Below are positions 1 to 64,000 of a DNA stretch of 64,000 nt, piece by piece; position 1 is the stretch's first letter; each line of letters opens with the position of its first letter. The translations under genes were made by a program, and so were the position numbers. The DNA comes from Nitrosopumilus sp. (GTDB lineage Archaea > Thermoproteota > Nitrososphaeria > Nitrososphaerales > Nitrosopumilaceae). The notes beneath the pieces were generated by a model that saw only the letters and a program-made list of their open reading frames with translations, had not been told where the DNA came from and did not search any database. Location of the stretch: positions 160,001 through 224,000 of the forward strand of contig OZ245003.1 of assembly GCA_965223425.1 (NCBI GenBank), read 5' to 3'.

Positions 1-277
1 TCCAGAACCTTTTCCAGGAGAGACTGAATCAGAAAAAATACAACGGTTAACTGAAGAAAACACCAAACTAAAACAACAAAATACTAATCTCCAAGGAGAA
101 ATATCAACTCTAAAAAATGAAAAACTAAGACTAGAAGCTGAAATATCAGAACTTGATGCTTTAATTGAAAATCTTGAAGAACTAGTTGCCGAACAACTTA
201 AAGTAATATTGGATTTGGTAGATAGACTTGAAGAGGTATTATTTGAAAAAATATTTTCTCCTACAATTAGACTGTAG
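1..277 (+). CDS. 3' part of a coiled-coil protein (truncated by window start)
   Basis: Open frame from position 2 (PEPFPGETESEKIQRLTEENTKLKQQ...) to TAG at 275-277; heptad-rich. Confidence 0.7.
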   Translation, partial: PEPFPGETESEKIQRLTEENTKLKQQNTNLQGEISTLKNEKLRLEAEISELDALIENLEELVAEQLKVILDLVDRLEEVLFEKIFSPTIRL

Positions 278-290
278 ATCTTTTTAAAAC

Positions 291-479
291 CTATTTTATT
301 GATTCTAAAGAATGTCCACGGTTAGTAATCATTTGGGTGACTGCTTCTACAGTATAGTCAATACCGTGTTCTTCTTCAAAATGGGTTCTTAATTTTTCAA
401 TTAATCCTGTAGTTTTTTCTTCATTTAAAACGAACTTACACTCAAAGCCATAGTCATCACATCTCAGTTTTAGATTCAT
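291..479 (-). CDS. DUF1059-like small metal-binding protein
   Basis: MNLKLRCDDYGFECKF...HFEEEHG (C-x6-C...H-x4-H); start moved to ATG 479. Confidence 0.75.
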   Translation of the reverse strand: MNLKLRCDDYGFECKFVLNEEKTTGLIEKLRTHFEEEHGIDYTVEAVTQMITNRGHSLESIK

Positions 480-641
480 GATTTTGTGGACAAAATTGAG
501 CATATAAAAATCAATGATCTTTTTTCCAAATATGACGAAATTAGGCAAATAATCTAAATTCTTTCAAGCAGCACCAATATCCATTGTGGCACTGATTGGA
601 GGAAAATCCTTAATGAGTACATCATCCCTAATTGATCAGAA

Positions 642-872
642 ATGGTTTATTCATATCAAGTTGTAAAATTTCAAACTATCTCATTTGTGCAGGGAACCCA
701 CTGGTCTCAATCAATAGGTGATAAAGGAGTTCTCTACAAATCACTAAAAGATCCATTTTCAAAACTTATCATACAGTTATCTAATGGTTCAAAAAAACTG
801 TATCATGTTCCAAAAGACAGAACAGTTATTGTATCTAATGACACCGTTCATTTTCTAGGCGAATTAGGATGA
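642..872 (+). CDS. hypothetical protein
   Basis: 76-aa ORF with TATA-like 'cttaatg' ~30 nt upstream. Confidence 0.7.
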   Translation: MVYSYQVVKFQTISFVQGTHWSQSIGDKGVLYKSLKDPFSKLIIQLSNGSKKLYHVPKDRTVIVSNDTVHFLGELG

Positions 873-875
873 TAA

Positions 876-1148
876 TTATTTAAAAAATTTATCCACCTGA
901 TCTCTATACTTTAGAGCAATCTTTCCAAAAGCTGCAAAATCTTCTACAGTTGGATTTTTCATTCTTATCGCATATTGATTGACAAATACAGATAATGCAC
1001 TACCAATAATTAGATTGTAAACACCATCAGCCATGTTTTTTGAATAAGGAAATACAACTTTGATAAAAGGCATGTATGTTTCTGTCTGAGAAATCATTAG
1101 CTTGATGTGTTCATCGACAAACTCTTCAACTTCTGATGGAATTACCAT
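876..1148 (-). CDS. hypothetical protein
   Basis: 90-aa ORF; TTTATAA box ~25 nt upstream on the minus strand. Confidence 0.75.
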   Translation of the reverse strand: MVIPSEVEEFVDEHIKLMISQTETYMPFIKVVFPYSKNMADGVYNLIIGSALSVFVNQYAIRMKNPTVEDFAAFGKIALKYRDQVDKFFK

Positions 1149-1243
1149 AATCTTACTAGTCTTAATTTCTTATAAATAGGAGTTAAATTGTCAGGCATGG
1201 TTTGATTCCAATCGATATTGGAAAGTGACAACTGTCTTGTTTC

Positions 1244-1458
1244 TTATTTTACAACTCGTGCAAGATATTTTCCTTTTCCTTTTCCTTTTCTGCTTCTAGG
1301 TAGACATCTTGATTGCCTATTGCAACAGGTGCAAGTTATTCATCATAACCTACAAATATTTCACAATAATTGCATCTTTTTTGTCCAGATGCATACCTGC
1401 CAACCTCTGATGGTTTTAGAGCCTTGTACTTTTTACATTTACCTGTACAACAAGTCAT
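1244..1458 (-). pseudogene. frameshifted Cys-rich zinc-finger protein (thaumarchaeal MTC..GRYASGQKRC family)
   Basis: MTCCTGKCKKYKALKPSEVGRYASGQKRCNYCEIFVGYD, then the shifted frame continues ITCTCCNRQSRCLPRSRKGK...; 1-nt deletion near 1340. Confidence 0.7.
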
Positions 1459-1570
1459 TACAAAGCAAGCAGCAAAATTCTCTGAAGATAAAATGTTTGA
1501 TTGTACTGTACTCACCTTGGTAAATCCATGTCAAATAAAATTGAATTTATAACGTGAATTTTACTCTTTA

Positions 1571-1873
1571 TTGTTGCTTGAGTTAGACAGGAAAGTATTT
1601 GGTAAAATCACAACCAAGGAAATTATTGGGGCTGAGCCTCCTGCAATTCCTGACACGAGAGAAATTCTTGAAAAAGAATTTACAATTCTAATTGCGGAAT
1701 TAGGATCTCAATCAAAAACCAATCTCAAGAATCTTTTGGAGCAACAAAAAATTTTGGGAAAACATGTCAATAATAGGCCGGGTGCTATGGCCTTGGCTCA
1801 AAACAAAATCAAACTATTCAATGAATATAATGAAAAATATGTTCAAACAATCGAGGAAAAACTAGAATCCTAG
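1571..1873 (+). CDS. hypothetical protein
   Basis: 100-aa ORF, TTG start, TTTATAA box upstream. Confidence 0.7.
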   Translation: MLLELDRKVFGKITTKEIIGAEPPAIPDTREILEKEFTILIAELGSQSKTNLKNLLEQQKILGKHVNNRPGAMALAQNKIKLFNEYNEKYVQTIEEKLES

Positions 1874-2817
1874 TTTTTTTTCTTTTTGGGGCGTTTTTTG
1901 TTAGAGTTTTGATTTCTTCTAATTAATAGTGAGATTATTGTGCCTGCAGGAATTCCTATAATTGTTCCAAGGCTTACATATGGCGCAATAAAGAAATTTC
2001 CAATCCAGATTCCTCCATCCGTTGTTAATTCCATAAATGTTCTAGGTCGTAGAATTATTGAAACTGTTTGTGAGTCTTCTTTTCTCTCCCCAATATCATC
2101 TGTGTATTCTACAATAATCTCAAATGGAAGTTTGTATTCCGTATTTACTTCCCCCGTTGGCGTAATGATCTGCGATGTTATTCCTATGTGTCTGCTCTTT
2201 TCTATTTTTGAAAATGTATGCAGTGTTTCGCCTCTAAATTCAATGTCCTTTGGAGGAATTATCTTTATGCCAACATCTGTAATGTCTATGTCTTCTGAGA
2301 TTATCTCAACCTCTATTGGAAACTCTGCATTAGTAAAAATTGATTCAGGTGTTTTTGTATGAATTGTAACGCTTGCATCTTCTTTTATTGTAATTGGAAT
2401 GGCGATGTCATGAAAAATCGCAGGTTGTGGCGTTTCATTATTTGCCACAAGAACTTGAGAATATTTTATGTTTAGAAAATGAATTCCAGGACTGGCATCG
2501 TTGGGAATTGACAAATCAATGTTTCCGCCATATGATCCCTCTTGTGCAAGTTTGTCTATGACAATACTGTCTGATGGGCCAGTAACCAATGCACTATCCT
2601 GATTAGAAACAACAAACGAAATATCTTGTTTATCTTCCCAGCCATTATTTTTTATCAAAATTGAAATAACGCCGTCACGTCCTACTATGATCTCATCAGG
2701 ATATGTAATTTCAATATCCATTCCGCCATCCAGATTATGAGTTATTATCTCTGCGTGAATATTTGGTAACAAAATGATGAATCCAATCACCAATGGGATT
2801 GTCCAGAGTAAATTCAT
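1870..2817 (-). CDS. exported, C-terminally membrane-anchored beta-sandwich (COG1361/S-layer-like) protein
   Basis: N-terminal signal (MNLLWTIPLVIGFIILL..AHA-like), Ig-like beta pattern, C-terminal TM helix plus basic tail. Confidence 0.7.
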   Translation of the reverse strand: MNLLWTIPLVIGFIILLPNIHAEIITHNLDGGMDIEITYPDEIIVGRDGVISILIKNNGWEDKQDISFVVSNQDSALVTGPSDSIVIDKLAQEGSYGGNIDLSIPNDASPGIHFLNIKYSQVLVANNETPQPAIFHDIAIPITIKEDASVTIHTKTPESIFTNAEFPIEVEIISEDIDITDVGIKIIPPKDIEFRGETLHTFSKIEKSRHIGITSQIITPTGEVNTEYKLPFEIIVEYTDDIGERKEDSQTVSIILRPRTFMELTTDGGIWIGNFFIAPYVSLGTIIGIPAGTIISLLIRRNQNSNKKRPKKKKN

Positions 2818-2930
2818 ACCGTATTGACTTATCTCATAATGTTTATTTTGTGTTATTGTTAGGCTCAAAATTTGAAAAAAAAACTTGTTGATTCATAAAT
2901 ACCAAACAACGCAGGATTCTAGAATCATAC

Positions 2931-3836
2931 ATGGTTAGTAAAACAAAAGAATTGTGCCCAAGGTGTGCGCAGGGAAAGTTAGTTACTGACAACGAATCAG
3001 GAGAAATGTTTTGCTCAAAATGTGGATTTGTGATTACTGAAAAATTACAAGAATCTGGTCCAGAATGGAGATCCTTTTCTCAAGATGAACATGGAGATAG
3101 AGCAAGAGCCGGGGCACCTACATCATTAACAATGCATGACATGGGCCTTGCAACAATCATCAACCCTGTAAACAAAGATGCTTCTGGTAGACCGCTCACA
3201 GCAACCATGAAAAGTACAATCGAAAGACTTAGGACTTGGGATAGTAGGAGTCAAGTTCATGAACCAGTAGATCGAAACTTTAGGCAAGCGTTTAGTGAAC
3301 TAAACAGGTTAAAAGACAAACTAGCAATTTCTGATTCAGTGATTGAAAAAGCAGCTTATCTTTACAGAAAAGCACTTGATAAGGGTCTTGTTCGAGGCCG
3401 CTCCATCTCAGCCTTGATGGCGTCTGCACTTTATGCTGCTTGTCGTGATACTGAAACTCCAAGAAACCTAAAAGATGTAGAGCAAGCTGCTAATATCAAA
3501 AGAAAAGATATCGCAAGGTGTTACAGGCTGTTAGTAAAAGAATTAGATCTGAAAATGCCGGTAACTGATTCAATTCAATGTGTTGCAAGAATTGCTAGTA
3601 GAATTGGAATTGCTGAAAAAACAAAAAGATATGCAGTCAAAGTACTAAAACAAGCACAAGAAAATGAAGTCTCTGCAGGAAAAGATCCAATGGGGTTGGC
3701 TGCAGCAGCATTGTATCTGTCTTGTGTACGAAATGGTGAAGATAAAACCCAGCGCGATATTGCTGAGGCTGCAAATGTTACTGAAGTGACTATCAGAAAT
3801 AGATACAAAGGCCTCAAAGACTCGCTGGATCTGTAA
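2931..3836 (+). CDS. tfb: transcription initiation factor IIB (TFB paralogue)
   Basis: Zn ribbon CPRC...CSKCG, GPEWRSF B-reader, two cyclin repeats, TEVTIRNRYK. Confidence 0.97.
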   Translation: MVSKTKELCPRCAQGKLVTDNESGEMFCSKCGFVITEKLQESGPEWRSFSQDEHGDRARAGAPTSLTMHDMGLATIINPVNKDASGRPLTATMKSTIERLRTWDSRSQVHEPVDRNFRQAFSELNRLKDKLAISDSVIEKAAYLYRKALDKGLVRGRSISALMASALYAACRDTETPRNLKDVEQAANIKRKDIARCYRLLVKELDLKMPVTDSIQCVARIASRIGIAEKTKRYAVKVLKQAQENEVSAGKDPMGLAAAALYLSCVRNGEDKTQRDIAEAANVTEVTIRNRYKGLKDSLDL

Positions 3837-3936
3837 TGTTTTATTTTAAATAAAATCCATAACTTCCACTTTTCTTTTCTAGCATACTGACCTAAGATCT
3901 TTCTTTGACCTATTTCTGCCTAGTTGTATCTGCCGT

Positions 3937-5322
3937 CTATTCTCTCTGTGAGCTCTCAGGTGGTTTTTTGACAAATCCTCCCTCAACTGATTCAGGTGGA
4001 GGAATTTTCTTGGACTTGCCTAATCCGATTGTTGTAATAATTATTGATGATAAAATGATAAAGAATATGATTTGTGGATATGCATCAGCGTTTGGCAGGC
4101 CCAAAGTAATTGGATATGTAGCAAGTACCGCCGCAGCTAATCCTCTAGGAATCATAGAATTTGTTACAGCTCTGTCCAATTTTGAGAATCTTTTAGTGAG
4201 TGTTATCCTGACAACAAATGATCTTCCAAAGAAGACGGCAACAGTGACCAAAACTCCAAATATTACATATTCTATTTGTCCAAAACTTGCCATTAATCCA
4301 ACAAATACAAAGAAGAAAGATCTAACCAAAAATGTTAGTTGGTTGTGTGTGGGATCATCTACTTCAATTTTTGGCAGTTTGAATTTGAGTATTCGTGAGA
4401 GGTGGTTTTTGTTTCCAAGCATCAAGCCAAATACCAATGCTGTCAAAGCTCCAGATTCTCCAAATGAATTTGCCAGGAAGAACAGAACGAACAAGATTCC
4501 TAATGTGAGCATATATCCGTGTTGGGCATTACCGAGTTTTGTTGAAACATACATCCATGGGATTCCTACCCCAAACCCAAGAACCAAACCTACAATGACT
4601 GCCCTTCCAATAGTCTCTTGTAATGTTTGAAGATCAAAATGTCCTGCAAGTACAGCCTCAAATAATATGAACGCAACAATCATAGCTAGAATATCAGTTA
4701 GAGCGGATTCAAAACTAAGCATTGATCTAGCCTCTTCTGAAATTTTGACATTTCTAACAAGACCAAAAACAATTGCCGAGCTGCTTCCGCCAACAATTGA
4801 ACCTAGCAAAATACTCTCTAACCAAAGCCATCCTAGCGCATAATGAGCCGCAGTTGAAATAATTACAACGGATAAAATAAAACCAAGAATTGCAATCGTT
4901 GTTGAAAAATGTGCAGTCTTTATGATGTGTTTGATGTCTAGATTTAGTCCGCCATCAAACATGATGATGATTAGTGCAAGCGCTGCAAAATATGGCACTA
5001 CCTGGATAACAGCTTCTGGTTGAATTATTCCAAAGACAGGTCCTATAATTACTCCAAGAATCATCAGGAATGCTATATCTGGAACACCCGTTTTTTTGAA
5101 GAACGCCTCTCCTGCCACTCCAAGTAAAATTACTACTCCTGCTGCCAGTAATACTACATGAGCTGCAGCAATCGGCCCATCTTGTGTAGATAACGTTTCT
5201 ATAGAATTATGTAATTCCACAATTTTATCTAAAATCAAATTTGGATTAAAATCAGGCAATTGAAGCATGTCCTTACTTTGTCCTGCGATTAGATTCAGAA
5301 TAGAGAAAATTATGGGATTCAT
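3937..5322 (-). CDS. cation:proton antiporter (CPA1/NhaP-like)
   Basis: Multi-TM; IIMFDGGL, LSFESALTD, PRGLAAAVLA motifs. Confidence 0.9.
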   Translation of the reverse strand: MNPIIFSILNLIAGQSKDMLQLPDFNPNLILDKIVELHNSIETLSTQDGPIAAAHVVLLAAGVVILLGVAGEAFFKKTGVPDIAFLMILGVIIGPVFGIIQPEAVIQVVPYFAALALIIIMFDGGLNLDIKHIIKTAHFSTTIAILGFILSVVIISTAAHYALGWLWLESILLGSIVGGSSSAIVFGLVRNVKISEEARSMLSFESALTDILAMIVAFILFEAVLAGHFDLQTLQETIGRAVIVGLVLGFGVGIPWMYVSTKLGNAQHGYMLTLGILFVLFFLANSFGESGALTALVFGLMLGNKNHLSRILKFKLPKIEVDDPTHNQLTFLVRSFFFVFVGLMASFGQIEYVIFGVLVTVAVFFGRSFVVRITLTKRFSKLDRAVTNSMIPRGLAAAVLATYPITLGLPNADAYPQIIFFIILSSIIITTIGLGKSKKIPPPESVEGGFVKKPPESSQRE

Positions 5323-5440
5323 TAATGACTGAATGTAAGTATATGCGGATAAAAGTTAAACTGGGACTGTTTGATATTTTTAGCCTCTATCGTTAATTTT
5401 TAGATACACATTAAATCAACCTTAACAATACTTTTCTTAC

Positions 5441-5983
5441 TTGAGTGCAACTGAAGCATTACGCGAAGATCACAAACAAATTAAACGCTTGGAGAAAATA
5501 ATCATAAAATGTTATACAGAACTTTATGCGGGAAAAAATATTCCTTTATCTGATATAGATAAAATCACATTAGTTATTGAAGAATTCTTAGATTCAATTC
5601 ACTATTCAAGAGAAGAAGACTCTTATTTTCCTTGTGTTGCGAGTTACGATCATCTTAAAGAAGAAATCCATAAATTATTAGTAGAACATGAATTTTCTAG
5701 AAATATTTCAACACAAATCAAAAAACATCTTAAAAGATGGAAAGAAGGAGAAGATGCAAGAGAACCTGTAGCTAGATTTCTAAGAACATATTCAATATAT
5801 CTTATCGATCATATGACTAAGGAAGAAAACTTTTTTGATAAAGCTGAATCAGACGTACTCTCTAAAGAAGAAGAATACGATATGTATGAACAATTCAAAT
5901 CGGTCATGACAACTTCTAAGAAACTGGAAGATATGATCAAAGAAATTGAGTATTTGGAAAATCAATCTTGGTTTCAAAATTAA
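5441..5983 (+). CDS. hemerythrin-domain protein
   Basis: H..HYSREE..EH..HMTKEE motif pattern. Confidence 0.88.
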   Translation: MSATEALREDHKQIKRLEKIIIKCYTELYAGKNIPLSDIDKITLVIEEFLDSIHYSREEDSYFPCVASYDHLKEEIHKLLVEHEFSRNISTQIKKHLKRWKEGEDAREPVARFLRTYSIYLIDHMTKEENFFDKAESDVLSKEEEYDMYEQFKSVMTTSKKLEDMIKEIEYLENQSWFQN

Positions 5984-6019
5984 CGTAAGCTCTTTATGGG
6001 CTGTTTAGATGTTTTATTC

Positions 6020-6535
6020 ATGAAGCCTTTCATTCTTTGGATGACCGGTCTTCCTTGTTCAGGAAAGACTACCATCGTAAAAGATCTGCAAAAAGACATC
6101 CAAAATTTGGCAATGCTTGATGGTGATGAATTAAGAGAATGGTTTTCTCCAAAAGATTTTTCAAGAGCAGGACGTGATGAACACAACAAGAAAGTTGCCC
6201 ATTTGGCCAAGCTTTTGCTTAATCATGGTGTTCCAAGTGTTGTATCTCTAGTATCTCCATATGTTGAGAACAGACAAAATGCTAGGGAGATTGTTGATGC
6301 AGGCGATCAGTTTGCAGAGTGTTATGTAAAATGTTCACTAGAAAAATGTGAAGAAAGAGATGTGAAAGGCATGTATGCTAAAGCAAGAAAAGGAGAAATT
6401 AAAGGATTTACAGGAATTGATGATCCTTATGAAGCTCCAGAAAATGCAGATTTAATAATTGATACAGAACACGAGCCATTATCAGAAAGCGCAAATAAAG
6501 TAAGGGGTTTTCTTAAAACAAGAGACCTACTTTAA
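6020..6535 (+). CDS. cysC: adenylyl-sulfate kinase
   Basis: WMTGLPCSGKTT, LDGD, RDVKGMY, FTGIDDPYEAP. Confidence 0.95.
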   Translation: MKPFILWMTGLPCSGKTTIVKDLQKDIQNLAMLDGDELREWFSPKDFSRAGRDEHNKKVAHLAKLLLNHGVPSVVSLVSPYVENRQNAREIVDAGDQFAECYVKCSLEKCEERDVKGMYAKARKGEIKGFTGIDDPYEAPENADLIIDTEHEPLSESANKVRGFLKTRDLL

Positions 6536-7345
6536 TTTTTTAAATTGTGTAACTATTTTTTCATGAATTAATCCATTTGTTGCTAGAATTCCATTTTGAT
6601 GATAAACGTCTTTGTTGTTGTATGTGATATCATTTCCTAGCATATCTGTCATTTTTCCTCCAGCTTCTGAAATAATGCAATAAGATGCAGCTGAGTCCCA
6701 TTCTTTCATTTTGTTTGTAGTCGTGATATATGCTTCTGCTTCCCCCGAACTAATCTTTCCAACTTTTAATGAACTGCCTATACTTGTAAAGTCTTCCATG
6801 CCCAACTCTCTGATAAATGATTTTTCCTTATCTGATAAATGATGTCTTGATCCAACAGTTCTACATTGTGAAAGCTCTGCAATTTTAGTTACAGACATTT
6901 TCGTCCACTCGTTATTTGAATATCTAAATGCGCCACTTCCTTTTTGTGCAACAAAGAATGTTTCTTCTGTAGGCCAAGCAATAACTCCAAGAACCGGTTT
7001 TTTGTTTTTTATCAGTGCAATCATAACCGTAAATTCCCCTGTTTTGTCAATAAAATCAGAAGTACCATCAAGCGGGTCCACAATCCAAATTGTTTCCTTT
7101 GATAATCTGACTTGATCATCTTTGTCTTCTTCGGATAAAACTGCATGTTCTGTTTGTTGGAGAAACCCTTTAATGATTTCATTACTCTTAAGGTCTGCTT
7201 CTGTGATGGGAGAATCATCATTTTTTTGGAATGCCTCAAAATCTCCCTGATAGATCTCTAAAATTGCCTTTCCAGCCTCATTTGCAGCCCTGATTGCAAT
7301 ATCTAACTCAGGAATTTTATCTGATATTGGTATGTCTTTCAACAT
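6527..7345 (-). CDS. cysQ: 3'(2'),5'-bisphosphate nucleotidase
   Basis: SPITEAD, WIVDPLDGT, GSSLK, EWDSAA. Confidence 0.92.
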   Translation of the reverse strand: MLKDIPISDKIPELDIAIRAANEAGKAILEIYQGDFEAFQKNDDSPITEADLKSNEIIKGFLQQTEHAVLSEEDKDDQVRLSKETIWIVDPLDGTSDFIDKTGEFTVMIALIKNKKPVLGVIAWPTEETFFVAQKGSGAFRYSNNEWTKMSVTKIAELSQCRTVGSRHHLSDKEKSFIRELGMEDFTSIGSSLKVGKISSGEAEAYITTTNKMKEWDSAASYCIISEAGGKMTDMLGNDITYNNKDVYHQNGILATNGLIHEKIVTQFKKLK

Positions 7346-7352
7346 AGGTTCC

Positions 7353-7559
7353 CTATGTTGTAAGTTCCGGCTTTAATGTCCAGACAACCCCTAGAACAAT
7401 AAATGGAATCGACATAATCCCTATGATGCCAAGTATGGTGTTAAACTGTGATTCTGAAACCTGTGGGTTGTTTACTATCCATGGTAATGGCAAAGTGATA
7501 ATTATCCAAATAATTCCTAAAAGTATTATTAACTTAGCTTTTGATTTCCTGTCTTTCAT
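7353..7559 (-). CDS. small two-TM membrane protein
   Basis: Two hydrophobic segments in 68 aa. Confidence 0.75.
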   Translation of the reverse strand: MKDRKSKAKLIILLGIIWIIITLPLPWIVNNPQVSESQFNTILGIIGIMSIPFIVLGVVWTLKPELTT

Positions 7560-7599
7560 AACATCTCCAATTCCTACGTTGTATTAAATTCATATGAAT

Positions 7600-8408
7600 T
7601 CATTTTATTGATTCCCCTCCACCCACTGCAAGTATTGCACCAGTAGTCCATATGCGTCATCTGACATAAAATATATTATAGCTTTTGCTATTTCTTCTGG
7701 TTGGCCAATACTGCCTTGGGTGCTCACCACCCATGAATTCTTTGTCTTTTTGAGTTTGTAAAAACGGTTTTGCCATATCTGTATCTGCTACTCCCGGACA
7801 CGCAATTGACTATAATTTTGTCCTTGGCATGTTCAAGTGCCCAACATTGTCAGTATAGCTAAAGCAGCTTTTGAGGCAGTGTATTATCGGCATTAAAATC
7901 TTGATGTGTCTTTAGTCCTGCATCCGACGAAATGTTAATTATCGAACCGCCTGTTTTTTCCAAATGAGGGATTGCTTCCTTGGCAAATCTAAACTGTCCT
8001 GTAAGATTACGTTTAAGACTTGATTCCATCCCAAAATCTGATTTCATGTAATTGTTTGATCTTTGGAAATATGCCGGGCATTATTTACAAGAATATCCAA
8101 TTTACCAAATTTTTCAATTGTTTTGTTTACAACTTTTTTTTAAATTCATTCCTATTTCTAATACCAGCTGCAATACCTACTGCACTAGGAATTTCAACAC
8201 TGATTTCTAATCTTTCTTGATCTCTTGCTGTAATAATTACAGTTGCTCCATTTTCTGATAAACATCTTTGCTGTAGCAAAACCTATTCCACGACTTCCAC
8301 CTGTTACTCAGATGCCTTGTCACACTTTATTGCCAAAGTTCTAGGTAGCAAAACCTATTCCACGACTTCCACCTGTTACTATGGAACTTTCCCAGATAAT
8401 CTCAACAT
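7600..8408 (-). pseudogene. short-chain dehydrogenase/reductase (FabG-like) pseudogene
   Basis: Fragments in several frames: MLRLSGKV, VTGGSRGIGFAT, DILVNNA, GSIINISSDAG, SKAA; multiple frameshifts plus a 72-bp insertion. Confidence 0.88.
8273..8380. repeat. perfect 36-bp direct repeat separated by a 36-bp unique insert
   Basis: GTAGCAAAACCTATTCCACGACTTCCACCTGTTACT at 8273-8308 and 8345-8380; insert CAGATGCCTTGTCACACTTTATTGCCAAAGTTCTAG. Confidence 0.95.
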
Positions 8409-8539
8409 TTTTTACATAAAAATTCGTAATTCATAGATCAATTCTGTCTCATACAGGCATAAAATATTTCATAAAAATCTATAGAAAACTATAATTTATT
8501 ATCTAAAATGTTAAATAGTTAAAGTTACTATATTAATTA

Positions 8540-8669
8540 ATGCCGAAGGATATAATTCCTATCGACTGAAATTGCGTAGCCCCGCAGAACGAGAAAGGCA
8601 ATCAGACGTTATAACGTTCTGACAACGAGAGGAAATCTCTCAAAGTTCTGTAGCAAAGGGGTTTACGCC
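8540..8669 (+). ncRNA. candidate structured non-coding RNA
   Basis: GC-rich intergenic block with nested helices (8574-8583/8658-8668; 8584-8590/8645-8651; hairpins 8602-8622 and 8627-8641); G.U pairs favour + strand; TTAAATA box at 8511-8517. Confidence 0.6.
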
Positions 8670-8670
8670 A

Positions 8671-9099
8671 TCATCTTTCTAAAATATCGACAGATACGGA
8701 TCCCATCACATTTCCGTTTGGATTGATAGTAATTGAAATTTCCTGCATTTCTGAAATCAAAACGGTTTTTTGTCCATCATATTCCCACGTGAAATATTCA
8801 GATGCCCCAGCTTGATGCTTGGTGCCCTCAAGTTTAAAATCTTCAGAAAAATCAAATCTTTCTCCGTTCAGTATTATTGACAATGTGTTTGGGCTACTGC
8901 CATTTGGCACAAATCTAAAATAATATTCTCCTTTGTCCACAGTAAATACATCAGTATATACTCCGTTAACATACAAATCAGGTTCTGCAAGAGTTATGTG
9001 AAATACTACATTGTTCTCTCTCTCTGATGGGTCTGATGAAAAAACTACTAAAATTGCAACTATGCCGATTATTGGAATTAACATAATTTTTTTGTCCAT
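8671..9099 (-). CDS. membrane-anchored hypothetical protein
   Basis: N-terminal TM/signal anchor, 142 aa. Confidence 0.8.
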   Translation of the reverse strand: MDKKIMLIPIIGIVAILVVFSSDPSERENNVVFHITLAEPDLYVNGVYTDVFTVDKGEYYFRFVPNGSSPNTLSIILNGERFDFSEDFKLEGTKHQAGASEYFTWEYDGQKTVLISEMQEISITINPNGNVMGSVSVDILER

Positions 9100-9159
9100 T
9101 TACACAAGTTCCAAATTCCATTATAAAAATAAATTTCTAATTTAATTTAGAACTAAGCA

Positions 9160-9706
9160 TTAAAAATATTGTTTTTCTCCAATCTTTACAGTTGATACTT
9201 CTAATTTCTTAAGATGCCCTAATGCTCATGAATCATTAATTAAATTCATTAATTTTTCATTTTTAACATATTAGGTGTAGTGACTGCCTCTTCAAAATCA
9301 TAAAGTTTTATCACTCCATTTCTAACATTTTCAGATTCAATTTTTTTATTATGTGCAAAATCATCTCTGATTTCTCTGGTCTCATCAAGCTTTTGTTGAA
9401 TTTTTACTCTTGCACTTTCATCAATTTTATTTTTAAAATCTATATGATGTTTCATTATTCTAGATAACCAAACAATTTTTGTACCAAATGATGCGGTTTG
9501 ATCTTCATCAAACACTGTTTTTGCCCATAAGGGAAAATCATTTTTATATAGTAAAAATAAAACTGGCATAATTACAATAAGTGTAGAATCTAACACTGCT
9601 ACGCAGCTTAAGAAATTTCTCTGAATTCTGTTAACCAAGTTAACATATTCTTTGTCTGTGGATTTTTTAGATCTTCAGGTAAATCAAAACCAGATGGTTC
9701 GCCCAT
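9160..9706 (-). pseudogene. decayed HEPN-like (RxxxxH) protein gene
   Basis: MGEPSGFDLPEDLK / frameshift / STDKEYVNLVNRIQRNF...RDDFAH... / second frameshift and in-frame TGA near the 3' end. Confidence 0.55.
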
Positions 9707-9870
9707 GAATTCATCTCTAAAAAAATACCTGAATAGATTTTTCAGTCAATTATAGTGTTAAAATGACAAAATGTCCCCTTTGTGGAGCCATTAGATGATG
9801 ATGATACATCTCTTCTGCAGCCTCATATTCAAAAAATTTACCCTTAAAGAAAAATATCATTCCTGAAGCC

Positions 9871-9928
9871 TAAATTTTGTTAGTTAAATTTTATGTACTG
9901 TAAACCAATCTTTACACTTGAAATTAAG
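9871..9928 (+). promoter_or_regulatory. cdvB-paralogue promoter: upstream 21-bp motif plus TATA-like ATTAAG
   Basis: TAAATTTTGTTAGTTAAATTT at -80..-60 and ATTAAG at -28; same motifs and spacing upstream of the second cdvB. Confidence 0.7.
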
Positions 9929-9950
9929 TACGTATTTTAAAATTAAACTC

Positions 9951-10592
9951 ATGCCTAATTTACATAATAAATGGTCAAAACAACCACGACCAGGCATTGG
10001 TGAAAAAATTAATGATACTCTCAAGCCTAAAGGTCCTTTAAAACCAAGAGTACAGGAAGGAATTAAAAAATTACAATTACAAATTAAAAAATTAGATTCA
10101 ATGTTGACCAATTTACAAGAACGTGATGCAAAACTATTTCAACGAATTGTAGAGGCTACACAAAAACATGATACTCAAACCAGTAAAGTTCTTGGTAATG
10201 AATTAGCAGAAGTAAGAAAAGTTACAAAAATTTTGAGCAGTGCTAGAATAGCATTAGAACAGATTGAATTACGATTAACTACTTGTAGTGATCTTGGAGA
10301 TACTGTAGTTGCAATCATGCCAACTATGGGGCTGATGAAGAATCTAAAATCTTCTCTTGGTAAGATAATGCCTGGAGCAGAACAAGAAATCGGTCAAATG
10401 GCAGAAATGCTTGGAGGATTTATGACAGAAAGTTTCTCAGGAGACTCAGCATTTGGAGTTGATGAAACTACCAATTCAGAATCTGAAGCAATTCTTAAAG
10501 AAGCTGCCGCTGTTGCAGAAAGTTCTGCAGGCCAAATGTTTCCTTCAGTTCCAACAGAGACACAAGAAGCAACTACTGCAAAATTTCTATAA
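9951..10592 (+). CDS. cdvB: ESCRT-III/Snf7-family cell division protein (CdvB paralogue)
   Basis: PLKPRV...LGNELAEVRK...LEQIELRLTT..DLGD; paralogous to 42680-43330; start set at ATG 9951. Confidence 0.92.
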   Translation: MPNLHNKWSKQPRPGIGEKINDTLKPKGPLKPRVQEGIKKLQLQIKKLDSMLTNLQERDAKLFQRIVEATQKHDTQTSKVLGNELAEVRKVTKILSSARIALEQIELRLTTCSDLGDTVVAIMPTMGLMKNLKSSLGKIMPGAEQEIGQMAEMLGGFMTESFSGDSAFGVDETTNSESEAILKEAAAVAESSAGQMFPSVPTETQEATTAKFL

Positions 10593-10601
10593 TTCTAAAA
10601 T

Positions 10602-11075
10602 TTAATCGCCAAGGGGCTCTCTGGATTCTCTAATTTTCTTTACTCTGTTGCCTTCATCATCAATAACTCTGTCAACTCCCGAAAGTTTTTCTTTTAAATT
10701 GTTGATAATTGTCCCTACTTCATCAGCTTCATTTTCTACCTGTTTTCTTTTACTTGCAAGTTCTTGAATTCCTCTGTTTTCTTCATCTATGTACTCACTA
10801 ACTTTTTGTAACTTCTCCTTGAGATTTTTAATATCTACTGATTCCTCTTCGATATCTTTTTCAAGTAAAGTTCTCTTATCTTTGAGATTTTTAATCATTA
10901 AACCAACATAATCAATTGCCTCCTCTAATTTTGCACGTTTTCCCATCAACTCTCCAATCCCAATCTCACTTGCAGATTCAATTGAAGTAGATTCTGTAGA
11001 TTCCGAATTGACGTTTTCTTCAGTTTTCTCTTCTACTCTTTCTCCACCTTCTCCTTTTTTGAATTTATCAAACAT
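10602..11075 (-). CDS. coiled-coil hypothetical protein
   Basis: Long heptad, E/K-rich region; convergent with cdvB. Confidence 0.8.
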   Translation of the reverse strand: MFDKFKKGEGGERVEEKTEENVNSESTESTSIESASEIGIGELMGKRAKLEEAIDYVGLMIKNLKDKRTLLEKDIEEESVDIKNLKEKLQKVSEYIDEENRGIQELASKRKQVENEADEVGTIINNLKEKLSGVDRVIDDEGNRVKKIRESREPLGD

Positions 11076-11325
11076 TTTATGATTTTCTTTTCAAATTGGG
11101 AATAAAAAGTTATTATGAATCTCAAAGCTGACCTTGTGAATAATTTTTAGTCAATTAAAGAAAAAATGGTGATTATCTCACCGATATTGAATTTCTGACT
11201 TCTTCGATAAGGCCTTTGGTCTTTCTGAATACATGGTCAATTCTCCAAACTGCAAAATTTTGATATCTTGATCTACCCAGGATCGATTTTTTGGAAAATT
11301 CTGGTATCTTTTTGACTGAAACGCA

Positions 11326-11348
11326 TGTTCCGCTTTGTGTTCCGCTTT
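11326..11348 (+). promoter_or_regulatory. tandem 11-bp direct repeat, putative operator
   Basis: TGTTCCGCTTT at 11326-11336 and 11338-11348, upstream of the wHTH regulator operon. Confidence 0.55.
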
Positions 11349-11395
11349 AAAGTTTCAAAATGTCCCTCATAAAGCTAATAGTCGTACACCAAGAC

Positions 11396-11683
11396 ATGTC
11401 AAAACAACAATACAGGTCCGAAATGGGCATAATGGGTGATATCTTAGACGTTACCGCCGACGGCGGTCGTGATGGAATCATTGTATCTGCAATCTCTCGT
11501 AAAGCCAACCTATCTCACTATGCAGTACTAGACAAATGTGAGAAACTGGTAGAAGCAGGCTTGGTCGAATCCGTCAAAAATGACAGGAACAGAGTCTTTT
11601 TGATAACTGAAAAAGGACTACAATTTTTTCAGGAATTCAAAAGATTCCAGGGACTAGTAGAAAGCATGAATCTAAGGTATTGA
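11396..11683 (+). CDS. winged helix-turn-helix transcriptional regulator
   Basis: YRSEMGIMGDIL...ISRKANLSH...LVEAGLV...ITEKG. Confidence 0.9.
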   Translation: MSKQQYRSEMGIMGDILDVTADGGRDGIIVSAISRKANLSHYAVLDKCEKLVEAGLVESVKNDRNRVFLITEKGLQFFQEFKRFQGLVESMNLRY

Positions 11684-11687
11684 GCAA

Positions 11688-12737
11688 ATGAACTCTCAAA
11701 TCGTACCAATTCATAGGAAAGAGTCTCTTCGGGAGGATGGAATGCTTTTTGTAAGGACTGATGGTATCCTCGAAACAATGGTTAAGGCCCCTTTGATAAT
11801 TACCGGCTTGATTGTTGTTGCGCTAACAATGCCAATACAGCCTTCGTTCAGCTCCACTCGAACTCTTGATCTTACCCTCTACTCAGATGGGTCAGTGCAT
11901 GTCTCTACTCAACTAGACGTGAATCCACTAGAGCCTGATTTTGAAGTTAGCCTATTTGGTCCATCTGTTGACAACTTTGTCGCAGTTGGTGAAAATGGCT
12001 TTTTGTTATCTAGCGAAATAATCGGTGATAAAGTAACTGTGGACACTTTTGGTTCTTCATCTATTACAATTGATTATGATGTCCATGACTTGATTTCAAA
12101 AGAAGGAAGAATCTGGACTTTTTCTCTTGATTCACAAAATGATTATTCGTTATTAATGCCGCCAAACTCTATTATCGTTGGTATGAGTGCATTTCCATCA
12201 AACATGGAGTTGGTTAATGATCAAACAAAATTAGACTTGGGCACTGGCATGTCCGAAATTAATTACGTCTTTGGTAACACAAACCCATCAACCACAAACC
12301 CATCAACCACAAACCCATCAACCACAAACCCTGTGCAAACAACTATTGATATTTCTACAATTGCTATAATTGGCGGTTCTGTTGCAGCAGCTACAGCTGG
12401 GGCAATAATTACCCTTAAAAGAAAACAAACAAAATCTTCATCTGTTTTAGAAACTGAATCTAGTTCTCAATCTCAAACAACTATTGATTCTCTTGACACT
12501 GAAACTATTTTCAATCTACGACCGGAAATGCGTGAGGATGACAAAGAAATTGTTAAATTTATTTATGAAAATGGTGGACAAGCTTTGGAAAGTGAATTAA
12601 GAAAGAAATTCCTTCAACCTAGAACTACAATGTGGAGAGCAGTAAAACGGTTAGAACGACAAGGAATAATTGAAATTTCCAAAAAAGACTTGCACAACCT
12701 GGTTAAATTGAAGAAAGAACTGGAGGAAGAAGAATGA
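11688..12737 (+). CDS. membrane-anchored transcriptional regulator (extracellular domain, TM, C-terminal wHTH; COG2512-like)
   Basis: Signal-like segment, beta-rich domain, TNPST linker, TM, then ESELRKKF..PRTTMWRAVKRLERQG; true start may be 11778. Confidence 0.85.
   Translation: MNSQIVPIHRKESLREDGMLFVRTDGILETMVKAPLIITGLIVVALTMPIQPSFSSTRTLDLTLYSDGSVHVSTQLDVNPLEPDFEVSLFGPSVDNFVAVGENGFLLSSEIIGDKVTVDTFGSSSITIDYDVHDLISKEGRIWTFSLDSQNDYSLLMPPNSIIVGMSAFPSNMELVNDQTKLDLGTGMSEINYVFGNTNPSTTNPSTTNPSTTNPVQTTIDISTIAIIGGSVAAATAGAIITLKRKQTKSSSVLETESSSQSQTTIDSLDTETIFNLRPEMREDDKEIVKFIYENGGQALESELRKKFLQPRTTMWRAVKRLERQGIIEISKKDLHNLVKLKKELEEEE
12279..12331 (+). repeat. 15-bp coding tandem repeat (3.5 copies) encoding a TNPST linker
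   Basis: ACAAACCCATCAACC x3 plus ACAAACCC. Confidence 0.95.
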
Positions 12738-13759
12738 AAACTATCACAACTTTTGGCCTATTGATCTTAGTTGCCAGTATGGCACTTGGAGGCATGACTA
12801 GTAATGTTTCTGCTCAAGATGATCCTGCTGTTCTTCTAAAGATCGCAAAACGTGCACAAGAACAAGTCCATAATCAAATTTCCAATGACTCTTCAGATAA
12901 AGTAAAGGGTTTGTTTGAAGAGGGAACCCAAAAAGTCAATGCTTTGGAAAAAGCACTTGGGAACGGTGATGTTGACTCTGCAAAGGAAAACTTTCTTTCT
13001 GCTATGAAGATTTTCAAAGAAATTTTTAGACATTTAGCAACATCATCTGATAATGTATCTACTGAAGAATCCGTTCCAAGTGATTCCATTTCTGTAGAAA
13101 CCAATGTTAAAGATCCATCAAATGATCTTCAAAGATTACAAGGATATGTTGATAATCTAAAAACAATTGCTATAAAACATAATGTTCCAGTTGATTTTTC
13201 TGAATTAGATGAATTGTTTGTTAAAGCAAGACAACAGATAAGCGATCATCAATTTGCTTTGGCATTGGAAACACTTTATGAAATTAAAGAGATTACTGTA
13301 GAAATAGACAAAGAGCTTCGTGAAGAAGCCTTAAAACAAGAATCTCAACGCGCTAAAGATTACGCTCAAAAATATCTAGAACAGCTTGATCGATTAATAG
13401 AACACGCTAAAAAACAGGGCGTTGCTGACGAAATTATAGAACAACTAGAAACAGCCAAAGAAAATCTTTCTTCAGCAGATAATCCACGTGAGATTGTTAA
13501 GGAAATCAGGAAAATCATGTCACTTAAGGATCAATTTGAATTAACAAAAAATGACGGACTTGAATCTAGAGTTTTACAAGTTGAAAAAACATTATCAGAG
13601 TTATCTCAAACAGATGGAGTAGATCCGGATGATCTGGCAGATGCCGAAGAAACACTTCAAAGTATCAAACGCTATCTAACAGAAGGCGAATTTGATACAG
13701 CTAATCAACTTTTGATATATCTGGAAAACCAATTACAAGAAACTAAAAATTCTCTCTAA
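12734..13759 (+). CDS. secreted helical/coiled-coil protein
   Basis: Signal peptide ending VSA-QD; all-alpha; ATGA overlap with the upstream gene. Confidence 0.85.
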   Translation: MKTITTFGLLILVASMALGGMTSNVSAQDDPAVLLKIAKRAQEQVHNQISNDSSDKVKGLFEEGTQKVNALEKALGNGDVDSAKENFLSAMKIFKEIFRHLATSSDNVSTEESVPSDSISVETNVKDPSNDLQRLQGYVDNLKTIAIKHNVPVDFSELDELFVKARQQISDHQFALALETLYEIKEITVEIDKELREEALKQESQRAKDYAQKYLEQLDRLIEHAKKQGVADEIIEQLETAKENLSSADNPREIVKEIRKIMSLKDQFELTKNDGLESRVLQVEKTLSELSQTDGVDPDDLADAEETLQSIKRYLTEGEFDTANQLLIYLENQLQETKNSL

Positions 13760-13798
13760 TGTGTTATCATAAACTTCATATACATTTTCTAAACAGCA

Positions 13799-13999
13799 TT
13801 GAACATGGCATCTAAGGCAATTGTAGTTGGAGTTGCGATTCCAATGATTATAGTGGGTGGCTTGATGGCTTGGTTATGGGCTCCAATGGAAGAAGATCTT
13901 CAAAATCAAGTAGAATTAGTTGGAAGCACCATCGGTATATTGGGAATAGTGTTCTTTATCACGGGATTGTTCTATTCAAAAGAACCTGTAATGCATTAG
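13799..13999 (+). CDS. small two-TM membrane protein
   Basis: Two hydrophobic helices. Confidence 0.75.
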   Translation: MNMASKAIVVGVAIPMIIVGGLMAWLWAPMEEDLQNQVELVGSTIGILGIVFFITGLFYSKEPVMH

Positions 14000-14040
14000 A
14001 AACTCATTGAATAAATAATGAAAAAAACTACTATTATCAC

Positions 14041-14754
14041 TTGAAAGTAAGACTATTTGAGATATTTACATCCGTCGAAGGTGAAGGCATCCTATATGGA
14101 ACAAAGACTCTCTTTGTAAGACTAGCCGGATGTCCCTTCACCTGTTTTTATTGTGACACCAAAGAATCCCTTCCACTTGATTCCGGTACAGAATATTCAA
14201 TTGAAGAAGCAAATCAACTGATTGATTCTAATCTCAAAAACCAAACCTACAAAGTTAATTTTACCGGTGGTGATCCATTAATTCAACACGAAGCCGTAGC
14301 TTTACTTGCCAAGCACATACAAGACAAAAAAATTCCTACATATCTCGAGTCATCATGTTTTGATATTGATAGATTTAATCATGTTTTACCATTTATTGAT
14401 ATTGTAAAGATTGAGTTTAAAACAAAAGACTCTGATTTTGTAGACTCTGAACATTATAAAAAATTAATTGATCATACTATGAAATGTCTTGAATCCTCTG
14501 TAAAGACAGAGAAAACAACTTATATCAAAATTGTAGTTAGCTCAAAAACTCAATTAAACGAATTTAAAAAATTGATAAATCAAATTTTTGACGTTGTTTC
14601 TAAAGATCAAATTGATGGATTTATTATACAACCCACTTATGGCATCTCTGAACCATCATTGGATCTTTTGTTAAGTTTGTATGATATAGTGTATCCGTAT
14701 TATGTTGATGTCAAAGTAGTTCCACAATTACACAAATTCATTGGAGCACCATAA
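14041..14754 (+). CDS. queE: 7-carboxy-7-deazaguanine synthase (radical SAM)
   Basis: EIFTSVEGEG, VRLAGCPFTCFYCDT, TGGDP, PQLHK. Confidence 0.93.
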   Translation: MKVRLFEIFTSVEGEGILYGTKTLFVRLAGCPFTCFYCDTKESLPLDSGTEYSIEEANQLIDSNLKNQTYKVNFTGGDPLIQHEAVALLAKHIQDKKIPTYLESSCFDIDRFNHVLPFIDIVKIEFKTKDSDFVDSEHYKKLIDHTMKCLESSVKTEKTTYIKIVVSSKTQLNEFKKLINQIFDVVSKDQIDGFIIQPTYGISEPSLDLLLSLYDIVYPYYVDVKVVPQLHKFIGAP

Positions 14755-15589
14755 CATTGCCACCTGCCTAAACCTGTCTAGATACCAGTTTCCGACATGT
14801 TTTTTTATTGACGTGACATTTTTTAGATTATGAAAGGAGGTTCCAACATACGATATGAGATAATACCTGCATTTGAAGAGTCCAAAAACTACAATGTACA
14901 CATCACAGAAAGCTACAGTCAAATTCTTTGTCGTCTACAGCAAAAGGGAAATGTGTTTAGCCCACAAGAATTTTGTGACAGAAATCAGGATCTCTTCTCA
15001 GCAGGTAAAAGATCAAAAGAGAGTTTTAGATCTGCCGGGTTCTGAGTGATGAGGGAAAAGAAATGTATCTGAATGCAAGTAATACGAAAATATCCAAAAA
15101 TGAAGAGATAAAAGAGAATGCCATAAAAAAACAAATGAAAGAATACAGGATTAACAGAAACACAGCAATTCTAAACCTCAGAAAATGGCGACCTGATGTT
15201 TTTTAAATTACTGTCTAGTAACTGAACTGTAAAGTTATGAAAAAAACTAGTTTCCTAAAGTGCAGATCCGACATCCCGTTTGATCCAAGCTGCCGTCTTC
15301 AAGCCCGACCCCGGTGAACAACCCGACAATGACGGCAATTACTGGAGGACCATAATGGGTCTTTTGGATGCCGTAAGCGAGATGAAATCCCAGATTGATT
15401 CCATGAAAAAAGACAATCACAAAAAACTAGAGTTCTGCTGCGTTGGCTGCAGTAGTCCACGAGATGCAAGAGTGTCCTGCCTGCGGCTCCCAGCTGAGGA
15501 GAATTTACGAGCCTGCCTGACACGCTGTTAAGACCTGCCGGTTCCCAGAAAATGAAAAAAATATTAGTGGATTTTTAATTCAACAAGCA

Positions 15590-15913
15590 ATGGAGCCTGA
15601 CTATTCCGGCATGGCAACTGACTTGTTAAACGCAGGAATGGGCGATGTCGGCAGATTAAAGTTCATTATTGAATGCATCAAAAATCAAAAGCCGTTATAC
15701 AATACAGACAAGTCATACCTGACACGAAAATACCAGGAACTTGAAACAAAACTAGAGGCATTATCAGGCAAGAAAAAACCCAAGACCATAATATCTGAAA
15801 ATGAGTCAGATAAGATTGTAGACCAGGCACTGTCCAGAGAAAATCAACCGGAGACAGCCATGCCCCCAAGCAAACAAAGATCATTTCTTAGAAGACTGTT
15901 TGGCAGAAGATGA
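15590..15913 (+). CDS. hypothetical protein
   Basis: 107-aa ORF, TTTTTAA box upstream, amphipathic basic C-terminus SFLRRLFGRR. Confidence 0.7.
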   Translation: MEPDYSGMATDLLNAGMGDVGRLKFIIECIKNQKPLYNTDKSYLTRKYQELETKLEALSGKKKPKTIISENESDKIVDQALSRENQPETAMPPSKQRSFLRRLFGRR

Positions 15914-16436
15914 CAAAAAAGCCTGTCAACAAAAAGATTCAAGCGGTTTTTCTTCTAAATGTTCACAAATCTGTTTTTTACAATCATCTAGTCTGTTGTA
16001 TAACCACACCTAAACTAGTAAAAACAACGAGAATTTTTGTACTTGAAATTGAAGTTATGCAACAGACTATGACTCAGGATCACTTTTTAAATCATGCATT
16101 CATACAAAAAAATAGTAGGCTAGAAGCACAAATAACCAATAGTGCCAGATTTTGTCAGTTTTCAAGTCATTTGATGCCTCTACTAAGATGATTCAGGATT
16201 CTGTCCTTGCCAAAGTCTTCTTAAAATTTAAAATCATTCATTTGAAATTCCCTAGCCCATTCCATTAAAGTTTAATTGAGATGTAGGCCCTCTGCATTTG
16301 AATTTGATTTGAATTAACTTCATTCGAGTTTAATTTTAATTTAATTGAAGATGTGCCGCCCGCCCCTCTCCCCCAAGATTCTGATTTGATTTGATTTTTT
16401 AATTTTAAAGGAGCGCGCATGGCAGAAACGCAATGG

Positions 16437-17070
16437 TGTAATATACCAAAATCATTTCGCCTAGTCATGCAGGTTCTCCTCCATCCATTTTGGGTCACTT
16501 TTCCTGATCGCCTCGGTTGCCTTTTTGTCTGAGAACGCCCTCAGCGGCGTCTGGAGGTTGTAGATGTCAAGCGAGAAGTGCAGCCTTTTCTCGTTGTAGT
16601 ATTGCACATACGCAGACAGACTCTCATAGTGCCATATCTCAGTAGCAATTCGACCTCAAGGCCGTAGGTCTCCACATTTCCCTTTGCCTTTTTTCTGCCG
16701 TTTTGTACCACAAGGCACGGGCCACTGTCAAGCAGTATTGCTGTAGGGGTTCCAAACTTGGCTGTTGCATTTTGAAGAATACCTTACCGCGTTCTCCAAG
16801 ATGACCTGCGTAAACAGCAACTGTGCTGTTGTTTTCCTTCATTGTTTTGTGTGTGGTGCATAGGCGTACATCCTCTGGATGTGCCTTTGTGATACGTGCA
16901 TCTCTTGTACAATTCTGACAGGCAGGCCTGCTCTTTGTGCAGTGTCGTATGATATACTTTATTTTGCTGGTTGTCAGTCTTTTTACCGTTAATTTTTTGG
17001 ATCGGTACAGGATCAGGTATTCCTTTGCAGTACATCTAAAATTAGTGCGACCTAATTTCCGTACAAGACA
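16437..17070 (-). mobile_element. internally deleted IS481-like element
   Basis: TGT...ACA imperfect 24-bp IRs; HTH remnant (KIKYIIRH..VSQRHIQRMY) and C-terminus YYNEKRLHFSLDIYNLQTPLRAFSDKKATEAIRKSDPKWMEE. Confidence 0.8.
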
Positions 17071-17082
17071 GTGAAAATATGG

Positions 17083-17847
17083 TCACTTCATCACTTTTGA
17101 AACAATTTTGAGTATTTTTTGAGACACGTCAGCAAAAGATGGAGGTTTTTGTTGTAAAAGAGGCTGTAAATCTCGTATCCAAAACTCCTCTTTCTCAACA
17201 ACGCCCTCTTTGAACTCGTCCATATTGAATTCATCCCCATAAACTGACTTGATTTTGGTCCTAACCATACCTGGATTTAGTCTCACATTTTGGTCATCTA
17301 GGAATGAAAGATCATGCAAATGCCTGGGATGTTTAGTATACAAAATGGCCCTAATTTTTTCAGCCATTATCTCTTCTATAGACATGGTGGGAATCTCAAA
17401 GGGGTTAGTAAAAGTATCATAGAAATGCAACACAGGTTTTGTAGAAGTATCTGTAAGAATATCTTTTCGTAAACTCAAATCAACTTTCACACTTGCTACT
17501 CTTCCATTAAATTGAGTATATTTGATTCTGAATTTGAAACTTTCATTTCTTCTTTCTTCATCATCAATTTCTGTAAATTGTACATCTAATCCTTTCATGT
17601 TACCCTTAACAAAATCACGAAATTCCTCTGAAACATCTTCTACACAAGTAAAATCAAGATCCTCAGAAAATCTAAAATTGTCAAAATATATCTTCTTTAG
17701 TGCAGTTCCCCCTTTGAATACCAGAGAATTAAGTTTTGGAAAATTAGCAATTATTGAAAGAAGATTAGTTAATGCATAGTCTTTTTCTAGTGTTCCTAGA
17801 GGCATATTTTGTCTATCTGCTAAACTTCGTAATTGATTTTCTTCCAT
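17083..17847 (-). CDS. abiEii: AbiEii/AbiGii-family nucleotidyltransferase toxin (type IV TA)
   Basis: LEKDY, FKGGTAL, RFSEDLDF, EKIRA, RHLHDL. Confidence 0.93.
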   Translation of the reverse strand: MEENQLRSLADRQNMPLGTLEKDYALTNLLSIIANFPKLNSLVFKGGTALKKIYFDNFRFSEDLDFTCVEDVSEEFRDFVKGNMKGLDVQFTEIDDEERRNESFKFRIKYTQFNGRVASVKVDLSLRKDILTDTSTKPVLHFYDTFTNPFEIPTMSIEEIMAEKIRAILYTKHPRHLHDLSFLDDQNVRLNPGMVRTKIKSVYGDEFNMDEFKEGVVEKEEFWIRDLQPLLQQKPPSFADVSQKILKIVSKVMK

Positions 17848-18689
17848 TAGTAATCCATCCATCCTAATAATTCTTCTTTAGTTCTGTTAATTATCAATCC
17901 ATAATCATTAGATGATTCAATTTTCTTTTTTACCGTGTTTGGGTCTAAGTATTGATATGGATATCGTTTTATTTTTGTAATAACTGATTTTGAAATAGTA
18001 TTTTCAATTTGTAAAACACCTAACAAATATCCTAATCTTTTTAACACAACATTAACTTCAACTTGCTCTGCCACTTCCAAAACTTTGATCCAATCAATTT
18101 CTTTTCGTACATTCCACATTGCTTTTGTTACTTCAGTAATTCCACCACAGTACTCGGGGTGCATTAAACCATCCACTATTGTTTTTTCTTTACTTGAAAT
18201 ATTGAATTTTGTTTTACCAGATTTGTCTTCTACAAACCCAAAGAATTTTTTCTTTGATAATGTAACAAATTCATATCGTTGATTTCCAAATTCTAATACT
18301 TTATTCTTTTTTCGTTTTGGAGTTGCAACAAAAATTGTATAGAGAATCTGCTCAGTCATTCCCCAGAAATCCATAGCAGTCCAAAATCCAACATAATATT
18401 CGTTAATTAGATGAGGAACTACTGCCCATGCTTCTTCTACCCAATAGCCTTCTACTCCTGCACGTGACGGAATAAGGAGATATTTTCCTCTTTCAATCTG
18501 GCGAATGCGTCCTTTTTGCTTTAATCCACTGACTACCAGTTTTGTTGCTGTTGCTCCTGATCCTAGTATTTTTCTGGCATCACCTATAGTGAAAGCACTG
18601 AAATTCTCCTCCTCTAGTGTGAAAAGGAGTTTTATCTCCTGAGGACCAAGTTTTATATTTTGTGTAACCATAGTATCTTCTAAAGACAT
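17847..18689 (-). CDS. abiEi: AbiEi-family antitoxin / transcriptional regulator (COG5340-like)
   Basis: N-terminal wHTH (LKQKGRIRQIERGKY), YYVGFWTAMDFWGMTEQ, SKEKTIVD, KRLGYLL; TAATG overlap with abiEii. Confidence 0.9.
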   Translation of the reverse strand: MSLEDTMVTQNIKLGPQEIKLLFTLEEENFSAFTIGDARKILGSGATATKLVVSGLKQKGRIRQIERGKYLLIPSRAGVEGYWVEEAWAVVPHLINEYYVGFWTAMDFWGMTEQILYTIFVATPKRKKNKVLEFGNQRYEFVTLSKKKFFGFVEDKSGKTKFNISSKEKTIVDGLMHPEYCGGITEVTKAMWNVRKEIDWIKVLEVAEQVEVNVVLKRLGYLLGVLQIENTISKSVITKIKRYPYQYLDPNTVKKKIESSNDYGLIINRTKEELLGWMDY

Positions 18690-18763
18690 TATGGTAACAT
18701 AAAGTATATATATTTTGTGTAACCATAGTATCTTTATAAGATACCTTAGTGACATGAAACATT
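18654..18763. promoter_or_regulatory. repeated inverted-repeat operator array over the abiE promoter
   Basis: 26-bp TATATTTTGTGTAACCATAGTATCTT at 18654-18679 and 18709-18734, each followed by an imperfect inverted half-site. Confidence 0.7.
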
Positions 18764-18769
18764 GTTACA

Positions 18770-19011
18770 TAGAAATCATCAACCAAACTAAAGAAATCAA
18801 ACACACATCCTGTGACAGTTGCAGGCCAACACACGATAAAGTAATTCTTTTTCCCTCATGGATTCATCATGTGATTTGATTTCAGAGTCAAATCTTCTTT
18901 TTATTACAGAAGATATCGCTTCAGTCTTGTTTCTCTTATGGTACTACAACGTTTCGTCAGATTCTCTTCTCATCAGTCTTCTGTATTTTCCATTTGTATC
19001 TGAAATTAAGT
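18770..19011 (-). mobile_element. IS5/IS4-type DDE transposase C-terminal remnant
   Basis: GKYRRLMRR..*YHKRNKTEAISSVIKRRFDSEIKS..REKELLYRVLACNCHRM with in-frame stops. Confidence 0.75.
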
Positions 19012-19016
19012 TGTCC

Positions 19017-19340
19017 TGTATAGTCCAAAAAGTAGTTCACCCCTTCTCCGAGTATGTAAAGTCGATAAAGAACAGGCGCACCGTAGTTTGTTGCATAACT
19101 TGGATCCTAGGCACAAAATTTACCCAACTTTTGACTGGCTTGGGCATGTTATGCAACAAACTAGAGTATGTCGACTATTACAACGAGAGGCGGCTCCACT
19201 GGGCACTGGATATTGACAACTATGAAAAGCCGCTTGAGGCGTTTCACAACAAAACGGCTACTGAAGCGATCAGAAAAAGCAACCCAAAATGGATGGAAGA
19301 GGAGGCAGACGTTAGTGAGACCTAATTTTCATATAATACA
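19017..19340 (+). mobile_element. internally deleted IS481-like element
   Basis: TGTATAGTCC... left end; EYVDYYNERRLHWALDIDNYEKPLEAFHNKTATEAIRKSNPKWMEE; ends ...ATATAATACA. Confidence 0.8.
19084..19163. mobile_element. 80-bp MITE with perfect 16-bp terminal inverted repeats
   Basis: TAGTTTGTTGCATAAC (19084-19099) / GTTATGCAACAAACTA (19148-19163). Confidence 0.8.
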
Positions 19341-19394
19341 ATGGTCAAGAAATCTGATTAGGTTCAAATACTAGAAAAACTGTGAAAACATCAA

Positions 19395-19952
19395 ATGGAC
19401 AAAGAACGTGTAAAAAAACTTGTAAGAGAACTGATTATTGAAGTTGGTGAGGATCCTACTCGTGAAGGGCTACGGGAAACCCCCGAAAGAATTGCAAATA
19501 TGTACAAAGAAATCTTTGGAGGATATGATTATGATTCAGAATTATCAGTACAATTCTTAGAAGACTCTGATGTTGTTATAGCGCGCGATATCCAATTTTA
19601 TTCAATGTGTGAGCACCATATGTTGCCATTCTTTGGCAAAATCCATATTGCTTATTTGCCAAATGGCAGAGTTTTTGGAATATCAAAACTTGTCAGACTA
19701 GTTGAAAAATATTCAAAAAGATTGCAAATTCAGGAACGACTAACTAAGAATATTGCTGATGAACTATATGCCCAGGGAGTTAAAGGCGTTGTAGTCTTTG
19801 CCGATACGGAACATCTTTGTATGAAAATGCGTGGGGTTAGAAATAACGCAATGCTTTCCTCGGCTGCATTTAGAGGAATTTATGAAAATCAAAAAGAAAA
19901 AGAAAGCATAATGACACTTATCAGAAAACGATCTACGGATTCATATTTCTAG
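19395..19952 (+). CDS. folE: GTP cyclohydrolase I
   Basis: REGLRETPER, SMCEHH, GISKL, RLQIQERLT, HLCMKMRG. Confidence 0.96.
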   Translation: MDKERVKKLVRELIIEVGEDPTREGLRETPERIANMYKEIFGGYDYDSELSVQFLEDSDVVIARDIQFYSMCEHHMLPFFGKIHIAYLPNGRVFGISKLVRLVEKYSKRLQIQERLTKNIADELYAQGVKGVVVFADTEHLCMKMRGVRNNAMLSSAAFRGIYENQKEKESIMTLIRKRSTDSYF

Positions 19953-19982
19953 GCATACTGAAAAATTAAATAATCAATAATT

Positions 19983-20234
19983 TTGGTGAAAGTTATGGGA
20001 ACTCATGACAATATACACATTCCAAGAGAGTCATTTCCTCACTGGATATGGTATGCAATTGAGTGTGCTATTGTTGGTGCAGTCTCTTTCTTAGTATCAA
20101 GAGAAATTACTGATTCTATTGCTGATCTTACACCAGAAATACAGAACTATGTGTTTATAGGACTAGTAGGAGTATTCTTCCTAATCTGGTATATTGGAAT
20201 TAGAGGATTTGTTCTAAAAAAGAAAATTCTTTGA
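19983..20234 (+). CDS. small two-TM membrane protein
   Basis: Two hydrophobic segments. Confidence 0.75.
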   Translation: MVKVMGTHDNIHIPRESFPHWIWYAIECAIVGAVSFLVSREITDSIADLTPEIQNYVFIGLVGVFFLIWYIGIRGFVLKKKIL

Positions 20235-20242
20235 AACAGTTA

Positions 20243-20923
20243 CTAGGATTGTTTAAGATACCTTGTTTTATCCATAATTCCAGCTTTATGAAATGCAATC
20301 TTTCTGTTATTGCAAGACTCGCAAACACCGCAATGATATTTTTTATTTGAATAACAACTCCAGGTTTTAAAAATAGAATTTCCTAAAACTTTTACGCCTT
20401 TCTTTAGCAGATCACTCTTTGATAATCCTTCACGATATGGTGACCAGATCTCAATACTTTTTCGTAACTTTGAATTGATTCCGTCAATTTCTCCCTGATT
20501 AAATGCAGCTTCTAATTTTTTTGCAAAAGGCGGCCTACAATCAGGATAGTGTTTATCTCCAGTATGGGCCCCATATACAACCAATGGCGCATCAAGTGTA
20601 AAAGCCCACGCTGAGGCAATTGATAGAAACACAGCGTTCCTAATTGGAACTACAATGGAATATTCAAATTTACTAGGAATTTTTCTTTTTGTGCTTGTTA
20701 AAACGTTTGAATCCCCGTACAATTCTTTCATAAAACCGATATCAATAATTTTGTGCTGTTTTAATCCCAGTTTCTTTGCAAAAGATTTTGCCGCTATAAC
20801 TTCACAACTTGCCTTTTGTCCATATGAAAATGTAATTCCATATAGCTCATACTTTGATTTCAAAAATGAAACTGCGCAAACAGAATCAACCCCTCCGCTA
20901 AATACAATGACTGCTTTTTTCAT
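20243..20923 (-). CDS. queC: 7-cyano-7-deazaguanine synthase
   Basis: SGGVDS, VPIRN, YPDCR, TWSCY..HCGVCESC. Confidence 0.95.
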   Translation of the reverse strand: MKKAVIVFSGGVDSVCAVSFLKSKYELYGITFSYGQKASCEVIAAKSFAKKLGLKQHKIIDIGFMKELYGDSNVLTSTKRKIPSKFEYSIVVPIRNAVFLSIASAWAFTLDAPLVVYGAHTGDKHYPDCRPPFAKKLEAAFNQGEIDGINSKLRKSIEIWSPYREGLSKSDLLKKGVKVLGNSIFKTWSCYSNKKYHCGVCESCNNRKIAFHKAGIMDKTRYLKQS

Positions 20924-20932
20924 AAAATTCCC

Positions 20933-21859
20933 TCAAGATTTTTTCTTGTCTATTGCACCCTTGCTAGGTTTACAAATTATTGTCTGACATTCTGTTTTTT
21001 TAGATGCAAATCCACTTGACATCGCCGAACTAATTTTTTTCATATCTGCAGAATTTTTTGAAAATGCAATTACTGAAGGACCTGCACCGCTTATTGTAAC
21101 ACCCAATGCTCCTGCCTTTAGGGCATTTTGCTTAACTTTAGCGAATCCTGGAATCATATGCTGTCTTGCAGGTTCAACTATCACATCCTTAATCGAATTA
21201 CCAATCAACTCCGGATCTTTTCTCATAAACCCTGCCACAATTCCTGACGCATTTGACAAATTCAAGATACTGTCAGTTAACTTGATCTTCTTTGGAATTA
21301 CCCCTCTTGATGCTTTTGTCTTCTTTTCTGGAACGCCAATACTTGGAACTGCAACACACATTCTGAGATTTGTTGGTGGCTCTATTTTGATCACGTCTAA
21401 AGGATTTGTCTTTACAATCACAAATCCTCCTAACACGGAAGCTGCAACATTGTCATAATGAACTGAACCTGCACTAGCTTTTTCACCGGAACCTGCAAAT
21501 TCAATTAATGAGTTTTTGTCAAGCTCAAGCATAAATAGCCTATCAAATGCTACTGCAGCCGCCGCAGCAGATGCTGCACTGCTTCCCATTCCAAACCCTG
21601 CAGGAATTCCTTTTTTAATTTTGATCTCAATACCACTTTTGATCTTGAATTTTTTTTTCATGTTTTTTACAACCAACCCCGCAGTATTATTTGCAGGATC
21701 TGTGGGAACATTGTCGTCTGTAATTATTGCAATTCCACTTTTTGTCTTAGTCAGCGTCACTTCATCATAGAATGCGTCCATTGCTAATCCGAACACATCA
21801 AACCCTGGGCCTAGATTTGCTGTAGATGAGGGTGCCTTTATCGTAATCTTTGATGCCAA
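20933..21859 (-). CDS. thrB: homoserine kinase
   Basis: PSSTANLGPGFD, GFGMGSSAAS, HYDN, SGAGPS. Confidence 0.95.
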   Translation of the reverse strand: MASKITIKAPSSTANLGPGFDVFGLAMDAFYDEVTLTKTKSGIAIITDDNVPTDPANNTAGLVVKNMKKKFKIKSGIEIKIKKGIPAGFGMGSSAASAAAAAVAFDRLFMLELDKNSLIEFAGSGEKASAGSVHYDNVAASVLGGFVIVKTNPLDVIKIEPPTNLRMCVAVPSIGVPEKKTKASRGVIPKKIKLTDSILNLSNASGIVAGFMRKDPELIGNSIKDVIVEPARQHMIPGFAKVKQNALKAGALGVTISGAGPSVIAFSKNSADMKKISSAMSSGFASKKTECQTIICKPSKGAIDKKKS

Positions 21860-22618
21860 CTAGTCTTCTACCTCTTCACCTAAGTTAAGAATTCTGCTCA
21901 GAGCGCCCTCCAGACTCACAAAACCTTCTCCTGTAACATTTGAAACTGGAATCAGCCCCTGTGCAAATCCACTAAGATTCAAACCACGTAAAATATTTGT
22001 AGTCAATGTATAGGTATCCCCGTCTGCCTCTTTAGCAATAGCATCTTCTAATCTACTCAAACTTGTTGACCATTGTAGTATATCTTTTAGTTTACCGCCA
22101 ATAAGATCTGTTTTTGTTAATACATTAACAGTTGGCAAATTCAAACGTAATCTTATTGATGTTGCAAGAAGTGCAATTGAAACAAAATTTACTGGCGAAG
22201 TAATCAGTGATCCATCAAAAAGAAAGATACTTGTTTTTTCTTCTGATGTGATATTCTCTACAAGAAAACGTCCGCTGGAACGATATGCAAACAATTCGAT
22301 CTGGCCTGGCGTATCCACAATTAGATAATCTGGATTTACTCTGTTTACTTCATTTTGAATGTCATCAATTTTTGATGCGATCAGATCTGCTGCCATTATT
22401 AAAGCTCCATTCGGACCAAGATCATATTGTTGCATTATAGATACAATGTCGACAAAGTCTCTAACATCTACATCACAAGCATATGGCAGACTTTCTACAC
22501 CTGGATCTAAATTCAATACGGCAGTAAATGCACTATTTTTTGTATAGTATTCATATAATTTTGATGTGAGCAATGATTTTCCTGAACCTGCAGTGCCAGA
22601 AACAAAAATTGTTTTCAA
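21860..22618 (-). CDS. GPN-loop GTPase
   Basis: GTAGSGKS, NLDPG, LGPNG, DTPGQIE. Confidence 0.93.
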   Translation of the reverse strand: MKTIFVSGTAGSGKSLLTSKLYEYYTKNSAFTAVLNLDPGVESLPYACDVDVRDFVDIVSIMQQYDLGPNGALIMAADLIASKIDDIQNEVNRVNPDYLIVDTPGQIELFAYRSSGRFLVENITSEEKTSIFLFDGSLITSPVNFVSIALLATSIRLRLNLPTVNVLTKTDLIGGKLKDILQWSTSLSRLEDAIAKEADGDTYTLTTNILRGLNLSGFAQGLIPVSNVTGEGFVSLEGALSRILNLGEEVED

Positions 22619-23005
22619 TTCTGTCTGCTTTTCTTTCTTTGCTTATATTTCAAACTAGCTTGATCATCGTATTCTCTTAGAAAATGCCAAATTAGTCTTA
22701 AAAAATATGGTAAAATTCCACTTGATCTTTAACTGATCGAGTTTTATTCTATTCATGATTCAAAACGCATCTGAAAAAGAAGCGCATCTTGAAGATCTTG
22801 TAGTAAAACTACTTTGAGAAAGACATTTTTCAGATTATAATATGTTGGATTCATTATTTACCGAGATTAAAGAAGAGCTGCAAAATACTCATAAAAATAC
22901 CAGTCAACCATTCTCTGACATTTTCGTGCCTAATTTTAGGCGTGAAATTTTTGGTGATTGCAAATTTGTCAACTTTATTATTTGATCCCTCAAAAAATTC
23001 ATCAA

Positions 23006-24022
23006 ATGAACTGGAGACTGGCGGTAATACCTGTTACCTTAATTCCCATTTTTATTATTGCTATTCAATTTGACATCCAATTAGAAGATGTCTTGGCAAT
23101 CGGGCTCTTTCCGTTTGTTGGCGCAGTTATTGCAATGTTGATTAAACTAGGTCTTCAGGGAGTAAAATTTGCGTACATTGCAAGAAAATATCTTGGCAGT
23201 TTTGACTCTTTTTGGAAACTAATTGGTGTTAGAGTTGGAAGTGAATTTATCAAATTTACAACTCCGATGTTTGTTGGTGCAGAATTTATTGTAATATATT
23301 ATTTACATAAAAAAGGAGTAAAACCTTCAAAATCAACTTGGATTGCCATCATGGATATCGTAACTGAAGTACTTGCAGCTGGATTGCTGTCCATAATGGC
23401 AGGAATCATTGCTTTGATGAATGAAGCATACGTAGTTGCGACTGTTATCTTAGGTACTAGTATTACCATAACATCTTTGTGGATGGTAATATTCTTCTTG
23501 TCTTCCAAGCGTACATTCCACGTTCCAAAAGTATTGGCAAGCCTTACTAGAAAATTTGGAAAAGAAAAAGGTGCTAAATACATTGATAAAACAAATTCTT
23601 GGATAGAAGAAATCTGTATCATGAGCAGACAAAATCTAAGAACCTCTGAATCTAAAAAAATCTTCACGGTATCTTTTCTGTTTTCACTTGTATCTTGGGC
23701 ATTCTATGGAATATCATTTATGATCATTGCGATGGGAACAGGATATGTGATCAATGCATTTGACTCTATAATGGCAGTTATGGGTGCAAATGCAATAGGA
23801 AACCTGCCAATTACTGTAGGTGGTTCTGGCTTGGCCGAATTTGGAATTGTGGCATTTCTTAATAATCTAAATCCTTTTGACTTTGATATTCCTGCAGGAA
23901 CTGTTGCCTGGGATGCAGTTATTGGTTGGAGAATTGCAACATATTACGTTCCAATCTTGATTACATGGTTACTCTTGGTAAAATTAGCCTTGAGTAAGAT
24001 ATCAAAAATACAATCTACATAG
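23006..24022 (+). CDS. flippase-like / lysylphosphatidylglycerol synthase TM-domain protein (UPF0104)
   Basis: Multi-TM; PITVGGSGLAE, WRIATYY. Confidence 0.85.
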   Translation: MNWRLAVIPVTLIPIFIIAIQFDIQLEDVLAIGLFPFVGAVIAMLIKLGLQGVKFAYIARKYLGSFDSFWKLIGVRVGSEFIKFTTPMFVGAEFIVIYYLHKKGVKPSKSTWIAIMDIVTEVLAAGLLSIMAGIIALMNEAYVVATVILGTSITITSLWMVIFFLSSKRTFHVPKVLASLTRKFGKEKGAKYIDKTNSWIEEICIMSRQNLRTSESKKIFTVSFLFSLVSWAFYGISFMIIAMGTGYVINAFDSIMAVMGANAIGNLPITVGGSGLAEFGIVAFLNNLNPFDFDIPAGTVAWDAVIGWRIATYYVPILITWLLLVKLALSKISKIQST

Positions 24023-24043
24023 AAACCACTTCCTCCTGTAGAA

Positions 24044-24154
24044 TCATACCGGATAATCCCCCACCCGTTTTATCAAACCTTCCTTGTCATAGCGACAAAT
24101 CCAATTTGCAATCATATGTGGGTCACAAAAGCACAGTGATGCTACTTCGGACAC
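24044..24154 (-). pseudogene. possible IS630-like transposase HTH remnant
   Basis: VSEVASLCFCDPHMIANWICRYDKEGL resembles IS630 N-terminal HTH; no start codon context. Confidence 0.4.
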
Positions 24155-24442
24155 TCATAAATGATGACTTTGTTCTCTTTCAAATCTCCATGCATTAAAT
24201 TCTACAAATTCATATTTTCCATCTATTTTCTCTCGTACATTGCCCATAACACTTGATTTTCCGGTACCCCAACCACCAAAAATTCCAACTGTGTATGGTG
24301 GTTCTGAATTTAATATAATGTTGTAAATTGTATCAACATAATCATCATAGTTTAAGGCTAATTTTCCAATTTTTGGTTTATCATTAAAAATTTGATATTG
24401 ATCTTGAGATCTTGTTGGAATATGTCCCATTGGTAATGCCAT
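24155..24442 (-). pseudogene. KAP-family P-loop NTPase, N-terminal fragment only
   Basis: PYTVGIFGGWGTGKSS Walker A and VEFNAWRF; ends after 95 aa. Confidence 0.85.
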
Positions 24443-24534
24443 GCAAAGTTATTTTCTCATAACATAATAAAATTAACTAATTATTTTTAAAATAATTTAG
24501 ATCACTAAAAATATTGGATATTTCTCACTAAATT

Positions 24535-25134
24535 ATGGAAACAATCAAACCAATCAATCATTCCAAAGAAATTATCATTGACAGTCTAGCTTTCAACGTT
24601 TTTGATAATTCTGATGCATTTAGAGAAAATGCTGATGGAAAACACATTTCTCTTGCGTTATTTGAAGATCCAAAACATTTGAAGGAAACTACACTAAAAC
24701 TACTACGACTTCATCTTAAAGAATCAAATTGTAAATCTGTTATAGGATTTACTGATAATGATCCATATTTGATTGTTTTAGCAACTCAAGCAAGTTTAAA
24801 CGAAAATTTACCACTTTATCTATATGATTTAGAAAATGATGCAGGAGCATTTAGTCAATTTATCAGACCCGAGATTGTTCCATGTTCTTTGATAATTCCT
24901 TATTCTGTAAACAAAACCCATGTTTTAGAAATTATTGAGATGTTTTCTCAACAAAAAGTTCCAATTTCCCAAGTCATTTCAATAATTGATGAAAATCCAT
25001 CAAAAACTAATTTTTCAGACAAAGATTTTGAATTTGTATCCATTTGTGATTGGAATTCTCTAAAAAATAGAATGAATCATTATCAAAACATTACAAAAGA
25101 GAAAATGGATCGCTTATTGGCAAATTTTGGCTAA
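24535..25134 (+). CDS. divergent, probably inactive type I phosphoribosyltransferase-fold protein
   Basis: PRTase-like order of motifs (SVIG..LATQAS..LPLYL..SLII..VISIID) but no DD-x-x-T-G PRPP loop. Confidence 0.55.
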   Translation: METIKPINHSKEIIIDSLAFNVFDNSDAFRENADGKHISLALFEDPKHLKETTLKLLRLHLKESNCKSVIGFTDNDPYLIVLATQASLNENLPLYLYDLENDAGAFSQFIRPEIVPCSLIIPYSVNKTHVLEIIEMFSQQKVPISQVISIIDENPSKTNFSDKDFEFVSICDWNSLKNRMNHYQNITKEKMDRLLANFG

Positions 25135-25322
25135 AATGATCAATTCTGTAAAAATTGAGCACTTTGAGTCAAATGAGTCTGACTTCACCCATTTAGATCA
25201 TATATGGTCTTGTAATACATCAAGTTGATGAGGCAAGGGGGCAATCTTGATTATTGTATCCATAACCGTTTTCTCTCATTATTAGATTTGAAAATTAATA
25301 TTGACTGGAGGTCTTTTACTCA

Positions 25323-25946
25323 ATGATGACCCTTTCGTCTGATTTTGAAACTGATAAACAAAGATTAGCCGATTTACTAGTGGAAACTAAAGCATTTCAA
25401 TATTCACCAGAAAAACCATTTCAATTAGCATCTGGAGCAACCAGTCCATATTACTTTGATCTAAAATTACTAAATGGACATCCAGAAGGAATCAATACAG
25501 TTGCCAAAGTATTCTATCATTTAATCAAACAATACCCTGATGTAGAAGCAGTTGGCGGTTTAGAATCTGGTTCAATCTCGATTGCAACAGCAGTTTCACA
25601 ATTAAGTTACTTTGAACATGAAAAAGATCCTTCAAATCCTTTAATCACATCATTCTTTGTGCGTAAAGCACCAAAGAAACATGGAACTCAAAAATTAATT
25701 GAAGGAAGAGTTAATTCCCCAGTAGTTATCATTGATGATGTAATCACTAGTGGAATGTCTGCAATAATTGCAGTACATGCAGTTGAAGAAATGGGATATG
25801 AGTGTAAATCTCTAATGTCTATAATTTTTAGAGGAACTAAAGAACATCGTCAAAATGTCGAAAAAGAAAGTACATTACAGTATATCTTCCACAAAGATCA
25901 ATTCATTGAAGAATTCAAAAAACAATTCAAAGAATTAACTGCATAA
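25323..25946 (+). CDS. orotate phosphoribosyltransferase-like protein (accessory copy)
   Basis: FQLASGATSPYYFD, VGGLESG, VRKAPKKHGT, IIDDVITSG. Confidence 0.88.
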   Translation: MMTLSSDFETDKQRLADLLVETKAFQYSPEKPFQLASGATSPYYFDLKLLNGHPEGINTVAKVFYHLIKQYPDVEAVGGLESGSISIATAVSQLSYFEHEKDPSNPLITSFFVRKAPKKHGTQKLIEGRVNSPVVIIDDVITSGMSAIIAVHAVEEMGYECKSLMSIIFRGTKEHRQNVEKESTLQYIFHKDQFIEEFKKQFKELTA

Positions 25947-25999
25947 TCAATTTCCTAAAAAAATAAAGGGAAAGGTTGTTTTAATTTCTAAAAAATCAA

Positions 26000-26640
26000 A
26001 ACTTCCTAATTGATTCCGTATTTTGATTTTAATGACTTCAAACCTTCATTTTCAAAGAAATAGCTAGTAATTTTCCTAGTTTTCCATTTCTTGAAATATT
26101 TCAAACTTTTTTCTTTCCTTGAAATTTATCTTCAACAATGTTTGTCAAAGAATTTGGTGAAAGTTTGGTATCAAATTCATCAAAGACAAAGGTTTTACTG
26201 TTCCACGAATCAAACATACCTGCAAGATTTGTGTTGTTTGTAAGCAAACTCCACAATACAAGTGATTCAATTTCGTTTTCTTTCAGATTCTCAACAAGAA
26301 TTTTGAAGATTACAGCCTCAACTATTGGTGATTGATTTTTGGCGTTGTTTGATGTAGTGTTTCACAACATTTGTTGCATCATCAAAAAATCCAGTATTTT
26401 CAAAAACTCCAAGAAAATCCTCCCAAAGCTCTTGATCACGTCGAATCAAATCTGATTTGAATTCATGTTTTTCTTCCATTCTCTGGATTTTCCAAATCAA
26501 TAGCTTATTTCTCAATGAATTTAGCTCTGATTTCTCATCACGGGTTGCTCTTTTGATATTTTTCAAAGGAGTACCGCTAACCATATTGGATAATGGCCAA
26601 TCTTTCAACAAACCCCTTGTTTCTTGGGAGTTTCTCTCCA
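26000..26640 (-). pseudogene. fragment of an MGE replication-associated protein
   Basis: Frameshifted remnant ...LRNKLLIWK...RRDQELWEDFL.../EAVIFKIL...KLSPNSL; reminiscent of DUF3631-type C-termini. Confidence 0.4.
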
Positions 26641-26683
26641 GCTTTCTGATATTCTAGGTCAAGAATTTAGAAACTAACTGTCA

Positions 26684-26944
26684 GTGAACATGTATGATTT
26701 TGCATTTACAATGCTTTTGAATGAAGCAGTTCTATTTTCACTTGGAAAATCATATAAAAAATTGGCAAACAAGTATTCCCTATTCAAAGAAATTAGAAAA
26801 GATCTCTTACAAGCACATAAAGAATTTACAAATCGTTCAGAACTTATTCCGATGTATTTTTTAACATTGGATAGAACACAACCAGTCCCACCAAATTTAA
26901 TGGAATTCATAGATACTACTCTAAAAGAATTCAAAACTGATTGA
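26684..26944 (+). pseudogene. C-terminal fragment of an unknown gene
   Basis: 86-aa ORF; the same frame upstream is interrupted by TAA at 26675-26677. Confidence 0.4.
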
Positions 26945-27053
26945 TTAGATGGAAATAATATTTGATATTACCTAAATTTGAACCTAAATTTCTATTTATC
27001 CTGTAAAAATCTCCTATAGAAACCACTTTATCTTTAAACGAGTTTTCTGATTT

Positions 27054-27854
27054 GTGGATTTCAAAAATAAAGTAGTTCTAATTACTGGCGCATCATCTGG
27101 AATTGGCAAACAAACTGCAATGGAATTTGCAAAATTAGGTGCAAACATAATTCTAGTTGCGAGAAGAAAAGACAAACTCGAACAAGTTGAAAATGAACTA
27201 AAAGAATTTCCTGTATCTGTACTTGTTTGTCAATGTGATGTTTCAAAAAAAGATCAAGTAAAAGAAATGTCAAAAACAGTTTTAGAAAGATTTGATTCTG
27301 TTGATATTTTGGTGAACAATGCTGGTTTTGCAATATATGGCTCTGTGTCTGATCTTACCATAGATGAAATAGAATCCCAGATGGAGACAAATTATTTTGG
27401 TATGATTTATTGCATCAAAAATTTTCTCCCATCAATGCTAAAGAAAAAATCCGGTCACATAGTAAATGTTGCATCAGTTGCAGCAAGTTTTGGTTTACCC
27501 GGTATTGCCTCATATTGCGCGTCTAAATTTGCCATGCTGGGATTCTCAGAGGGTCTAAAACATGAGTTAAAAGATACTGGAGTTGGAATTACCGTCGTAA
27601 GTCCAATCATGGTTAGAACTGATTTTTTTGATCATCCCTCATTTGAAAGAATGCCACAATACTCCACAACATCACTTAGTGCCAAAACAGTAGCAAAAGC
27701 AATTCTAAAGGCAGCAAACTCCACAAGATTGGAGATCATAGTTCCACCTGTTGTACGTGGTGCAGTATGGATGAAAAATACGTTTCCTTATTTTATCAAT
27801 CCAATACTGGGAAAATCTTTCAAAAAACAGCTAGATGCCACAAAACAAGACTAG
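27054..27854 (+). CDS. short-chain dehydrogenase/reductase
   Basis: TGASSGIG, NNAG, YCASK. Confidence 0.93.
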   Translation: MDFKNKVVLITGASSGIGKQTAMEFAKLGANIILVARRKDKLEQVENELKEFPVSVLVCQCDVSKKDQVKEMSKTVLERFDSVDILVNNAGFAIYGSVSDLTIDEIESQMETNYFGMIYCIKNFLPSMLKKKSGHIVNVASVAASFGLPGIASYCASKFAMLGFSEGLKHELKDTGVGITVVSPIMVRTDFFDHPSFERMPQYSTTSLSAKTVAKAILKAANSTRLEIIVPPVVRGAVWMKNTFPYFINPILGKSFKKQLDATKQD

Positions 27855-27856
27855 TT

Positions 27857-28258
27857 TTATTCTTCTGCATCACCATCATCTGCAGATTCAGAGCCCACAT
27901 CTAGCAATTCTAATGATTTTAGTTCAAATTGATAAACTGCACTCATTTCGATCTCTTTTTCTTTTTCTAGATACTCTGAACACTTTTTGCTTAATGGAGC
28001 TTTATGTTGATCAAAAACAAACTCGTAAACTTCCCCTTTTACCAAATCATCAAGTTTAATTTTTTTTGTTGCATCCATTGTAACTATGTGTCTTCCATCT
28101 TCTACAGGATCATACAACTGTGCATCTATCTTGTTATCTTCATAATAAAATTCCAGAATATATCCGGTCTTTTTCATTTCAGTTGGTTTTTCAAATTTAG
28201 CATTTTGAATTTCATCAGAAATCCAATCAGGAATTTTATCTTCTTTCTTTTTTACCAT
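27857..28258 (-). CDS. hypothetical protein
   Basis: 133-aa ORF, apparent operon with the Zn-ribbon gene. Confidence 0.8.
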   Translation of the reverse strand: MVKKKEDKIPDWISDEIQNAKFEKPTEMKKTGYILEFYYEDNKIDAQLYDPVEDGRHIVTMDATKKIKLDDLVKGEVYEFVFDQHKAPLSKKCSEYLEKEKEIEMSAVYQFELKSLELLDVGSESADDGDAEE

Positions 28259-28270
28259 AATAAATTCACT

Positions 28271-28579
28271 CTAGTTTGCTTGTTTTTCTTTCTTACTTTT
28301 TGACCACCAGTCAAGATAGTCATCATGCTTATCTTCACGTGTTTTCTCTTTTTGATTTAGTTTATACCGAATATCTGAAACTTGTTCTCTTGTTGCATAT
28401 AATCCACATCTTTTACAAATGAAGTGTTTTGTAGCAGAATCCATTTTCATTGGAATTTCAATTTCATCAAATAACTTGTACAAGTCGTCTCTGCCTCTTT
28501 CTTCTTCTGGAGTTTCTGTTTCGTATTTTGCTTGAATCTTCTTTTTCTCTCTTGATGTACATTCTGGACAGTTAGGCAC
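28271..28579 (-). CDS. zinc-ribbon protein
   Basis: CPEC...CKRCG. Confidence 0.8.
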   Translation of the reverse strand: MPNCPECTSREKKKIQAKYETETPEEERGRDDLYKLFDEIEIPMKMDSATKHFICKRCGLYATREQVSDIRYKLNQKEKTREDKHDDYLDWWSKSKKEKQAN

Positions 28580-28638
28580 TGATGATTTGGCTTAATTTTT
28601 TCCATAAAAGCGTTCCCACATTCTTAATTGATCGATAT

Positions 28639-28710
28639 TCATCTGGCACGCGGATTTTTTCATCATCCCTTTCGGTCCGTTCGCCCATCGAAATCCCGCG
28701 TACCAGATGA
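28639..28710 (-). ncRNA. candidate K-turn-containing hairpin sRNA
   Basis: 19-20 bp stem with a G.U pair on the minus strand; apical CGGA-CC-GAAA-GG-GAU-GA-UG fits a K-turn capped by a GNRA loop. Confidence 0.6.
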
Positions 28711-28732
28711 GCACAATTCTCAAAATAATGTA

Positions 28733-29968
28733 TTATCTCTTTTCTTCCAAAATTTGGGCAGCAATTCTTGCTGAATTTTCCGCCCCATTAGGAACAAAAT
28801 TCTTTGAAAATTCCCTCAGATTCTCTTCAAATTCCTCATAATTTCCTTTAATTTTGGATATTGCATCAGTTACTTGTTTTGTTTTTGTGGCCAATATGCC
28901 CAGGTTTTTCTCTTCGGCCCACTTGATATTGTTTGTGTGCTCATCATAAATGGGAATTCCAATTATTGGTTTTGCTTTTCCGCCCATAATCTCCCCCATT
29001 ACGGTATGAGAGCCATTTACAACTGCATATCTGCACAGATTTAATACTGTGTCTTTTTCTTGTTCTGAAAGAAAACCAACATCGATTTGTATCCAATCTA
29101 TCTTTTTATCTGAGGCTTCTTCAATTGAATATTTTTTACCATCTTTTCCTGTTACTGAATCTACATTTGGATCATTTCTTGCGTGCGAAATGATTCTTTT
29201 TTCATTCCTCATTTGATCTTGATGAAACACATCCTCATATTTTTGGCCTGTCCCATCATTTGTTGACTTGTTTCCAGTTCTCATCCAATACCCGAATTCA
29301 TTATTTCCAACTAATTTTTCAAGATCTGAATCGTCTTCTTTTACGATTTGTTTGTTATTTGTAAAGTGTCCTACATATGTTATTTTTTCTCTTACTTTCT
29401 TGGTGAAATTTAGATTATATTCACAGACTGTGTATGGCGGTGGCGAATCTGCAACAAGAATTTTTGATGCCTTGGAAATTTGTTTTGCAATAAAGATTAA
29501 TGATGGATAAAGATATGATCTTGAACTGTAGAGTCTAGGTTTAAATTGATTTGTTATAAACAAACTTGGAATGTTTCTGTTTTTTGCCAAAATATTTGAA
29601 CCCATATCGCCATCGTTGATTACAAGATCAAATTTTTCTTTATTGTACAGTTTTCTTTCTTCTTTCAGATAATTTGCAATCTGTCTTACTAATGGAGGAT
29701 TTTTTGAAATTGGTAATAACAAATTCATCAGTGACATTGAAACACTTGGACCAAACTTTCCATCAATTGGGGTGGGCATTAAGATCTCATGGATTTTCTC
29801 TTTTTCGTCTGGAAACCTTTTTAGTAATTTTTCATAAACGTGATCCTTACTTGAAAAATGAATCTCAAATTCTTCTTTTATGTGGTCTCGTAATACTTCA
29901 TTTAGCCTCATCATTCGGGAATAATGGCCGCTTCCCCATGGATAGATAAATTCTCCTATTTTGAGCAC
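28733..29968 (-). CDS. GT-B glycosyltransferase (GT28-like)
   Basis: WGSGHYSR, DLVINDGD, GSHTVMGE, PIYDEH. Confidence 0.85.
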   Translation of the reverse strand: MLKIGEFIYPWGSGHYSRMMRLNEVLRDHIKEEFEIHFSSKDHVYEKLLKRFPDEKEKIHEILMPTPIDGKFGPSVSMSLMNLLLPISKNPPLVRQIANYLKEERKLYNKEKFDLVINDGDMGSNILAKNRNIPSLFITNQFKPRLYSSRSYLYPSLIFIAKQISKASKILVADSPPPYTVCEYNLNFTKKVREKITYVGHFTNNKQIVKEDDSDLEKLVGNNEFGYWMRTGNKSTNDGTGQKYEDVFHQDQMRNEKRIISHARNDPNVDSVTGKDGKKYSIEEASDKKIDWIQIDVGFLSEQEKDTVLNLCRYAVVNGSHTVMGEIMGGKAKPIIGIPIYDEHTNNIKWAEEKNLGILATKTKQVTDAISKIKGNYEEFEENLREFSKNFVPNGAENSARIAAQILEEKR

Positions 29969-29998
29969 AATATGAAACCAAATATGCCGTTTAAATTC

Positions 29999-31114
29999 TC
30001 AATGATTTTCCTCTAGGGAATCTAAAATATCATGAACATTGTTAGGCCCTACCTGAATCGAAACCTTTTTCTTTGTTTTAAGAGCATTTCCTACCTCTTT
30101 TTTTGAAAAATTAGGAATTTCAGTAGAATTAATCGTGATCATCTTTTCTAATTTTTTGATGTTTCTTTCCAATCCTATCTCTTTTGCATCATTAAACAAA
30201 TTATCGTCTACGCCAACAAGTGGGGTTATTGGAATCTTTTCCTTTTCAAATACGTGTTTTAATGAATTTGCAATAAAATCTGTAGAAAATACCAGTGGTG
30301 ATAAAGCTAGTGATACATAGTTGTTTGAGTCCTGCAGCATTATTTCTAATATGGAATTTACACAAGTCAAGTAATTTTTAACTCCGTTTGGATTTATCTT
30401 TAGATGAAAAAACTCTAATTCGATTTTATCTTGTACCAACCTTGGAATTATTTGATTGATCATTTTAGCTAAATTCATCAATTCTGATTTTTGTCTATAA
30501 CAAACTATGATCTTGGCGTCATAACCTTGTTTTATTGTTTCATAACAAGAAACTGCAGAAATTTCATCGTATATTGCACAAATTGTTTTCTGATTTTGTG
30601 ATTGATATGGAATGCCTCCCTTACCTTTGTCTAAGAAAATACAGATGTATGCATTATTTTTTGTTAAATATGTATACAGCAATTTATCATAATTTTCTTC
30701 AGTTCCAGGATGAGCTCCAAGTTTTGATTTCTTATCTATTATGCTTGATGTTGCAGCAATTTCAACATCCTTTGTGACAAATCCTCTTGATGAACCTTCA
30801 ACTCTTACTAGGAATTTTTCACCCTTTAGGAGTAGATTTCCACCTATAGATGTAATCTCTGATACAATTCCTTGAAAATCATTTTTCGTATGCCTGGCAA
30901 TTGCAATTTTTTCAATTCCAAAAAGTAAATTGATTGCAGATGATGCAAATACGGGATCATTTGCTTCAACTAAGATTACATCTCCATCACGTTTTACTGA
31001 TTTGAATTGTTGATTCTTTACCTTGAGAATTTTTTTGATGTTTATAATTAACTGCGGAATTTTATTTTTTGCAAATATAGTTGGAAAAACCACAACATAC
31101 GACATTTCATTCAT
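29999..31114 (-). CDS. THUMP-domain / ThiI-like protein lacking a canonical PP-loop
   Basis: THUMP (LLFGIEKI, FLVRVEG, GKGGIP) plus degenerate C-terminal domain. Confidence 0.75.
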   Translation of the reverse strand: MNEMSYVVVFPTIFAKNKIPQLIINIKKILKVKNQQFKSVKRDGDVILVEANDPVFASSAINLLFGIEKIAIARHTKNDFQGIVSEITSIGGNLLLKGEKFLVRVEGSSRGFVTKDVEIAATSSIIDKKSKLGAHPGTEENYDKLLYTYLTKNNAYICIFLDKGKGGIPYQSQNQKTICAIYDEISAVSCYETIKQGYDAKIIVCYRQKSELMNLAKMINQIIPRLVQDKIELEFFHLKINPNGVKNYLTCVNSILEIMLQDSNNYVSLALSPLVFSTDFIANSLKHVFEKEKIPITPLVGVDDNLFNDAKEIGLERNIKKLEKMITINSTEIPNFSKKEVGNALKTKKKVSIQVGPNNVHDILDSLEENH

Positions 31115-31198
31115 ATTTTCTATTTTGAAATCTACTTGTTTATAATTTAGGATAAAACGTCGGGTAATCAATATAAAACAAATACTTGAGGTGAATAT

Positions 31199-31915
31199 AT
31201 GACAAAATTCACACAAGAACAAGTTGATGATCTTAATTCAAGAATAAAGACTACTGAAGAGGCACTTCAATGGACCTCAGATAATTTACATCCTAAAGTT
31301 GCTAAAGCATCAAGCTTTGGGGCCGAAGACACAGTAATTATGGATATCATGATAAAAATTAATCCAAAATTTAGATTCTTTACCCTAGACACCGGAAGAC
31401 TGCCACAGGAAACTTATGACATTATGGATGTTGTAAGAAAAAAATACAACGTTTCAATTGAAGTGCTGTTTCCTGATGCCAAAGAAGTTGAAGACATGGT
31501 TAGAAAAAAAGGCGTTAATCTCTTCTATGAAAGTGTGGAGAACAGAAAACTGTGTTGTGAAATTCGTAAAGTGCATCCAATGAATAAGATGTTGAGTACT
31601 CTGGATGGTTGGATTACCGGATTAAGACGTGATCAAACCAAAAATCGAGAAAATGCAACAATCTTCCAACTAGATCAAGGCCATGGTGGAATTCTAAAGA
31701 TTAATCCAATCATTGGTTGGACTTGGGATCAAGTTCAAGAATATATCAAAAAGAACAACCTGCCATACAACAGTCTTCTTGACAAAGGTTACCCAAGTAT
31801 TGGCTGTGAGCCTTGTTCAAGACCCATAAAACCTGGAGAGGATCCCCGAGCAGGAAGATGGTGGTGGGAACAAGATGGAAACAAAGAGTGTGGAATTCAT
31901 ATAGACCATAAATAG
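31199..31915 (+). CDS. cysH: adenylyl-sulfate (APS/PAPS) reductase, thioredoxin-dependent
   Basis: SSFGAED, LDTG, CCEIRKV, GYPSIGCEPC, ECGIH. Confidence 0.95.
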   Translation: MTKFTQEQVDDLNSRIKTTEEALQWTSDNLHPKVAKASSFGAEDTVIMDIMIKINPKFRFFTLDTGRLPQETYDIMDVVRKKYNVSIEVLFPDAKEVEDMVRKKGVNLFYESVENRKLCCEIRKVHPMNKMLSTLDGWITGLRRDQTKNRENATIFQLDQGHGGILKINPIIGWTWDQVQEYIKKNNLPYNSLLDKGYPSIGCEPCSRPIKPGEDPRAGRWWWEQDGNKECGIHIDHK

Positions 31916-31924
31916 AGAACCTGC

Positions 31925-33067
31925 ATGTCAGAAAATGACTCAATTAAACCGCATGGTGGCGTACTAGTTAACCGAATTACCAAAGTTGATCCATCCGGAT
32001 TGCTCTCAATCCAAATCAGTGAAGACCTAGCAAATGACGTTGAAAATATAGCTGACGGAATTTTTAGCCCTCTAGAAGGATTTTTGGGTAAAGAAGACTT
32101 TGAAAGCGTTGTTTCACGGGGAAGACTATCAAATGGTTTGGCATGGACAATTCCAATTGTACTTGATGTTGATGAATCCACGGCATCTAAAATGAAAGAT
32201 GCCGGTGATGCATTATTGCAAAATCCTCAAGGTCTTGGCGTTGCAGTGTTACACGTTGATGAGACTTTTTGTTTTGATAAAGAAAAGACCGCACAGGGAG
32301 TCTATGGAACAACCGACTCGTCCCATCCAGGCGTTGCAAAGACAATGTCAATGAAGGATTATCTAGTTGGTGGTAAGATTGACTATATTCAAAGACCAGA
32401 AGATTCAGAAATCAGAAAATATAGGCTTGCACCTAAACAAACTCGAGAAGCATTCGCACAAGCAGGATGGAAGACAATATGCGCATTCCAGACACGAAAT
32501 CCTCCGCATGTTGCACATGAAATGCTACAAAAAACATCAATTACAACACGTGATGGGGTATTTGTCAATCCAATCATTGGAAAGAAAAAGTCTGGTGACT
32601 TTGTTGATGATGTTATTGTAAAGTGCTATGAAACTATGATAAAGCTGTACTATCCAGAAAATAGATGCAAACTCGGAACATTGCACACCGAGATGAAGTA
32701 TGCTGGTCCAAAAGAAGCAATACACCATGCAATCATGAGACAAAATTATGGATGCACGCATATCATTATTGGTAGAGATCATGCAGGTGTTGGAAAATTC
32801 TATGATCCATTTGCGGCACAAAAAATATTTGATGATTATCCGGAGTTAGATATTTCTCCTGTATTTTTCCCAGCATTTTTCTATTGTAAACAGTGTCTTA
32901 CGTATACGACTCCAAAAGCGTGTCCACATGATGATGATGCAAAAGAACAGATTAGCGGAACTAAACTTAGGGAGATGATTCAAAATGATCAAGCACCATC
33001 CGAATTTATCCTAAGACCAGAAGTTGCAAAAGTAATTTTAGACACTCCAAAACCTTTTGTTGACTAG
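31925..33067 (+). CDS. sat: sulfate adenylyltransferase
   Basis: [36 protein letters not shown]. Confidence 0.97.
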
Positions 33068-33097
33068 ATATTTATTAAATCAAATTTGCTTTAGCTT

Positions 33098-33766
33098 GTG
33101 AAATGCCTATTAACAATAGTTTTGTTTGCAGGATTTTTTGTCTCTCCTGCGTTTGCTCAAGATGCAATAAATCCCTCATTAATTATTGATACAATAGAAA
33201 TTCCTGCAGAAGAATTCAACAGAATCCTACGAGATGCGCCAATAGTAAAGCTTGATGATGCCCATGCTGTTAGCTGGCAAGTTACAATTGACAACAACCT
33301 GCTTTATGCAAATCCAAATGGCGATGCCGTCTTTAGGGTATATGATCAAGAATCCATTGACGAATTTATTGAAATTGGAATGGGTTCACAGCCTGATAAC
33401 AAATTTTGGGTTGCAGTTCAAACACCAAAGGAAGGATACATTGTAATTCACAGAGACTTTGATAGAGGCTGGTATCCCCAAGCAAAATCTATTGTTTCTT
33501 ACACTGACAGAGCTGGGCTAACTGTCAATAATGGTGCAAGAATTGTAGTTACCAATCTGGATATTGGCGTATTTGCAGTTGATTCCTATTCCACTCATGG
33601 GTTGGGAGCCTCTACTGATCCCCCGGCAGTAAATTCTGGAAGCATGATTGTAGAATTTTTATCAGGTGATCCCTCAAAGAACATCTATTCTCTATATCCG
33701 TTTTATATTGCCGCAGCTGTTGGTGCTCTGGTTGGAATATTATTTCTGACTAAGAAGCGTTCTTAG
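33098..33766 (+). CDS. exported membrane-anchored hypothetical protein
   Basis: Signal peptide (SPAFA-Q) and C-terminal TM plus KKRS. Confidence 0.85.
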   Translation: MKCLLTIVLFAGFFVSPAFAQDAINPSLIIDTIEIPAEEFNRILRDAPIVKLDDAHAVSWQVTIDNNLLYANPNGDAVFRVYDQESIDEFIEIGMGSQPDNKFWVAVQTPKEGYIVIHRDFDRGWYPQAKSIVSYTDRAGLTVNNGARIVVTNLDIGVFAVDSYSTHGLGASTDPPAVNSGSMIVEFLSGDPSKNIYSLYPFYIAAAVGALVGILFLTKKRS

Positions 33767-34409
33767 TTTTGTAATATTTGCAATTTTTCCTAATCTTACA
33801 TACATCACACATTGGTGAAATTGGCTTGCAGATATTTTGACCATACATAACAAAAGTATCATTAATGTCAAGCCAAAATTCTTTCTTAATCTTCCTCATT
33901 AATTCTTGTTCGGTTTCTTCTGGATTTTTTGTATCTACTAATCCCAGTCTATTTGAGATTCTATGAACATGAATATCAACTGGGATTGCAGGTTTCTCAA
34001 ACGCATAAACCAAAACACAATTAGCAGTTTTTCTACCAACGCCTGGTAGCTGGACTAGGGTTTCTAAATCACACGGGACTTTGCCTTTGTATTTTGAATC
34101 AATTATCTTTGCAACTTCGATAATCCTTTTCGATTTTACATGATAAAACCCAATTGATTTTATTATTTTCTCTATGTCTTTTAGTTTGGCATTTGCAAGC
34201 TGTTTTGGATTTTTATATTTTGAAAATAACACCTTGACTACTTTGGTTGTACTTTCATCTTTGGTTCTTGCAGAAAGTATGGTTCCAATAAGAATGCTAA
34301 ATGGGCCTCCTGTCTCAGCTTCATGAAGCTCTCTTAGTGCTGTCATCCTGGGTGGTTTTATAGAATTCATAGTATCCATCATTCCGCGAAGAATTTTTTT
34401 CATTTCCAT
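33750..34409 (-). CDS. nth: endonuclease III
   Basis: HhH LPGVGRKTAN, VDIHVHRI, C-x6-C-x2-C-x5-C. Confidence 0.95.
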   Translation of the reverse strand: MEMKKILRGMMDTMNSIKPPRMTALRELHEAETGGPFSILIGTILSARTKDESTTKVVKVLFSKYKNPKQLANAKLKDIEKIIKSIGFYHVKSKRIIEVAKIIDSKYKGKVPCDLETLVQLPGVGRKTANCVLVYAFEKPAIPVDIHVHRISNRLGLVDTKNPEETEQELMRKIKKEFWLDINDTFVMYGQNICKPISPMCDVCKIRKNCKYYKTKNAS

Positions 34410-34458
34410 CTGAAAAACTGCGTACAAGTATTATAACTGTAATAACCAAGGATTCTCA

Positions 34459-35613
34459 TTGGATCTAACAAGAGAAGAAGAATCTGCACTAAAGGGGGAT
34501 CAGGGAGAAACCATGGAGATGGCATACAGAATTCTAGTTGCAACAGGCCAAGCAACTGATGCTGAGAGACTGGTGCCCATAGAATGGGCTCATCTTTCTG
34601 GTGTAAACTATAATACTATTGGAGATGCAGGCGAAGAGTTTCTTTCTGGCCTTAGTAAAAATGCTCGAGTTAAAGTCAAAACAACCCTTAATCCAATGGG
34701 GTTTGATGCTGATAATGTGTCAAATTATGGATTGGATGAAAATTTTATCTCAAAACAGCTGTCGATTAGAAATTCATATGAAACCATGGGAGTTACTCCT
34801 TCATTTTCATGCATTCCTTACGAAATTTTTGATATTCCAAAAGATGGAACACAGGTTGCATTTGCCGAAAGTAATGCAGCTATTCACGCAAATTCGTATG
34901 ACAGTCTAAAGACAAACAAAGAAAGTTCGTTTAGTGCACTAGCTAGTGCAATTACTGGAAAAAGTCCCTACTCTTCATTGCGAAAGGAAGACACTCCAAA
35001 CGTAACTATTAGAATGAAGGTAAAAAATCCAAACGAACTGACATATGGAATGCTTGGATTTTTTGCTGGAAAAGTTGGCGACACTTCTGTAAACATCTCG
35101 GGTCTTGCAGAGATGGATAGACGGCAATGCAAAGCTATGTGTGGAGGAATGGGAACATCTGGTACCTGCGCAAAATTTCTTTTTGGAGAAGGGGATTCTG
35201 ACTGTGAAAAAGTAGATTTTGATGACAAAGAAATGCAAACTGTTCATGACGAACTAAATACTGCTGAGAAAGGCGATTTGATTACGCTTGGCAGCCCTCA
35301 ATTGGGGTTAGAAGAGATCTCTGATCTCGCTGGTAAACTAAAGGGCCGTTCTTTCAAAAAGAGATGTATGGTATTCTGCCCTAGAACCGTAAAAGAACAA
35401 GCAAGAAGAATTGGATATGCAAATGAACTTGAACATGCAGGCTGCGAAATTCTCTCTGATTGCTGTGCGTGTCTAACTCCTTTGATAGACAAAGGTGACG
35501 TTGATGCAGTAACCACAAACAGCATCAAGGGCGCATTTTATCTTAAAAATTCTAATGGTGTAGACGTAAATCTAAAATCACTGTCACAAATTGTTGAAGA
35601 CGAGACAAAATGA
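34459..35613 (+). CDS. aconitase X catalytic subunit (phosphomevalonate dehydratase large subunit, DUF521)
   Basis: AHLSGVNYNTIGDAG, TTLNP, SCIPY, AESNA; adjacent DUF126 gene. Confidence 0.9.
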   Translation: MDLTREEESALKGDQGETMEMAYRILVATGQATDAERLVPIEWAHLSGVNYNTIGDAGEEFLSGLSKNARVKVKTTLNPMGFDADNVSNYGLDENFISKQLSIRNSYETMGVTPSFSCIPYEIFDIPKDGTQVAFAESNAAIHANSYDSLKTNKESSFSALASAITGKSPYSSLRKEDTPNVTIRMKVKNPNELTYGMLGFFAGKVGDTSVNISGLAEMDRRQCKAMCGGMGTSGTCAKFLFGEGDSDCEKVDFDDKEMQTVHDELNTAEKGDLITLGSPQLGLEEISDLAGKLKGRSFKKRCMVFCPRTVKEQARRIGYANELEHAGCEILSDCCACLTPLIDKGDVDAVTTNSIKGAFYLKNSNGVDVNLKSLSQIVEDETK

Positions 35614-35996
35614 AAAAAATTCTGGTTTCAGGAAAAGTTGAAGGAATTGTTTTAAAATCAAATAAACCGATTAATTTTCTAGGCACAGTGGATAAAAAAA
35701 CTGGAATTATCAGCGACAAGAACCATGATTTGTTTGAAAAACCCATCAAAGACGTAATTCTTGTATTTCCTTCAGGTGTTGGTAGCAGCGTTGGCGCATA
35801 TACAATTTATTCAATCAAATCAAACAATGTTGCGCCTCTTGCAATGATCTGCCAAAAAGCCGATCTTACAGTAGCCACCGGATGTGCATTAGCAAATATT
35901 CCGTTAGTTACAGTTACTGATGAAGAATTCTCCTCTATTGATAATGGAATGAAACTTTCACTTGATACAGGCTTGTCTGACCCAATTATTCAGTAA
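35610..35996 (+). CDS. aconitase X swivel subunit (DUF126; phosphomevalonate dehydratase small subunit)
   Basis: INFLGTVD, FPSGVGSSVG. Confidence 0.9.
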   Translation: MKKILVSGKVEGIVLKSNKPINFLGTVDKKTGIISDKNHDLFEKPIKDVILVFPSGVGSSVGAYTIYSIKSNNVAPLAMICQKADLTVATGCALANIPLVTVTDEEFSSIDNGMKLSLDTGLSDPIIQ

Positions 35997-37920
35997 ACTC
36001 TTCCTTTTGCGCATCTCCGAGACCTATCTCTTTAATCTGACTTTTTCCAGCAGGTAAAACACGAACAAAATCATCAATACTAATTTTTTTTGTAATCTCT
36101 TCTTCTAATCTGGAAAATTCAATTCTGATTTTCTTGGCAGCATCAACCATCTCTAAACCATGTGGTTCAATTACTGCAAAACAGATGGAATTTTTCTTTA
36201 TTGTTTTTGGCGGACCGCATGTCAAAGCGTATCCGCCTTCTTGAGAAATTATTCCTACGGATAATCTAAGAGTTTCTGATTTGATAAAATTTCTTTGTCC
36301 ATGAATTGTAAAAGATCCCTTTGGCAAAAATTCTCCACTAGGTGCTGATTTCTTCACTTGATCAGGATTTACCCAGTATGCGCTGACTCCATACATTCCT
36401 TCTCTCCATGCGCGACTAAAACAAACCGTAGCATGTGCAACCTCATTCATACTTCCATCAGGCGCATTTTGCGCGTCTTTTAAAATAAAAAATGGCGATC
36501 CAAAGATATCGCCATGAAATATCTTGTCATTTTTTCCTAAATGCTTTCTAACCACTGCTGAATTTGACGCTGCGTCTCTTCCGCCAATTGTAAGCAAACC
36601 ATCAGATGTGTGGAACCATCTGTATCTCTCATACCAGTTTTTCTTTCTTATTTCTGAAACCAGTATTGCGTCTTTTTCAGACTCGGTTTTGTTTTGTACT
36701 TTTTCTAGCTTTTTTTCTGTTTTTGACTTGATCTCCTCGATTGAACCTATTGCACTTGATTGTTTTTTTGCTTTATCAAATAGTACGGATGCGATTGACT
36801 GGAGGGAGGCTTTGGTGTTTATCTTTATTTTTTCGTCTTGAATAGCAATGAGTGAAATTCCCTTTTCGTTAACCAGTCTTGTGCTCTGCTTTGTCAAAAT
36901 TTCCTGTGCAGAGGCATCTTCGATTGACGTAATTCCTTTTGAAGCCATCTCAAAAAGAGAATTTGCAACAGCTGTAATGCTTTTTGATTTTTCTTTTACT
37001 GTCTCAATTGCTTTTTCTTGTTCAGAAATTTGTGTTTGTAGCTCTTTGATTTTTTTATCTGAACTGCCTGATTGAATTAATCTCCCTTTCTCCACTAAAC
37101 TTCCTGTAAAGACTGTATCCAACCCTTTGATGAAGCTATCTGCTTTTGTTATCTCTCCTTTTGGCTCTCCTAGCGGTATTGGAAGAACTTCAGTTTTTTC
37201 ATCTCTTACTATCACTGCTTCATGCTTTCCCGTTATGACATCTGCAACAATCTTTTTTGTGGTATCAAAAAGATTTCTTGTTTCCTCGTTGGTTAATTGA
37301 CTTCCAATTTTCTTTGAATCAATGCTTGCAATTTCAAAAATACCTTCGACATATTTTTTTGGGAGACCCAAAGTCCGTCCCACCCATTTTGCAGAAACTA
37401 GATCTGTTGTTTTAAGATCTTCAAAATCTGATTCTGATATATTAAAAATATCTAATCCGCTCTCTGGAGGTTGTGCGTATTCTAATCCGACACTTAGCTT
37501 TCTATGTCTCACGTCTATGGAGTGTTGTAATGCAAGAATCTTCATGTCGTTGTTACATAGTAAAATATTGCCATCTCCAAAAAACTCACCTACTAAAACA
37601 AACTCTTTTCCAAATCCTTCAAAGGTAAAATATGCGATTCTCTCCGCACCAATCTGTTCAATTTTTTTTAACTTTAACCTGAGAAGATCACTTCGTAACC
37701 TCTTGAGTAGTCTGTTTGGTTCCATTTGATCAATTTTTACTGAAGTAAGCCAAACACCGGATGTTGATATCATCATAAAGAGATCGCTTTTTTCAGTATG
37801 ATGAAGCTTGAAGAGAACACTGTCTTTTGTAATCCCATAGATGTTGCTAACATAGTAGTCTTGAACTTGTTTTGATATTTGGTCTACCAAATACCGTAAT
37901 TCAATTCCCGCTAGAGTCAT
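35986..37920 (-). CDS. Rqc2/NEMF (NFACT) ribosome quality-control factor
   Basis: WYERYRWF, GGRDAASN, QVKKSAPSGEFLPKGSF. Confidence 0.93.
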   Translation of the reverse strand: MTLAGIELRYLVDQISKQVQDYYVSNIYGITKDSVLFKLHHTEKSDLFMMISTSGVWLTSVKIDQMEPNRLLKRLRSDLLRLKLKKIEQIGAERIAYFTFEGFGKEFVLVGEFFGDGNILLCNNDMKILALQHSIDVRHRKLSVGLEYAQPPESGLDIFNISESDFEDLKTTDLVSAKWVGRTLGLPKKYVEGIFEIASIDSKKIGSQLTNEETRNLFDTTKKIVADVITGKHEAVIVRDEKTEVLPIPLGEPKGEITKADSFIKGLDTVFTGSLVEKGRLIQSGSSDKKIKELQTQISEQEKAIETVKEKSKSITAVANSLFEMASKGITSIEDASAQEILTKQSTRLVNEKGISLIAIQDEKIKINTKASLQSIASVLFDKAKKQSSAIGSIEEIKSKTEKKLEKVQNKTESEKDAILVSEIRKKNWYERYRWFHTSDGLLTIGGRDAASNSAVVRKHLGKNDKIFHGDIFGSPFFILKDAQNAPDGSMNEVAHATVCFSRAWREGMYGVSAYWVNPDQVKKSAPSGEFLPKGSFTIHGQRNFIKSETLRLSVGIISQEGGYALTCGPPKTIKKNSICFAVIEPHGLEMVDAAKKIRIEFSRLEEEITKKISIDDFVRVLPAGKSQIKEIGLGDAQKEEFTE

Positions 37921-38022
37921 AACACTGTATTTTGTGTCTAAAATTATACTCTTGCTATCATGTGCTTAGTCCCTGACCAAAGATATTAAACATGGTTTGC
38001 TTGAGACACGCTAGAAATTTAC

Positions 38023-38511
38023 TTGGCAAAATTCAAAAAGAAAAAATCTAAACCTACCCCTGAATCAGACGGTTCAAAAACGGAATTGGTAAAAGAAGAA
38101 TCTATTGAGACCCCTGAAACAGAAAAAACTGAACCTGTACCTGAAACGCCCTCCTCTGATCCAGATGTTAGTGAAGCTGATAAAAGTGAAAAAGATAGAA
38201 AGCTAAACAAATTATTTTGGATGCGAGTGAGTTTAGCCATCATAGCTGGTACTGCAGCAACTTTCATCTTTGAAGACATAGAAGGTGAAGATAGAAGATG
38301 GGCATCAATTGGATTTATGATAATAATATTTTTTGGAACAATCATAGTTGCAAAGGGAATGAAAATGCAGTTGCCATCCTCAGATAGAAAGAAACTTGTT
38401 ACACAGGGAATTGGAAGTTATGTCTTTCTGTACCTGTTCATTTGGATTTTAACATATACACTGGTTAATTCAGGAAATGTCTCAACTGGAATACCGACAC
38501 CATTCTCTTAA
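38023..38511 (+). CDS. three-TM membrane protein, EMC6-like
   Basis: Disordered acidic N-terminus; TMs LAIIAGTAA...GIGSYVFLYLFIWILTYTL. Confidence 0.65.
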   Translation: MAKFKKKKSKPTPESDGSKTELVKEESIETPETEKTEPVPETPSSDPDVSEADKSEKDRKLNKLFWMRVSLAIIAGTAATFIFEDIEGEDRRWASIGFMIIIFFGTIIVAKGMKMQLPSSDRKKLVTQGIGSYVFLYLFIWILTYTLVNSGNVSTGIPTPFS

Positions 38512-38533
38512 TTCTAATCAGGTACGATTGTAA

Positions 38534-39124
38534 ATGTGGAATTATAAAACTCCGGGAATTCCTGATGAATATTTTGAACGGACAGAAAATGTCCCAATTA
38601 CAAAAGAGGAAGTAAGAGTTATTCAAATTAGTAAAGCAAGACTGAAGCCAGGACAAACTGTTTATGATATTGGATGTGGAAGCGGTTCAATTTCAATCGA
38701 GGCAGCATTCCAAGTCGAATCATCTGGTAAAGTTTTGGCAGTTGATTATGATGAACATGCTATAGAATTAACTAAAAAGAATCTATACAAGTTTGATCTT
38801 TCAAACGTTTCTGTAATTTCTGGTAATGCTAAAGAAAAGATATCAGAACTTGAAGAAGCAGATGCGATATTCATTGGAGGAACCGGTGGTGATACTAGGG
38901 AAATAGTTGAGCTTTCTCAGAACAAGCTAAAATCTGGAGGCAGGATTGTAATTGGCATAATACTAATTGAAACACTTTATTCAGTATTGCAAATTCTAGA
39001 TAAATTACAGTTCGAGTCAGTTGACATCACTCAAGTAACCATCTCTAAGAGTAGAAAGACTAGCACAGGAACTATGATGCTTGCAAGAAATCCAGTAACT
39101 ATCATTTCTGCCACTAGAGTCTAA
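38534..39124 (+). CDS. cbiT: cobalt-precorrin-6B C15-methyltransferase (decarboxylating)
   Basis: PITKEEVR, DIGCGSGS, FIGG, ARNPV. Confidence 0.93.
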   Translation: MWNYKTPGIPDEYFERTENVPITKEEVRVIQISKARLKPGQTVYDIGCGSGSISIEAAFQVESSGKVLAVDYDEHAIELTKKNLYKFDLSNVSVISGNAKEKISELEEADAIFIGGTGGDTREIVELSQNKLKSGGRIVIGIILIETLYSVLQILDKLQFESVDITQVTISKSRKTSTGTMMLARNPVTIISATRV

Positions 39125-39160
39125 TCTAGATTTTTAATTGGGAATAAATTCATATTTTTC

Positions 39161-39883
39161 ATGCCTGGCTTGATTGGAATTGGAGTAGGTCCTGGGGATC
39201 CAGATCTGCTTACAGTCAAGGCTGTAAAAGCAATTCAAAATGCAGACATCATTATGTGCCCTGCTTCCAAAGAAGACAGACCTAGCATTGCATTATCAGT
39301 CGTATCATCCTTGATTGATAAATCAAAAAATCAGGATATTGTAAAACTAATCTTTCCAATGACAAAAGACAAAGATATTCTAGAACAAACATGGAAGAGA
39401 AACGCAAAGATAATGGCTGAAAAAGTTTTATCAGGAAAAAATGTTGTCTATCTTACCATAGGTGATCCTTATTTGTATAGTACATGGATCTATATGCACA
39501 AAGATCTTGTAGAAAATTATCCAGACATGGAAATTAATGTAATTCCAGGAATTGTTTCCATGTTTACGTTTGCTTCAAAAGTTGGTGTAAGTATTGCCGA
39601 GGGTGCAGAAAAAGTGGCAATCATTCCCTCATGCTACGATCTATCCAGTGTTAAAGAGATTGCAAAAAATTCCGAAACGATGGTCTTTCTTAAAGATGGA
39701 AGATATTTTGACAAAGTTATTGATGTCTTAAAGGAATCTGGATTTCCTGATGACTCTATTTTTGCCATTGGTCAAGATCTTGGAACAGAAAATGAAATTA
39801 TTCGAAAATTAACTTTGGGTGAGGCAAATGATGGAACATTAACTACAAAATATTTCTCAATCTTGGTGGTCAAACGTGTCTGA
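39161..39883 (+). CDS. cbiL: precorrin-2 C20-methyltransferase
   Basis: GVGPGDPDLLTVKA, FPMTKD, GDPYLYST. Confidence 0.92.
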   Translation: MPGLIGIGVGPGDPDLLTVKAVKAIQNADIIMCPASKEDRPSIALSVVSSLIDKSKNQDIVKLIFPMTKDKDILEQTWKRNAKIMAEKVLSGKNVVYLTIGDPYLYSTWIYMHKDLVENYPDMEINVIPGIVSMFTFASKVGVSIAEGAEKVAIIPSCYDLSSVKEIAKNSETMVFLKDGRYFDKVIDVLKESGFPDDSIFAIGQDLGTENEIIRKLTLGEANDGTLTTKYFSILVVKRV

Positions 39884-40649
39884 CGTATTCTTTGTTGGAT
39901 GCGGTCCTGGAGATCCTGAATTAATTACAATTAAAGCTAAAAAATTAATTCAAAAAGCAGATGTTGTAGTTTATTCCGGTTCTTTAATTCCCAAACCAAT
40001 TTTGAAGCTTTGTAAAAAAGGAAAACTTTATGACGCTGCAAAATTAGTTAGAGAGGAAATCTTTGATTTGCTGTACAAGAATGCAAAAAAAGACAAGCTA
40101 GTGGTAAGACTACATGATGGTGATCCATCAATTTATGGTGCCATCAAAGAACAGATTGATAATCTTGAGAAAAAAGGAATCAAATCTACTGTTGTTCCTG
40201 GAATTACGGCATTTTTGGCATCAGCTGCTGCACTTGGGACACAGTTAACATTGCCCGGTGTTACTCAAACGATTATTGTAACTAGAGCAGAATCCCGCAC
40301 TAAGGTTCCAAAGAGAGAGAAAATTTCTGAACTTGCAAAACACAGGGCAACACTAATCTTCTATCTTAGCATACATCTGCTTTCAAAATTAGTTACAGAA
40401 TCAATTGCAGGCGGATACAAAAAATCAACGCCGGTGGCCGTAGTTTATCGGGCCAGTTGGAAAGACCAAAAAATTATCAAGGGGACACTTGGTGATATTG
40501 CAAAAAAAATCAAGGATGAAAGAATTACTAGAACTGCTATTGTCATTATTAGTGATGTTATCCAACCAAAAACATATGAATATTCCAAATTATACGACAA
40601 AAACTTTAGTCATGGTTATAGAAAAATAAAAAAAGAAAAAATAAACTAG
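39876..40649 (+). CDS. cbiF: precorrin-4 C11-methyltransferase
   Basis: GCGPGDPEL, RLHDGDPSIYGAIKEQ, SKLYD..FSHGYR. Confidence 0.93.
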   Translation: MSDVFFVGCGPGDPELITIKAKKLIQKADVVVYSGSLIPKPILKLCKKGKLYDAAKLVREEIFDLLYKNAKKDKLVVRLHDGDPSIYGAIKEQIDNLEKKGIKSTVVPGITAFLASAAALGTQLTLPGVTQTIIVTRAESRTKVPKREKISELAKHRATLIFYLSIHLLSKLVTESIAGGYKKSTPVAVVYRASWKDQKIIKGTLGDIAKKIKDERITRTAIVIISDVIQPKTYEYSKLYDKNFSHGYRKIKKEKIN

Positions 40650-40684
40650 TTTTTTTAATTGACCTGTATCTGATTGACCTGACA

Positions 40685-41180
40685 TGTGGTTGTATTGTCA
40701 TTATCTTTCAAAATATTGATGTGCGTGGACGTGACTTAGCTTAGTTTGGCGTCATTATTGTAATCCCCGTAATCACATTTGCAGCAGACCTGCTAGACAT
40801 TAACGAATCTCTGACTGTAACGTTTGGATATTATTATGGAGTTCTTCTGCATCTTTTGATTCTGGCCGCTATCAGCCTTGCAATAATTATGCCAATCAGG
40901 TTTTCAGTCAAGTGTGTCAATTATCTGATTCACAAAAGGGCAAAACATGACATTGTGTTTGACGTCTCAAATGAATCCAAGCTGCATATTGGCGGCCATT
41001 TGATACTCGATGTGATGTTATCTGACACAAACAAAGTTTAGTTACAATTGCCAGTCCAAGTCATGGGAATTGGTATCTGCTGACAAATCCGTCCCAGAAC
41101 TTAATCTCCCAATCTTATTCACTTTTCTTGCCCCTTTGATGATTGTATCTGTTATAATGGCCAAATTTACTTGTGTATAA
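40685..41180 (+). pseudogene. probable decayed membrane-protein gene
   Basis: Hydrophobic open stretch (FGVIIVIPVITFAAD...LILAAISLAIIMP) broken by stops and frameshifts; composition differs from flanks. Confidence 0.35.
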
Positions 41181-41286
41181 GACCAGATATTTTTGAAATT
41201 AAAGAATTCAAAATAAGCAATTTAGGCCCTATAATCTAGAAAATTTATTAAAAAATTAATAACTGCTAATTTTTCCATCTAATCAA

Positions 41287-42453
41287 ATGACTCTTGAGCC
41301 TAGGAATGACAACCCACAAATTTCAATTATTATTCCTACCTATAACGAATCACAGAACATACTAAATGTACTAAAATCTATTGGGGATATCATTCCAAAA
41401 AGTAGCTTCACTGAAGCAATAGTAGTTGATGATAATTCTCCTGATGGTACAGGCAAGATCGTTGAAGATTACTTGAAAAATGTTAAAAAAATTGCAGGCT
41501 ATACAATAGATATTGTTCATAGAACAACTAAAAATGGACTAAGTTCAGCAATACTAAGTGGAATACAACGTGCAACCGGTGATACTATTGTTGTAATGGA
41601 CAGTGATCTTTCCCATCCACCACAAATTATCCCAAAAATGATTGATGCATTAAAGAAGTATCAATGTGATATGGTAGTGGCATCTAGGTACATTACCGGT
41701 GGTCAAATAAATGGATGGAATAAGAAACGTAAATTACTAAGTAAAATTGCAACTTTGATTGCAAAAAAAGGTCTTGGTGTTAAAACAAATGATCCAATGT
41801 CGGGATTTTTTGCATTTAGAAAGGGAATACTAAAAGGATTAAATTTTGACGCAATAGGCTTCAAAATACTTTTAGAGATTTTAGTTAAGAAAAGAGGGCT
41901 TAGTGTTAAAGAAATACCTTACACATTTCAAAACAGAACATTTGGTTCAAGCAAATTAGATTTTTCTACAATACTTGATTATTTTAAATCTGTCTGGAAG
42001 TTATACCGTTTTGGAAAGTCTAAGGAACATGCAGAAAAAAGAAATTCCGTAAAGTTTTTCTCAAAAGCAGGTAGGTTTTATACAGTTGGTGCAATAGGAT
42101 TTGCAATCAATTATCTCATATCATTGATGTTCTCAGGCGGCATCGCAGAAATTTGGTATCTGCATGCAAATATCCTAGGAATTACTGCTTCAATGACATC
42201 AAACTTTGTTTTAAACAAATGGTGGACATTTGGCGATAGAAACTTTTCATTCAAAAAAACACTTTCACAGTATTCAAAATTCATTATGTTTAGTTCATTT
42301 GGCGCACTGATTCAACTTGGCGTTGTGTTTTCATTAGTTGATAATTATAACTGGATATACACAACAGCACTTGGCGTTGGCGTTTTAACTGGAGCATTCA
42401 GTAATTTCATTTTAAATAAAAAATGGACCTTTAAAGAAAAACTTTGGCAATAA
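41287..42453 (+). CDS. polyprenol-phosphate glycosyltransferase (GT2, DPM1-like) fused to a GtrA domain
   Basis: IIPTYNE, VDDNSPDGT, MDSDLSHPP, DPMSGFF; C-terminal NFVLNKWWTF GtrA repeats. Confidence 0.92.
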   Translation: MTLEPRNDNPQISIIIPTYNESQNILNVLKSIGDIIPKSSFTEAIVVDDNSPDGTGKIVEDYLKNVKKIAGYTIDIVHRTTKNGLSSAILSGIQRATGDTIVVMDSDLSHPPQIIPKMIDALKKYQCDMVVASRYITGGQINGWNKKRKLLSKIATLIAKKGLGVKTNDPMSGFFAFRKGILKGLNFDAIGFKILLEILVKKRGLSVKEIPYTFQNRTFGSSKLDFSTILDYFKSVWKLYRFGKSKEHAEKRNSVKFFSKAGRFYTVGAIGFAINYLISLMFSGGIAEIWYLHANILGITASMTSNFVLNKWWTFGDRNFSFKKTLSQYSKFIMFSSFGALIQLGVVFSLVDNYNWIYTTALGVGVLTGAFSNFILNKKWTFKEKLWQ

Positions 42454-42679
42454 GCTGCAAAAAAAAATATCTGTTATTGTTACTGCATTCGATATTGCTT
42501 TAATCAGGCTAACACAAATGAAATGAACACTGCAGTCAGGAAAACGATGAAAATTCAGCAAAATTTTTCAATTTTAATATATATTCTAAAAATTATGATT
42601 TGACTGAACCCTACTAAGAACCTTAAAAGAACTTTAAAAAAAAAAAATTAAAAACAACGAACTATTCGTCTTTCCCACT

Positions 42680-43330
42680 TTACTCGAAAGTAGAAGTAGA
42701 GCTTTGAGACGAAAGTCCTGTTGATGATGGAACAGATGGGAATTTATCTCCTATCTGTTGCTCAGCTACTGCAGATGCCTCTTGTAGAATCTTTTCAGTT
42801 TCTTCGCTTGAAACGTCAGATTCCATACTAAATGAATCCCCTGCAAGAGAGTCCACCATTAGTCCATTAAGCGTCTGAGTCATTGTATTCAACTCCGAGT
42901 CTGCTTCTGGCATGAATCTTCCCAGTGATGACTTTAATCCCTTCATTGTAGACATCGCCGGTCCAATTGCTACCATTGCATCGCCAAGATCATGAATAGT
43001 TGTCAGTCTAAGTTGGACTTGTTCTAATGACATTCTTGCGTTACCGAGCATCTTTGTAACTTTACGAATTTCAGCTAATTCGTTAGACAAAACTCTACTT
43101 GTGCTAGTATCATGTTGTTGCATTGCTGTTACGACTCGTTGAAAGAGTTGGGCGTCCCTTTCGTGCAGTTTTGTTAACATAGAATCCATTTTAGATATTT
43201 GGATCTGTAGTTTGTTAACTGCAGTCTGAATTCGTGGTTTTAATGCGCCTTGAGGCTTTACTGCTTCACGGAGTTTGCCAGTTACACTTTGGGTCTCTTG
43301 TCGAGCCCAAGTTTTATCGAAGTTTGGCAT
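42680..43330 (-). CDS. cdvB: ESCRT-III/Snf7-family cell division protein (CdvB paralogue)
   Basis: LKPRIQ...LSNELAEIRK...LEQVQLRLTTIHDLGD; start set at ATG 43330. Confidence 0.92.
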   Translation of the reverse strand: MPNFDKTWARQETQSVTGKLREAVKPQGALKPRIQTAVNKLQIQISKMDSMLTKLHERDAQLFQRVVTAMQQHDTSTSRVLSNELAEIRKVTKMLGNARMSLEQVQLRLTTIHDLGDAMVAIGPAMSTMKGLKSSLGRFMPEADSELNTMTQTLNGLMVDSLAGDSFSMESDVSSEETEKILQEASAVAEQQIGDKFPSVPSSTGLSSQSSTSTFE

Positions 43331-43352
43331 GGTTGGTGTTAAGAAATTCACT

Positions 43353-43410
43353 CTTAATCAGAGGTGTGTATTTAGATCAACTTTAGGCTAAATTTAGCTA
43401 ACAAAATCTA
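43353..43410 (-). promoter_or_regulatory. cdvB-paralogue promoter with the shared upstream motif
   Basis: TAGATTTTGTTAGCTAAATTT at -80..-60 and ATTAAG at -28 on the minus strand. Confidence 0.7.
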
Positions 43411-43437
43411 AATCACCTTCAACATATTGATTGCTTT

Positions 43438-44205
43438 ATGGTAAGAATTGTTGTCTTTGACTCTGGTTTAGGTTCTTTATCTGTCATAAAACCAATACAA
43501 AAACAGATTAAATGTAATATCATTTACTTTGCTGACTCTAAAAATTTTCCGTATGGAAAAAAACCCATTAAGGAAATAAAAAATATCACACTGCAGACAA
43601 TCACAGCCCTTCAAAATTTGTTTGAACCTAAATTAACCGTGGTAGGTTCAAACACGTTATCACTCACACTGGATTCACACTCGAAAAATATTATTGGTAT
43701 ACTCCCGCCATTAAATGAGGCAAAAAGAATAACAAAATCTAAATCTATTGCAATACTGGCTACAGAATCTATTATAAAAAGCAAATTGCTTGGTAACTAT
43801 ATAAAAAATTTCAAAATAAATAACGTCAAAATTATCAGAGTCAATGCATCACCGCTTGTAGAACTAGTCGAGTCTGGCAGGTTTTATTCAAATCCAAAGC
43901 TATGTAGAGATGTGATAAAGAAGACTCTGAGCCCAATATTCATTACAAACAATGTGGATGTGGCAACATTATCTAGTACGCACCTGCCGTTTCTCTTAGA
44001 ATTCTTCAAAAATATTTTTCCAGACATGGCTTTCCTTGACCCTAGTGAATCATTAGCAAGAAAATTAAAGAAAAAATATTCCAATGATGCTGCAAAAAGA
44101 AATTCATTACAAATTTTTACTTCCGGACATATTCATACACTTGAAAGGAAGCTTAGACACATAGGAATTAAAAATAAAGTTTCTAAACTAACAATTGAAC
44201 AATAA
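43438..44205 (+). CDS. glutamate racemase (MurI)-like protein with Cys->Ser substitutions
   Basis: FDSGLGSLS, FPYGKK, GSNT (for CNT), LSSTH (for GCTH). Confidence 0.88.
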   Translation: MVRIVVFDSGLGSLSVIKPIQKQIKCNIIYFADSKNFPYGKKPIKEIKNITLQTITALQNLFEPKLTVVGSNTLSLTLDSHSKNIIGILPPLNEAKRITKSKSIAILATESIIKSKLLGNYIKNFKINNVKIIRVNASPLVELVESGRFYSNPKLCRDVIKKTLSPIFITNNVDVATLSSTHLPFLLEFFKNIFPDMAFLDPSESLARKLKKKYSNDAAKRNSLQIFTSGHIHTLERKLRHIGIKNKVSKLTIEQ

Positions 44206-44453
44206 AAAAATCCATATAATTTTTTATGCATGTAGATGAGCTATACAATTGATTCAGTCTAGTCCAATCTCAATATTTCCTAACAGCAAGATCCAAAGCT
44301 AGGGCAGAATCGTTTTCAATTCATCTTCGATCATAAAAAGATAGCAAAAAGACCCAGCAGACAATTCATATCTGTAACAGAATTGACTCCAAAACAATCT
44401 AATTCTCTATCAAAGGAAATACAAAAACAATACAAAACTACAGAAGAAAGACT

Positions 44454-44901
44454 TGTATCAAAAAAGGAGAAATAGAGCGAAAAGTAGGTGTGCAGGACAT
44501 CCATTTTGCCTATACACTGTAAAGACAGAATCTTGATGTTTCTGACGTACTACAGGACTACACACCAATGATGCTCGGAATGGTATTTGATCCGGGATAA
44601 ATCAAGCGTGATGCGAGATATCAGGTATTGAGCCTGGCAGTAAAACAACCAAATCCCAATTCCTGCCAAAAAGCATGCACATTCAAAAAAGATTATCGAC
44701 ATGTAGCAATTACAAGAGTTGTCTCCCTGAATTAGTTGCAATTACTGGTGGAACAGAACAACAAATCCCAAGACCCAAGACATTTTTCGCTCTGCATTGA
44801 GAACTATGAGACACCCTCCTGGCGTTTAGAAGCACAAAAGTGATCCAAAGTGGATGGAGAGAGATGTCAATGACTAGCGGATCTGCTTTCCATATATTAC
44901 A
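44454..44901 (+). mobile_element. degraded IS481-like remnant
   Basis: C-terminal traces (IENYETP...KSDPKWMERDVND*) and end ...CCATATATTACA like the other copies; left boundary uncertain. Confidence 0.65.
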
Positions 44902-44943
44902 ACATCCATTATAATGGATTAAAAATTTAATTTGTTTTAAAAA

Positions 44944-46401
44944 TTATGGAAACACAATTGATTCAGCTATTATAGAATCAATTTCTGAAATCTTTATCCT
45001 ACTTTGTTCCATGGAGTCTCTTTTTCTAATTGTTACAGTATCATCTTCTAAAGTCTGATGATCGACAGTTACTGCAAAGGGAACGCCAATTTCATCTAAT
45101 CTGCGATATCTTCTTCCAATAGCTCCTGAATGATCCAAAAATGCATCACACTTTCTCTTGATCTGAAGGAAAATCTCATCTGTTTTCTCTTTGAGGCCGT
45201 CCTTTTTGACTAGAGACAGCATTCCGACATGAACTGGAGCAAGATATGGCTTTAGAGACAGCACTATTCGTTCGTGTTCTTTGTCATCTCTGAGGCTGTG
45301 CTCTAAAATGGTGTATAAGCTACGATCAATTCCCATAGAAATCTCAAATACATGAGGCAGAACTTTTTCATCATTATCCATTATCTCAAATTTCTCTTTA
45401 CTCTGTTTTGCATGACTGGATAAATCATAGTCAGATCTATAGTTGCATGCAACTAGTTCAAGCCATCCAATCGTAGTTTCCACCTCAAAATCAAATGCAC
45501 CTTCTGCATAGAATGCCTTTTCTTTATCACCTAGTCTTCTGAACCTGCTTTTTGTAATATCAATTCCTGTCTTTTCGTAAAATTCAGTTAGCATTCCCAA
45601 ATAATATGCAACAAACTTGTTTGGAATAATCCCTGAATCCACTGCCTCTTTGCATGTCATAGAAACTGGCTCTGCATCTGTTTGAACTCTAATTGTAGTA
45701 TTTTGAATTTCTGAGAATTTCTCCATCTCAGTTAGTTTGGCTGGATTGCAAAACACTTCAATTTCTGCCTGATAAAACTCCCTGAGACGAAGTAGACTTT
45801 GTCTTGGCGCTATCTCGTTTCTGAAGCTCTTTCCAACCTGGGCTATTCCTAAAGGAAGCTTTCCCCTCATGGTCTTGAAGAGTCTAGGAAAATCTACAAA
45901 GATTGACTGACATGTTTCAGGTCTAAGATATGCTTCTTCTTCTTCAGGACCGATACCAACCCGAAACATCATGTTGAAATTCTTTGTCTCTTCAAAATCT
46001 CCTTTACATTTTGGACACTTTATGTTATTTTGTGAGATAGCATTATCAAATTCATCCAAATCCGCACTTTCTGGAATCTCGATTTCTGCAATGTCTGCAA
46101 TCGTTCTATCTGCTCTAAATGTTGAATTACATTTTGCACATTTTATTATTGGATCTGCAAAATTGCTCAAATGTCCTGATGCCTCAAAAACTGATTTAGA
46201 CATTATTTGAGAACCATCAATCTCAAGCATTCCATCTCTTCTGATAAGCTCTCTTCTCCATAATTCCAGGAATTTGTTTTTTAAACTAACTCCAGATGGT
46301 CCATACTCCCAAAACCCTGCTTGTGCGTCTCCATAAACCTCACAACTGGGAAAGTAAAATCCACGCTCAAGCGCTAACTTCATGACTGCTTCATAATCCA
46401 T
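44944..46401 (-). CDS. glyS: glycine--tRNA ligase
   Basis: YLRPETCQ, FRNEIAPRQSLLRLREF, GAIGRRYRRLDEIG. Confidence 0.96.
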   Translation of the reverse strand: MDYEAVMKLALERGFYFPSCEVYGDAQAGFWEYGPSGVSLKNKFLELWRRELIRRDGMLEIDGSQIMSKSVFEASGHLSNFADPIIKCAKCNSTFRADRTIADIAEIEIPESADLDEFDNAISQNNIKCPKCKGDFEETKNFNMMFRVGIGPEEEEAYLRPETCQSIFVDFPRLFKTMRGKLPLGIAQVGKSFRNEIAPRQSLLRLREFYQAEIEVFCNPAKLTEMEKFSEIQNTTIRVQTDAEPVSMTCKEAVDSGIIPNKFVAYYLGMLTEFYEKTGIDITKSRFRRLGDKEKAFYAEGAFDFEVETTIGWLELVACNYRSDYDLSSHAKQSKEKFEIMDNDEKVLPHVFEISMGIDRSLYTILEHSLRDDKEHERIVLSLKPYLAPVHVGMLSLVKKDGLKEKTDEIFLQIKRKCDAFLDHSGAIGRRYRRLDEIGVPFAVTVDHQTLEDDTVTIRKRDSMEQSRIKISEIDSIIAESIVFP

Positions 46402-46432
46402 TGTTAGGTTCCCTCAGCCATTGAATAAATTT

Positions 46433-47272
46433 CTACGCAAATTCCTTTGCTTTTCTGATGTTTTCAAAGTCATCTCTTTCATCATCAATTGGTGTTTCTA
46501 AAACTATTGGAATTTTTTTCTTGTTTGCAAATTTTATCACTGCTGAGATTCCTTTTTCTCCAATTCCTCCCATGCCTAAGTGATAATGTCTATCAAGATT
46601 ACAACCAATTTCTCCCCTAGCATCATTTAGATGAAGTATTTTCAAGTTCTTTATCCCTACATATTTATCAAATTCATCGAAAGTTTCCTTAACTTTTTCT
46701 TCTGTTCTCAAGTCATATCCTGAAACAAATGCATGGCAAGAATCAAAACAAATACCGAATTTCTTTGCAGGTTTTAGTTGACTGAAAATTTCTCCTAACT
46801 GTCTGAACTCAGAACCAACGGAATTTTTCTGGCCAGCAGTATTTTCTAACAGAATCATTACATCATTTTTTGTTTGTCCAGCTTTTGTAAGACCTTCAAC
46901 TAATCGTTTAATTCCAGCTTCATCTCCTGTTCCCAAATGGCTTCCAAGATGCGTTACAAGATATGGAATTCCTAGCTGTGCACACCTCTCAATTTCATCC
47001 ATCAATGTTTTTAATGATTTTTCAAATCCATCATCCTTAGGCGTAGCAAGATTTGGCAAATATGGCATATGTGCACATGTTGCCAATCTATCAATTTTAC
47101 TTGTTTTTAGTTTTGATTTAAAATTAGAAATGTCTTCTTTGGTGAGTTCTTTTGCATGCCAGCCTCTTGGATTTCTTGTAAATATCTGAAAAGCAGAACA
47201 TTCTCTTTCAACTGCATTATCCACTGCCTTGTCAATTGATCCTGCTATTGAGACATGACAGCCGATCTGCAT
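46433..47272 (-). CDS. nfo: endonuclease IV
   Basis: GCHVS, HMPY, LENTAG, HLND, DRH, LETP. Confidence 0.95.
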   Translation of the reverse strand: MQIGCHVSIAGSIDKAVDNAVERECSAFQIFTRNPRGWHAKELTKEDISNFKSKLKTSKIDRLATCAHMPYLPNLATPKDDGFEKSLKTLMDEIERCAQLGIPYLVTHLGSHLGTGDEAGIKRLVEGLTKAGQTKNDVMILLENTAGQKNSVGSEFRQLGEIFSQLKPAKKFGICFDSCHAFVSGYDLRTEEKVKETFDEFDKYVGIKNLKILHLNDARGEIGCNLDRHYHLGMGGIGEKGISAVIKFANKKKIPIVLETPIDDERDDFENIRKAKEFA

Positions 47273-47357
47273 ACCAGTTCAATCTCTCAAAACATAATTT
47301 AAACCAGTATCCAAATCACAAAACCAGATTTTTAAGTCAACCATGTGAATCAATATC

Positions 47358-48383
47358 ATGCTTGCACTTGGACAAGATGAAATTGCAAAATATCCCTTCT
47401 TAGCAGATGCTGGTCAGTATCTCAAAGATAAGGGATTCACATTAGAGCAATTTGGAACGGATCCTGACCTAAAACAGCTAGTTGAGAAGGCATTTGAACG
47501 AATTCAAGTTGCAGCAGATGGAAAAATCTACAAATCTGATCTAATTGGGGATCAGGTGTCAAAAGAAGCAGTGCTTCCAAGAGAGGTTTTCTCATTTCTC
47601 TTGGCCATTATCTTGTTGAAACTAAGTGGAATGCATACTCTGATCAAGAGATTTGCACTTGCCGAAGCAAGACGCGCAGAAAAATATCTTGAAAAAGATC
47701 TGGCAAACGTTTCAAATGAGTCAAAAAAACAATTAGCAATTAGAGTAATTGATGATCTCTTTTCAGTTAAAGTTGAAAAACTTGATGAGTATTTTGTCAT
47801 TTCAGTTTCTGATTATCTAAAACATTCAATTAATTTTCATGAAAGAGAATGGAAGTTAATTAATAGGCATGTGGAAAATGGACAGGTATTTCTTACTCCA
47901 CATGAAACTGTCAGATTGATAAGAAAAGAATTAGGAACATACATCAATTCAAAAATTATTAATGCAAAAACCCCCGAAATGATTCCGGGGTTTGAAGATC
48001 CCGTAAACAAACTTGTTTCGTTATCAAAAAAGTTTGTAACTTTTACTGTAACTACTGGAGAATATCCACCATGCGTTAAGCATGCTATTGAAGTACTTGA
48101 AAAAGGTGAAAATTTACCTCACTCTGGAAGATTCATGCTTGCCACTTTTCTGTTATCAAAAGGTCAATCAATAGAGCAGGTTGCACCGTTGTTCAAAAAT
48201 GCACCAGATTACAACGAACGAGTTACACTTTATCAACTAAACCATCTGGCTGGAACTTCTGGAAGTGGTACTCAATACTCTTGTCCTTCATGTGAAAAAC
48301 TAAAAACACAAAATCTCTGTTTTGCTATACCGGAATGTGATAACATCATTAATCCCCTACAGTTTGGAAAGAAGAGAAAATAA
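47358..48383 (+). CDS. priL: DNA primase large subunit
   Basis: YPPCV, LPHSGRF, YSCPSCE Fe-S domain. Confidence 0.93.
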   Translation: MLALGQDEIAKYPFLADAGQYLKDKGFTLEQFGTDPDLKQLVEKAFERIQVAADGKIYKSDLIGDQVSKEAVLPREVFSFLLAIILLKLSGMHTLIKRFALAEARRAEKYLEKDLANVSNESKKQLAIRVIDDLFSVKVEKLDEYFVISVSDYLKHSINFHEREWKLINRHVENGQVFLTPHETVRLIRKELGTYINSKIINAKTPEMIPGFEDPVNKLVSLSKKFVTFTVTTGEYPPCVKHAIEVLEKGENLPHSGRFMLATFLLSKGQSIEQVAPLFKNAPDYNERVTLYQLNHLAGTSGSGTQYSCPSCEKLKTQNLCFAIPECDNIINPLQFGKKRK

Positions 48384-49513
48384 TGAAAGAAACTGATGCC
48401 AAATTCTTAGAAGATTCATTCAAAAAATACTACTTTGAACATTTTGATCTAATTCGAGTACCTGAACGTACGTCAGAAAGAGAGTTTGGTTATCAAAAAT
48501 TCAATTCTGGAATGAATCGTCACATCTCAATTAAAGACGATAAGGAATTGCATCTACTGTTTATACAAAGCATCCCTTCAGATGTTTATTGCTCAAACGC
48601 TTACTATTCATTTCCAAATCTACCGATGAATGAAAAAGACTGGAAAGAAGCAGATTTGATTTTTGATATTGATGCAAAAGATCTTAATTTGTCTTGCCGA
48701 GAAAATCACACAGTATCAATATGCAATGAATGTAATGAAGTTTCAAAAAATTCTGAACGTTGTTTAAAATGTAACTCTACAAAGATAGAAAAAAAATCTT
48801 TATCTTGCAAAAATTGTATTGATTCGTCAAAAACTCAAGTCGATAATCTAAAAGATATTCTAATTAATGATCTAGCGATAGATCAAGAAAATATACATGT
48901 TTATTTTTCTGGTAATGAAGGATTTCATGTTTATGTTTATAATTCACAATTCCAACAAATTGGCTCAAGAGAAAGATCAGATCTGGCAGGTTACATTATG
49001 TTTAATGGGGCAATTCCTGAAACTTTTGGAATGAAAAAATTCAAACCTGATAAAAATTCCTTCCCAAATTTAGATGAAAAAAGCTGGAGAGGAAGATTTG
49101 CAAAAGAATTTTTTGGTTCAAAGTCTAACCGTTCTAAGGTTATTTCTAAACTTGTTAAAAATTCAACTAACGAGTATTCTTCATTCCAAAACACACTTCA
49201 AACTATGTCAGAAAAAATTGGAGTAAAAATTGATCCCAACGTAACAATGGATATTCATAGAATCTTTAGATTGCCTGGTTCTATTAACAGCAAAAGTGGG
49301 CTAACAAAAATTCATTGCAGTGATTTAACAAAGTTTGATCCATATTCTGAGGCATCTTTTCTTAGTGATGAATCAGTAGAAGTGCTTGCAAATTCTCCTA
49401 TAGAATTTTCTCTTAAAAACAAAAAATTTGGTCCGTATGCCAATGAAAAAGTTACAATTCCTACATATGCTGCAGTCTATATGATCTGCAAAAAACTAGC
49501 GACAATAGCTTGA
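48383..49513 (+). CDS. priS: DNA primase small subunit
   Basis: REFG, FDID, FSGNEGFH, RIFRLPGS. Confidence 0.93.
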   Translation: MKETDAKFLEDSFKKYYFEHFDLIRVPERTSEREFGYQKFNSGMNRHISIKDDKELHLLFIQSIPSDVYCSNAYYSFPNLPMNEKDWKEADLIFDIDAKDLNLSCRENHTVSICNECNEVSKNSERCLKCNSTKIEKKSLSCKNCIDSSKTQVDNLKDILINDLAIDQENIHVYFSGNEGFHVYVYNSQFQQIGSRERSDLAGYIMFNGAIPETFGMKKFKPDKNSFPNLDEKSWRGRFAKEFFGSKSNRSKVISKLVKNSTNEYSSFQNTLQTMSEKIGVKIDPNVTMDIHRIFRLPGSINSKSGLTKIHCSDLTKFDPYSEASFLSDESVEVLANSPIEFSLKNKKFGPYANEKVTIPTYAAVYMICKKLATIA

Positions 49514-49554
49514 TTTTGCTGGTAAGACATTAATTTACCAAATCACAATGAAAT

Positions 49555-52419
49555 TTGATTTTGTATAGCGCCTCTACTGATAAACAAGCTCCACCCCCTG
49601 ATGCCGGGAAATTCATCAGATTGGGAGTAGTTGCCATTATAGGAATTGTCATTTTTGCATTAGCAGGAAATCAAGCAGTAATTTTATCAATGAATTTTAC
49701 CGAATTTGGCGATCAATTCACCAAGCCTCTCTATTACACTCTCGTATCTACTGTAATCCTTTCTGCAATCGCACTTGTACGTGTAAATATTCTTGGAAGA
49801 TCCTCAATTTTCTGGTATGCAATTAGTACGCTGATTGGATTCCTCGGAAGTGGAGGACAACAATCCATCTCAAATAATATTCCAAGTTTCCGAGATTACA
49901 AACTAAGTTCTCCACAATTTGTTATCTGGCAGATCACAAAGATTCTGCTTTTTGGAGCATTCTTTGCAAATATTATGTTTGGATTTGCAGCAATGTCGTT
50001 TATTGATGGGGATACTCTTGGAATTGAAAATCTACCAACGTTATTTTCTCTACCATTTGTAACTCCTGACACTGATCCAAACTATGCATCTGAAAACGTT
50101 GTGCCAATGATCCCTGCTTTAGTGATATTACTTCCACCAGTACTTGCAGCAATTGGATTACGTTTAGTTTTGTATGTTGGAATTCACAGATTTATTCACG
50201 TTGTAACTTCCTTTATCCAAGACTCTAACGACGGAAAGCCTAGATATCTAAACTATGTTTCAACTATTGAGGGAATAGTTGGTATTGGTGTAATTTGGGT
50301 AGGACTTAATCTATTCTTTACAGATCAAATCGACTACAACACTAGATATGTGATTGGTGGCGTACTTGTCATAGGCTTTGCACTGATTGCATTTTCAGTA
50401 GTTGATAGAATTAGAGCACGTGTTCTGACTCACATGTTTAAGAGAGATGTATACATTAGAATTTTGACAATAATTGCGATTGCCATTATTGTACTAGTGG
50501 TTGTTACTGTCAACAATAGTATCGCTGATGCAAAAAAGATTGAATTTTTAGGACCTTACACAGCTCAACAAATTGGAGTCAATCGATATCTTGGTGAGTT
50601 AGGCAATGTGCAGGAAAACATCCATGATGTAGAATTAACATCAGTCTCTCCAAACAATATCGATAATTATGTGAAACAAAATAGTGATGTTTTGGATGTA
50701 ATTCGAGTTTGGGATTGGGAGGCAGCTTTTGCAAAATTAAAGCCCGAGATAGGATTAATTCCATATGTTGACTTTGAAGATAATGATATTCTTCGTTTCA
50801 ACGATACCCTGTATTGGACAGCCTCTATGAAGCCAATACTGCCCACGTCAGTTAGCCTTGAAAACAGATGGTATAACGAGCATCTTGTTTATACCCACGT
50901 GCCAAACGGATTCCTTACTCTTGAAGCAACTGATGGTCAGATTGTTGACAGTAGTGAATTTTTCAAACAAAGAGAAATTTACTATGGCGAAGGTGGATTA
51001 TTCGAGCAAACCTGGTCTGCCTATCCCAATTCACGAGCAGTTGAAACAAGTGCCGAACTTGGAGGCGCATTTTATTCTGGTTTGGGAGGATTAGACATCT
51101 CACCACCATTAAGTTGGACTTTTGAACCAAACTTCTTACTCTCATTTCCAGCCGAATCTGTACATGTCATGAGATACAAAGATGTTCATGAAAGAATGGA
51201 AACGCTATACCCTTATTTCCTCTACGACTTGTTTGGAAAAGAGTTAGATTTACTTCCAGTTACTGATGGAGAAAAATCCTACTGGCTAATTCCATTAATT
51301 ATCGGATTTGACACACATGATGTTCCATGGTCTGTTGGAAATCCTTACTTACGTCTGGTAGGCTATGCGCTTGTAGATACATACAATGGCGATATTCAAC
51401 TTCTTAAGACCGGCGATGATTTCTTCTCAGAAATGTTTGCTAGTCAATACTCTGAACAATTCCAGCCAATGCCAGTTTGGTTAGAAGAACAAATCAGATA
51501 TCCTGTTGAATTGTTTAATTGGAAAACGGAGATGTACAATATTTACCATGTAACTGATGTTGAGACATTTATTCAAGCAAACGAATTCTATGAAATTCCG
51601 CGAGGTCTTGACACATATTATGTTGAAGCAAAACCTCCTGGTTTCGAACAAACTGAATTTCTAGGATTATTATCATTGGAATTAAAAGGTTCTCAAGGTA
51701 GAAACCTTGCAGGATATATGATCGTTGAAAATGATCTGACTGATCTAGGAAACTTGCAGTTCTATGAAGTTCCTCTAGATTCTGCAACTAAGCTGATAGG
51801 ACCTACTGCAGTTAGAGAGGCACTTGACCGAGACCCGGAATTTGCTCAACTAAATACACTCTTAAGAAACCCGAGAATTGGCGATAATATCTTGTATAGA
51901 GTAGGCGATCATGATATTTACTTTATTCCAGTGTATACTGCCGGTGCCGGCGGAGTAGTTGCTCAATTAGGCACTATTGCAGCAGTCGGTGCAGCATTTA
52001 ATGGGGAATATTTTGTCGGACTCGGTGACACACAAGAAAAAGCATTTGAAGCATATTTGAAGAAAGTCTCAGGTGTAGCGCCAACTGCAACTACTGTAGA
52101 TGATGATTATGTTGAATTGGAAAAAGATGACAGAATCAATGTTATAAAATCAATATTCCAACAAAATGATATTACTATTGATGAACCCACAACCGTTCAG
52201 GCTCCATTATCATTTAGTGAAGGACAGCTATTCTTCTTTACTGAAAGCGATCGTACAGATACTGAAGAATTTCTATCCAAATTCATTGATGACTTTGTAA
52301 AACCACGCAGTGATAGAGTATTCATGTGGCAAGAAGAAGCTAATCTCCATATTGGTACAATATTTGTCAAAGATGGGATACCTGAGATGCATTATATCTC
52401 AATTGAGGTAGGCAACTAA
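49555..52419 (+). CDS. UPF0182 family membrane protein
   Basis: N-terminal multi-TM; HLVYTH, IYYGE, IRYP, YHVTD. Confidence 0.88.
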   Translation: MILYSASTDKQAPPPDAGKFIRLGVVAIIGIVIFALAGNQAVILSMNFTEFGDQFTKPLYYTLVSTVILSAIALVRVNILGRSSIFWYAISTLIGFLGSGGQQSISNNIPSFRDYKLSSPQFVIWQITKILLFGAFFANIMFGFAAMSFIDGDTLGIENLPTLFSLPFVTPDTDPNYASENVVPMIPALVILLPPVLAAIGLRLVLYVGIHRFIHVVTSFIQDSNDGKPRYLNYVSTIEGIVGIGVIWVGLNLFFTDQIDYNTRYVIGGVLVIGFALIAFSVVDRIRARVLTHMFKRDVYIRILTIIAIAIIVLVVVTVNNSIADAKKIEFLGPYTAQQIGVNRYLGELGNVQENIHDVELTSVSPNNIDNYVKQNSDVLDVIRVWDWEAAFAKLKPEIGLIPYVDFEDNDILRFNDTLYWTASMKPILPTSVSLENRWYNEHLVYTHVPNGFLTLEATDGQIVDSSEFFKQREIYYGEGGLFEQTWSAYPNSRAVETSAELGGAFYSGLGGLDISPPLSWTFEPNFLLSFPAESVHVMRYKDVHERMETLYPYFLYDLFGKELDLLPVTDGEKSYWLIPLIIGFDTHDVPWSVGNPYLRLVGYALVDTYNGDIQLLKTGDDFFSEMFASQYSEQFQPMPVWLEEQIRYPVELFNWKTEMYNIYHVTDVETFIQANEFYEIPRGLDTYYVEAKPPGFEQTEFLGLLSLELKGSQGRNLAGYMIVENDLTDLGNLQFYEVPLDSATKLIGPTAVREALDRDPEFAQLNTLLRNPRIGDNILYRVGDHDIYFIPVYTAGAGGVVAQLGTIAAVGAAFNGEYFVGLGDTQEKAFEAYLKKVSGVAPTATTVDDDYVELEKDDRINVIKSIFQQNDITIDEPTTVQAPLSFSEGQLFFFTESDRTDTEEFLSKFIDDFVKPRSDRVFMWQEEANLHIGTIFVKDGIPEMHYISIEVGN

Positions 52420-52959
52420 TTGCTTCTTGTTGTTGATAACGGTTCCATCTATACAAAAAATTTAAATGATTTTCTAAATGAGAAAAACATCTTGTTTGTA
52501 AAACAGACTCCTCATCTTTTAGATTTGAATTCACTTGGAAACTACAATTCTATAATTCTATCTGGACGAAGAAAAAACGAAAAAAAAATCAATGAAATTA
52601 ACTCCAAGATTATTAATTATTCAATCAAACACAACGTGAAATTACTTGGAATTTGTTATGGGGCAGAAATTCTATCTCTTACCTTGGGAGGAACAATTAG
52701 AAAAACTACACTTCACAAAGGCAGTGAAACCATCAATATAACCAAAGAAAATCCGATTTCTGGTAATTCTTTAGACGTTTTCGAAAGTCATGGATTTGAG
52801 ATATCTAAACTGCCTAGTGTATTGATTCCGGTTGCAGAATCCAAGAATTGTAAATATGAAATTATTCAATATGAAAAAAAGCCAATTTTTGGAACTCAAT
52901 TTCATCCAGAAATGAGCCAGGATGGCCGTCATTTAATTGAAAAATTCTGTTCTCTTTGA
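52420..52959 (+). CDS. stand-alone class I glutamine amidotransferase
   Basis: VDNGS, LGICYG, QFHPE. Confidence 0.9.
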   Translation: MLLVVDNGSIYTKNLNDFLNEKNILFVKQTPHLLDLNSLGNYNSIILSGRRKNEKKINEINSKIINYSIKHNVKLLGICYGAEILSLTLGGTIRKTTLHKGSETINITKENPISGNSLDVFESHGFEISKLPSVLIPVAESKNCKYEIIQYEKKPIFGTQFHPEMSQDGRHLIEKFCSL

Positions 52960-52987
52960 TTGATTTTAATAACTCTCAAAATTTCTT

Positions 52988-53956
52988 TTGTTCATGGAAC
53001 AAGAAGATCATGAATTACTTTTACCGCTTGTTGATGAAGAAAATACCTGCCTCCCATTACCAATCAATGTAGTTTCAAAATATTGGAATATCGAATTATC
53101 CATGGCCGAAGCCACAGAAACTGCAAAAAAATATTCAGGATTTAATGGAAGTGTTCTCATTGAGGGAATAGAATCTGCAGAAAGACACGGGCTGACATGC
53201 AAAATAGTTAATTCGTCTTTATCTGAACTAAAAAAAATAATTGATGCTGGAATGCCTCCAATTGTTATTCTTCCAGGAATTCCTGAAATTACACAACATG
53301 CATCTGTCATAACAGGATATGATGGTGTAGAGAAAACAATTCTTCATTATATTCAAAAAGGTACCCAAGAAGGAGAACAACAAGAAGGAGCTATACCACA
53401 AGTTATCTTTGACAAGGAATGGTCTGAAGAAGGAAGATTGTTGATAATATTGGCACCTTCTGATATTTTATCTTCCATACAACTTGAAAATGATTCTAGT
53501 AACAAATCAAATAGACTCTGTTTTGCTTCTGAAAGATACAATATCTTAAAGAATTCTTCTGATGCACTGAAATCATTAAAACAAGCCATAGAGCTTGATC
53601 CAACCAACTCAACTGCTTTGCATTTATTGGGTACTGTGATGAATGAACAAAACTCTTCTGAATGTGTCAAGTTTTATGAACGGTGTCTAGAAACCAACAA
53701 TAGATCATATCTGACTTACAATGGTCTGGGAAATTTTTATCTCAAAACAAATCAATTTGCAAAGGCAGAAGATTACTATACTAAAGCTATTGATATTGAT
53801 CCAAAACGATCTGCTAAAATTTACAAAAACCGTGCTTATCTTAGAGACAAGCAAAACAAAAATTCTGATGCAAAAGAAGATTTGAAAAATTATTTGAAAT
53901 ATTTTCCCAAAGCTCCAGATAGAGGAGTAATAGAGCAAGCCATTAGAGAATTATAA
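52988..53956 (+). CDS. C39-like peptidase domain plus TPR protein
   Basis: NTCLP (Cys), HASVITGYD (His), C-terminal TPRs. Confidence 0.8.
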   Translation: MFMEQEDHELLLPLVDEENTCLPLPINVVSKYWNIELSMAEATETAKKYSGFNGSVLIEGIESAERHGLTCKIVNSSLSELKKIIDAGMPPIVILPGIPEITQHASVITGYDGVEKTILHYIQKGTQEGEQQEGAIPQVIFDKEWSEEGRLLIILAPSDILSSIQLENDSSNKSNRLCFASERYNILKNSSDALKSLKQAIELDPTNSTALHLLGTVMNEQNSSECVKFYERCLETNNRSYLTYNGLGNFYLKTNQFAKAEDYYTKAIDIDPKRSAKIYKNRAYLRDKQNKNSDAKEDLKNYLKYFPKAPDRGVIEQAIREL

Positions 53957-54035
53957 TGCGGAGTGCGGGATTTAGGCTCTACATGTAACCATTGTGATGC
54001 TGTCTCGACGTAAAAGTATCTTGTCGAGATTTTTG

Positions 54036-54266
54036 TTATTCATCATCATCATCATCAGGTATGAATTCTTCTATCAATGTTATGTCGTTTTCTGGCAGTA
54101 TTTCTGGAAGTTGTACAGGTCTGTTGTCATGATCCAGTATGTTTATTGTCTGTCTGCTGCCTGTATCTAATTCAGATATTATTACCATGTCTGCATCAGA
54201 GTATTTTCTGACGGGTTTTCTATTCTGATCAAAATATGACACTAATTTCATCTTGTTTTTCATCAC
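54036..54266 (-). CDS. small acidic hypothetical protein
   Basis: 76-aa ORF preceded by a GGAGGT Shine-Dalgarno. Confidence 0.6.
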   Translation of the reverse strand: MMKNKMKLVSYFDQNRKPVRKYSDADMVIISELDTGSRQTINILDHDNRPVQLPEILPENDITLIEEFIPDDDDDE

Positions 54267-54347
54267 TAGTTACCTCCATATGTTCCAAATATTCTCTCAT
54301 AGTGCTGCCTGAATTCTTTCAGAAGACAGTCATTTACCTCAGTTAAC

Positions 54348-55160
54348 CTATTTCCCAACCTGTAAGAGAATATTCTCGTCTTGCCATTGGATTTTCTCCA
54401 AATCTTCAAAATTATCTCCAATGTTTTGCTTGAATGCTTCTAGTGACTTTTTAAATGTGTCATCGCTGTATAATGCAAATGTGGAATAGTGATGATTTTG
54501 TGCTCTCTCTACTAGACTGCTTAAACTAGATGTCCTATGATGTCCAAATACCTTGGTGTGATCAATTCTCATACCTGATTTTTGAATATGGTGTTTTAAC
54601 TCATAAAATTCAAACAAACGATTCTCAATGTTGGCAAATAATGGAAAGTGCTGTCCCCAGACGTTTCTAGAGTTTTGATTTTGTAATCGCGTGTAAATGA
54701 ACGCTTTTCCATCATCTTTGAGGCATCCAAACAATTCTCCCAAAAACCTTTGAATGTCAAAATGATGTATGGCATTAAACGTGACAATACAATCCATTGA
54801 ATCATTTTCCAAAGGTAATTTGTTGGCATTACCTGGCCTGACACAAAAATTTAGGGTATTGTTTTCTTTCAAATATTCTTTCAAATGCAAAAGCATGTTT
54901 TCGTTGGAGTCAATACAATGAAGGTAACATTTTTCTCCCAAACATTTTAAAAGTTCCAGCGAATATCTTCCATCGCCACAACCAACATCGGCCATAGTGA
55001 TTTCTGATTTTTCATCTAGTTGGTTTTTTATGTGCAGTATAGGTCCCAAGTCAGTCGTTCTTAGGTGTCTGTATTTTGATGCAATTTCTGAAAAATGTTT
55101 GAGGCCATCATTTGCACTAACTGCAATTTCTCTATTCCGTGTCACAAAGAAAACCCCCAT
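54348..55160 (-). CDS. class I SAM-dependent methyltransferase
   Basis: DVGCGDG, LPLENDSMD, AIHHF; start uncertain. Confidence 0.88.
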   Translation of the reverse strand: MGVFFVTRNREIAVSANDGLKHFSEIASKYRHLRTTDLGPILHIKNQLDEKSEITMADVGCGDGRYSLELLKCLGEKCYLHCIDSNENMLLHLKEYLKENNTLNFCVRPGNANKLPLENDSMDCIVTFNAIHHFDIQRFLGELFGCLKDDGKAFIYTRLQNQNSRNVWGQHFPLFANIENRLFEFYELKHHIQKSGMRIDHTKVFGHHRTSSLSSLVERAQNHHYSTFALYSDDTFKKSLEAFKQNIGDNFEDLEKIQWQDENILLQVGK

Positions 55161-55574
55161 GTGAGAGTAACAACTGAAACAATACTGAAAAGACAAAATG
55201 AGTAACATGCCAATCTGTGCCTTGATTTCATTTATACAACCACCCCTTCTTTAATTACAGTCTTGCACAAACTCATCATGCAACTATGACAAAGATATTC
55301 ACTTGATGTATTCTTGCAACCGCAATCACAGGCACACGTATAATCATTCATGAGTTGAGCCTAGAAGAACTCGAGGCCGTTGGGCTCTGAATTGAACTGA
55401 ATTCCAAAAAATCATTCTGTTATCATTATATCTGTCTGTCCTATAAAGGAGATGTACATCAAGGCATCACTGTATAACGTGTTTGCAAGCGTATGAAGAC
55501 AAATCAATCTTTGCCGGTGAACTGTAGAAAAGATTGTTCAGTTATACAACGCAGCAGACACGCCCTAATTGTAA

Positions 55575-55648
55575 TGCGGAGTGCGGGATTTGAACCCGCG
55601 GCCTTCAGCTTGGGAAGCTGACGTCATACCAGGCTAAACTAACTCCGC
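55575..55648 (-). tRNA. tRNA-Gly(CCC)
   Basis: GCGGAGT acceptor, TCAGC-TTCCCAA-GCTGA anticodon arm, GCGGG-TTCAAAT-CCCGC T arm; 74 nt, no intron. Confidence 0.97.
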
Positions 55649-55700
55649 CTAAGACATATACAATAACTATGATTAAATATCTTGATTAGAAAAATTATAT

Positions 55701-55874
55701 ATGGATGCAAGGTGTCCTGAATGCGAAAAAGTTGCAATTTTAGACGATAACGTAACTAAAGTAAAATGTCCACACTGTAACTTTGAAGCAGATTATGATA
55801 CTTATCTTGAAATCATGAAAGACCAAGCGATCAACATGTCTTCTGATTATATTCCAGATAGACCGGGATTGTAA
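55701..55874 (+). CDS. small zinc-ribbon protein (57 aa, absent from ORF track)
   Basis: MDARCPECEK...KCPHCNF. Confidence 0.8.
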   Translation: MDARCPECEKVAILDDNVTKVKCPHCNFEADYDTYLEIMKDQAINMSSDYIPDRPGL

Positions 55875-55997
55875 CTACCAATAATTTCCTTTATCTGAGC
55901 AATCTAAATGAGATCCACAATTGGGGCAAAACATATGACATGCTTGCATATCCACCATTTTGTTATCACATTTTGGACATCTGATGTCTTTTCCCAT
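55875..55997 (-). CDS. CPxCG-type zinc-finger microprotein (40 aa, absent from ORF track)
   Basis: MGKDIRCPKCDNKMVDMQACHMFCPNCGSHLDCSDKGNYW. Confidence 0.8.
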   Translation of the reverse strand: MGKDIRCPKCDNKMVDMQACHMFCPNCGSHLDCSDKGNYW

Positions 55998-56071
55998 GCC
56001 TATCTTTGTTAATCTTGATTTAAAAATAATGTCCAAAGGTTAATTAGTCGTCCAATTTTTTTTTGGAATAC

Positions 56072-56482
56072 TTGGCAAACTTCAAACTTACCATTTCAGA
56101 CATTAAGGGAAAATCTGTTTCAAAAGAACTCAAAGACAGTGATGCAAATCCATTATTGGGACTACAGTTAGGAAATGAAACTGATGCAACAATTGTTGGA
56201 CTGAGTGGAAAATTAAAACTCACTGGTGGTAGTGACAAATCTGGCGTTCCCATGAGGAATGACATTCATGGTGCAGCAAGAAAATACGTTCTGCTTTCTA
56301 AAGGTGTAGGTTTGCAAGATGCAGAAACTGGACAAAGAGTAAGAAAATTAATGCGTGGAAATACAGTATCAGAAGAAATCTACCAGGTAAATTGCAAGTT
56401 TGATGGAGAATTACCAGTTGAAGCATCTGCTGAAGATACGGCAGAATCTACAGAAGAAAAAACTGAAGACAAAAAAGAATAA
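56072..56482 (+). CDS. rps6e: 30S ribosomal protein S6e
   Basis: LTGGSDKSGVPMR, RKLMRGN; TTG start. Confidence 0.95.
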   Translation: MANFKLTISDIKGKSVSKELKDSDANPLLGLQLGNETDATIVGLSGKLKLTGGSDKSGVPMRNDIHGAARKYVLLSKGVGLQDAETGQRVRKLMRGNTVSEEIYQVNCKFDGELPVEASAEDTAESTEEKTEDKKE

Positions 56483-56513
56483 CTTAACATATACCGATTT
56501 TACATTTTGACTC

Positions 56514-57776
56514 ATGCATTGGAGAGAAACACTTCCCGATTGGTACACTAAAAAATATGGATATCAGCCATGTGTTAACATTGGAACAGCTGGTCATGTA
56601 GATCATGGAAAAACTACCCTTATTCAGGCATTAACTGGGTCATGGACAAGTGTACACAGTCAAGAATTAAGACGTGGAATTACCATTCGTGTAGGATATT
56701 CTGATGCGGCATTTTACAAATGCAAAAGTTGTGAAGAGCCTCTAGGATATTCTACAACTCCAAAATGTAATAATTGTGGAAAAGAAAGTGAATTATCTAG
56801 AGTCGTTAGTTTTGTAGATAGTCCTGGTCACGAAAGTTTGATGGCAAACATGCTTTCAGGTTCTGCACTGATGGATGGTGCGTTATTGCTTGTAGCCGCA
56901 AATGAGAAAGTTCCTAAACCACAAACCAAAGAACATCTTTTAGCATTACAAACTCTTGGAATTCAACAAATAGTTGTGGTTCAAAATAAAGTTGATCTAC
57001 TTACTTACAAAGAAACCTTGGCCAACTATCGGGAAATAACTAAATTTGTTAAGGGGACTCGTGCTGCAAAAGCCCCAATAGTTCCGATCTCGGCTCAATC
57101 TTCATTAAATATTGATGCATTAATTGGTTCTATAGAATCAACAATCAAAACACCAGAGAGAGATGAAAAAACGGATACTGTTATGCATGTTTTACGCTCC
57201 TTTGATGTAAACAAACCTGGTACAAAATTAAAAAATGTCAAGGGAGGCGTCATTGGAGGAAGTTTGACTCGAGGAGTTTTTAATGTTGGTGATGAAATTG
57301 AGATTAAACCTGGCATATTAAATGAGAAAAAAAAATCCTACGAGCCTTTACAAACAGAGATTATCTCACTAGGAACCGCTGCAGGAATTGTCGAGTCTGT
57401 AAAACCAGGCGGTTTGGTTGCTATTGGAACAAAATTAGATCCTGCTATGACCCGAAGTGATTCCTTTATTGGTTCAGTTATTGGAAAGCCTGGAACACTT
57501 CCTGAAAATTCTACTCAATTAAAACTGGAAGTTAGTTTATTTGATTCAGCAGTAGGTACGACTGAGGACATCAAAGTGCAACCAATTCGTTCTGGAGAAT
57601 CACTTCGACTAAATATTGGCACGGCCCCTGTATTGGGAACTGTTACAAAAATCAAATCAAAAAATGTAGAAATTGACCTTAGGAGACCTGCATGCATTTT
57701 TGAAGGTGGAAACGTAGCAATCAGTAGAAGAATTGCTGAAAGATGGAGACTAATTGGTGCGGGAGTAATTGGTTGA
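56514..57776 (+). CDS. eif2g: translation initiation factor 2 gamma subunit
   Basis: GHVDHGKT, RGITIRVGY, DSPGH, NKVD, WRLIG. Confidence 0.97.
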   Translation: MHWRETLPDWYTKKYGYQPCVNIGTAGHVDHGKTTLIQALTGSWTSVHSQELRRGITIRVGYSDAAFYKCKSCEEPLGYSTTPKCNNCGKESELSRVVSFVDSPGHESLMANMLSGSALMDGALLLVAANEKVPKPQTKEHLLALQTLGIQQIVVVQNKVDLLTYKETLANYREITKFVKGTRAAKAPIVPISAQSSLNIDALIGSIESTIKTPERDEKTDTVMHVLRSFDVNKPGTKLKNVKGGVIGGSLTRGVFNVGDEIEIKPGILNEKKKSYEPLQTEIISLGTAAGIVESVKPGGLVAIGTKLDPAMTRSDSFIGSVIGKPGTLPENSTQLKLEVSLFDSAVGTTEDIKVQPIRSGESLRLNIGTAPVLGTVTKIKSKNVEIDLRRPACIFEGGNVAISRRIAERWRLIGAGVIG

Positions 57777-58137
57777 AGTAATTTGTGATACGAATTTCCT
57801 AATTCATCTAGCTACTAAAAGAATCAAGAATATTGATAATTTGGATGTTGAAATTGGGCAGATCACTTTTGCTGTGCCTCAAGTCGTAAAAAATGAATTA
57901 GATAAATTAGCAAAAAATCCAGAAAAAAGTCAGGATATCCAATCAACCCTTGATTACATAAAAAATCTCAAGACGCTTCCCATTACTGGTACATTTGCTG
58001 ACAAGGAATTACTTGACTATGTTTCAACCAACAAAGCCATTATTGCCACAATGGATAAAGAACTCAAAAAACAAATCAAAAACAACGGAAGTTCTATAAT
58101 GTCTTTTTCAAATGATAAGATAGTTTTAGAATCCTAG
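57769..58137 (+). CDS. PIN-domain protein (Utp24/Fcf1-like)
   Basis: DTNFL, V.NEL, AD, ATMDKEL; conserved rps6e-eif2g-PIN context. Confidence 0.88.
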   Translation: MVEVICDTNFLIHLATKRIKNIDNLDVEIGQITFAVPQVVKNELDKLAKNPEKSQDIQSTLDYIKNLKTLPITGTFADKELLDYVSTNKAIIATMDKELKKQIKNNGSSIMSFSNDKIVLES

Positions 58138-58171
58138 AAAAATTTAACTTTGAGCATTTCCAAATTCTGAT

Positions 58172-58627
58172 ATGGATGGTTTGACATTAGAAAGTAAAGC
58201 ATTTGATAATGGAGGGGTGATTCCTAAAAAATATGGTTACAAAAACGGAAACATCAGTCCTCCTTTGGAGATCAAAGGCGTTCCTGAAAACACGTTATCT
58301 TTAGCTCTCATAATGGATGATCCTGATGCAATGGGTGCTGTCGGAAAAGTTTGGGTTCACTGGGTGTTGTGGAATATTGAACCTGATGCTCTGGAAATAA
58401 ATGAGAACTCAATTCCCTCACATTGTCTTGAAGGTGAAACAGATTTTGGGGAAGTTGGCTATGGAGGCCCAGCACCACCGGATAAGGAACACACATACGT
58501 CTTCAAATTATATGCATTAGATCAGAAATTAGAAGCTGCAGGCGGCTCAACGAAAAAACAAATAGAAGAAGTCATGAAGAATCACGTTATTGCAGAAACT
58601 AGACTGGAGGGAAGATATTCGCCATGA
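58172..58627 (+). CDS. YbhB/YbcL (PEBP) family protein
   Basis: SPPL, MDDPDA, WVHW, YGGPAPP, HTYVFKLYALD. Confidence 0.93.
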   Translation: MDGLTLESKAFDNGGVIPKKYGYKNGNISPPLEIKGVPENTLSLALIMDDPDAMGAVGKVWVHWVLWNIEPDALEINENSIPSHCLEGETDFGEVGYGGPAPPDKEHTYVFKLYALDQKLEAAGGSTKKQIEEVMKNHVIAETRLEGRYSP

Positions 58628-58692
58628 ATTCTAATTATTTTTATGATTTTTTATGCAAAGAATAATAAGCAAAGTTTTTTGAGAAAGACTGT

Positions 58693-60825
58693 TTGCTGAA
58701 AAATACAAAACTTGTCTCAGTTGGAAATTTTGATTTTAAATTAAGTCATCTTCTAATAATCGGAATTCTTATTTTGTCATTTAGCATTTCTTTTCTTCTT
58801 CGTTCACAAGCAGTTGATTATGGTTTTGAGTTAAATGAATTTGATCCTTTTTTCAACTATAGGGCTACTCAATATATGGTAGATAATGGGATAGGTGCAT
58901 ATCATGATTGGCACGATGAACTAAGCTGGTATCCAGATGGTAGGAACATATCTAGGACTTCTCAAGTGATGCTTCATCTAACAGCAGCAACTACCTATTG
59001 GTTTTTTGGTGGAGGTTTAGAGCTGTATGATTTCACCATAATATTCCCAGCAGTTTTTGGTTCTTTATCTGCAATTGTTCTTTTTGCCTTAGTTAGAGTA
59101 ATTGGCGGTACAACTGCAGGTATGTTTGCTGCTTTGCTGTATTCTGTTTCTCTGCCAATATTGGTTCGCGGTCCAATTGGCTGGTTTAAATCAGAGCCCC
59201 TGGGATTGTTTTTTGGTCTTTTAGCATCCTATTTGTTACTAAGTGGCATCAATTCACAAAATAAGAAAATTGCAATTACGAAGCTTGTCGGAGCCGGAAT
59301 ATTTACTGCATGTTCTATTTCAGCTTGGGGCGGCAATCAATTTTTCATTGTCGTAATAGGAGTTTTCTTCATTGCCTTGCCCTTTTTGAGAAGGGATCAC
59401 AAGTTTATCCTATGGGCAATTCCACTTTATACAGTAACTACACTTGTGACTGCTTTGGGATTTGAACGAGTCATATCACTTTCTTCAATAGAGGGAATTT
59501 CATTGATAGCATGTACTGGTTTTTTAGTATGCTGTATTTTTATTCGAAACAAAAGTTCAAAAAACAAAACAAGAAACTGCCTCTTATTCTTGGTCGCACT
59601 TTTGATAATCACCCCAAGCGTTTTGATAATAAATTCTGAGTATCAATTTTTGCCATCACCTAGTTACAGATATCTCAATGCTATGAATCCATTTTTAACC
59701 ACATTAGATCCGCTAGTCGACTCTGTTTCTGAACATGCAACGACTACCATTCAGCAATCATTTGTATTCCACTCAGTTTTGATGATTTTTGCAGGTATTG
59801 GAATTTGGTTGATTATTAAAAATATTCAAAACAAAAATTCTAGTTTTATTAAAAATGATATGCTGGCATTCTCATTAATTTTGGGAATGATGGGAGTTTA
59901 CATTAGTTCAACATTTATTAGATTGGAAGTATTTGGATCAATTTCTGTAATTCTTTTAACATCTTTGGGCTTGACCATGTTAACAAAAGAATTTTTCAGA
60001 AACAGATATGAATCTAAAAAGCCTATTGGAAAATTGATAAAAATTCCATTTGTCTCAGGAGTCATCATACTTTTGATAGGTTCTATGGTTTTTCCTGTAG
60101 GAGCAGACATATTTACTCTATCTAAGGCTCCACCTACAATTTTGAATGGTGGGACATCTCACAAAATAGCTACAAATGATTGGTTAGACACATTAGACTG
60201 GATCAAAAACAATACTCCGAAAGACGCTGTGATTGCATCGTGGTGGGATTACGGCTATTGGATTTCTACGATGAGTGAGAGAGCATCTTTAGCTGATAAT
60301 TTCACAGGTAATAAACAGACTATTCAAAATATTGCTAAAATATTTTTAAACAGTCCTGATGAGGCGTGGGAATCATTACAAGAAATGCAGGCAGACTATG
60401 TTCTTATTTTTGTGGCAGCTGAAAATATACCCTTGGTTTCTACTGAGTCATTGTACACGTTAGGTGGAGGTGGAGATGAATCAAAAAAGCAATGGTTCAT
60501 GAGAATTGCTGAAGAAGAATTGTCAAAATACTTGCATTCTGATGGCATTAGTGGAACTGATTATTTTTGGAATGAAACCTTGCTTGGTCAGATGTTTCCT
60601 TTCTCTCTATTAAGTTATGTAAACCCAAATGATGTATCACAGCAATATCAGGTATACATACCTGGGACAGTGGCAATATATGGTAAAGATATCAAATATC
60701 CCGCAGATGGTGATGGGCCGTTAAGATTGGTTTACGCATCTCCAAGTTTTGTTGAAGAAAAACCAGGACCGGTGATTGGAGTTTTTGTTTATGAAATAAA
60801 CAAAGAATACAAGCCTGTGTCTTAA
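58693..60825 (+). CDS. aglB: oligosaccharyltransferase STT3
   Basis: EFDPFFNYR, multi-TM, SVSEH, SWWDYGYW. Confidence 0.93.
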   Translation: MLKNTKLVSVGNFDFKLSHLLIIGILILSFSISFLLRSQAVDYGFELNEFDPFFNYRATQYMVDNGIGAYHDWHDELSWYPDGRNISRTSQVMLHLTAATTYWFFGGGLELYDFTIIFPAVFGSLSAIVLFALVRVIGGTTAGMFAALLYSVSLPILVRGPIGWFKSEPLGLFFGLLASYLLLSGINSQNKKIAITKLVGAGIFTACSISAWGGNQFFIVVIGVFFIALPFLRRDHKFILWAIPLYTVTTLVTALGFERVISLSSIEGISLIACTGFLVCCIFIRNKSSKNKTRNCLLFLVALLIITPSVLIINSEYQFLPSPSYRYLNAMNPFLTTLDPLVDSVSEHATTTIQQSFVFHSVLMIFAGIGIWLIIKNIQNKNSSFIKNDMLAFSLILGMMGVYISSTFIRLEVFGSISVILLTSLGLTMLTKEFFRNRYESKKPIGKLIKIPFVSGVIILLIGSMVFPVGADIFTLSKAPPTILNGGTSHKIATNDWLDTLDWIKNNTPKDAVIASWWDYGYWISTMSERASLADNFTGNKQTIQNIAKIFLNSPDEAWESLQEMQADYVLIFVAAENIPLVSTESLYTLGGGGDESKKQWFMRIAEEELSKYLHSDGISGTDYFWNETLLGQMFPFSLLSYVNPNDVSQQYQVYIPGTVAIYGKDIKYPADGDGPLRLVYASPSFVEEKPGPVIGVFVYEINKEYKPVS

Positions 60826-60983
60826 TTCTGGGAATATCTCTCAGCTAATCTGTATCTCATATATTTGTCATCAGGTGAGAATTTAGCAGGATGTGCGGAG
60901 ACTGTTTTTTCATCACACGCAGGACATTTTTCTTTTAATGTATAATGGTTGCACTTGATGCATCTTCTTAATTGAAATCTCAT
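60822..60983 (-). CDS. nop10: H/ACA RNP protein Nop10 (53 aa, absent from ORF track)
   Basis: RRCIKCNHYTLKEKCPAC...HPAKFSPDDKY; downstream of aIF2-alpha. Confidence 0.95.
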   Translation of the reverse strand: MRFQLRRCIKCNHYTLKEKCPACDEKTVSAHPAKFSPDDKYMRYRLAERYSQN

Positions 60984-60984
60984 C

Positions 60985-61782
60985 TTAATTTTCTCTGGTT
61001 TTCTTTGATTCTTCTCTTGTAAATTTGAACGAGCCTTTTTTCTTTTCTATGTTTGACTGAATTTGTGAGATAACTGGCTTTAGAGATTTTTCAGCAGTTT
61101 TGAAATTCTCTGAGGTTATTGAAAGTCTGTATTTTGGTGCACCCAAATAAGTAATATCAACAGTAGAGTCTTTCTTTAAAACATCCAAAAGTATTTTTCT
61201 GATGATTTCCACTCCATCTGATTTATCATTTGTAATCTCCATGATTCCCCTGATCTCTACTGAGGGAAGTTTGATTTTAGAACAAATTTCTTCGATTACG
61301 GCGATAGTTTTTTTTGCAAGTCTGAGTTCTTTGACAGATTCAATACCGTTTCTTCCAATCTCTACAAATGCATCATACACTGAATCAAATTTTGAATAAA
61401 TGCTATCTTCTAATTTTTCAATTTCCTCATCTGATAGTTTAGCTTTATCTTTTACATTTTGTAATATTGTTTTACCTTTTTCAAATTTTTTAACTTCTTT
61501 TAGTTTTTGTTTTCTCTGATCATTTGAGACTTGTTTCAATGACAGATCAATGTCTCCTCGCTGAGAATTTACTTTCTTTACGAGTAGAACTTTTTTCTCC
61601 CCGTCTTTAACAAATCTGTTTATTGATCTAATCCATCCTGGAGCAATTTCTGAAATATGTAAAAATCCCTGAATGTTATCGTATTCATCTAATGTCACAT
61701 AAGCACCATGATCCATTACCTTAGAAACGGTTGCAAGAACAATTTCTCCTTGTTCTGGCATTTCTTGAATTTCTGTAGACAT
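60985..61782 (-). CDS. eif2a: translation initiation factor 2 alpha subunit
   Basis: S1 domain GAYVTLDEY, IDLSLK, GAPKYR. Confidence 0.96.
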   Translation of the reverse strand: MSTEIQEMPEQGEIVLATVSKVMDHGAYVTLDEYDNIQGFLHISEIAPGWIRSINRFVKDGEKKVLLVKKVNSQRGDIDLSLKQVSNDQRKQKLKEVKKFEKGKTILQNVKDKAKLSDEEIEKLEDSIYSKFDSVYDAFVEIGRNGIESVKELRLAKKTIAVIEEICSKIKLPSVEIRGIMEITNDKSDGVEIIRKILLDVLKKDSTVDITYLGAPKYRLSITSENFKTAEKSLKPVISQIQSNIEKKKGSFKFTREESKKTREN

Positions 61783-61823
61783 TTCTTCTAAAACTCCTAA
61801 ATGTGTAAATTAATGTTTGCCGG

Positions 61824-62357
61824 TTAGAAATCTATTCCTTTTTTAGCTTTAATACCCTGTTGAAATGGGTGTTTGATCTCTCTCATTTCTGTAACTAGAT
61901 CTGCTGCTTCAATAACTTCATTTTTGGCGTAATTTCCTGTTAAAACCAAGTCCATTCCTTGCGGTTTTGATTTTATTAATTGTAAAACATCGTTAACTGA
62001 AATCAATTCTAGGTTTACAGCATAGTTAACCTCGTCTAAAATAACAATATCATAGTTACCTGATTGGATCTTTTCATTGCTTATTCTTATTGCTTCTTTA
62101 GCAATTTTCTCATGATCCTCCTTTGGACTCTTGTCATCTATGATTCCAACAAATCCTTTACCTACAGCAATTATTTCAAATTCAGGTTCAAGCCTTTTTG
62201 ATGAATCCATTTCGCCATAATGCCATGAACCCTTGATAAACTGAATCATGCAAGTCCTCTTTTCATAGCCCGTAGCACGTAATGCAATTCCTAATGCTGC
62301 AGTAGTTTTACCTTTACCCTTTCCTGTATATACAATAGTTAAACCATCTTTTTCCAT
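61824..62357 (-). CDS. cobO: cob(I)alamin adenosyltransferase
   Basis: YTGKGKGKTTAALG, QFIKG, ILDE, KHPF..G. Confidence 0.95.
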   Translation of the reverse strand: MEKDGLTIVYTGKGKGKTTAALGIALRATGYEKRTCMIQFIKGSWHYGEMDSSKRLEPEFEIIAVGKGFVGIIDDKSPKEDHEKIAKEAIRISNEKIQSGNYDIVILDEVNYAVNLELISVNDVLQLIKSKPQGMDLVLTGNYAKNEVIEAADLVTEMREIKHPFQQGIKAKKGIDF

Positions 62358-62445
62358 AGATGATATTCAGGTGATCTCACTAAAAACATTGAGCATTCTC
62401 CAAAAATAAACCAATTTAAATAAAAAACTATTCTAATCATGCAAA

Positions 62446-63801
62446 TTGAAAATACCAAGAATCGTAATAGCAGGCACTACAAGTGGAGTTGGAAAGACAT
62501 CAATAACATGTTCCGTTATTCATGCCTTACAAAAACAAGGATATTCTATTCAACCTTTCAAAGTCGGTCCTGATTATATTGATCCTAGCTATCTATCAAG
62601 CATTTCAAAACATGAAACATACAACTTGGATGTTTGGCTAATGGGAAAAAATCAGCTTTTGAATAGTTTTATTTCAAATTCAAAATCTGATGTCTCTGTT
62701 ATTGAAGGCGTAATGGGTTATTATGATGGATTTGCTGGAAATTCAAATTTTGCAAGTACTCATCATATAGCTTCTATTACAAAATCTCCCGTACTCTTAG
62801 TTTTAGATGCAAGTAAAACTGCTCGTTCCATTGCCGCAACCGCTCTGGGTTTTCAAAAATTTCATAAAAATTCCCGTATTTCTGGAATTATTCTTAATAA
62901 ACTAGGTAGTAAAAAGCATGAAATCCTGTGTAGAAATGCATTAGCGAAAACAAAAATTCCAATTATTGGAATAATTCCGAAAAATCCTCTACTAAATACG
63001 AGTTCACGGCACCTAGGACTACTCTCAACATTGGAGAAGAAAACTCTAAAAAAACAAACTGAAAAAACATCAAAAATAATTTCAAAATCTTTAGATGTTG
63101 CCCAAATTATTAAAATTATAAAAAACCCAATTGATCTTCCAAAAATATCAAAACCAATTCATAAAAAATCCCAAACTACAATCGCAGTTGCTCTTGATAC
63201 ATCATTTAATTTCTATTACCAAGACAATCTAGAAGCGTTACGACGTGAAGGAGCTAATCTAAAATTCTTTAGTCCTGTTAAAGATAAAAAAATTCCAAAA
63301 TGTGATGGACTTTACATTGGCGGAGGTTTTCCCGAAGTCCTAGGTAACCCACTTGAAAAAAATCAAACTATGAAAAAAACCATAAAGAAACTGGCCGAAG
63401 ATAATTTACCAATATATGCTGAATGTGGAGGATTGATGTATCTAACGAAATCTATCTCTTATGACAACAAAAAATACAAAATGACTGGTTTTTTTGATGC
63501 GGAAACCAAAATGACAAATAAAATGCGACTAAACTACACCAAAGGCAAGATTTCTACAAACACGATCATATCAGACAAATCACATAATTTTCAAGGCCAT
63601 GAATTCCATTATTCAGAACTAGATTCAGTCTCGCCTGATTCTCACTTTGCCTATAATTTAGAAATTGGTGAAGGAATCAAAAAACATCAAGACGGGATGA
63701 CACAGCACAACACACTTGCGTCATATGGCCATCTTTATTTTGACAGTTCTAATTATGCCCAAATTTTTGTAAAAAATTGTTCAAAGTATTCAAGAGGATG
63801 A
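62446..63801 (+). CDS. cbiA: cobyrinate a,c-diamide synthase
   Basis: SGVGKT, KVGPDYID, EGVMG, AECGG, GHEFHY. Confidence 0.95.
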   Translation: MKIPRIVIAGTTSGVGKTSITCSVIHALQKQGYSIQPFKVGPDYIDPSYLSSISKHETYNLDVWLMGKNQLLNSFISNSKSDVSVIEGVMGYYDGFAGNSNFASTHHIASITKSPVLLVLDASKTARSIAATALGFQKFHKNSRISGIILNKLGSKKHEILCRNALAKTKIPIIGIIPKNPLLNTSSRHLGLLSTLEKKTLKKQTEKTSKIISKSLDVAQIIKIIKNPIDLPKISKPIHKKSQTTIAVALDTSFNFYYQDNLEALRREGANLKFFSPVKDKKIPKCDGLYIGGGFPEVLGNPLEKNQTMKKTIKKLAEDNLPIYAECGGLMYLTKSISYDNKKYKMTGFFDAETKMTNKMRLNYTKGKISTNTIISDKSHNFQGHEFHYSELDSVSPDSHFAYNLEIGEGIKKHQDGMTQHNTLASYGHLYFDSSNYAQIFVKNCSKYSRG

Positions 63802-64000
63802 TTCTGCTCGTATTAACTTGAAAATTGCATTAATTATGGCAGATGCTGATGAACTGCCGCCTTTTCTACCCATGTTCGTGATAAATGGTGCCCCATCCAA
63901 CCTCGATAATTCATCTTTTGATTCTGAAGCACAGATAAATCCAACCGGAACTCCAATAATCAAGGCAGGCTTGGCTGCCCCTTCTTTTACCATCCGAATT
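63790..64000 (-). CDS. cbiC: precorrin-8X methylmutase, 3' part (truncated by window end)
   Basis: IGVPVGFICASESK, GRKGGS. Confidence 0.9.
   Translation of the reverse strand, partial: IRMVKEGAAKPALIIGVPVGFICASESKDELSRLDGAPFITNMGRKGGSSSASAIINAIFKLIRAESSS

Follow-up and report, generated by a model that had tools for sequence, protein, structure and literature searches.

How did a gene of the SDR family in an archaeal chromosome come to carry two identical copies of a short piece of its own coding sequence, set apart by an equally short piece of DNA that breaks its reading frame? The locus lies in a window of 64,000 nucleotides, the whole stretch analysed here, which corresponds to G000:C1:160001-224000 of a 2.64-Mb genome in two contigs. 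Since this genome encodes an archaeal AmoA, the host is an ammonia-oxidising archaeon. A repeat search of the window returned positions 8273-8308 and 8345-8380 as two 36-nt copies, 100% identical and 72 nt apart from start to start, on either side of a spacer-like insert of 36 bp at 8309-8344 (no strand is assigned to any of the three features). The arrangement of a 36-bp repeat, a 36-bp insert and a 36-bp repeat that had been claimed in a preliminary description of this DNA was thus borne out. The bases that flank the two copies are unlike on both sides (T/G before, C/A after), and the repeat is therefore exactly 36 bp long. The minus-strand product of 8273-8308, which is SDR coding DNA, is VTGGSRGIGFAT, and the minus-strand frame through the locus reads IVTGGSRGIGFAT*NFGNKV*QGI*VTGGSRGIGFATAKMF. 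The stretch with the Rossmann motif is present twice in this frame, and the insert contributes three in-frame stops, the first of which is the ACC TAG stop already noticed in the preliminary description. The duplicated 36-mer has no further occurrence in the 2.64-Mb genome, where the runner-up was a match of 16/17 nt, and an exact 36-nt repeat at 72-bp spacing in 2.6 Mb is not a chance match.

The recipient gene (7597..8410, minus strand) is a decayed pseudogene, damaged beyond the 72-bp lesion. It was delimited by three-frame translation, one fragment of which belongs to adh_short (PF00106, E 2.4e-07), and its identity to the orthologue of congener G007, an intact gene for 259 aa, is 85%, with 16 small indels besides the 72-bp insertion. 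A DNA search with the region detected the SDR gene in 22/24 congeners. In at least seven of them the match breaks at query positions 749/786 and the two pieces share 36 nt of subject. In all five congeners that were aligned (5/5) the 36-mer is present as a single copy, exactly 72 bp are absent and there is no insert, so that the empty site sought in the relatives was found. The identity of the SDR region in congeners is 72-90%, and the congener genomes measure 0.7-2.8 Mb. The G+C content is 35% in the window vs 41% for the chromosome, yet the window carries core genes conserved in the genus; the G+C-richer remainder outside the window and C1 at about 130-255 kb, which abounds in IS copies, may be what is unusual about this large genome.

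The probability that the structure is an assembly or sequencing artefact, or a chance repeat, is practically negligible. Nothing specific favours such an origin, the check having been prompted by the constant plus-strand polarity of the junction irregularities described below. Unitigs of runs X1, X3 and X5, which come from three studies and one of which is possibly the assembly's own source, cross both junctions with zero differences (X1 records 2 and 5, X3 records 10 and 11, and X5 record 16, which spans 8273-8374). No junction skipping the 72 bp was seen in the unitigs examined.

In the preliminary description the insert was called foreign. This is not the case, since its sole other copy in the genome, as found by BLAST, lies at G000:C1:1420651-1420686, on the opposite strand and 1.25 Mb away, within an intact ORF of 138 aa of the DUF371 family (PF04027, E 1.2e-46). 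The two copies agree at 34/34 positions exactly and at 35/36 when the match is extended, the mismatch being base 2 of the insert; the insert is a reverse-complement copy of part of a gene of the host itself. The DUF371 orthologues of congeners match it at 84-89%, and no match was obtained in the phage collection and viral contigs. Neither the DR1-insert junction nor the insert-DR2 junction was found elsewhere in the genome.

This origin bears on whether the 36 bp could be the footprint of a mobile element, that is, of an IS, a MITE or a casposon whose insertion duplicated the target and which was later lost or degraded down to 36 bp. The genome is IS-rich (one family alone numbers about 40 copies), an IS terminus makes up the insert at another scar, and the genus has long Cas1 proteins (409-442 aa) that are possibly casposases. 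We nevertheless consider a footprint of this kind highly improbable. The only other copy of the SDR insert is internal to a conserved host ORF and is not an IS end; for this reason the transposon end that had been offered as an alternative fails at the SDR site, where the insert is neither a multicopy IS terminus nor adjacent host DNA. IS or casposon target duplications are typically about 2-15 bp, and a duplication of 36 bp far exceeds these lengths. The Cas1 proteins of the genome itself are one of CRISPR type and a truncated one, with no Cas1 of casposase type. Finally, the inserts of the 29 scars described below are mutually unrelated and come mostly from scattered single-copy genes.

The host encodes the machinery that would be expected to produce repeats and inserts of these lengths. 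Two places in the genome were matched by Pfam Cas1. The cas4 (194 aa), cas2 (97 aa) and cas1 (331 aa; TIGR00287, E 1.2e-61) genes are all intact, and NCBIfam and Pfam scans identified cas7/Csh2, cas5b, cas3 and cas6b, plus a Cas6b fragment, as their neighbours. An ORF of 557 aa in the large-subunit position of the locus has no family match, and the locus is type I-B. The main CRISPR array (C1:1357299-1362540) lies 83 bp from cas4 and consists of 74 identical 36-bp repeats and 73 spacers, which are 34 nt (22 spacers), 35 nt (21), 36 nt (17), 37 nt (11) or 38 nt (2) long. A second, orphan array (C1:1682473-1682944, plus strand) holds seven 36-bp repeats and six spacers of 35-38 nt; its repeat differs in sequence from that of the main array, its last copy matches at 34/36 positions, and its spacers have no match in the host's own genome. 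Apart from these two true arrays, no locus was found to hold three or more repeat-spacer units. The points on which the preliminary description had made its proposal depend therefore came out in its favour: cas1 and cas2 are both present together with an intact cas4, and repeats of 36 bp in both arrays with spacers of 34-38 nt agree with the 36/36 geometry of the SDR site.

Of the second cas1 (I-B, HMARI-like) only 125 aa are left, next to a transposase gene of the ISH3 family, and a cas2 of its own comes after it (L003:15969-18020 = G000:C1:1378368-1380419). Before its breakage, this second module may have been the maker of the scars. One isolated and degenerate main repeat, which keeps 25/36 positions and all of the last 16 bases, was noted at C1:1371047-1371082 (L003 about 8648-8683), just past cas6b and ahead of an IS5-family transposase gene. 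In another genome of the genus, a stretch of 40 nt (G081:C1:1362547-1362586) agrees at 95% with the end of one spacer together with 32 nt of the main repeat; this site lies about 150 kb from that genome's own arrays and may be a solitary repeat or a scar. Arrays with the same repeat occur in congeners G081, G149, G087 and G014, and a search of 81 congeners for Cas1 found none in 49.

The spacers of the working array have few recognisable sources. Native spacer 71 of the main array, third in order from the leader, matches the host itself at window positions 38216-38249 (34/34), in a conserved membrane-protein ORF, and the protospacer has TAT on its 5' side; the orthologous site in congener G103 is 89% identical over 28 nt. 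That a type I-B system which looks complete carries a self-targeting spacer is a hint either of inactive interference or of a flank that does not work as a PAM. The whole main array gave no match to phage and plasmid collections. Among 150 congeners, the short matches to native spacers nearly all contain the repeat, and usable protospacers were obtained only for spacers 71 and 59. The two native protospacers found in all have the 5' flanks TAT and TAA.

Taken together, these observations make it very probable that the 72 bp result from full-site integration of a spacer by the host type I-B Cas1-Cas2 at a non-CRISPR site. The duplication has the repeat length of the host (36 bp) and the insert has its spacer length (36 nt in 17/73 native spacers). 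A prespacer of about 36 bp would have been cut out of the host chromosome, in the DUF371 gene 1.25 Mb off, and its two 3'-OH ends would have attacked opposite strands of the SDR gene 36 bp apart. This stagger would be the integrase's usual measure across a 36-bp CRISPR repeat, and gap filling would have left the 36-bp target duplicated on either side of the insert. The outcome would be an inert repeat-spacer-repeat scar and no working CRISPR unit, as what was duplicated is coding DNA that does not resemble the real repeat; the site indeed lacks the features of a functional array, its repeat being SDR coding DNA and its spacer the only one. We infer both that Cas1-Cas2 was the catalyst and that such units yield no crRNA. 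The fossil ectopic acquisition envisaged in the preliminary description is thus supported by the geometry, the cas genes, the empty sites and the recurrence of the pattern, since the same process would have occurred about 29 times in this genome.

The recurrence was established by two scans. A genome-wide exact scan, limited to isolated direct repeats of 20-60 nt with a gap of 15-80 nt and no other repeat within 300 bp, gave 33 pairs, and in 16/33 the repeat is 32-39 nt and the gap 34-41 nt. A near-exact scan (at least 28/32 matching, isolated loci, tallied by period from 40 to 130) placed 32 of the 73 isolated loci at periods 71-75, and all other periods from 40 to 130 held 0-4 loci each, except for ten tandem 21-mer arrays at period 42. 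From the 35 loci at periods 69-78, four were dropped as tandem or coding (C1:1104350, 1552325, 1721175 and C2:54905), and three copies of one scarred element were counted once, which gave 29 independent scars. The genome therefore contains about 29 independent scars of like geometry with the SDR site included, or about 28 more of the equal-length duplication-insert-duplication scars for which a search had been suggested. The most frequent repeat length is 36 nt (9 scars), and in 26/29 scars the repeat measures 33-39 nt; the insert is 34-40 nt long in 27/29. Repeats are perfect in 20/29 scars and carry 1-4 mismatches in the rest, so that the events differ in age. A second spacer was found in none of them (0/29).

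These lengths also bear on a Cas-independent route, a templated insertion, by break repair or by template switching during replication, in which a broken or stalled end would invade DUF371, copy about 36 nt of it and return 36 nt behind its start. Such an event would account for an insert derived from the host chromosome. It would likewise fit the presence, at one junction, of bases that belong to neither partner, as unmatched junction bases are typical of error-prone end joining. It has no ruler, however, and the narrow ranges of duplication and insert lengths, the concentration of isolated pairs at periods 71-75 and the equality of these lengths with those of the host repeat and spacer are not what it would produce; moreover, junction microhomology was not seen at the SDR site. 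We therefore hold templated insertion to be very improbable and retain integration by Cas1-Cas2 as the explanation of the scars.

Empty sites could be identified within the genome itself for a good part of the scars. Twelve of the 29 lie in elements that occur in several copies, and in the other copies the site is empty and its flanks overlap by the repeat length; 20 empty paralogues were found for C1:105005 and 36 for the scar at C1:2466835-2466946, which sits within a copy of the IS family of about 40 copies. One scarred element is filled at C1:252320, 532092 and 1305101 and empty at 1752856, 1966048 and 2260307, which indicates that the integration is older than part of the spread of the element. 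The empty sites of scars C1:849893, 2401614 and 1714194 were not recovered in five congeners, as the flanks are not conserved and, for 2401614, only the insert was matched. A three-repeat mini-array at C1:1174098-1174340 was rejected as a case of repeated acquisition, for it is a scar within a 168-bp tandem duplication with no second acquisition. A 54-bp unit in nine perfect tandem copies was also noted at C1:1606579-1607064.

Six of the 29 scars fall within 25 kb at C1:1706815-1731016 (L049 and L050, G000:C1:1700001-1736000). This block contains co-directional ORFans, ArdC-N, DUF2958 and a 1292-aa Type ISP restriction-modification enzyme, and is probably an integrated conjugative element. The period is divisible by three in 13/29 scars, and 9 of these 13 keep a long open frame with 24-25 extra codons. 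The number of frames kept suggests selection for tolerable insertions.

A clear chromosomal copy elsewhere (94-100% over 33-38 nt) was found for 15 of the 29 inserts, and weak copies for 2 more; for the other 12 inserts the chromosome holds no copy. The insert of the scar at C1:1924360-1924470 ends exactly at the terminus of the IS family of about 40 copies mentioned above. Two of the sources lie in the window (neither is assigned to a strand). The insert of scar C1:1123482 matches window positions 2956-2991 at 36/36, in a gene that, read from its translation, looks like a TFB-like gene, and the insert of scar C1:1565093 matches 14101-14134 at 33/34, in an ORF whose translation looks like a radical-SAM enzyme. 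The sources of three orphan inserts were searched in 150 congeners, with only marginal matches of 18-25 nt as a result; the same part of the 1714194 insert was matched in this way in four genomes, an agreement that may be either genuine or spurious.

A stretch of 33 kb, at 141.9-174.2 kb, contains four of the 12 single-copy sources (binomial P 1.3e-5, for an interval chosen after seeing the data). This cluster flanks the sole orc1/cdc6 gene (C1:149165-149425, at 149.2 kb) and a GC-skew switch near 150 kb. When the source of the native spacer is included, four scar-insert sources and one native spacer source cluster at C1:141958-198249. Spacer sampling is linked to replication in E. coli, and the position of the cluster at orc1/cdc6 and the skew switch fits this kind of sampling. 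The DUF371 source (1.42 Mb) lies close to the other GC-skew switch, at about 1.47 Mb.

Self DNA is clearly the source in 15/29 scars vs 1/73 spacers of the working array. If the repeats of the scar units are not substrates of Cas6b, as their sequence leads us to expect, the units would make no crRNA, and self-derived spacers in them would not be purged; this would explain the contrast between the two sets. A self spacer does no harm only as long as it is silent.

We looked for what the targets of integration have in common. The preliminary description suggested a resemblance of the duplicated 36-mer to CRISPR repeats, and this impression did not survive the comparison. The SDR 36-mer matches the host CRISPR repeat at 10/36 or 13/36 positions, which is background, as 53% or 17% of all genomic 36-mers match the CRISPR repeat as well or better, and only the leading GT is common. 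Over the 29 scars the targets have a mean of 9.9 matches to the CRISPR repeat vs a background of 9.7, and no similarity of the targets to either CRISPR repeat or to the leader was detected beyond this GT. GT opens the target in 7/29 scars (the SDR site included) vs 1.8 expected, and positions 6-7 are enriched in A. A position-wise analysis of the 29 scars over 64 positions gave p < 0.01 only for G at 4 and at 39, and after correction for the 64 tests none remained significant. Beside the sources of the scar inserts no PAM consensus was found despite the presence of Cas4; YTC occurs on one side in 4/13.

The periods of the scars offer a clue to the module that acted. They are longer than those of the main array, which lies beside the intact cas1 (mean 72.9 vs 71.3; Mann-Whitney p 8e-7) and equal to those of the orphan array (mean 72.9 vs 72.7; p 0.91, n = 6). 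Because they match the orphan array and not the main array, the second module, in which ISH3 now interrupts cas1, may be the one that acted. The junctions show a further regularity. In eight scars with known sources, the SDR site included, 1-5 bases at the DR1-insert junction fit neither the source nor the target. The irregular junction always lies on the same side on the plus strand (8 vs 1), and the other junction is exact. This asymmetry is not predicted by simple integration chemistry. A tie to replication direction or to gene strand was rejected, as there is no flip between replichores and no fit with strand.

Off-target integration is assumed to be a cost that CRISPR adaptation carries unseen, and it has been proposed as a way in which new arrays arise. 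As far as the literature search reached, the evidence otherwise comes from laboratory E. coli, from in vitro work and from a few circumstantial natural cases. We judge it somewhat likelier to be true than false that, as a whole, the scars are a natural and largely unselected record of stray CRISPR adaptation: the integrase would have acted about 29 times as a genome-wide insertional mutagen with mostly self spacers, would have sampled a hotspot at the replication origin and the ends of IS, and would have placed its products in genes, in IS copies and in an integrated conjugative element, many surviving as in-frame insertions of 24-25 codons. If this is true, the scars show what Cas1-Cas2 samples in nature, and they reveal a standing mutational cost of the adaptation module and perhaps a source of protein novelty. 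The mapped scars make it possible to test how prespacers are sampled before selection (self vs foreign, origin-proximal, transposon ends), what a target needs when leader and repeat are missing, how precise the ruler is, and how often genes are broken or remodelled. The pattern of a repeat-length duplication around a spacer-length insert can serve as a general search image, with which any genome of known repeat length can be scanned.

The closest parallel is the off-target 'neo-CRISPR' integration that Nivala, Shipman and Church (2018, Nat Microbiol) are reported to have obtained in E. coli overproducing Cas1-Cas2. The resemblance to the genome studied here lies in a duplication of repeat length around an insert of spacer length, at a chromosomal site outside any CRISPR array; in both cases the integration is ascribed to the host integrase, and the source may be self DNA. 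The E. coli events depended on an overproduced type I-E system in the laboratory, whereas the present ones occurred in a wild archaeon with a type I-B system and a 36/36 geometry, where about 29 scars are fixed, many of them in ORFs or IS copies and none extended beyond one spacer. Off-target integration in E. coli is cited in bioRxiv 10.1101/148544, PMC6698737 and PMC7054753, and for natural cases the first of these refers to 'circumstantial evidence ... in two other species'.

In vitro, purified Cas1-Cas2 of Pyrococcus furiosus used off-target sites with G1, T2 and A6 at a repeat-length spacing and, beyond that, with little identity to the repeat (43% at the best site; PMC6698737). The trend towards GT and A6-7 in the scars resembles this preference for G1/T2/A6 at the border. 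That work used plasmid substrates, purified proteins and a 30-bp spacing, with no gap repair (PMC6698737), whereas the products described here were completed, repaired and inherited, at a spacing of 36 bp.

Type I-B systems have been described in Thaumarchaeota (PMC6563490), and for type I-B acquisition in Haloarcula hispanica ruler motifs are reported (PMC4872114). Leader-proximal acquisition of type I-B also duplicates one repeat length exactly, takes up a spacer of native length and relies on a Cas1-Cas2-Cas4 module. The target in the SDR gene, in contrast, has no leader, no repeat sequence and no mid-repeat motifs, and transcription of the scar unit and its cutting by Cas6b are, on these grounds, unlikely. 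Casposons and IS likewise duplicate their target through staggered cleavage and fill-in (PMC6563490), but the insert here is 36 bp of host DNA with no transposase and no terminal inverted repeats, and its duplication is 36 bp long. In the literature searched, no description of a natural genome with many such scars was found, which is not proof of absence. The SDR scar is very probably a natural instance of known off-target integration; what makes it notable is the scale, the archaeal type I-B host and the preservation of the sources.

Follow-up and report, generated by a model that had tools for sequence, protein, structure and literature searches.

Whether the GC-enriched intergenic block at positions 8540-8669 (+ strand) of the window, the 64,000-nt stretch of Nitrosopumilus sp. 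DNA analysed here, is the gene of an RNA, and what such an RNA would do, are questions that concern a family, the Nitrosopumilaceae, whose members are among the most abundant marine archaea and account for much of marine nitrification. A full-text literature search found no description of regulatory or structural RNAs in this family beyond the universal ones. The reading that we favour, and hold to be on balance probable, is that 8540-8669 (+) encodes an uncatalogued, independently transcribed structured RNA of ~130 nt that would work in trans and bound to protein, with a protective 5' hairpin (P0) and a short open reading frame (ORF) kept because ribosomes bind its AUG.

An initial annotation had read the locus as a GC-enriched block of ~130 nt in AT-rich DNA with a multibranched fold, and a check of the sequence recovered every element that it had placed here. 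GC content in 100-nt windows is 0.40-0.42 over 8550-8699 versus 0.20-0.21 over 8400-8549, and the minimum-free-energy fold of 8541-8675 (+; -41.5 kcal/mol, z = -4.34) has the same multibranched architecture as was read earlier and was equalled by none of 200 dinucleotide shuffles. The predicted 130-nt gene comprises the 5' hairpin, a linker, a P1/P2 stem with a bulge on its 3' side and a three-way junction bearing P3 and P4, and is matched by the covariance model with 133 bits (G000:C1:168540-168669, equal to window 8540-8669). P0 (8542-8566, +) has eight modelled pairs, internal mismatches and an A-rich loop. The 5' strand of P1 (8574-8583, +; GCGTAGCCCC) pairs with 8658-8668 (+; GGGGTTTACGC), which is followed by an unpaired C at 8669; P2 joins GCAGAAC at 8584-8590 (+) to GTTCTGT at 8645-8651 (+), and AGCAAA at 8652-8657 (+) forms the 3'-side bulge between P2 and P1. 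The junction itself holds a purine-rich strand, J2/3 (8591-8601, +; GAGAAAGGCAA), then P3 (8602-8622, +), a hairpin variable in sequence and length, and P4 (8627-8641, +), a near-invariant hairpin (GAGAG-GAAAT-CTCTC).

Judged by the genomes searched, the RNA is conserved throughout the Nitrosopumilaceae, one family of ammonia-oxidizing archaea. Matches were found by blastn in 23 of 24 congeners, and the covariance model located full-length copies in 131 of the 150 other genomes of the family, representing 25 of 27 genera; with a diverged copy in genus g29 added, 26 of the 27 sampled genera have the RNA (family tallies, here and for the neighbouring gene below, take in three unpublished genomes). 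None of the four genomes of genus g21 contained the RNA, even under lax model filters. No credible copy was found outside the family in 127 genomes of 19 sister families searched with models R1 and R2, nor in 21 out-of-family genomes searched with laxer filters. The best two out-of-family matches were marginal (E 0.07 and 0.48) and were rejected, neither having the full architecture: the former has neither the P4 motif nor promoter-like upstream sequence and looks coding, and the latter fits the model poorly despite a P4-like stretch. Viral contigs yielded no match to a 24-nt pattern and at least 119 stretches matching a 15-nt pattern, of which 80 were checked with the covariance model, all negative. 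Relatives carry one to three copies per genome at syntenic places and the genome studied here carries one (blastn and two covariance models), which rules out a MITE or other multicopy repeat. The P4 motif by itself does recur elsewhere in the genome (30 matches with at most one mismatch versus 7 for a reversed control), an excess that was traced to coding sequence, a tandem repeat that codes for protein and an inverted-repeat element present in many copies, and was judged irrelevant.

Comparison among these copies, of which roughly 180 were collected, supports the fold in every helix. In alignment A2, compensatory changes occur in 26 of the 35 modelled pairs and the share of paired cells is 93.3%, which falls to 36-45% if partners are shifted by 1-3 columns, and none of 500 shuffles attained the observed pairing values; because A2 was fitted to the covariance model, however, these counts lean towards the structure. 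A within-genus MAFFT alignment (A1) gave 94.4% of cells paired. For P0, all eight pairs change on both sides at least once in A2, with 81.5% of cells paired; the AGGA/TCCT pairing first proposed for this hairpin is present, but the helix shared across the family is longer, running from G3 through G10 with positions 20-27 of the RNA. Compensatory changes affect six of ten pairs in P1 (96.6% of cells paired), five of seven in P2 (97.8%) and all five modelled basal pairs of P3, the upper part of which varies by insertions and deletions. P4 is paired in 98.4% of cells with covariation of its two outer pairs, and its loop reads GAAAU in 63, GGAAU in 17, GUAAU in 12 and otherwise in 7 of 99 distinct rows. 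The family consensus of J2/3 keeps an A-rich pattern and GG, and the P2/P1 bulge is present in all copies (3-7 nt), with its first A and the next purine mostly kept. On an independent MAFFT alignment of 41 diverse copies, de novo folding with RNAalifold recovered outer P1 and P4 alone; indels put P0, P2 and P3 out of register there, and these helices were missed for that reason. A mutual-information scan gave no partner column for J2/3, no convincing pair outside the helices and, among its top pairs, no alternative pairing; nor did P4 loop type track P0 sequence type.

Does the block belong to a known class? No family in Rfam 15 matched the RNA at its gathering threshold, and the only gathering-level match in the window was a tRNA at 55575-55648. 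At E ≤ 10, four weak matches appeared across 8380-8760 (three C/D-box snoRNA models and one microRNA model, scoring 13-17.5 bits where 55-90 would be required), all on the - strand, one of them touching the element; no self-cleaving ribozyme model matched even at this level. The locus had not been recognised as tRNA, 5S rRNA, SRP RNA, RNase P RNA or C/D guide, and this stands. ARAGORN reported no tRNA or tmRNA gene in 8300-8900; SRP RNA (C1:280817-281128), RNase P RNA (C1:1907418-1907697) and 5S rRNA (C1:551462-551581) are ruled out by being found above cut-off once each elsewhere; and a C/D box guide is ruled out by matches that were all sub-threshold, on the opposite strand and to eukaryotic snoRNAs (E 0.97-9.3). 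What the family consensus conserves is helices and no boxes. The hallmarks of H/ACA guides are an ACA (ANA) box immediately after the lower stem on its 3' side and a pseudouridylation pocket with two sides; here P1 is followed in most copies by C and then T-rich sequence, and the P1/P2 loop is one-sided with 0 nt on its 5' side, so this class was rejected as well. No description of the RNA was found in full-text literature searches. Supplementary start-site tables for thaumarchaeal contigs, in which the RNA might appear, accompany PMC5069720.

Signals flanking the block argue for a gene of its own on the + strand. An archaeal-type promoter is predicted at 8505-8539 (+), with a TTAAATA box at 8511-8517 that lies 29 nt before an ATG at 8540-8542, A-rich sequence immediately before the box and, near -12, a conserved CTATA-like proximal element. 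Among the 169 copies with 45 nt of upstream sequence, 146 have a TATA-like heptamer at exactly -29 from the first A of the RNA, and this matches the TATA-to-start spacing of archaeal promoters, on the basis of which 8505-8539 would act as a promoter. A naive scan of first-ATG ORFs in the window, too crude to be of use, placed the start of TTWAWA between -28 and -31 in only 5 of 51; no pattern shared with the promoters of the SRP, RNase P and 5S genes was seen. On the other side, a T-containing tract at 8670-8680 (+; ATCATCTTTCT) overlaps the end of the convergent neighbouring gene, taking in its stop and last codons; it is weak in this genome, whereas in most relatives it is rich in TTTT. Of 177 copies, 141 have TTTT in the 15 nt that follow the RNA, and T makes up 66% of the first 12 nt; we regard the tract as a putative terminator. 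Within P1-P4, G.U pairs outnumber A.C combinations by 130 to 17, in line with the strand first assigned from G.U pairs. The TATA element at -29 and the T-rich tract, together with the G.U excess, therefore point to an RNA on the + strand with its own promoter, as had been proposed, although its start, end, abundance and even expression are predictions from sequence signals. Could there instead be no RNA gene here, only a structured 3' UTR or terminator that the convergent gene reads from the - strand, a repeat in decay or a fold that arose by chance? The element abuts the stop codon of that gene and its reverse strand also folds strongly, better than shuffles (z = -3.71), but we consider this very improbable, because G.U pairs would be mismatches on the - strand, the TATA element at -29 is conserved on the + strand, the element is single-copy in its genome, copies occur away from the convergent gene, and conservation with covariation extends over 26 genera. 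With no Rfam match, family-wide covariation, TATA at -29 and no multicopy repeat, the description as an undescribed thaumarchaeal structured RNA is upheld.

If the RNA has a gene of its own, the neighbouring genes might indicate whether it acts on them. The annotation's remark that no + strand gene follows was correct: between the RNA and 9918 there is no + strand ORF of at least 40 aa except a 44-aa TTG ORF inside the convergent gene. The protein of 142 aa encoded by the latter (8671-9099, -) has a hydrophobic segment at its N-terminus and matches no Pfam family. In 64 of 101 RNA copies this gene is the first clustered ORF downstream, with its stop mostly 1-16 nt from the RNA end across many genera, and like the RNA it was found in Nitrosopumilaceae only. 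This tail-to-tail layout, and the shared restriction to one family in our searches, would suit an RNA whose 3' end overlaps that of the convergent 142-aa mRNA and which controls this mRNA in cis as an antisense, through duplex formation or transcriptional interference. Such a role is nonetheless quite unlikely: a pure antisense needs no fold, yet 26 of 35 pairs covary; second and third copies adjoin other genes; and in genus g27 the RNA is present in eight of nine genomes and the gene in none of nine. A broken SDR gene was seen as a side observation in contigs of four sequencing runs.

The downstream gene is convergent in the two main contexts, and two of the three main contexts have no same-strand follower; with a neighbour that mostly faces it, the element is no cis-regulatory leader, the exception being three loci of genus g36 (L080, L082 and L083) at which a same-strand CorA gene follows at +97 to +105. 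The position of CorA ~100 nt downstream would fit a leader role in g36 and counts against the reading that we favour. It also lends something to an alternative in which the junction is an aptamer and formation of P1 decides between termination and read-through, the latter running antisense to the 142-aa gene or to purP or, in g36, in sense through CorA. The layout is typical of aptamers, in that P1 covaries, the junction with P2 and P4 is conserved and P3, at the periphery, is variable; the T-rich tract begins 1-2 nt after P1, and the convergent stop mostly lies within the short distance given above where the 142-aa gene adjoins the RNA. We consider such a cis-acting, riboswitch-like sensor unlikely all the same. 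Rfam contains no riboswitch that matches, and archaeal termination is not known to require a hairpin. The neighbours of paralogous copies differ (an exported protein of no assigned family, PurP, TFB and a beta-CASP-like gene), so that no regulated function is common to them. In genus g27 the RNA occurs without the 142-aa gene, in genus g29 the gene lies beside a diverged RNA, and the mutual-information scan produced no alternative pairing.

The remaining conserved feature lies at the predicted 5' end, where a micro-ORF of ATG, eight codons and TGA (MPKDIIPID; 8540-8569, +) ends 4 nt before P1 in this genome and 3-5 nt before it across copies. Of the distinct 5' regions compared, 78 of 82 and 56 of 59 retain an ORF made up of ATG, eight (or seven) codons and a stop. 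Whereas frame 0 is open in 82/82 and 58/59 of them, frame +1 is so in 17/82 and 10/59 and frame +2 in 64/82 and 44/59. The first in-frame stop (TAA, TAG or TGA) is always codon 10, or codon 9 in shorter forms. The sole length variant, 27 nt rather than 30 nt, occurs in four sequences (L088, L090, L105 and one more) and keeps the frame, and the ORF is also present in GC-richer genera (L105, L106 and L078). In a column shuffle that preserves pairs but ignores the relatedness of the sequences, ~12 of 91 sequences would be expected to have frame-0 stops; none of 91 did, a value reached in none of 2000 shuffles. The peptides differ widely (for example, MPKDIIPID, MSLVVKSGD, MQKDAKSTA and MTFVVRVMD). 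Conservation of ATG...TGA, which the annotation had named as a check, is thus borne out for the open frame, which is the property looked for in a dual-function sRNA, and not for the peptide, and it has exceptions: genus g29 keeps P0 and the rest of the RNA with both AUG and stop absent, the single detected copy in G016, a 96%-complete congener, starts ACA and has no AUG, and two further copies start ACG and ACT. A leader-peptide attenuator was rejected, there being no shared codon run, no alternative pairing and mostly no same-strand downstream gene.

The ORF, with its AUG in ~95% of distinct 5' regions, is retained more strongly than one that was merely tolerated should be, and this favours an alternative in which the RNA has two functions and is gated by ribosomes: the nine codons would be translated, the act of translation and not the peptide would matter, and a ribosome at the stop, having to open P1, would unfold the junction domain, so that the activity or stability of the RNA would report translation capacity. 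Several observations agree with it, namely the ATG at the predicted first base, with the TATA element at -29 putting the start at or beside its A; the universally open frame 0 but for a single 5' region; the fixed distance from stop to P1; the excess of the shuffled stop count over the observed zero; the in-frame 27-nt ORFs of shortened hairpins; and the persistence of the ORF where GC is higher. Set against these are the survival of hairpin and RNA in g29 after loss of both AUG and stop, the ACA, ACG and ACT starts, and the fact that the G of AUG is paired at the foot of P0, where initiation from an AUG at the 5' end should be impeded; moreover, covariation of P0 accounts for part of the constraint, and the shuffle test takes no account of relatedness. 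We therefore treat this alternative as possible but doubtful. More tentative still is the idea of a ribosome-operated switch: the mini-ORF would bring the ribosome to a stop 3-5 nt before the closing helix, and translation would thereby open and close the three-way-junction domain and tie a function in trans to translation status. If true, nearly all Nitrosopumilaceae would possess a translation-sensing riboregulator of a new class.

The reading of an independently transcribed RNA that works bound to protein accommodates the ORF differently. The RNA would act in trans as a stable RNA, and its protein partner would most likely recognise P4, the invariant hairpin, together with the purines of the junction; in neither of these did we identify a known protein-binding motif. 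The terms protein-bound and trans-acting come only from the pattern of invariant versus covarying positions and from the stand-alone arrangement of the gene. P0, beginning 2 nt after the 5' end, would protect the RNA. The nine-codon ORF may be kept because ribosomes bind the 5' AUG, and conservation of a peptide would not be the reason; the in-frame stop 3-5 nt before P1 would keep ribosomes off the functional domain or let them modulate it. Whichever role applies, presence in 26 of 27 sampled genera, the fixed spacing of a near-consensus promoter and maintenance of the fold by compensatory changes together argue that the RNA very likely does something important. The covariance model is ready for use in genome annotation, where it would give the RNA gene a name, and the RNA offers a defined target for experiments in cultured strains. 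It is also a natural test case for the use of an extreme 5' AUG by ribosomes in this lineage and for a tiny ORF gating an RNA domain, and, should it bind a ligand instead, it would join a very small number of riboswitch-like RNAs in archaea.

How does this RNA compare with known systems? With tmRNA it shares a structured RNA containing an ORF of roughly ten codons that ends in a stop, but it has no tRNA-like part detectable by ARAGORN and its ORF starts from a 5' AUG rather than an internal resume codon; to our knowledge, archaea have no tmRNA. Leader-peptide attenuators, such as the trp/his-type and erm-type leaders, likewise have a very short ORF ending a few bases before a stable helix and then a U run, whereas the present locus has no same-strand gene in two of three main contexts, no regulatory codon run and no detected antiterminator pairing. 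The P1-closed junction, conserved core and variable peripheral hairpin recall three-way-junction riboswitch aptamers, from which the absence of an Rfam riboswitch match and a mostly stand-alone gene with a convergent neighbour set it apart. Bacterial dual-function sRNAs such as SgrS/SgrT, RNAIII/delta-haemolysin and SR1/SR1P encode a short peptide, and the predicted transcript similarly combines a short ORF with a conserved structured part in one small RNA; it differs in being archaeal, in that its ORF has only nine codons and starts from the predicted first base and in that, across the copies compared, the peptide is not conserved. HgcC-type RNAs are orphan structured sRNAs that form GC-rich islands in AT-rich archaeal genomes. 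Tan1 of marine group II archaea is likewise an orphan structured sRNA in a GC-rich island of an AT-rich genome (PMC5069720). The present RNA belongs to another lineage, has no match in Rfam, those families included, and carries a conserved ORF at its predicted 5' end of a kind not described for them; it shares with HgcC-type RNAs and Tan1 a GC-enriched intergenic block, a promoter of its own, a conserved fold and restriction to one lineage.

The element at 8540–8669 (130 nt) of this Nitrosopumilus genome, which encodes archaeal AmoA, is a plus-strand gene for a structured RNA that is conserved and stands alone, and it belongs to a real, new RNA family that is widely distributed in one archaeal family, the Nitrosopumilaceae. 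The initial annotation had described a GC-enriched block of about 130 nt that folds into a multibranched RNA; both observations were reproduced, GC content being 0.40–0.42 in 100-nt windows vs 0.20–0.21 just upstream, and minimum-free-energy folding of 8541–8675 (+) returning the same fold at −41.5 kcal/mol vs −27.2 on average for shuffled sequences (z = −4.34; 0/200 as stable). Since the reverse strand also folds well (z = −3.71), folding alone leaves the strand undecided. The proposal that G.U pairs mark the plus strand was borne out across the copies, in which helices P1–P4 hold 130 G.U cells vs 17 A.C cells, an excess that speaks for this strand because the counts would swap on the other. 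The TATA-like box TTAAATA (8511–8517, +) indeed lies 29 nt upstream of the ATG (8540–8542) that opens MPKDIIPID*, and 146/169 copies have a TATA-like heptamer beginning exactly at −29 relative to the RNA's first A; as this is the usual TATA-to-start distance in archaea, that A or a base beside it is the predicted transcription start. No more than 15 nt past the last helix, 141/177 copies have TTTT, and T makes up 66% of the first 12 downstream nt; the T tract in this genome is weak (ATCATCTTTCT). Both the start and the T-tract end of the predicted transcript are read from sequence signals. No substantial plus-strand ORF was found downstream, as the initial annotation had stated; the RNA is followed instead by a 142-aa minus-strand ORF (8671–9099), with its stop codon 2 nt past the RNA.

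Covariation among relatives supports the fold, which consists of a 5′ hairpin (P0), a closing stem (P1/P2), and a variable (P3) and a near-invariant (P4) hairpin at a three-way junction. With the structure drawn by hand on a within-genus MAFFT alignment of 31 sequences, 94.4% of cells were paired, falling to 34–46% once partners were slid by 1–3 columns. In a model-fitted alignment of 101 copies (99 distinct), both-sided, compensatory change was seen in 26/35 pairs and 93.3% of cells were paired vs 36–45% with slid partners, values matched by 0/500 shuffles. By helix, compensatory change and paired cells amounted to 8/8 pairs and 81.5% for P0, 6/10 and 96.6% for P1, 5/7 and 97.8% for P2, 5/5 and 93.9% for the base of P3, and 2/5 and 98.4% for P4. 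Because this alignment was fitted to the model, 41 diverse copies were also aligned with MAFFT and folded de novo by RNAalifold, which found the outer part of P1 (compensatory change in 4/6 pairs) and P4 (3/5), the remaining helices being blurred by indels. Conservation is highest in P2, in the junction purines and above all in P4, whose loop, across the 99 distinct rows, reads GAAAU in 63, GGAAU in 17, GUAAU in 12 and otherwise in 7; both the length and the sequence of P3 are free to vary. No convincing pair outside the P0–P4 helices emerged from a mutual-information scan.

The RNA matches no Rfam 15 family, in line with the initial annotation, which had not recognised it as tRNA, 5S, SRP, RNase P or C/D guide RNA. 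At gathering thresholds, the sole match in the whole window was a tRNA far from the RNA, and at E ≤ 10 on 8380–8760 there were four weak matches, all on the minus strand (three C/D-box snoRNA models and one microRNA model; 13–17.5 bits vs thresholds of 55–90). ARAGORN found no tRNA or tmRNA at the locus, and SRP RNA, RNase P RNA and 5S rRNA each occur once elsewhere in the genome, above cut-off. A multicopy MITE is at odds with the single copy found in the 2.64-Mb genome by blastn and both covariance models. Full-text literature searches turned up no description of the RNA; the supplementary start-site tables of PMC5069720 might list it.

Within the genus, blastn detected the RNA in 23/24 genomes, 12 of which carry a second, paralogous copy; the sole congener without a match (78% complete) was also negative with the covariance model. 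A model built from 31 full-length copies (R1) identified full-length RNAs in 131/150 other family genomes (a tally that counts three unpublished genomes, G117, G132 and G133, whose sequence was not used), covering 25/27 genera at 1–3 copies each. In an order-wide draw, R1 found the RNA in 22/23 family genomes and in 0/127 genomes of 19 other families. A second model, from 101 diverse copies (R2), agreed, giving outside the family only two marginal matches, and that picture was unchanged under laxer filters (21 genomes). Both matches were rejected: one (E 0.07) has neither the P4 motif nor promoter-like upstream sequence and is coding-like, and the other (E 0.48) has a P4-like stretch and otherwise fits the model poorly. 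Genus g29, whose copy went unseen in the large scans, carries a GC-rich, diverged copy in syntenic position (local search, E 3.6e-8; genome-wide, 1.3e-5), and the RNA is therefore present in 26/27 sampled genera; genus g21 (genomes of 0.8–0.9 Mb) has it in 0/4 genomes. An exact-pattern search of metagenome contigs returned at least 118 stretches; among the matches listed, the RNA was present in 80/80 examined. In viral contigs it was not found, either by a 24-nt pattern (0 contigs) or by the covariance model on 80 of at least 119 stretches matching a 15-nt pattern. The present genome is the largest in the genus sample and has a single copy, while the additional copy in 12/24 congeners lies beside purP. 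In one genome of genus g34, locus L105 (G152:C184) has two tandem copies (L105 1501–1617 and 1810–1925, about 190 nt apart); both possess a separate TATA-like box, and their separate mini-ORFs have 9 and 8 codons.

Clustering of neighbouring genes, with Pfam used for names, revealed three contexts. In the main one, a divergent short-chain dehydrogenase lies upstream and the convergent 142-aa gene downstream, the latter being the first clustered downstream ORF in 64/101 copies, with its stop mostly 1–16 nt from the RNA end. The second copy has a small gene upstream and a convergent PurP-type gene (DUF1246/DUF1297) downstream; three loci in genus g36 (L080, L082 and L083) have a divergent wyosine-type radical-SAM gene upstream and a same-strand CorA gene at about +100. 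Since contexts vary and are mostly convergent downstream, the RNA is mostly a stand-alone gene and not a leader. Riboswitch-like control of read-through and antisense action on the convergent gene are less likely readings, both of which fit these varied neighbourhoods poorly. Only for the extra g36 copy, which precedes the gene for CorA, a magnesium transporter, might a leader role apply. With this query, the 142-aa protein was found in 129/150 family genomes and 0/127 outside; genus g27 has the RNA in 8/9 genomes and the protein in 0/9, and g29 has the protein in 5/5, so the two are not strictly linked. The protein belongs to no Pfam family and has a hydrophobic N-terminal segment. The neighbours share no common functional hint.

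Further features were observed nearby. Beyond the 142-aa gene, many genera encode a conserved protein of about 213–224 aa (here at 9918–10592, +), and a relative (locus L009) gave no Pfam match at E ≤ 0.001. The dehydrogenase (7605–8400, −) is represented here by several short ORFs and is an intact 247 aa in relatives. Close to the 5′ end of this gene, 35 nt are directly duplicated (8274–8308 and 8346–8380), and the duplication surrounds a 37–38-nt insert (about 8308–8345) that is 97% identical to G000:C1:1420650-1420687; public-run contigs break at 8302, 8311, 8345 and 8351, with higher depth and loose ends that lead elsewhere, and the arrangement resembles the footprint, or a junction, of repeated or mobile sequence. 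A P4-motif scan also met a protein-coding tandem repeat of 63–66-nt period (G000:C1:1628507-1628840) and a multicopy element (G000:C1:1501600-1502230; an inverted pair plus at least three further genome copies).

The initial annotation's micro-ORF (8540–8569; stop TGA at 8567–8569, with 4 nt between it and the opening helix of the main domain) stood in part: the open frame is kept, the peptide sequence varies and the ORF is absent from g29. Among 82 distinct 5′ regions from genomes and 59 from metagenomes (48 new), respectively, ATG starts occur in 78 and 56, and frame 0 is open up to the conserved stop in 82 and 58, frame +1 in 17 and 10, and frame +2 in 64 and 44. Reading in frame, a TAA, TAG or TGA is invariably met first at codon 10, 3–5 nt before P1; four sequences with a P0 hairpin 3 nt shorter have it at codon 9, frame kept. 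Column shuffles keeping paired columns together (91 distinct standard-length sequences) gave a mean of 12 sequences with a frame-0 stop vs 0 observed, and 0/2000 reached zero, a test that overstates the case for the ORF because it ignores relatedness. Peptide sequences show no conservation and include MPKDIIPID, MSLVVKSGD, MQKDAKSTA, MRKDVNPNK and MTFVVRVMD. Counting against an essential ORF, g29 retains hairpin and domain without AUG or stop, the sole detected copy in a 96%-complete congener begins ACA, two more copies begin ACG and ACT, and pairing at the base of P0 takes in the G of the AUG. Judged from these sequences, the mini-ORF appears too strongly retained to be dismissed and too variable for a functional peptide.

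We propose that the RNA acts in trans, as RNA. Covarying helices around an invariant hairpin and junction suggest a partner that reads specific bases, with a protein the most likely candidate, ahead of a ligand or another RNA. P0, which begins 2 nt inside the 5′ end, may shield that end, and in our main reading the mini-ORF would keep ribosomes loaded on the 5′ AUG out of the domain; that it instead lets ribosomes open P1 on purpose is a less likely but serious alternative. The host family is ecologically dominant, and the unusual conserved ORF at the predicted 5′ end yields a specific, testable hypothesis. All family tests run on the RNA failed, except that it has the conserved open frame of dual-function RNAs. 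In layout it resembles leader-peptide elements and the dual-function small RNAs of bacteria, though it is a member of neither, and in its way of working it comes closest to the orphan structured small RNAs of archaea, from which it is likewise distinct.
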